64,000 bases of DNA, taken from the human T2T-CHM13v2.0 reference genome, Homo sapiens. The stretch lies in assembly GCF_009914755.1 (NCBI RefSeq), contig NC_060933.1; one strand, 5' to 3'. Below are positions 1 to 64,000 of the stretch, piece after piece. The stretch's first letter is position 1, and each line of letters opens with the position of its first letter. A program made the position numbers and the translations under genes. Under the pieces are notes generated by a model, which was not told the DNA's origin, ran no database searches, and saw only the letters and a list, made by a program, of their open reading frames with translations.

Positions 1-1237
<1,237 letters not shown>

Positions 1238-1366
1238 TGAGCAGCTCTGTTCTGAAGGGAGACACACACCTGTTTGGGGGGCCGGAGGGCTGGGGGCATT
1301 GGGGTATTGGTGCAAACTTGTGCAGAGATTTATCTGCTCTGTGCATGGAGAGAGCCTAGAAGCAGT

Positions 1367-1485
1367 GAGACCTCGGGAGCGGCGAGACCTCGGGGGCGGC
1401 GAGACATCGGGGGCGGCGTGACCTCGGGGGCGGCGGGACCTCGGGGGCGGTGGGACCTCGGGGGCAGCGAGACCTCGGGAGCAGT
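1367..1485. repeat. CpG-rich minisatellite, 7 x 17 bp (GAGACCTCGGGGGCGGC)
   Basis: Units at 1367, 1384, 1401, 1418, 1435, 1452 and 1469. Confidence 0.9.
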
Positions 1486-1547
1486 GTGCAGACCAGAGCT
1501 CAGATTCTGGTCCCAAAGCCCATCTTCCCTAAAAGGAACCAGGGTTC

Positions 1548-2513
<966 letters not shown>

Positions 2514-2610
2514 AGGCTCCTTGGAGAGAGGCTGATTCCAGGTGTGGGGCAGGGAAGGCAGGGACGCACTCAAAACACATCAGGAGCTGGTTACGAAGAC
2601 ACAGAAGCCG

Positions 2611-2655
2611 TGCTGGAGGGGCGCCTGCTGGAGGGGCGCCTGCTGGAGGGGCACC
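2611..2655. repeat. Tandem repeat, 3 x 15 bp (TGCTGGAGGGGCGCC)
   Basis: Directly visible. Confidence 0.85.
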
Positions 2656-2767
2656 GCTGGCTGGACCTCAGGCCATCTGAGCATAAGACAACAGTGGATT
2701 GTGCGTTATGAATGGTTAACGTGATAAATGTTACATAGATTTTACCACCATCAAAAAATTTTAAAAG

Positions 2768-3050
2768 AGCCAGATGCAGTGGCTCACCCCTGTAATCCCA
2801 ACACTCTGGGAGGCTGAAGTGGGAGAATCCCTTGAGCTCAGGAGTTGAAGACCAGCCTGGGCAATATAGCAAGACCCTATCTATACAAAAATAAAAATAA
2901 AAATTAGTCGTGTGTGGTGGCACATGCCTGTAAGGAGGCTGAGGCAGGAGGATCACTTGAGCCCAGGAGTTGGAGGCTGCAGTGAGCTATGATTGCACCA
3001 CCACACTCCAGCCTGGGTGACAGAGCAAGACCCTGTCTCAAAATAAGTAA
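2768..3050 (+). mobile_element. Alu (AluJ-like)
   Basis: ggaggatcacttgagcccaggag block, diverged from consensus. Confidence 0.85.
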
Positions 3051-3330
3051 TTAAAAGATGACAGTAATGCATGTTAACACATTAATTTTTTTAAACCTGC
3101 AAGTCTGTACTGATAGATTTTTTAAAGTGGAGGGGCCCTTGGTGAGAGAGAAATGCCAGCCAGTAGATGCAGAAATGGAATAGAGGCAGGAAATGGCCAT
3201 TTTGCAGCTGCTGGCCCTGGGTGACGGGGGTCGGGGGGCGCGGCCACGCAGCACCCAGATTGCGTTCCCACATCTAAGGGAGGGAGAACTGGGCCTCAAC
3301 CAGGCGGCCACATTCAGCATCACCTGCTGA

Positions 3331-4173
<843 letters not shown>

Positions 4174-4213
4174 GATCCTGGTTTTTTGGAAAAACTCTAA
4201 AGAGCATGCCTAG

Positions 4214-5940
4214 GGCCGGGTGCAGTGGCTCACATCTGTCATCCCAGCACTTTGGGAGGCCGAGGCTGGGAGATCACCTGAGGTTGGGAGTTCGAGACCA
4301 GCCTGGCCAACATGGTGAAACCCCCATCTCTACTAAAAATACAAAAATTGGTCAGGCACGGTGGCTCACGCCTGCAATCTCAACACTTTGAGAGGCCGAG
4401 GCTAGGCGATCACCTGAGGTCAGGAGTTCAAGACCAGCCTGGCCAACATGGTGAAACCCCATCTCTACTAAAAATACAAAAATTGGCTGGGCATGGTGGC
4501 ACACATCTGTAATCCCAACACTTTGAGAGGCCAAGGCTGGGTGATCACCTGAGGTCAGGAGTTCGAGACTGTGGGCGGCAAGCTACCCAGGCACCAAGGC
4601 AAGAGACCGAGGACATGAGCTGTTCCAGTATAATAAAATATAAAACAAGAATAGTTATACCAGATATAGAACTTAGATATGATTATATATGAATATCATT
4701 AATCATTAGTTTGTAGCAATTACTTTTTATTCCAATATTATAATAATCCTCGCTCTATAATCATAGCCTAGGAAAAACCAGGCCATACAGAGATAGGAGC
4801 TGAGGGGACATAGTGAGGTGTGACCGGAAGACAAGAGTGCGAGCCTTCTGTTATGCCCGGACAGGGCCACCAGAGGGCTCCTTGGTCTAGCGGTGACGCC
4901 AGCGTCTGGGAAGACGCCCGTTGCCAGGCGGACCGTGGTCCAGCGGTAGCAAAAGGTGTCAAGGAACAACACCCGCTACTTAGCAGACCAGGAAAGGGAG
5001 TCTCCCTGTCCCCGGGGGAGTTTAGAGAAGACTCTGCTCCACCTCTTGTGGAGGGCCTGACATCAGTCAGACCTGCCCGCAGTTATCCGGAGGCCTAACC
5101 GTCTCCTGTGATGCTGTGCTTCAGTGGTCACGCTCCTAGTCCGCCTTCATGTTCCATCCTGTACACCTGGCTCTGCCTTCTAGATAGCAGTAGTCAATTA
5201 GTGAAAATACTAATAGTCCCTGATATGCAGAAACAATGGCATAAGCTGTCTTTCTCTCTGTCTCTTCTCTCTCTGCCTTGGCTGCCAGGCAGGGAAGGGC
5301 CCCCGTCCAGTGGACATGTGACCCACGTGACCTTACCTATCATTGGAGATGGCTCACACTCCTTATCCTGCCCCTTCTGCCTTGTATCCAATAAATAACA
5401 GTGCAGCCAGACATTCGGGGCCACTACTGGTCTCCACGCATTGGTGTTAGTGGTCCCCCGGGCCCAGCTGTCTTTTATCTCTTTGTCTTGTGTCTTTATT
5501 TCTACACTGTCTCGTCACCGCACATGGGGAGAGACCCACCGACCCTGTGGGGCTGGTCCCTACACGAGACCAACCTGGCCAACATGGTGAAACCCCATCT
5601 CTACTAAAAATACAAAAATTGGCCAGGCGCGGTGGTTCACACCTGTCATCCCAGCACTTTGGAAGGCTGAGGCTGGGGCAATCACCTGAGGTCAGGAGTT
5701 AGAGACCAGCCTGGCCAACATGGTGAAACCTCATCTCTACTAAAAACACACACACACACACAAAAATCAGCCGGGCATGGTGATGCGCGCCTGTAGTCCT
5801 AGCTACGCAGGAGGCTGAGGCAGGAGAATGGTGTGAACCCGGGAGGCGGAGCTTGCAGTGAGCCGAGATTGTGCCCCACTCCAGCCTGGGCAAGAGAGTG
5901 AGACTCCGTCTCCTCAAACAAATAATAATAAAAAATAAAA
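4214..5940 (+). mobile_element. Compound Alu: four tandem left arms and one right arm, interrupted by the LTR
   Basis: Left arms start at 4214, 4350, 4485 and 5621; right arm about 5770-5940; flanked by aagagcatgcctag and aagggcatgcctgg. Confidence 0.85.
4570..5564 (+). mobile_element. Solo ERVK-class LTR (LTR13-like), 995 bp
   Basis: TG...CA termini (TGTGGGCGGCAAGC ... GGTCCCTACA), perfect 6-bp target-site duplication CGAGAC at 4564-4569 and 5565-5570, internal AATAAA at about 5390; inserted into an Alu left arm. Confidence 0.88.
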
Positions 5941-6188
5941 AAGGGCATGCCTGGGCCACCGGGGCCCTGAAAAGCCTTGCTGTACCCCTTGTTAACTCTG
6001 GGCTACCCTGGCGGCTCTTGGGGGAAGGAGGCTGCAGGGCCGGGGCTGGCAGGTCACAGCTGCTTGCTTTCACATGGGGCAGCACAAAAGTGGGTAGAGC
6101 GACGGTGCGTGTGGCAAGATTTCACAGGCGCATCGGCTGAAGATGCGGCGTGCGCTCTGCTATTCTCGCAACTTTCCTGAAAGTTTAA

Positions 6189-6503
<315 letters not shown>

Positions 6504-7659
6504 TGAGGAAGATGCTGGGGGGTGTGTTTGCTTTCAATGCTGCATTACACATCATGAAAATGAAACCTCTAGGGACGATGCCCCCGTGAACTGTGTCAGT
6601 CTGTGGGCGGCTGTCCAGGTCCAGCCTGGCCTGGTCCTGCGCGCAGGGTCTCCCTGGGCCTCGGCTGGGCCGTGTTCCTTTCTCGACCTCTTTCTGCCAT
6701 GATTCAGCCCCTACAGTTGCAGGACGGAGGCTGCTGCGGCCTCCTGCCTTCTGGCGGCTCCCCCACGCATTTCCCTTGGCCGACCACCAAACCCACACCA
6801 GCCCCTCCAGTGAGCCACTGTTCCTCTCGGTTCTTCCAGAGTGAACCGCCCCCAGGGCCCAGGACAGCTTCACCCCAGTGACCCAGCCTCTCAGGGACTC
6901 CAGCATGGTCATCCCACTGCCTCTCAGGTGGTCACAGTGAGTGCCTCATAGGAACCCAAGTGGATGTGTTGGCCCAGCCCACCCAGTGCCCTCAAGCCCA
7001 TGGGCCCCTCCCCTGTTGTCCCCCATGTGGCACCAGCCCTCAGTGAGTCCACCCTCTACCCTCCTGAGGAGCCTTGAAACGGCCTAAGGCAAGAGTCTGA
7101 ACTTGGCCCAGATCACGGGGCGTGAGCTCTGGGGGCCATTCATGCCCCTCCCCCATCTCCTGCCCACAGTGTGCCAGGCTCCACCGCTGATGAGCCTCAA
7201 AGCTTCCAGGTCCTGCCTCCCTGGGGCCTTGGCCTGTGCCCTGCCCTCTGGCTGGGATGCCCTTCCCTTAAGGAATCTTCACAGACTTCGGTCTCCTCCT
7301 GGAGGTCGCCTCTTCCTGGAAGCCCTCGCTGTCCCTTCCATGACACGGAGACAGCCTAGCCCAGGCTGCTGCAGGCCCCACGTGGGCAGCAAGGGGTGAA
7401 GGAGGCTTAGAGAGGGCAGGTGGACGGGAAGATGAAGGCTAAGGGGAAGGGGGCCGGGAGCAACCCCTGAGGGTGGGATGAGGGGGACAGTGAACCATGG
7501 TGAACCACCCTGCCTCAGTTTCCCTCCTCCAGACCGACCCAGCCACCCCCTGCCAGCACCTGTGCCTGAGGGGCAGGGCCTTCTGGAGCGCTAACCCACC
7601 TGATGCGCCCATCCTCCCCACCCTTCCCAACCCACACACGCAGACCCGCAGACATTTTG

Positions 7660-7669
7660 TTTATTTATT
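7660..7669 (-). terminator. ABCA2 polyadenylation signal (two overlapping AATAAA)
   Basis: Plus strand tttatttatt about 680 nt past the ABCA2 stop; GT-rich sequence follows on the minus strand. Confidence 0.85.
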
Positions 7670-8285
7670 TAAAACAAACATCTGTGCGCTATGTACAGGC
7701 CCGGCTCCCAGGGAGGTGGGCGGGCAGGGGGCCAAGCTGGGTGGGAGAGCGATGGCAGCTGGGGGTTGGGGGGGGTCTGGCCCCTTGCCTGGCCAGCAGG
7801 GTCAGCTTCTCCATTCCTGCCACCTGCCAGCTGGCCCAAGCTGATGGCTTCCCGCGGGACAGCCACCTCCCTGCAGGAGAGCAGGGCCAGAGGAGCCTCT
7901 TCTCAAAGCAAAATAAATACGGGACTGACCCAGCTCCGCCCACAGCCCGCTCTCGGCATCAGCCTTCATCGTAAGAGAGAAAAGCTGGTTCCGAGGCCGG
8001 GCAGGAGAAAGGCCAGCAGTGCCTGGTCCAGCCGGCGTCGCCTTGGGCGGTGAGCAGTGCCAGGCAGGGGCGAGGGGCCGGGCAGACCCCGAGGCTTTAA
8101 GGCAAAGCAGGGCAAGGGTGTACGCAGCCCGGGCCGGGTCAGCCTTTGGCACAATTAGGGGCGGCAACCGCAGTGACCGCAGGGCATGGCCGAGTACAGG
8201 GGCTGGAGGACCAGAAGCCCCTTGGTCCTGAACCTCCACTCCAGGCCCTGGCAGGCACTGGGGGACTTCTGTCCCCATTGTTGAG

Positions 8286-8345
8286 TCCCTGGCCCAGCTC
8301 TGGGTGGTCAGTGGAGCGTGTCCTCCCTGGCCCAGCTCTGGGTGG

Positions 8346-8361
<16 letters not shown>
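8286..8361. repeat. Tandem duplication, 2 x 38 bp, spanning the ABCA2 stop codon
   Basis: tccctggcccagctctgggtggtcag-tggagcgtgtcc and -cagagcgtgtcc; two mismatches. Confidence 0.9.
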
Positions 8362-28575
<20,214 letters not shown>

Positions 28576-29151
28576 GGCGGGGCCACGCTCCGCCGCCTCA
28601 GCGCCGCGGCCCGCTCCTCTGCGCGCCCCGCCGGGCCCCGCAGCCCGCCGCGCCGCTGGGCATCGCCCGCGCGGGGGCGGGGCGCTCGGGCGTCCGGGAC
28701 CCGATCCGCGCTGGCTCCGCCCCGGCGGCCGCGGCGACAGCGACTCTGCCCGCGCCCCGCCCGCCCCCGCTTAAAGGCGCCGCGCTCCGTCCGCGCCCGC
28801 CAGGAGGCGCCCGCCGCCCGCGCCGCGCCCGGGACCGACCCGGGCCCGAGACCCTGCGCGCGCCGCCGCCGGGAAGCCTCCGGGCCGCCCCTCGCCGGGC
28901 GTCACGCGACGCGCCCACATCGAATCCGAGACCCCGGCTTAGCCTTCGTAGGCCGGGGGACCCTCGGGCGCTGCGCTCTTCTCCCAGAGGCATCCGGCTG
29001 CGCCCACCGCGCTGGCGACTCTGCAGAGGCGCCCCAAGCCTTCACTGTCCCCGGGGCGCGCCGAGCGGACGCTGGCGAGGGGCCAGCTCACCCCCGTAAG
29101 GGTCTCCTGTGTGCTTTGTAAACCAGCACTTGGAGTCCAGGTGGTGCCCAC

Positions 29152-29307
29152 CTGGAAGGGAGGCAGGGCGGCCAGGTGGGTCCGTCCCGCGATTCCGAGC
29201 AGCCAGCGGAAGGGGGGAAACTCGAGGCCCCAGGAACGCTCGCCGTGAGCGGAGCAGGCAGGGGACCGAGGCGGCCCCTGCTGCACGCGGCTCGTTTTTC
29301 TCCCCAT
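29152..29307 (-). CDS. ABCA2: ABCA2 alternative first coding exon 1B (52 aa, MGRKTSRVQQ...ALPPFQ)
   Basis: ATG at 29307, 52 open codons ending CAG|GTGGGC in phase 0, the same phase as exon 1A, so it joins exon 2 (WVLAFEIF) in frame; agrees with the recalled ABCA2 1B isoform. Confidence 0.85.
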
Positions 29308-30104
29308 ATTCGGGCGAGTCTGGTCTCTGCACAGGGAGTTCGGGATCAGGCGGTTCTGCGGCTGTGGCTTGGCACCTGCTGGGGCGCCCCGGGAGGTGGG
29401 GCAGTTCCTCCGCGTGGCCTGTAGAGAGCGACAGAGGACAGGCTGACCCCATGGGTGGCTCTGACGGCGCTTCCCAGACTCAGTTTCCCCCCTGTGAATG
29501 GGGTGGAGTAGCGCTGTGTGGTGTCCAGTGTCAGGGCGCACATAGAAGGCGCATCCTCAAGTGAATGAAGACCTCCGAGGCCACAGCTCCCCACTCCTCC
29601 CAGCTCCTTTGCAGCAGGAAGGTGACCCTGGGCTAGTGAGTGAGGGATCAGCTTCCCACCCCAGCCCGCAGCCTCAAGGCACTTGCTTTTCTCTGCTCAG
29701 TCCACAGGGCTGGGTCAGGGCAGGAAGCTACCAGCAGGTCTTTCCCACAAGCCACAGCCATGGGTGAGGGGGGCTTCCTGCCCTCAACCTGCCCACCCCT
29801 ACCTGGGGTAGGGACAAGCCCTGTGCCCCAGCCCCGGGGGCTTAGCCTGTTGGGGCCCTGGTCAGCACCACCCGTGGGTTGGCCTCTCTCCTCCTCGCCC
29901 CACTCTCCACCGTCCACTACAGGGGCTCCCTGGCTGCAGCCGCATCCCCAGTGCCTCCCCAGCACTGGCCACCAGAGGGAGCTACAAGGCACAGGTCAGA
30001 CCCTGTCACCCCAGACACCCTCCAGCCTGCGGGCCTGGGAGATGGGCGATTTCAGCCTGGCCAGGCCTCTGACGTCCGTTCCCTACTCTTCCCCAACCTT
30101 GGCC

Positions 30105-30350
30105 TGTTTTGGTTTTTGTTTTGAGACAGGGTCTCATTCTGTTGCCCAGGCTGGAGTGCTGTGGTGTGATCACGGCTCACTGAAGCTTCAACCTCCTGGG
30201 CTCAAGCCATCCTCTCACCTCAGTATCCCAAGTAGCTGAGACCACAAGCGTGAGCCACCACGCCCTGCTAATTCTTGTATTTTTGGTAGAGATGAGATTT
30301 CACTACACTGCCCAGGCTGGTCTCGAACTCCTGGGCTCATCGCCTTGGCC
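30105..30350 (-). mobile_element. Alu (old, truncated) between the FUT7 3' end and ABCA2 exon 1B
   Basis: Alu consensus blocks. Confidence 0.85.
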
Positions 30351-30621
30351 TTTTGGGGGACACAGAAGGCTCTCTGATAAGGGGCCGTCTGGCGGAGGCT
30401 GTAGGAACTGGGGTAGCCAGTGGGCAGCCCGGCACAGGGAGGGCTCTCAGGCGGAGGGTGAGCAAAGGCCCAGAAGTCAGGCGACAGGACCCCCCGTGGG
30501 GAACAAGCAGCCCCATGGCCGTGGGGGCGACATGTCAGGGGAGGGCAGATGCAGGCTCTGTGGCCCTGCACGGAGGTGACCCATGAGACACTGGCCAGAC
30601 CCACGAGGCACTGCTCAGATG

Positions 30622-30627
30622 TTTATT
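30622..30627 (-). terminator. FUT7 polyadenylation signal AATAAA
   Basis: Plus strand tttatt about 520 nt past the FUT7 stop. Confidence 0.75.
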
Positions 30628-31144
30628 GTCCACCGCCCTCCCTCCCTGAGCCCAGAACAAGCTGGTTTGCTCCCCGTGGTCTCCTGGGCCCCGCCCCAGC
30701 CTACACACAGGGACCTCAGAACTATGGACGTGGCAGGGACCCGTGCCTGTGTCTCGGGGACCACAGGGCCTCTGCTACCGAGGAAGCTCGGGGTCCCAGG
30801 TTTGGCCCCCACAAACTTCAGGCTGGGGTGCCCCCCAGCCCCAAGGGCCCTGCCTTTCACCCTCTTCCAGCCAGGCCTTCACCCACCCAAGATTTGTTCA
30901 GGGTGGGGAGGGTCCTCGGCAGCCTTTCCCCTCCCGTCTGCCGCAGCAGGCACCCGTTACCTCCCTCCCACTCTCACCTCCTCTGCATGCTCCAGTGCCC
31001 ACCTGCACCCCCCACCCCTGCTTCCTGACCTCTGTGCCCAGCCTCCCGTTAGCCCGCTGCTTGCCGGTAAGGGCCGGATGCCTGGTGGTTTGATTTCGAC
31101 ACCCAGCCCTTCCACCCACACCCACCTCCCCCGGCCAGCGGATC

Positions 31145-32426
31145 TCAGGCCTGAAACCAACCCTCAAGGTCCTCATAGACTTGGCTGCGGGGTAGGTGTG
31201 GGTAGCGGTCACAGATGGCACAGAAACGTTCCCGCCAGTCGGTGAACAGTCGCACGCGGAGCCTGTCACGCCAGGCAAAGAAGCGTTGGTATCGGCTCTC
31301 ATTCATGCCAGTGAGGAAAGCCGCCAGCTCTCGGGCTGAGCCAAAGTCATCCACATGCACGAAGGCGTCAGCCGGCACGAAGGCCTCATAGGTGGCCCGT
31401 GGGGGCCCCAGCACCACTGGCACAGTGCCAGCCACCAGTGCGTTGCGCCAGAATTTCTCCGTAATGTAGTCGCGGTGCTGAGAGTTCTCAAAGGACAGGT
31501 AGAAGCGGTACTGGGCCACGGTGGGCACCAGGCAGCTGGCGCACAGTGGCCGTCCATTGGCACGGCCAAAGACATCCACCCGCAGATGAGGCGCCAGCTG
31601 CCGGTACAGCCTGGCACGCAGCTGCCGCTCCTGGAAGTTGCTGACCACCCAGGCGGCCACCCTGCTCTTGGCTGGCAGCGGTGGCGAGGGCCCCCAGTGG
31701 GGCTCCAGGCGGCCATAGGGCACAAAGATGTCCGAGTCGCGCCGGTAGCTCAGCACCCAGTTGAAGATGCCTCGGAGGTGGCTGAGGCCGTGGGTGTGGC
31801 TAGGAGACTCCATGGAGGCCCACACCCAGGGCTGCCCTCGCGGCCGCTGGGCCAGGGGCAGGTGGGACCGCCGGGTCTGCAGCTCGCGGTGGTGGAAGAC
31901 CACGGCGTCGGCGCTGGCCAGCAGGCTTCGGTTGGCACTCAGGTGGCAGCGGGCGATGCCGTAGCGGGTGCAGGTGTCGCTGGGCAGCTCTGGGGGCTGG
32001 TCAGTGAAGGGCCAGTGCCAGACAAGGATGGTGATCGTGGGCTGGGGTGCCGGGGTACCCCGAGGGGCTGACCCCAGCAGCCACAGGAGCCAGAGGGCAG
32101 CGAGCAGAGCCACCCCGGCCAGGACCCCCAAGCCTCGCAGCCTCCGGGTGGGGCCGTGCCCTGCAGCAGCACGAGGGAGGGGAGGCTCTGTCACTTGGGC
32201 TCAGGGACATCCACACGCCCCACTCAGCGCCAACCCCGTCCTCCCCTCCCATGGGCTCAGGGACACCCACATGCCCCACTCAGCGCCACCCCCGTCCTCC
32301 CCTCCCATGGGCTCAGGGACACCGACATGCCCCACTCAGCGCCACCCCCGTCCTCCCCTCCCAGGTTGCCTAGCTGTCCCCAGCTTGGGCCTCCCCGAGG
32401 GCCAGACACTCACCAGCATTATTCAT
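31145..32426 (-). CDS. FUT7: alpha-(1,3)-fucosyltransferase 7 (GT10 family), 342 aa
   Basis: Exons 32414-32426 (ATG AAT AAT GCT G|gt) and 31145-32160; 1029 nt. Type II TM segment, VVFHHRE, WASMESPS and the alpha-1,3-FucT motif YRFYLSFENSQHRDYITEKFWRNAL. Confidence 0.97.
32196..32363. repeat. Tandem repeat, 3 x 56 bp, FUT7 intron
   Basis: Units starting tgggctcagggaca at 32196, 32252 and 32308. Confidence 0.92.
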
Positions 32427-33676
32427 CCACAGTCTCCCAGGATCAGTCAGCCAAGAGACCCGAGATTCTCAAATCACGGCAGCCGCCAGAGGTGCCCCTG
32501 AAATCACAGCTACGCCCTAGCTCAGCCCCGCCTGGAACTGTGCTCCTTTTATCTCTGCCCAAGGTGAGGGAACTCAGGGGACCTTCCTGCTCCTGCCCCG
32601 CCCCTGCCCCCACAACCTTTGGCATCAACCACTGTCCCCACCCCCATCTCGGGGACTTGCTAGTCCTGGGGCTGCTGGGAGGGGTACAGCCACAAGAGGG
32701 ATGCCAAGCCAGGGCAATATGACGCCCCCACAGCCCACCCCACTGGTCTCCAGAGAGGCCCAGAGATGTCCAGCTGGGCAGGCAGAGGACAGAGAGGCTC
32801 GGGCAGGCTTGGCCCAGGGCAGAGAAGGCCCAGGTGCAGGCACCCTGAGCACAGATGGCCCCCCAGCCCCCACCCAGCTACCCAGGCCTGGGCGCTGCAG
32901 ACAGCGAGTGCACTTCCCCAGAGGGCCAGGTGGCTCCTCCCACGGCAGTATCACCCACTTCCCCCAGCTCACCACCAGCTGGGCCCTGGTCTCCCAGGAG
33001 AATCTTACACATTGAAGATGTACTGTGCTCAGCTCTTTGCCGGAAGCTAAAGCTCCCAATTGGGCCATCCCACCCCACTCTGCCACCTCTGCCATCTAGG
33101 AACCCAGATGCCCGGAGAGGAGGTCTGTCCTGGGGCCCTTAGTGTCTTCCCACAGGAGCCCAGCGCGTGCCTGCAAGGGCCTGGTCCCGGAATGAACTGT
33201 GGATGGAGGCTGCTTTGTCCTTTTCCCCGTCCAGATCCATGCCCATAGACACCGCTGACTATAGGCTGGGCCCAGGGTCCCTTCCTCCAGCCTGCAGCAG
33301 AGGGGCTTTCCAGGCTGGAAAGGGAAGGAGTCCTTTTGTCCCTGACGCAAGCGGGTTGGGGGCCAGCACCCGCTCCAGGAAGAGGAAGGGATCCAGCCTG
33401 AAGTCCAGACTCCCCGCTCCCTCTAAGCCAGGGCCTGGAGCCTGGAGGCCAGGTTCCTTCTTCTACACCAGCCCACGTTGGGTGCCAGCCAGGCTGGGAT
33501 GGCCCTGCGGGGTCACCCTGAGCCCCAGCCAACCAACACCCCACTCTCAGCCACAGTGGGAGGCCCCATCAGCCTCTTCACCCAACCACGTTGCCACTCT
33601 GCTGCACGGGACCTTGTGTGGTCCCAGGCGTGGCCAGACCCAGACGTCCTGGAGATCTCAATGCAGGTCAGGCTTG

Positions 33677-34335
<659 letters not shown>

Positions 34336-34702
34336 GCTGGGAATGAGGACGCGTCTGTCCTGTCAGGTCTTTTGGGGGCTCAGATCGTGTGTCCTGGGAG
34401 GAATGGCAACCATGAACTGTTGTCCAGACCTTTGCCCCAGCACCCTCAGAGGGGGCCTGCCTCCCACCACCCCTGTCCCTGTCCTGTTCTACTTTTGGGC
34501 CCCAGGGGCTGCTGGCCTCTCCCCGGCCCCACAGTGAGGACAAGGCTGCCTTGGGAGGGGAACCAGGCAGCTGGAGACTGAAGTGGGAGGATCCCACTGT
34601 GGGGACAGAGGCAAGACTGGGACAGGGTGGTAGTCAGAGGCCCCCACCCCTGTGGCGCAGTGTAGCCTCTGAGCTGAGCTTTGCTGCGGAACTTGTGCAA
34701 CG

Positions 34703-35538
34703 GCTGGAGGGAGGGGGGCTGGAGGGAGGGGGACTTGGAGGGAGGGGGCTTGGGAGGGGGGCTGGAGAGAGGGGGGTTTGGAGGGAGGGGGGCTGGAGGG
34801 AGGGGGCTTGGAGGGAGGGGGTTTGGGGAGGCTAAAGGGAGGGGAACTTGGAAGGAGGGGGGTTTGGAGGGAGAGGGGTTTGGAGGGAGGGTGGCTTGGA
34901 GGGAGGGGGGTTTGGAGGGAGGGGGCTTGGAGAGAGGGGGGTTTGGAGGGAGGGGGCTGGAGGGAGGGGAGCTTGGAGGGGAGCTTGGAGGGGGTTCGGA
35001 GGGGGGGCTTGGAGGGAGGGGAGTTTGGAGGGAGGGGAGCTTGGAGGGAGGGGGGTTTAGAGGGAGGGAGCTGGAGGGAGGGGAGCTTGGAGGGGAGCTT
35101 GGAGGGAGGGGGTTCGGAGGGGGGACTTGGAGGGAGGGGGCTTGGAGGGAGGGGGGCTTGGAGGGAGGGGGGCTTGGAGGGAGGGGAGTTTGGAGGGAGG
35201 GGGCTGGAGGGAGGGGAGCTTGGTGGGGAGCTTGGAGGGAGGGGAGCTTGGAAGGAGGGGGGTTTGGAGGGAGGGGGTTTGGAGGGAGGGCGGCTTGGAG
35301 GGAGGGGGGTTTGGAGGGGGGGGCTTGGAGAGGGGGGTTTGGAAGGAGGGGACGAGGGAGGGGAGCTTGGAGGGGAGCTTGGAGGGAGGGGGTTCGGAGT
35401 GGGGGCTTGGAGGGAGGGGGCTTGGAGGGAGGGGGCTTGGAGGGAGGGGGGCTTGGAGGGAGGGGGTTTGGAGGGAGGGGGCTGGAGGGAGGGGAGCTTG
35501 GAGGGGAGCTTGGAGGGAGGGGGGTTTGGAGGGAGGGG
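34703..35538. repeat. G/purine-rich minisatellite (GGAGGGAGGGGG-CTT/GTTT variants, units about 12-17 bp)
   Basis: About 835 bp of near-continuous G-runs on the plus strand. Confidence 0.95.
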
Positions 35539-37632
35539 TGCCTGTGGGCGCCACGGGAAACTGTCAGTGCCTGAGCTGCTTGGCTTAGGGGCTGGCACCA
35601 GAGTGGGCAGCTGCCTCCAGCCCCGCCTTTCCAGCCTCCCATGTTTTCGGTGATGACCACAGTGGCACCTGGGCCTTTAATCCCACCGCAGCGTTCCTCC
35701 TCTGGCAGGGGGCCCCCGGGGAGCCACACCTTGGCTTCAGCCTCACACCACCTCATCTCTTCTCCTTGAAACAGACACCCGGCGGCAGTTCCTGCAGGAA
35801 GGAGGCTGTCCTGCCACGCCTGCGGGTGACCCGGCCTCTGGTGCCAGAGCCTGCCATCCTTCCTGTTTGTGCTGCCAGGCTGGCAGGGTCCCTTGCCACC
35901 GACCTCAGCCGCAGCCACAGCCTGCTCCCTCCCTGGGTGGATTTGAAGGAGCCTCCCCCACCCTCCGCCCCTAGCTTGCTCCTTGAGGACCCTGGGCAGG
36001 GTGGCTGCCATGGGGCCCAATCGTGCGTGGGAACCTGCGAGCTGGCAAACGGGGCTCGGGGGTTTTGCCCAGAAATGGGTCAGAACGAAAGCCTCTCAGA
36101 GGAAAGAAAAGGGCATGAGTCAAAGAGAAAGTCGGGGGGCAGGGGCTCCCCCTCATCTCACCCCACCCAGGCCTCCTGACTCCCTGGGTTTGTGCGGACC
36201 CAGGCAGGCAGCCAACCCCAGCTCCGTGGTGTGTGAGCATCGTGATGATCAGGACACAAGCTCTTCCCCGCTGAGCCTTCACTGTGGGCCAGCTTCCCGG
36301 TGGATGCCCACTGAAGAGGCCTCAACCCAGTGGGCCCCACTCCAGACCAAGAGCAGACCATTGGCCAGCTGCCCCCTGCAGACAGCGGCACCCGGGGCAG
36401 CAGCAAGGTGAGGGGCACCCAGCCCCAGCCCCAGGGGCGTCTCAGGGAGCGGGCTGAGCCTGGCTGTCTTCCTGAGCCCCACCTGCTTCATGGGTTGGCT
36501 TGAGCAAGGCAGTCCAGATGCGTGTCTCGAGCGCTCCCTGGCGGCATGCTGCAAAGCTACATGGCTCCGGCAACAAGGAAGACTGCCCTTATTCTCAGTA
36601 ACAGGTTGAGCTGGGGGCTGGAGAGCCCCTCGGACCTCGCCTTGGGAAAGCTGGGTGGGTGCACGGAGCCTGGCAGGTGGCCAAGGGGACCCCCAAGTGG
36701 AGGGATTGGTCGAGGGGCAGCACAGGGTGGTGCAGTGGGTGAGCTCAGCCCCTCCCCTCCAACTCTCATCCCATTGAGCCCCAAGGCGTGGGGGGATCAC
36801 GTCTGTCCTTGTTCTCCTCCAGGTGGAGCTGCTGGGTGGGGCTCTGGTCCTCCAGGGACCCACTCTGCACCCCAAGTTTTGCCGGGACCCGCTCCTCTGT
36901 GTTGTGTGGCTGTAGGGGAGGGCTGCAGCCAGGGACTCTGAACCCGGGGCCGGCCCACCCAGCCACCCAGGGTGGGGAACAAGATCGCCTCCCAGGGCCA
37001 GAAGCTGGGGATGTCCTTGCTTCCTAGGATGTTGGCTAGGGGATCACACGCCCCACATTCTGGGTCAAGCATGGTCCTGCCCCAGCATCTTGCTGGGTTG
37101 GGGGCATCTCTGCACAGATGAGTGCCACCCCAGCGTCTCCGCCAGGGTCTGGGCATGTCACTCTTGGGCATCTGTGCTCAGGAGGTCACCAGGTGTGGGC
37201 AGGGCACCAAGCAGGGAGGTAGCCGAGGCTGGAAGATGCACATCAGTGCCCCGCTGGGCTTCCTCAAGTGGGAACTGGTGGAGGGGGCGCTAGGCTGCCG
37301 GGCCAGGGTCAGCAGGCTCAGGCCGGCTCAGGGCTCAGAGTTGAGCCAGAAACCAAGGTGAAATCTGCCTCTTACTGCCGCCAGGGCCCTTGGGACAGGG
37401 ACAGGAACAGCAGAAGGTAAAGTGGAAAGGAATTGAGTAATGGGCCCCCAGGCAAGGCTGAGCCAGGCCCCAAGCCCAGGATTGGGGTCTCCAGAGTCCC
37501 TGGGGGCCCCAGGGCAGCTCACCCACAGCCTGGGGCCTATGGGAGCAAGGGGGCTCCTGATGGGTGGGGGCAGGAGCTTGGACAAAGTTGAAGGCCTTCT
37601 GTCTGAATTGGCCAGGGGCCAATGAAAGCCAA

Positions 37633-37990
<358 letters not shown>

Positions 37991-38707
37991 CTAGCCCCCT
38001 GCCAACCCTTCCCCAGCTCAGGCCCACCAGCTCCCTTCTCACACAGCTGCTCTGGGAGGGAGTCCTTCCTTGCCAATACCTAAGAGAATGGGCAGCAGGG
38101 ACCCTGAGGACAGGTTGGGGACACCCAGAACAAGAAGAAGATGGGACACACTAGGAGGCTCTTGGGCCCCTGCGTCAGGCCAGCAGGATAGGTGTGTATT
38201 GTGACCTGAGGGACTGAACGTGGAGCTCCAGGGGAACCTCCCAGCCAGTGACACGCTGGCCTTGGGCCAGACGCTGCCCCGCGCCCTTGAGTGACGCTCG
38301 GGCCTCCCTGCACCCACCCGCTTTCCCTGTGGCTAATGGCTTAGAGTGAAGGATGGTGGGCGTGGGCGTGGGCGTGCCACGTGGGCTCAGCGTCCACCCT
38401 GCCCCATGCACGCAGGCACCCATCACACCAGGGCCCACACACAGGCTCCCATCACACCCTGCCCCATCACAGCAGTGCCCAGAGGGACATGGGGCTCCCA
38501 GCTGAGGGCCAGCCCAAGGTCACAGGTGAGGAGTGAGAGGTGAGAGGCAAGGGGGCTTCCTGGTCTGGGTGGGCTGTGGCCCCCAAAACATGTTGCTTAG
38601 GTCAAGCCAGTCTCCCCCAGCAGGGGTGAACAATTTTCCCCCAGCCTGCCTGGCCCACCCTTTCTCCAGGGACGGTGCCCAGTGGGCCTTATCTTCCCCA
38701 TGCCAGG

Positions 38708-40244
<1,537 letters not shown>

Positions 40245-40607
40245 CTATCACCTGCTCCAGCCCTCTTTATCACACAGGATGGGGTCTTCCGGGCCGCAGA
40301 GCCAACCCTGGGCTGGCCCAGCCCTACACTACACCCTTCCCCTCTCCCACCTGCGTAGAAGGGTCTGCAGGGGTGAGGCCTGGCTGAGGAGGGTGGGGAT
40401 GATCCCGTGGCCTCTCCTCCAGCTCCACGGGATGGGAAGGTCCTCCTAATGAGCGAACAGAAAGGCCTCCTCCCTCTGGGGGTGCAAGAGCAGACCCCAG
40501 GCCCCCCACTCAGGGGTCCGTCTACCAGGGCCCCAAATGGGAGATGAGGCGGTGGAAGATTAACCCAAGCTGGCAACACAGGCAGAAGCCGCAGGTCTGA
40601 AATGGAC

Positions 40608-40613
40608 TTTAAT
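40608..40613 (-). terminator. NPDC1 polyadenylation signal (ATTAAA variant)
   Basis: Plus strand tttaat about 285 nt past the stop; no AATAAA seen closer to the stop. Confidence 0.65.
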
Positions 40614-40897
40614 TGGCTTTTGTCTCTAGAATTACCCACCCGTTCCTGCGCTCTACGGTTCTCCATGCCCCCTCCAGTTTGGGGGTCTAAACCAAACAGG
40701 AGAGGTGCAGGGGACCAGGAGGTGTCCTGGCACAAAGGTTCGGGGGTCTCCCTGGCAAGGGGTCCCAGGGCCTGGAGCCCAAGGCCCAGCCAAAAGCACA
40801 CAGCATCAAAACATGTTTTTAGTGGGAAGCTCCAGGCCCTGCCCCTCCCCGGGGGCCTCGAGGTCGGGGAGCAGGTGGGCGTCTGTCTGCCTCCAGG

Positions 40898-47113
<6,216 letters not shown>

Positions 47114-47821
47114 CCTTCAGCGCCGCCGCCGGGGCAGCATGGCACCGCGAGGCCAGGGGCTCGGCGCGGGCTCCGGGCTCCGCGTCGGGAGCAGCGGAGG
47201 CAGCGGGGGAGGACGCAGGAGGAAGAAGAGGCGGATGCCAAGGAGGAGGAGGAGGAAGAGGAAAGGCACGGGCGGCGGCGCTGACGCTGCAGCAAGGATC
47301 CGGGATGGAGGCGCCGGCGAGGCGCGCACGCGGAGACTGCGCCTGCGCGCTCCACCTGAGGGGGCGGGAGGGCGGCTCCAGACTGCGCCCCCTCCCCCTG
47401 CTCCAGTTCTGGTCCCCTCTCCGGGCCTCGCTGGACCTCTCTCGGCCTCAGGGTGTCTCGGCACCTGCGGTCTCTGGGGCCGGTGCGGTTCCCAGAAGTC
47501 CGGCTGGGTTTGGGCCGCGGGTGGGCTTCTCCAGGATGCGCTCCCTTCTGGCCTCTTCCCGGTAGGACTCCGAGCCCCTCACCCGCACCCGCGATGGGGC
47601 AGAGGACCTGTGTGGGCCTAGCCTCGCGAGCGCACAGAGACACAGGAGCGCCGGGCGCACGCAGACAGGTGCTCACGAGCTGGGCAGGTGCACAGGAAGG
47701 CACAGGTGTGCCCACAGAGGCAGGGGCACCCCCACTCGCGGGAAAAGCAAATACAGGAACACAGAACGGCCCCGGCCCCGACTGCAGCTTTGGCTGGAGC
47801 CGCGGCGGCCGCGCTCAGTGA

Positions 47822-47836
47822 GGCCACCAGGGGGCA
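47822..47836 (+). promoter_or_regulatory. Candidate CTCF site
   Basis: GGCCACCAGGGGGCA closely matches the CTCF core consensus; lies between the ENTPD2 3' end and the NPDC1 promoter. Confidence 0.55.
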
Positions 47837-47914
47837 AGAGTGATCCGGAGCCACTGAGGACCGGAGCTGGGAGCTGTCCAAGGTGTTCAGGGTCCCCAGG
47901 TGACAGCCCTTTAG

Positions 47915-48233
<319 letters not shown>

Positions 48234-49245
48234 TGACAACGGGCATCTCTGATGCCCCCCTTGCACCTCACCTGTTGCCTCCCAAGAGCACGCCCACCCC
48301 ATCCCACTAGAAACCTCCTTTGACTAGTCATTCAGAGAACAAGAGTGAGACCTCCAACCCGGGGTGTCCCCTTGGTCCTTCCAGTCTCAGAACTCCAAAG
48401 CTGGGGCTGGCTGCCCTCAGGTTTATCAAATGACTTTAAAAAAAAATGGTGAAGAGGGGAGGGAAGAGCAGAATAAGAACCACCACCCTCCTCGCCAGGG
48501 CACTGAGCATAGAGACAGTGTCTAAGCTCACTTCCCAGGAAGGTGAGGAGGCGAGTGGGCAAGACCAGGCCTTCCCATCCTGGAGAAAACTGGCTTGGGG
48601 AGGGGCTGCAGGGCCTGGCTGGGGCTGCAGGATGCCTTTTGGAGGTGCAGGACACTCAGTCCCAGGTGAGAAGGGCAAGGTGCCCTGTGCCATTGCATGG
48701 CTCAGCTCCACAGCCAGGTTCTGTGCAAGATTCCTGCCTATGGGTCCTGGTCCTGATCTCATCTCCCACCCCTGTGCCACCTCCTGATGTGGGCCTGCCC
48801 TCCCGCCAGTCTCTACCAGCACTGACTGCCCCCTAGGAAGCCGCCTGGCTGGCTGCCACCCACTCTCCGCCACCTCCCTGACCTCTACCCTCACCCCCAG
48901 GCTCACTGTACCAGGACCCAACCTTCAGTCTGGCCTTGGTCACCAACGCAGATCTGGATGTGATGGTTTTGGGGAACTCTGCTGGCCAGAGAAGACTCAA
49001 GGGCCCAGGAACATTCCCTCGGGCCAGCCATCCTGCAGCTACTCTAGGCTGCCACGGCACACCAGGGCAGCAGCCAGTGCCCCAGGCCTGGCTCCAGAGC
49101 AGAAGGCAGTAGGGAGGGATGGTGTCCACCCTCAGGACCAAGGGCAGGCCCGTGCGGCTAGAACAGCGGGAAGGTGGGGGCACAGGCCACAGCAAGGATG
49201 CCCCACCCCACAGACACTCTCCTTTCACGTCTCTAGGAAAAACTT

Positions 49246-49251
49246 TTTATT
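49246..49251 (-). terminator. ENTPD2 polyadenylation signal AATAAA
   Basis: Plus strand tttatt about 530 nt past the ENTPD2 stop. Confidence 0.8.
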
Positions 49252-49781
49252 ACAAAATTTTTACAAGTAGGTGCTGGGCTGGCTGCCAGCCCGTGGGCTG
49301 TGACCCTCCCCAGTACAGACCCAGACTACACAGAAGGAGCCTCTAAGGGCTGATTCTCAGGACCAAGGCCCCACTCTCTGGAGACCCAGCCCTGAGGAGG
49401 AGGAGGAGGAGCACGGGGCCTGCAGTGATGCCCAGGCTGAAGCGGGCTGGAGGGGTTCAAGGAGCTGGATTGAGCGCTCTTTGCCCACCCAGGCTCCTGT
49501 GGGTACCAGAGTCTCAGTTCCTATTTCCTGGGCTGCCTTAGGGGCAGAGACGCTGAGGGTGGGGTGGAAGGATGGAGAAGACAGTGGTGGGGTGGAGCGG
49601 TGGGGGATAGAGGGTGGGTGGAGGAATGCAGGATACAGGGGCGGGGAGAGAGGTTGGGAGAGGGGTGGGTGGAGGGGTGGGGATACAGGGGTGGGAGGTA
49701 CAGGGGTTGTGGGAGGGGTGGGAGTACGGGGTGGGGATACAGGGGTTGGGGGAGGGATGGGGCAGCTGCCCCCGTCGGCCC

Positions 49782-52700
49782 CTAAATGGTGCTTGGCAGC
49801 TTGGCGGAGTGCACCTGACGCAGCAGCAGGACAAGCGCAGCCAGGAGCGCGGAGGCGAAGAGCAGCAGGAGGACGACCCAGGAGCTGAAGTCTGTGCCCT
49901 TGCGCAGCCCCGGCGGGTCGGCGGGGATCAGGTTGGTCAGGTTCAGCATGTAGCCGAGCGCCCAGCCCACTGCAGTGTCCGCGGCCTGCGGGGAAGGGCG
50001 TGGCCTCAGCTCCCGAGAGGCCCCGCCCCGCAAGGTCGGCCCCGCCCCGCCCCGCCCCAGCCCACCTTCTTCTGGAAGATCACGCCGCCGAAGGCGCGCT
50101 CATCGAAGCCGTAGCCGCGACTCAGCAGCTGCTGCACGAACATGGCCCCGGCGCAGTAGTCGGCCAGGCGGGCCCGTTGCCCTGGCACCCGAGCTTGCAG
50201 CTGGGACGCGGGCGGGACACCATCAGGCAGGCGACCACCAGGAGGTCTCGGCCCCACGGGGAGAGGGGGCCGGCGGCGTGCTTCACCCCTCCCCAGACAC
50301 ACACGGGCCGTGCGAGGCCAGAGACCACCACACAGGCCCGGACACGAATGGCAAGACCGAGTCCGAGGGGCACCCCCGGCAGGGCACGCTTCCATCCCTC
50401 CCCAGCCAGCGCCCATGCCTGGAAGGCCAGTGAGGAGGGACAGCAGGCATGGCCACCAGGGAGCAGGAGGCAGCAACACCTTGGTGTGTGGCCAGGGGAA
50501 CAGGACGAGCTCCAGGCCTGAGTCTGCCCGCTGGCTCGCCGCCTGTCCCCACCTCCCTCACCCCAGTCTGTCTGAGACTAGGCCCTGGGAGGACAAAATG
50601 GGGCCTCGCTCACCACCCCGGTCCTGGGACGACTCGTACGTTTCTCTTGGAGTCTCCGGTGGGCACACTCCCGGTGCCCAGACCCACTTCCATCTTCCCT
50701 TGTGTGGTACCATGGAGGGAACCAGTGGCAGAAGCCAGAAACCTGGGCACCGGCCTCCCCCTGCCCTCCAGATCTGGGATGAGGGTCGGGCCTGGCGAAG
50801 CTTCTCCAACCCGCCCGACTTGTTCACAGCCTACCGGCCACAGCCACGCCACCTCTGGAGTCAGCCTAATGCCTGCCATCGCCCCCACTGCAGCGGGTGC
50901 TCCGAGAGGCCTGTCCATGCAGGGCTGGGGAGGCATGCGGAGGCGGAGGCTGAGCCCTTCCGCACAGCCCTGAAGGAGTGGGAGCGGGGCTCACCTGAGC
51001 CCAGGTCTGGTTGCAGACATTCACTGCGGCTGCCTCCAGCTGCTGCAGGGTGGCCACGGGCAGCCCCATCGAAGTCCGCAAAAAGTCCACAGTGTAGAAG
51101 AAGGCAGAGAAGGCCTGTAGGGGGCGCAGTCACACTGTGACCGAACCCCAGCGGCTCAGAGCACCTGCCGCCACCCGCCTGCCCCTACTCACGACAAAGT
51201 TCCCAGCCACCCGCCTGCCCCTACCCACGACAAAGTTCCCAGCCACCCGCCTGTCCCTACCCACGACAAAGTTCCCAGCCACCCGCCTGTCCCTACCCAC
51301 GACAAAGTTCCCAGCCACCCGCCTGTCCCTACCCACGACAAAGTTCCCAGCCACCCGCCTGTCCCTACCCACGACAAAGTTCCCAGCCACCCGCCTGCCC
51401 CTACCCACGACAAAGTTCCCAGCCACCCGCCTGCCCTTACCCACGACAAAGTTCCCAGCCACCCGCCTGCCCCTACCCACGACAAAGTTCCCAGCCACCC
51501 GCCTGCCCTTACCCACGACAAAGTTCCCAGCCACCCGCCTGCCCCTACCCACGACAAAGTTCCCAGCCACCCGCCTGTCCCTACCCACGACAAAGTTCCC
51601 AGCCACCCGCCTGCCCCTACCCACGACAAAGTTCCCAGCCACCCGCCTGTCCCTACCCACGACAAAGTTCCCAGCCACCCGCCTGCCCTTACCCACGACA
51701 AAGTTCCCAGCCACCCGCCTATCCCTACCCACGACAAAGTTCCCAGCCACCCGCCTGCCCCTACCCACGACAAAGTTCCCAGCCACCCGCCTGTCCCTAC
51801 CCACGACAAAGTTCCCAGCCACCCGCCTGCCCTTACCCACGACAAAGTTCCCAGCCACCCGCCTGCCCTTACCCACGACAAAGTTCCCAGCCACCCGCCT
51901 GCCCTTACCCACGACAAAGTTCCCAGCCACCCGCCTGTCCCTACCCACGACAAAGTTCCCAGCCACCCGCCTGTCCCTACCCACGACAAAGTTCCCAGCC
52001 ACCCGCCTGCCCTTACCCACGACAAAGTTCCCAGCCACCCGCCTGCCCTTACCCACGACAAAGTTCCCAGCCACCCGCCTATCCCTACCCACGACAAAGT
52101 TCCCAGCCACCCGCCTGCCCCTACTCACGACAAAGTTCCCAGCCACCCGCCTATCCCTACCCACGACAAAGTTCCCAGCCACCCGCCTGCCCCTACCCAC
52201 GACAAAGTTCCCAGCCACCCGCCTGCCCCTACTCACCACAAAGTTCCCAGCCACTGGGGGCTGGAAGACCCCATTGAAAGAGCATCGGGAGAAGGGGCAG
52301 GAGGAGAAGCTGAAGAGCCCAGAAACCAGATCTCGGCAGAGGTGGGGGTCACTGCTCCCTGACAGGCTGACCCTGGCACTGCTGTTGAAGTTCTGGGGCC
52401 GCTGGGCCATGGTGCATGGTGACTGGTACACATCCCCGAGCAGCACTTGGGTGGAAAAGCCCCTCGGCCAGCAGGGGTGGAAGCCGTGGGTCTGGGGGAA
52501 TCACCAGCGTGACAGGGTGGCACCACCACCGCTCCAGAGGACCAGCCTGACGAACCTCCCACAGGTCTCACTCTGGCAACTTCACTTTTGTGCTCAGGGG
52601 CAATCCATGGCTCCCCACTGCCTGCTTGACAGATCCCAACGCCCCTGACCAGGCTCCCTCTGAGAGCCGTCCCTGGCCCTCCCTTCTCCAGGCCCAGCCC

Positions 52701-55700
52701 AGCCACTGGGCCTTTGCTCATGCTCTGACCCTCCCACCTGTCTTTCCAGCCAATTAAAGCCCAGCCTGGAGAAGCCTTCCACAGCACAGTGGCTGTCCAG
52801 GCTCTGCTCCAGGAGGGAACAGTGCAGTGCAGGTGAGCCAGGGTGGAGGGGCACCTGGAGGGCGCTGGCCAGCAGCCTCTGGAGGACCTGGTCACGGCCA
52901 TAGCAGAGGAAGCTGTGGGTGTAGACTCGGTAGTGCTGGCCGTAGAGATGCAGCTGGACCTCGCTGGCTCTGTCCTCAGCTGGACTGGTTGTCTCAAAAG
53001 TGATCTGGGTAGAGGCACCCCCCAGGTCCATGGCCCCCAGTGTCCCCTTCCGTGGCCGGAACCACCGGCCCACCCAGCCGTACTGTGGAGAGGGGAGTGT
53101 GGGGTCAACCAGGGGCCGAGGGCGCCCACGCCCCCTGGCTCTTTGGCTGGCTGCTGGGCCCACCTTGATGAAGTTCTCCAGCAGGTAGTTGGCAGTCACC
53201 CAGCCAAACACCCCCTCTTCCTGGCCCGAGAGGATGCGTGCACCCCGGAAGTCAAAGGGGTACTGGGTCAGTGTGTGAGTCACTGCCATGAGCACACTGG
53301 TCGAGGCCTCTGGATTGGTCAGGCTGCAAAACACAGAGAACTCCAAGAGGCCTTCTCCCCAGGTGGCTGTGAGCCTGCTGTAGGGGTGCTCGGAGTCCGC
53401 CCTGCAAGGGGTCACAGCCAAAGGCCATCATGGGGACAGGGCCAGGGCACAGGCACACTCACTTGAGCAGGCGCATACCCGCTGTGGCTCCCAGGTAGAG
53501 GGGTGTGCCCGCGTGTCTCTCTTTGGGCACATCCTGAAGCGCCTGTTCGAGGCATCCAACAAGACTCTGGCTGGCCCCAGAAGGGTTGTCTGCATAGCTG
53601 GAGATGCCCCCACCTAGAGGGAGGCAGAGAGATGAGCCTATGCCTCACGGGCAGCCCCTAGGTGGGCCGTAGGCCAGGAGAGTGAGGGTGGGGGTGGGGG
53701 CCGTGGGCTCCCAGACCAGGTGGCACACCTTCCCTGCTTAAGCCCCCAGAAACGCCCAGGTTGGAGACAAAGGGGCCCAGGTGCCACCCGGAGACCAAGG
53801 CTGCTGCCTGCTGAGAGGGTGTGGGTGCAGGTGCTAGGACAAAGCCCTGGGCATGGTCAACCCAGGTTGGCCTCCTGAGGCCTGCCTGGGTGTGTCCGCC
53901 AGGCCCCCAGACCTCCTCCTGCTCCATCTGGGGCACAGAAGCCAATACTGGGCCCGGCGAGGCTCAAACCTCCCCACCTGCTGCCTAGGCTTCCTTTCTA
54001 GAATGCAAACGACTCCTGGCCCCACTCAGGCGCAGGGGCACCAGCCTCTCTCTTTCCAGGGCTTCTGCCTGGAGTGAGCCCCACCCAACACTAAGCAGAA
54101 GGACCTGCACTGGCTAAGGCTGGAGAGGGTCCCAGAGACCCTGCAGTGAGTGGGCGTCCTGGCTGGGCTGGGCTGGGCCTCACCTGGAACATCACAGGAG
54201 CTGTGCTGGCCCACAATGCCTGTGTCGTTCTCCTTGTCTGCCGGCCACTTGTAGATAAACATGGACGTGTGTGAAGAACCAGCGTCCAGGACGATGCCAT
54301 ACTGGGGGGGAGGGGGAGGGAGTCAGCCTGGGGTGTCCGGGGGCCCTGACACCCTGACACCAAACGTGAAGTTGGGTTCCTCCAGTTTGCCACCGCTCCC
54401 CCCCCCAACCCAGTCATATGCCAAGCCTCATGCTGAAGCTCAGAGGAGGCCAGGGCCTCCTCTGAGGCCGTGGTTGGAAGGAGAACAGGGAGGTGGGGGG
54501 GAGGTGACTCTTCCCTCCTGACTACCTGAAGCCAGCATGCCAGGGTCTGGGCAGCAGCCTTCCTGGCAAGGGCAGACTGAGGGACTGAGTCAGGGACAGA
54601 GGGACAGAGGGTCCCCAGGGACTTTTCCCTGGGGCACAAGTTTCCCAGGCTCAGGGAGAGGAAGCTCCTCTGCAAGAGGAGCTCCCTAGAGTCCCTCTTC
54701 CTTCCTCCCCTCTTCCTTCCTCCTCTGTCTCCTTCCAGCTCCTCTGACGGCAGCCCAACCTGAGGATGCAGGAGGCAGGGCCCCAGGTGAAGAAGGTCCA
54801 CCGAGGCTGGCCGTGGGCCTCAGAGCCAGGTCAGCTCTAAAGACACTCTCCCTAGGCCTCCAAGCCAGGGCCAGAGAGAGAGGCTGGCCCTGCCTTGTTG
54901 GGGGTGCTGGGTGGGCCTTCCTGCAGACCTGAGTGGCACGAGCTTGTAAATGCCCTTTTCCAGCTCCTGCCCCATCATCCTGGATCCACCTGGAAAGCTG
55001 GGGACCAGCCTCCCAGGCCCGGGCGCCAATTCCAGCCTCCGAGAGGGCCGCACCAGTCCATCCCGACCAAGGCTTCCCCAGAGCCCAGAGCATCAACAGG
55101 TCAGCGCGTGCACCGCCACATGGCCGTCCTGCAGGGCCGCAGAGCTCCCTGCTTCTGACTCCCCATCAGGCTGGGGGACTTGGCTCTCCACCCCACCCCC
55201 CTACAAGCCCAATAAAGGGTTAAAGGGGCCGACCAGGAGGTCCCTGGGCCTGCTGGAGTGGAGATCCAGGCTAGCCTGCTCCAACCTTTTGAGGACCGGC
55301 CAGGGCTGCTCCGGTCAAGCCCTCCTGTCTTTCTGGGCCACTCTCGTGTCCTGGCGGGGGCCCTGGGTCCTGGGGCTTGTGGATCCCCATCTGGGCTGAA
55401 TACCCAGTCGATGTGGCTCTAACCGCACCCTCCGGGGCGGCGGCACAGGGCAGAAGTGGCCCGGAGTGCCCCTGGGGGCCCGCACAGGCCTGGGGGCGGG
55501 CGTCCGGCAGCACCCAGGGGGCATCGCTGGGCTATCCCGGGAGCGGGGACACAGCCCCTGGGCTGCGTTGACGGACTCGGCGGCGGGCGCGGAACTCCCG
55601 GGACTTGTTCCTTCAGCACCGCGTCGCCCTGGAAGCGCCACCGCCCCCCGCCCCCTCCGCGTACCCGGTCGGGGAGCGCAGAGCGCGGAACCCGGGACCC

Positions 55701-55951
55701 CACCCAGCCCGCCAGGAGCAGAGCACGGTGGGGGTCCCGGGCTGATCCTGCTCAGGTTCCCAGCCGCACCCCCTCCCCGGCTCCAAGCCCGGCCCGCTGC
55801 TCCCCAGACGTGCGCTGGGTGCCCGGGCGCGCACCTTGAGGGCGGGCGGCTCCCGGACGTCGCGGGTGGGGACGCACAGCAGTAGGAGGCCGGCGAGGCC
55901 CGCGGCGGCCAGCAGCAGCGGCGGCAGCAGTGACCGCACCTTCCCGGCCAT
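49782..55951 (-). CDS. ENTPD2: Ectonucleoside triphosphate diphosphohydrolase 2 (NTPDase2/CD39L1), 495 aa, 9 coding exons
   Basis: Exons 55835-55951, 54184-54301, 53463-53613, 53164-53323, 52855-53082, 52237-52491, 50995-51114, 50066-50200, 49782-49985; 1488 nt. Apyrase conserved regions [39 protein letters not shown]; TM helices at both termini. Confidence 0.97.
51170..52249. repeat. Minisatellite, 30 x 36 bp, spanning the ENTPD2 exon 6/intron 6 junction
   Basis: Unit gccacccgcctg(c/t)cc(c/t)tacccacgacaaagttccca; (52250-51170)/36 = 30; translates as ([12 protein letters not shown])n in the ENTPD2 frame. Confidence 0.98.
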
Positions 55952-56620
55952 GGGCGGGCGGGCGCGCGGGAGGACGATGCGTGGACCCGGAGAGTGCGGG
56001 GAGCCGGAGGCGGAGGCGGGCGGGGCCGCGGGACCGCGGGGTAGGGGCCCCGGGGCGGGACGAGGGGCGGGAGGCCGGGCGGGCCCGCCCATCACCGGCC
56101 ACGCCCACGGGCGGACAGGTTTCGCCTCCGCTCCCAAGCTTCCGCCGTCCGGCCCGCGCAGGTGAGAGACGCGGGCGCGGCTGAGTCACCAGCACCGCCC
56201 CCCGGCTCCCGGGTCTGAGCCCGGGCGCCCCGCGGCTATGGCCCACCTTCCCCTTCCCGCCCACTCAGCAAGGGGATCCCCCGGCCGTGGAGGCAGGAGA
56301 CCTGGCGTGGGGGTGGGCGGGCGAGGCTGGCTCGGAGGGTCCTGTGCTGGAGAGCCGCGCTTTTCCCGGGCCCGGGAAAGGAGGCCAGACTCGCTTGCAG
56401 GAATGAGGCACTGTCGGCTGCGGAGCCACGCGGGGCCCGGGCTGGGGACTCAGGAGGAAGCCGAGGGTCAGCACCTGTTTGTGGAGCAGGGCCCTGAGCG
56501 CCAACTCCCAGGGCTGGTGAGGACCAGGCTGGCCTGCGGGATGCCCTCCCGGCCAGCAAGGATCCGCCAGCCTGCGGCGCTGAGCCAGCGCAGGTCAGCT
56601 CCAGAGACACGCAGCTGACC
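55400..56620. promoter_or_regulatory. CpG island, ENTPD2 promoter
   Basis: CpG-dense, several GC boxes upstream of the ATG, AP-1 heptamer TGAGTCA at 56182-56188. Confidence 0.85.
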
Positions 56621-58204
56621 CAGGCCAGAACTACCCTTGAGGCCCAGTCAGATCCACCTCACCTGGGCCCTGTACTGAGGTGAAGGTGAGGACGCAGGAA
56701 CGGGGAAGGGGAGGGACGGCCCAGGTCACACCGAGCCGAGAAACAGAGGAGAAGCAGCACAGACCGGGCCAAAGGTCCATACCTCCCAGCCCAGGGCCTC
56801 GGCCGCGCCTGCTGCCCCCTCGGCCTGAGGGGAACAGAGGCTTGGGCTGCGGAGGCCAGAGGAGGCTTCCCCAGGACGGAAACAGGTGGGGCCTCTACGT
56901 GGCCTGAAAGGCAAGGAAGAGGGTCCCCAGGCCAGGCTTGGGGTGCGGGTCAGCAACAGGCTTCTGGGGACGGCTGGGGCAGGCGAAGCGCAGCTGGCCC
57001 CAGACGCAAGCCCTGCTCCTCCGTCCCACGACATGGCTGGCCTTTCGGCTCTGCAGCCTCACAGGCCCCGCATCCCAGCCCGGCCAGGGGCCACCCCCTT
57101 TGCGCCTGCTGCAAAGTGGGAATTCTTGTCCCAATAATTCCAGCCACACAGCGTCAGGGAGCCACGAGGCAAGGCCACCAGGGAGTGCAGGCTGCTGGGG
57201 CCCAAAGGGCAGCCCCATGGGGCAGGGTCCAGACCATGCCCGGCCTTCTGGAACGGGCAGTGACAATTGTGCTGGGATTGCTGCCTGGGCTGAGGGTCTG
57301 GCGCCACAGGCCCAGTAAAGGCATCTTTCTTCCAGCTCAGGACCCCAAAGGGAGGGGTGGGAACCCTGGGAAGCCTCTCTGCTGCCTCAGCCTCACAGCC
57401 CAGCCTGGCGGGGCTCCAGCAGGCAATCTCTGGGTGTTGCCGGTGCTAAGCTCCAGGCCCCAGGCCCCAGTTTCCCCCCACACACCCCAGGCCTTTCTTC
57501 CACCCCTGACCGCCCAGAGGAGGGAGAGGCACGCACAGTGCACATCATGCCTGAAAAGGAAGGAACAAAGGCCGCCCAGAGGCAGGGTGCTGCGACCCCC
57601 ACTGGCCTGCGGTACCCCGCTTCCCTCCAGGCCCAGCGGGGCTTCCTGGTGTTCTGGACTCTTTTCATGGACAAAAAGCTCAAGCCAGGGAGTGGGAGGT
57701 CTGCCAGGCCTGAGAGGATGGGGAGGGAGAGGGGAGCTGGACTCTGCCCCGGGGAGACAGGCTCATGGCCGAGTGCCCAGCTTCGCCTGCGGAGGGAGAG
57801 GCAGGGAGCCCAGAGCGGCCAGGACAAAGGCTGAGGCTGAGCTCTCTTTGAGACGGAGTGAGGGCGGGGGAACGCCCCTTCCTGGCATGGACTCAGGGAC
57901 CCTGGAAGGCAGACTTGGGAGAGCGTCAGAGGGAAGCTGGCAGGAGCTGAAGGGGTGGAGGGGCCTCTGGGTGGGGCAGCTCTCGGCTTCCAGGACCCTC
58001 TCGGGGATGGGGCCTCCAGATGTGCTGCACATGACCCCGGCTGAGCTGGGAACATGCGGATGCAGAGAGGTTAGGGGAGAACCCCTGGGGGAGGGAACTC
58101 GGAGCCTCCCGCCCACGCAGGGCTCAGACCTCCCAGGGAGGGGGGCTTTCCTGAGGCCTGCTGACATCTTGGCTGCCCTGCCTCAGTCTCCACATCAGAA
58201 GCTT

Positions 58205-64000
<5,796 letters not shown>

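What the first reader, a model, noticed from the sequence alone, without database searches (positions are those of the whole stretch)
51170..52254. ENTPD2 intron 6 is a 30-copy array of its own splice-donor junction, in frame and stop-free
Seen: each 36-bp unit is the last 18 nt of exon 6 (GTGGCTGGGAACTTTGT[G/C]) plus the first 18 nt of the intron (GTG[A/G]GTA[G/A]GG[G/A]CAGGCGG). The true donor GTG|GTGAGT at 52237 is unit 1. Twenty-nine copies follow at 36-nt steps with GTC|GTGGGT, and two keep the full GTGAGT (52129, 51193). The intron is 1122 nt; removing 29 units leaves a 78-nt intron, so the array makes up 93% of it. The exon frame reads VAGNFVV(G/S)(R/K)(G/D)RR through all 30 units without a stop. 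Inference: use of any downstream donor would insert n x 12 basic residues after V343 in the ectodomain between ACR4 and ACR5. Most units contain R-x-R-R, the furin consensus, although Val at P1' is unfavourable. Even if unused, the copies could compete for U1 snRNP, so copy number may tune NTPDase2 splicing or output. All 29 copies share G>C at position -1, which weakens them and may be why the expansion was tolerated.
Basis: partly seen in the sequence, partly recalled or inferred. Interest (0 to 1): 0.82.

Follow-up and report, generated by a model that had tools for sequence, protein, structure and literature searches.

The report
Splice-junction minisatellite in ENTPD2 intron 6
A 36-base piece spanning the end of ENTPD2 exon 6 and the start of the next intron has been copied 30 times in tandem; this is a further example of a known kind of human minisatellite, and its extra splice-site copies are most likely silent.

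Summary
TRF finds one array at 51170-52254: period 36, 30.1 copies, 96% matches, no indels. Unit 1 is the last 18 nt of exon 6 plus the first 18 nt of intron 6. All 29 copies carry C at -1, and 27 also carry G at +4. The exon frame stays open through all 30 units.

The kind is already known. Minisatellites whose first monomer spans an exon-intron boundary are described for F7, IFI6, CBS, LMNB2 and PDGF. In F7 minigenes only the most upstream donor is used.

The majority copy, GTC|GTGGGT, scores below all 65 annotated donors of this window on a rough matrix. No listed RefSeq exon uses an array donor. An open frame is not special here: 4 of 6 frames are open.

Eight units carry a stronger, out-of-frame donor, TGG|GTAAGG. 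The sense strand has 27 G-quadruplex motifs and CpG-island composition.

Best reading: a near-neutral, slippage-born junction minisatellite with silent pseudo-donors. The insertion isoforms, furin sites and U1 tuning are untested. I found no ENTPD2-specific report. Interest is modest.

The parts
52237..52254 (-). Exon-derived half of unit 1: the last 18 nt of exon 6 (codons V338-V343, VAGNFV). It starts with GTGGC.
   Evidence: plus hub annotation (exon 52237-52491). The same 17 nt are invariant in all 30 units.
52219..52236 (-). Intron-derived half of unit 1, holding the authentic donor GTG|GTGAGT (G+1 at 52236).
   Evidence: It scores above 50 of 65 annotated donors of the window on the rough matrix, and above 53 of 65 by U1 duplex energy.
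51175..52218 (-). Units 2-30: 29 copies of the junction. All have C at -1; 27 are GTC|GTGGGT and 2 are GTC|GTGAGT (G+1 at 52128 and 51192). There are five unit types among the copies. The type map of all 30 units is EGTSTKKDDKKKDGTKDGDGKGKGDDDDGS.
   Evidence: The only variable unit positions are 18, 22, 26, 29 and 30.
51440..52052 (-). Span holding the eight 'K' units, whose G>A at unit position 26 creates the donor-like site TGG|GTAAGG. G+1 lies at 52052, 52016, 51908, 51872, 51836, 51692, 51512 and 51440. Using one would extend exon 6 by 36n+4 nt and shift the frame.
   Evidence: second-best donor score in the region, above 18 of 65 (matrix) and 46 of 65 (U1 duplex) annotated donors. The frameshift product stops 37 nt upstream of the last exon junction.
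51170..51174 (-). Partial 31st unit, GTGGC. It is a 5-nt microhomology with the start of the unit in exon 6 (52254-52250).
   Evidence: In the deduced 78-nt intron the two GTGGC lie 36 nt apart, which fits an origin by slipped-strand duplication (inference).
51115..51169 (-). Unique 3' tail of intron 6. It holds the first in-frame stop (TGA at 51132-51130) and the acceptor ...CCCCCTACAG|G.
50995..51114 (-). Exon 7 (A344-Q383, [12 protein letters not shown]...), the acceptor exon for any donor of the array.
   Evidence: plus hub annotation.

Best explanation
This is a G-rich intronic minisatellite of the junction-spanning kind.

Origin. A 36-bp segment covering the exon 6 donor was duplicated. 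The likely mechanism is slippage between two GTGGC words that lay 36 nt apart in an originally ~78-nt intron. The segment then expanded to 30 units by unequal exchange or replication slippage.

Splicing. The array does not code. The spliceosome uses the most upstream donor, GTG|GTGAGT at 52236, for two reasons. It is the first site reached after exon 6, as exon definition or 5'-to-3' scanning would predict and as shown for F7 IVS7. It is also much the strongest site, because every copy carries C at -1 and 27 of 29 also carry G at +4. The copies are therefore silent pseudo-donors, and the effect on NTPDase2 is small or nil.

Shown here: the anatomy, the donor weakening, the absence of annotated use, and the short repeat-free introns at the same position in paralogues. 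Inferred: the slippage origin, silence in vivo, and near-neutrality. Variability between people was not testable here.
For: Anatomy.

Microhomology: GTGGC sits at both ends of the array, and removing 29 units leaves 78 nt.

Paralogues: the two paralogues whose next exon lay within reach of the fetched loci have an intron at the same phase-0 position. They are on contigs 3 and 9 of the same genome, probably ENTPD3 and ENTPD8 (names inferred from position). Their introns are 168 and 183 nt, GT...AG, with no repeat across the junction. The array is therefore an ENTPD2-specific addition to an old, short intron.

Uniqueness: the array DNA matches only its own locus in the window's genome. All 5 matches fall within the array.

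Donor strength, calibrated on the window's 65 annotated donors:
- authentic site: above 50 of 65
- GTC|GTGAGT: above 6 of 65
- GTC|GTGGGT: above 0 of 65

Annotation: none of the 'exons of other transcripts' in the hub's RefSeq table ends in the array.

Rat protein: rat NTPDase2 chains are contiguous across the junction.

Precedent (Borensztajn 2006, PMC1557585; abstract and sections 4, 6, 9, 10 and 12 read): junction-spanning minisatellites exist in F7, IFI6 (6-16), CBS, LMNB2 and PDGF. [quoted passage not shown] Pseudo-sites improved to a consensus value of 91 stay silent. Constructs with 1 to 12 monomers splice alike.

Other checks: Pfam matches only the exon 6 part of the read-through translation. 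There is no Rfam match.
Against: No RNA data could be examined, so 'silent' rests on annotation and analogy.

[quoted passage not shown] So junction arrays are not always silent.

Eight units carry TGG|GTAAGG, which falls within the range of real donors: above 18 of 65 by matrix and 46 of 65 by U1 duplex. In F7, perfect-consensus pseudo-sites did compete, with about 70-90% use.

Both differences between unit 1 and the copy consensus fall in the 9-nt donor core, at unit positions 18 and 22. By my own arithmetic the chance of that is about 0.06, which hints that selection acted against strong copies, so the array may not be fully neutral.

The array also has 117 G-runs, 27 sense-strand G4 motifs and CpG o/e 0.79. 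These features could act on transcription or splicing.

MaxEntScan and SpliceAI were not available.
Confidence: 0.65

Rival explanations
1. First reader's reading. Downstream in-frame copies of the donor are used at a meaningful rate. This would insert n x 12 basic residues ([12 protein letters not shown]...) into the NTPDase2 ectodomain, possibly with furin-type cleavage sites.
For: The frame is open through all 30 units, and any copied junction keeps the exon 7 frame. Predicted products run from 507 to 843 aa. 22 of 30 units hold R-x-[KR]-R. Because the insert is a tandem duplication, VAGNFV is kept directly before AFSAFF, so the local strand context is preserved (inference). In IFI6 and CBS, proximal pseudo-sites are used.
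Against: The in-frame sites are the weakest class: GTC|GTGGGT scores below all 65 annotated donors, and GTC|GTGAGT above only 6 of 65. No listed RefSeq exon ends in the array. The open frame carries little weight, since 4 of 6 frames are open and 68% of shuffled units are stop-free. F7 pseudo-sites identical to the real donor are not used. Pfam sees no domain in the repeat translation. Exon 6 would grow from 255 nt to between 291 and 1299 nt, and long internal exons are disfavoured (recalled exon-definition rule, also discussed).
Confidence: 0.06
2. Leaky use of the eight out-of-frame TGG|GTAAGG donors, and perhaps the 19 TGG|GTAGGG sites, diverts a fraction of transcripts to frameshifted products. 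The number of K-type units would then act as a cis modifier (sQTL/eQTL) that lowers functional NTPDase2.
For: TGG|GTAAGG is the second-best donor in the exon 6 - exon 7 span and lies inside the range of real donors. It occurs 8 times, the nearest 184 nt from the true donor. The frameshift stop lies 37 nt upstream of the last exon junction. By the recalled 50-55-nt rule, such transcripts might escape nonsense-mediated decay and be detectable.
Against: In F7, downstream sites improved to TGG/gtgagt (consensus value 91) or TGG/gtaggt (85) were never used when an upstream site of only 74 was present. Here the upstream site is the strong one. No annotated transcript uses these sites. If they were harmful, their spread to 8 of 29 copies would be unexpected.
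Confidence: 0.13
3. The array acts through its nucleic-acid chemistry rather than its donors. It is a 1-kb block on the sense strand that is rich in G-runs and prone to G-quadruplexes and R-loops. It would change Pol II elongation or act as an intronic G-run splicing enhancer for the upstream donor, in a length-dependent way.
For: The sense strand has GC skew +0.58, 117 G-runs of 3 or more, and 27 non-overlapping canonical G4 motifs in intron 6 against 0 on the antisense strand. The G4Hunter mean is 1.19 in the array against -0.05 in the rest of the gene, and a G4 appears in the minimum-energy fold when G4s are allowed. CpG o/e is 0.79 at 64% GC. Precedent: the TERT intron 6 VNTR6-1 (38-bp unit) forms a sense-strand G4 array, and deleting it changes the TERT isoform ratio (PMC11830802, abstract and passages).
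Against: All of this is composition only. No G4-seq, DRIP or expression data were examined. In F7, mutating the G triplets of the monomers or changing the monomer number did not alter splicing. ENTPD2 was not found in the text-held supplements of four genome-wide VNTR studies (expression, motif and variation maps) or of the human-specific VNTR study. One file in each of two of these papers was not searchable.
Confidence: 0.12

Closest known systems
F7 (coagulation factor VII) IVS7 37-bp minisatellite (Borensztajn et al. 2006, PMC1557585)
   Same: The first monomer spans the exon-intron boundary, so the donor is reiterated down the intron. The unit length is almost the same (37 vs 36 bp). The monomer is G-rich with G triplets, and the intron core GTGGGT is the same as in 27 ENTPD2 copies. 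Physiologically only the most upstream site is used.
   Different: F7 has 5-9 monomers, whose pseudo-sites are identical to the real donor (TGG/gtgggt), and only 4 exonic nt per unit. ENTPD2 has 30 units in this haplotype and 18 exonic nt per unit. Its period is a multiple of 3, so the copies are in frame. Its real donor is stronger than every copy. Splicing of the ENTPD2 array has not been tested.
IFI6 (interferon-inducible 6-16) intron 2 and CBS IVS13 junction minisatellites (as summarised in PMC1557585, section 4)
   Same: These are many-copy arrays of a splice-donor junction: 25 pseudo-sites in 6-16 and 15-20 monomers in CBS.
   Different: [quoted passage not shown] In ENTPD2 the proximal copies carry C at -1 and no such isoforms are annotated. 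I read the summary in PMC1557585 only, not the primary papers.
LMNB2 (100-bp x 10-15) and PDGF intron 4 (81-bp x 16-18) junction minisatellites (PMC1557585, section 4)
   Same: These are junction-spanning arrays in which only the authentic donor is used. That is the behaviour I predict for ENTPD2.
   Different: Their monomers are longer. The mechanisms were not studied, and I did not read the primary papers.
TERT intron 6 VNTR6-1 (38-bp unit; PMC11830802)
   Same: It is an intronic minisatellite of similar unit length whose sense strand carries an expandable G-quadruplex array. It affects splicing of its host gene.
   Different: The TERT array lies about 3.5 kb from the regulated exon and does not contain the splice junction. 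Its effect was shown by deletion and G4 ligands. For ENTPD2 only the sequence potential is shown.

Membership tests
Junction-spanning minisatellite (F7 IVS7 type) | Head-to-tail array with a monomer in the minisatellite size range | tested here: met
   Period 36, 30.1 copies, 96% matches, no indels.
Junction-spanning minisatellite (F7 IVS7 type) | The first monomer contains the exon-intron boundary, so the donor sequence recurs in the intron | tested here: met
   Unit 1 is 18 nt of exon 6 plus 18 nt of intron 6. 29 copies follow in register. The copies differ from the real donor at -1 (29 of 29) and at +4 (27 of 29).
Junction-spanning minisatellite (F7 IVS7 type) | Copy number varies between individuals (VNTR) | not testable with these tools
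   Only one human haplotype is held. No other human or primate assembly could be searched. The interspersed unit types fit ongoing exchange but do not show polymorphism.
Junction-spanning minisatellite (F7 IVS7 type) | Pseudo-donors are silent and the most upstream donor is used | tested here: inconclusive
   The hub RefSeq table lists no exon end inside the array. The 495-aa product uses the donor whose last exonic base is 52237. No RNA reads were available.
G-quadruplex-forming intronic VNTR (TERT VNTR6-1 type) | Sense-strand G4 motifs in each unit | tested here: met
   27 non-overlapping canonical motifs on the sense strand and 0 on the antisense. G4Hunter mean 1.19, with 49% of 25-nt windows at or above 1.2.
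G-quadruplex-forming intronic VNTR (TERT VNTR6-1 type) | G4 formation and an effect on host-gene splicing shown experimentally | not testable with these tools
   This needs G4-seq or ChIP maps, deletion clones or ligands.
Protein-coding VNTR | Repeat units are translated in an annotated product | tested here: not met
   Only 18 nt of unit 1 are coding in the annotated transcript (hub table). Rat NTPDase2 has no insert at the junction. Pfam has no match in the repeat translation.
CpG island (length > 200 bp, GC > 50%, o/e > 0.6; criteria recalled) | Composition thresholds | tested here: met
   1085 bp, GC 64.3%, 59 CpG, o/e 0.79, against 0.44 for the ENTPD2 span. Methylation state is unknown.

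The most novel reading that the evidence does not exclude
The array is a cis-acting dial on NTPDase2 output. Alleles with more units, and especially more K-type units (TGG|GTAAGG), would divert a measurable share of transcripts to frameshifted 36n+4 products. Alternatively they would slow intron 6 removal through U1 decoy binding and G4 or R-loop formation. Copy number and unit composition would then be a hidden sQTL/eQTL for an ecto-ATPase of purinergic signalling. The universal C at -1 would be the trace of selection that disarmed the in-frame copies.
Probability: 0.15. Interest if true: 0.55.

Novelty: new member of a known kind. Interest (0 to 1): 0.33.

Why it matters
If the array is as silent as the F7 precedent predicts, its value is as a natural test case for 5' splice-site choice. 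It offers one strong donor followed by 29 weakened in-frame copies and 8 stronger out-of-frame sites within about 1.1 kb, ahead of a single acceptor.

It is also a practical warning. Short reads will mis-map in this intron, and unit variants can look like common SNPs.

If array length or unit type does change ENTPD2 output, that would add a repeat-based regulatory variant to a gene that controls extracellular ATP/ADP balance. Nothing here shows this.

Tried and rejected
1. 'Stop-free means coding': rejected. 4 of 6 frames are open, and 13,560 of 20,000 shuffled units are stop-free.

2. Structured RNA in the intron: no Rfam match at E <= 1 over 50900-52600. Ordinary folding is unremarkable without G4s.

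3. PRDM9 13-mer hotspot motif (recalled): 18 matches in the window, none in the array, and not above chance since 21 of 100 shuffles reach 18.

4. Dispersed repeat family: the array DNA matches only its own locus in the window's genome. The tool skips very common words.

5. Known protein repeat: Pfam matches only GDA1_CD39 in the exon 6 part, at 23.8 bits, just under the cut-off of 24.9 for this fragment.

6. Print search for this array.
- 'ENTPD2'+'VNTR': 2 papers, one checked and unrelated, the other seen only in the listing.
- 'ENTPD2'+'tandem repeat': 9 papers, none relevant by listing.
- 'CD39L1'+'minisatellite': 0 papers.
- 'NTPDase2'+'splice variant'+'human': 20 papers, listing only.
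- 'ENTPD2'+'intron': 52 papers, 25 listed and 3 checked, all unrelated.
- One search was badly framed, because min_terms 2 let in papers without ENTPD2, and told me nothing.

7. Supplements searched for ENTPD2, and in two of the papers (PMC8275641, PMC11701250) also for a recalled Ensembl id: PMC8275641, PMC10234305, PMC8024321, PMC11701250 and PMC8327921. No occurrence. File 1 of PMC10234305 and file 1 of PMC8327921 were not searchable. Tables that list loci by coordinates alone would have been missed.

8. The STR splicing catalogue PMC10078293 does not mention ENTPD2 in its main text. PMC12776774 has none of my four terms.

10. The structural position of V343/A344 (strand or loop) was not determined. 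The spliced protein may not be typed or joined, so I folded nothing.
Full report
**What is there**

On the minus strand, which is the ENTPD2 sense strand, the sequence from 52254 down to 51170 is one clean tandem array. TRF gives period 36, 30.1 copies, 96% matches, no indels and score 1981. That is the top score among the 21 rows with score >=100 in the whole 64-kb window.

Cut in register from 52254, there are 30 full units and a 5-nt partial unit, GTGGC. Unit 1 is the last 18 nt of exon 6 (GTGGCTGGGAACTTTGTG, codons V338-V343) plus the first 18 nt of intron 6 (GTGAGTAGGGGCAGGCGG).

The 29 copies fall into five types. Only five unit positions vary:

| Unit position | Relative to junction | Bases across 30 units |
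|---|---|---|
| 18 | -1 | G in unit 1, C in all 29 copies |
| 22 | +4 | A in 3 units, G in 27 |
| 26 | +8 | G in 22, A in 8 |
| 29 | +11 | G in 18, A in 12 |
| 30 | +12 | C in 27, T in 3 |

The exon-derived 17 nt are identical in all 30 units.

Intron 6 is 1122 nt. Without the 29 copies it would be 78 nt. Exon 6 is phase 0 and ends at V343. The frame stays open through the array and first stops at TGA 51132-51130, in the unique tail.

- An open frame is weak evidence here. Four of the six frames of the array have no stop, a fifth has three, and 68% of shuffled units (13,560 of 20,000) are stop-free in a given frame. A period divisible by three has a prior of about one in three.
- The copied junctions are poor donors. 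I scored all GT sites between exon 6 and exon 7 with a rough position matrix and with U1 duplex energy, both built from recalled values. I calibrated them on the 65 donors that the hub annotation gives for ABCA2, FUT7, NPDC1 and ENTPD2 in this window, all 65 of which are GT.

| Site | Count in array | Annotated donors it beats (matrix, of 65) |
|---|---|---|
| GTG\|GTGAGT (authentic) | 1 | 50 |
| GTC\|GTGAGT | 2 | 6 |
| GTC\|GTGGGT | 27 | 0 |
| TGG\|GTAAGG | 8 | 18 (46 by U1 duplex) |

- The best pseudo-donors are elsewhere. The G>A at unit position 26 creates TGG|GTAAGG in eight units, 4 nt downstream of the copied junction. Their use would add 36n+4 nt and shift the frame. The resulting stop lies 37 nt before the last exon junction.
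- The sense strand is extremely G-rich:
  - GC skew is +0.58.
  - There are 117 G-runs of three or more.
  - There are 27 non-overlapping canonical G4 motifs on the sense strand and none on the antisense.
  - The G4Hunter mean is 1.19, against -0.05 for the rest of the gene.
  - There are 59 CpGs, with o/e 0.79 at 64% GC.

**Origin**

The unit begins with GTGGC, inside exon 6. The sequence just after the last unit is again GTGGC and then diverges. In the deduced 78-nt intron these two words lie exactly 36 nt apart. That is the arrangement expected for a first duplication by slipped-strand mispairing (inference).

The exon half is the ancestral part:
- Rat NTPDase2 crystal chains read ...PPVAGNFI directly followed by AFSAFYYTVDFL, with no insert.
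- Three paralogues in the same genome end the homologous exon at the same place, at query residue 84 or 85.
- Two of them, on contigs 3 and 9 (probably ENTPD3 and ENTPD8, names inferred from position), have short GT...AG introns of 168 and 183 nt there. Neither has a junction repeat.
- In the third, on contig 10, the next exon lay beyond the 1.5-kb flank.

The array DNA finds only its own locus in the genome. So this is an ENTPD2-specific expansion of an old, short, phase-0 intron.

I could not date it or establish polymorphism. No other human haplotype or primate genome is reachable with these tools.

**How it most likely works**

The class is known. Borensztajn et al. [quoted passage not shown]

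| Gene | Array | Donor use |
|---|---|---|
| 6-16 (IFI6) | 25 pseudo-sites | two proximal pseudo-sites used, plus the authentic donor |
| CBS IVS13 | 15-20 monomers | two pseudo-sites used, plus the authentic donor |
| LMNB2 | 100 bp x 10-15 | authentic donor only |
| PDGF intron 4 | 81 bp x 16-18 | authentic donor only |
| F7 IVS7 | 37 bp x 5-9 | authentic donor only |

Their F7 minigenes show four things:
- The pseudo-sites are functional, but only the most upstream functional one is ever used.
- Raising pseudo-sites to a consensus value of 85 or 91 does not make them compete. Only perfect sites do, at about 70-90% use.
- Constructs with 1 to 12 monomers splice alike.
- Mutating the G triplets changes nothing.

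ENTPD2 is an easier case than F7, because its upstream donor is also the strongest. The hub's RefSeq table lists no alternative exon end within the array. I therefore read the array as a near-neutral minisatellite with silent pseudo-donors (confidence 0.65).

**What keeps the rivals alive**

- IFI6 and CBS do use proximal copies. Both fixed or near-fixed differences between unit 1 and the copies lie in the 9-nt donor core, with a chance of about 0.06 by my arithmetic, post hoc.
- Polarity is unknown. The real donor may instead have been improved from C to G after the array formed.
- The eight TGG|GTAAGG sites are within the range of real donors and may leak.
- The G4 and CpG-rich composition resembles TERT VNTR6-1, a 38-bp intronic repeat that forms a sense-strand G4 array and alters TERT splicing (PMC11830802, abstract and passages).
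- None of these could be tested without RNA, population or chromatin data.
- The in-frame isoform and furin idea is the least likely (0.06). It needs the weakest sites and has no annotated support.

**Novelty**

I found no paper that describes this array (searches; checks). ENTPD2 does not occur in the text-held supplements of five genome-wide VNTR studies. Two files were unreadable, and coordinate-only tables would be missed.

It is a new, or at least undescribed, member of a known kind. Several features mark it out:
- It has 30 units in this haplotype.
- Each unit carries 18 exonic nucleotides.
- The period is in frame.
- The copies are uniformly weakened.
- A second, stronger class of pseudo-donor is spreading inside it.

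Interest is modest (0.33). It is a neat natural substrate for work on splice-site choice and a mapping hazard. It is not a surprise in kind.

Noticed in passing
window 34705-35538: A G-rich 16-bp array (TGGAGGGAGGGGGGCT), 55.8 copies, 75% matches. It lies inside the LINC02908 intron between exons 32433-33666 and 35775-39086 and has the second-highest TRF score in the window (788).
   Followed up: no
window 49557-49762: Degenerate G-rich (plus-strand) repeats of 26, 39 and 53 bp in the ENTPD2 3'UTR. They begin 20 nt below the end of the coding sequence (49782) and are C-rich in the mRNA.
   Followed up: no
window 32196-32363: A 56-bp x 3.0 repeat with 96% matches. It fills 168 of the 253 nt of FUT7 intron 1 (32161-32413).
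   Followed up: no
window 22429-22697: A 20-bp / 85-bp nested array (GTGGGGGCGTGGCTCAGATG, 12.9 copies) in the ABCA2 intron between exons 22309-22419 and 22786-22913.
   Followed up: no
window 8286-8361: A 38-bp x 2.0 duplication with 94% matches. It spans the boundary between the end of the ABCA2 coding sequence (coding part 8346-8381) and the 3'UTR.
   Followed up: no
window 51164-51223: The hub table lists a RefSeq 'silencer' here. It covers unit 30, part of unit 29 and 11 nt of unique flank at the 3' edge of the array. Its experimental source is not given and was not checked.
   Followed up: no
window 52855 (ENTPD2 exon 5 donor): CAG|GTGCCC is the second-weakest of the 65 annotated donors of the window on the rough matrix. 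So the exon upstream of the array has a poor donor, while exon 6 has a strong one.
   Followed up: no
ENTPD2 intron (hg19 chr9:139944588, rs7869655): A table in PMC12191824 lists this common T/C SNP (frequency 0.46) as 'ENTPD2 intron'. By my recalled hg19 gene end it may fall in or next to the array, where G/A unit variants on the sense strand would read as C/T on the plus strand. It may be a unit variant rather than a simple SNP. Unchecked.
   Followed up: no
L008 1755-1923; L009 1315-1497: Paralogue introns at the same phase-0 position are 168 nt (contig 3) and 183 nt (contig 9). They have donors GTG|GTAAGA and TAT|GTGAGC and no junction repeat.
   Followed up: yes
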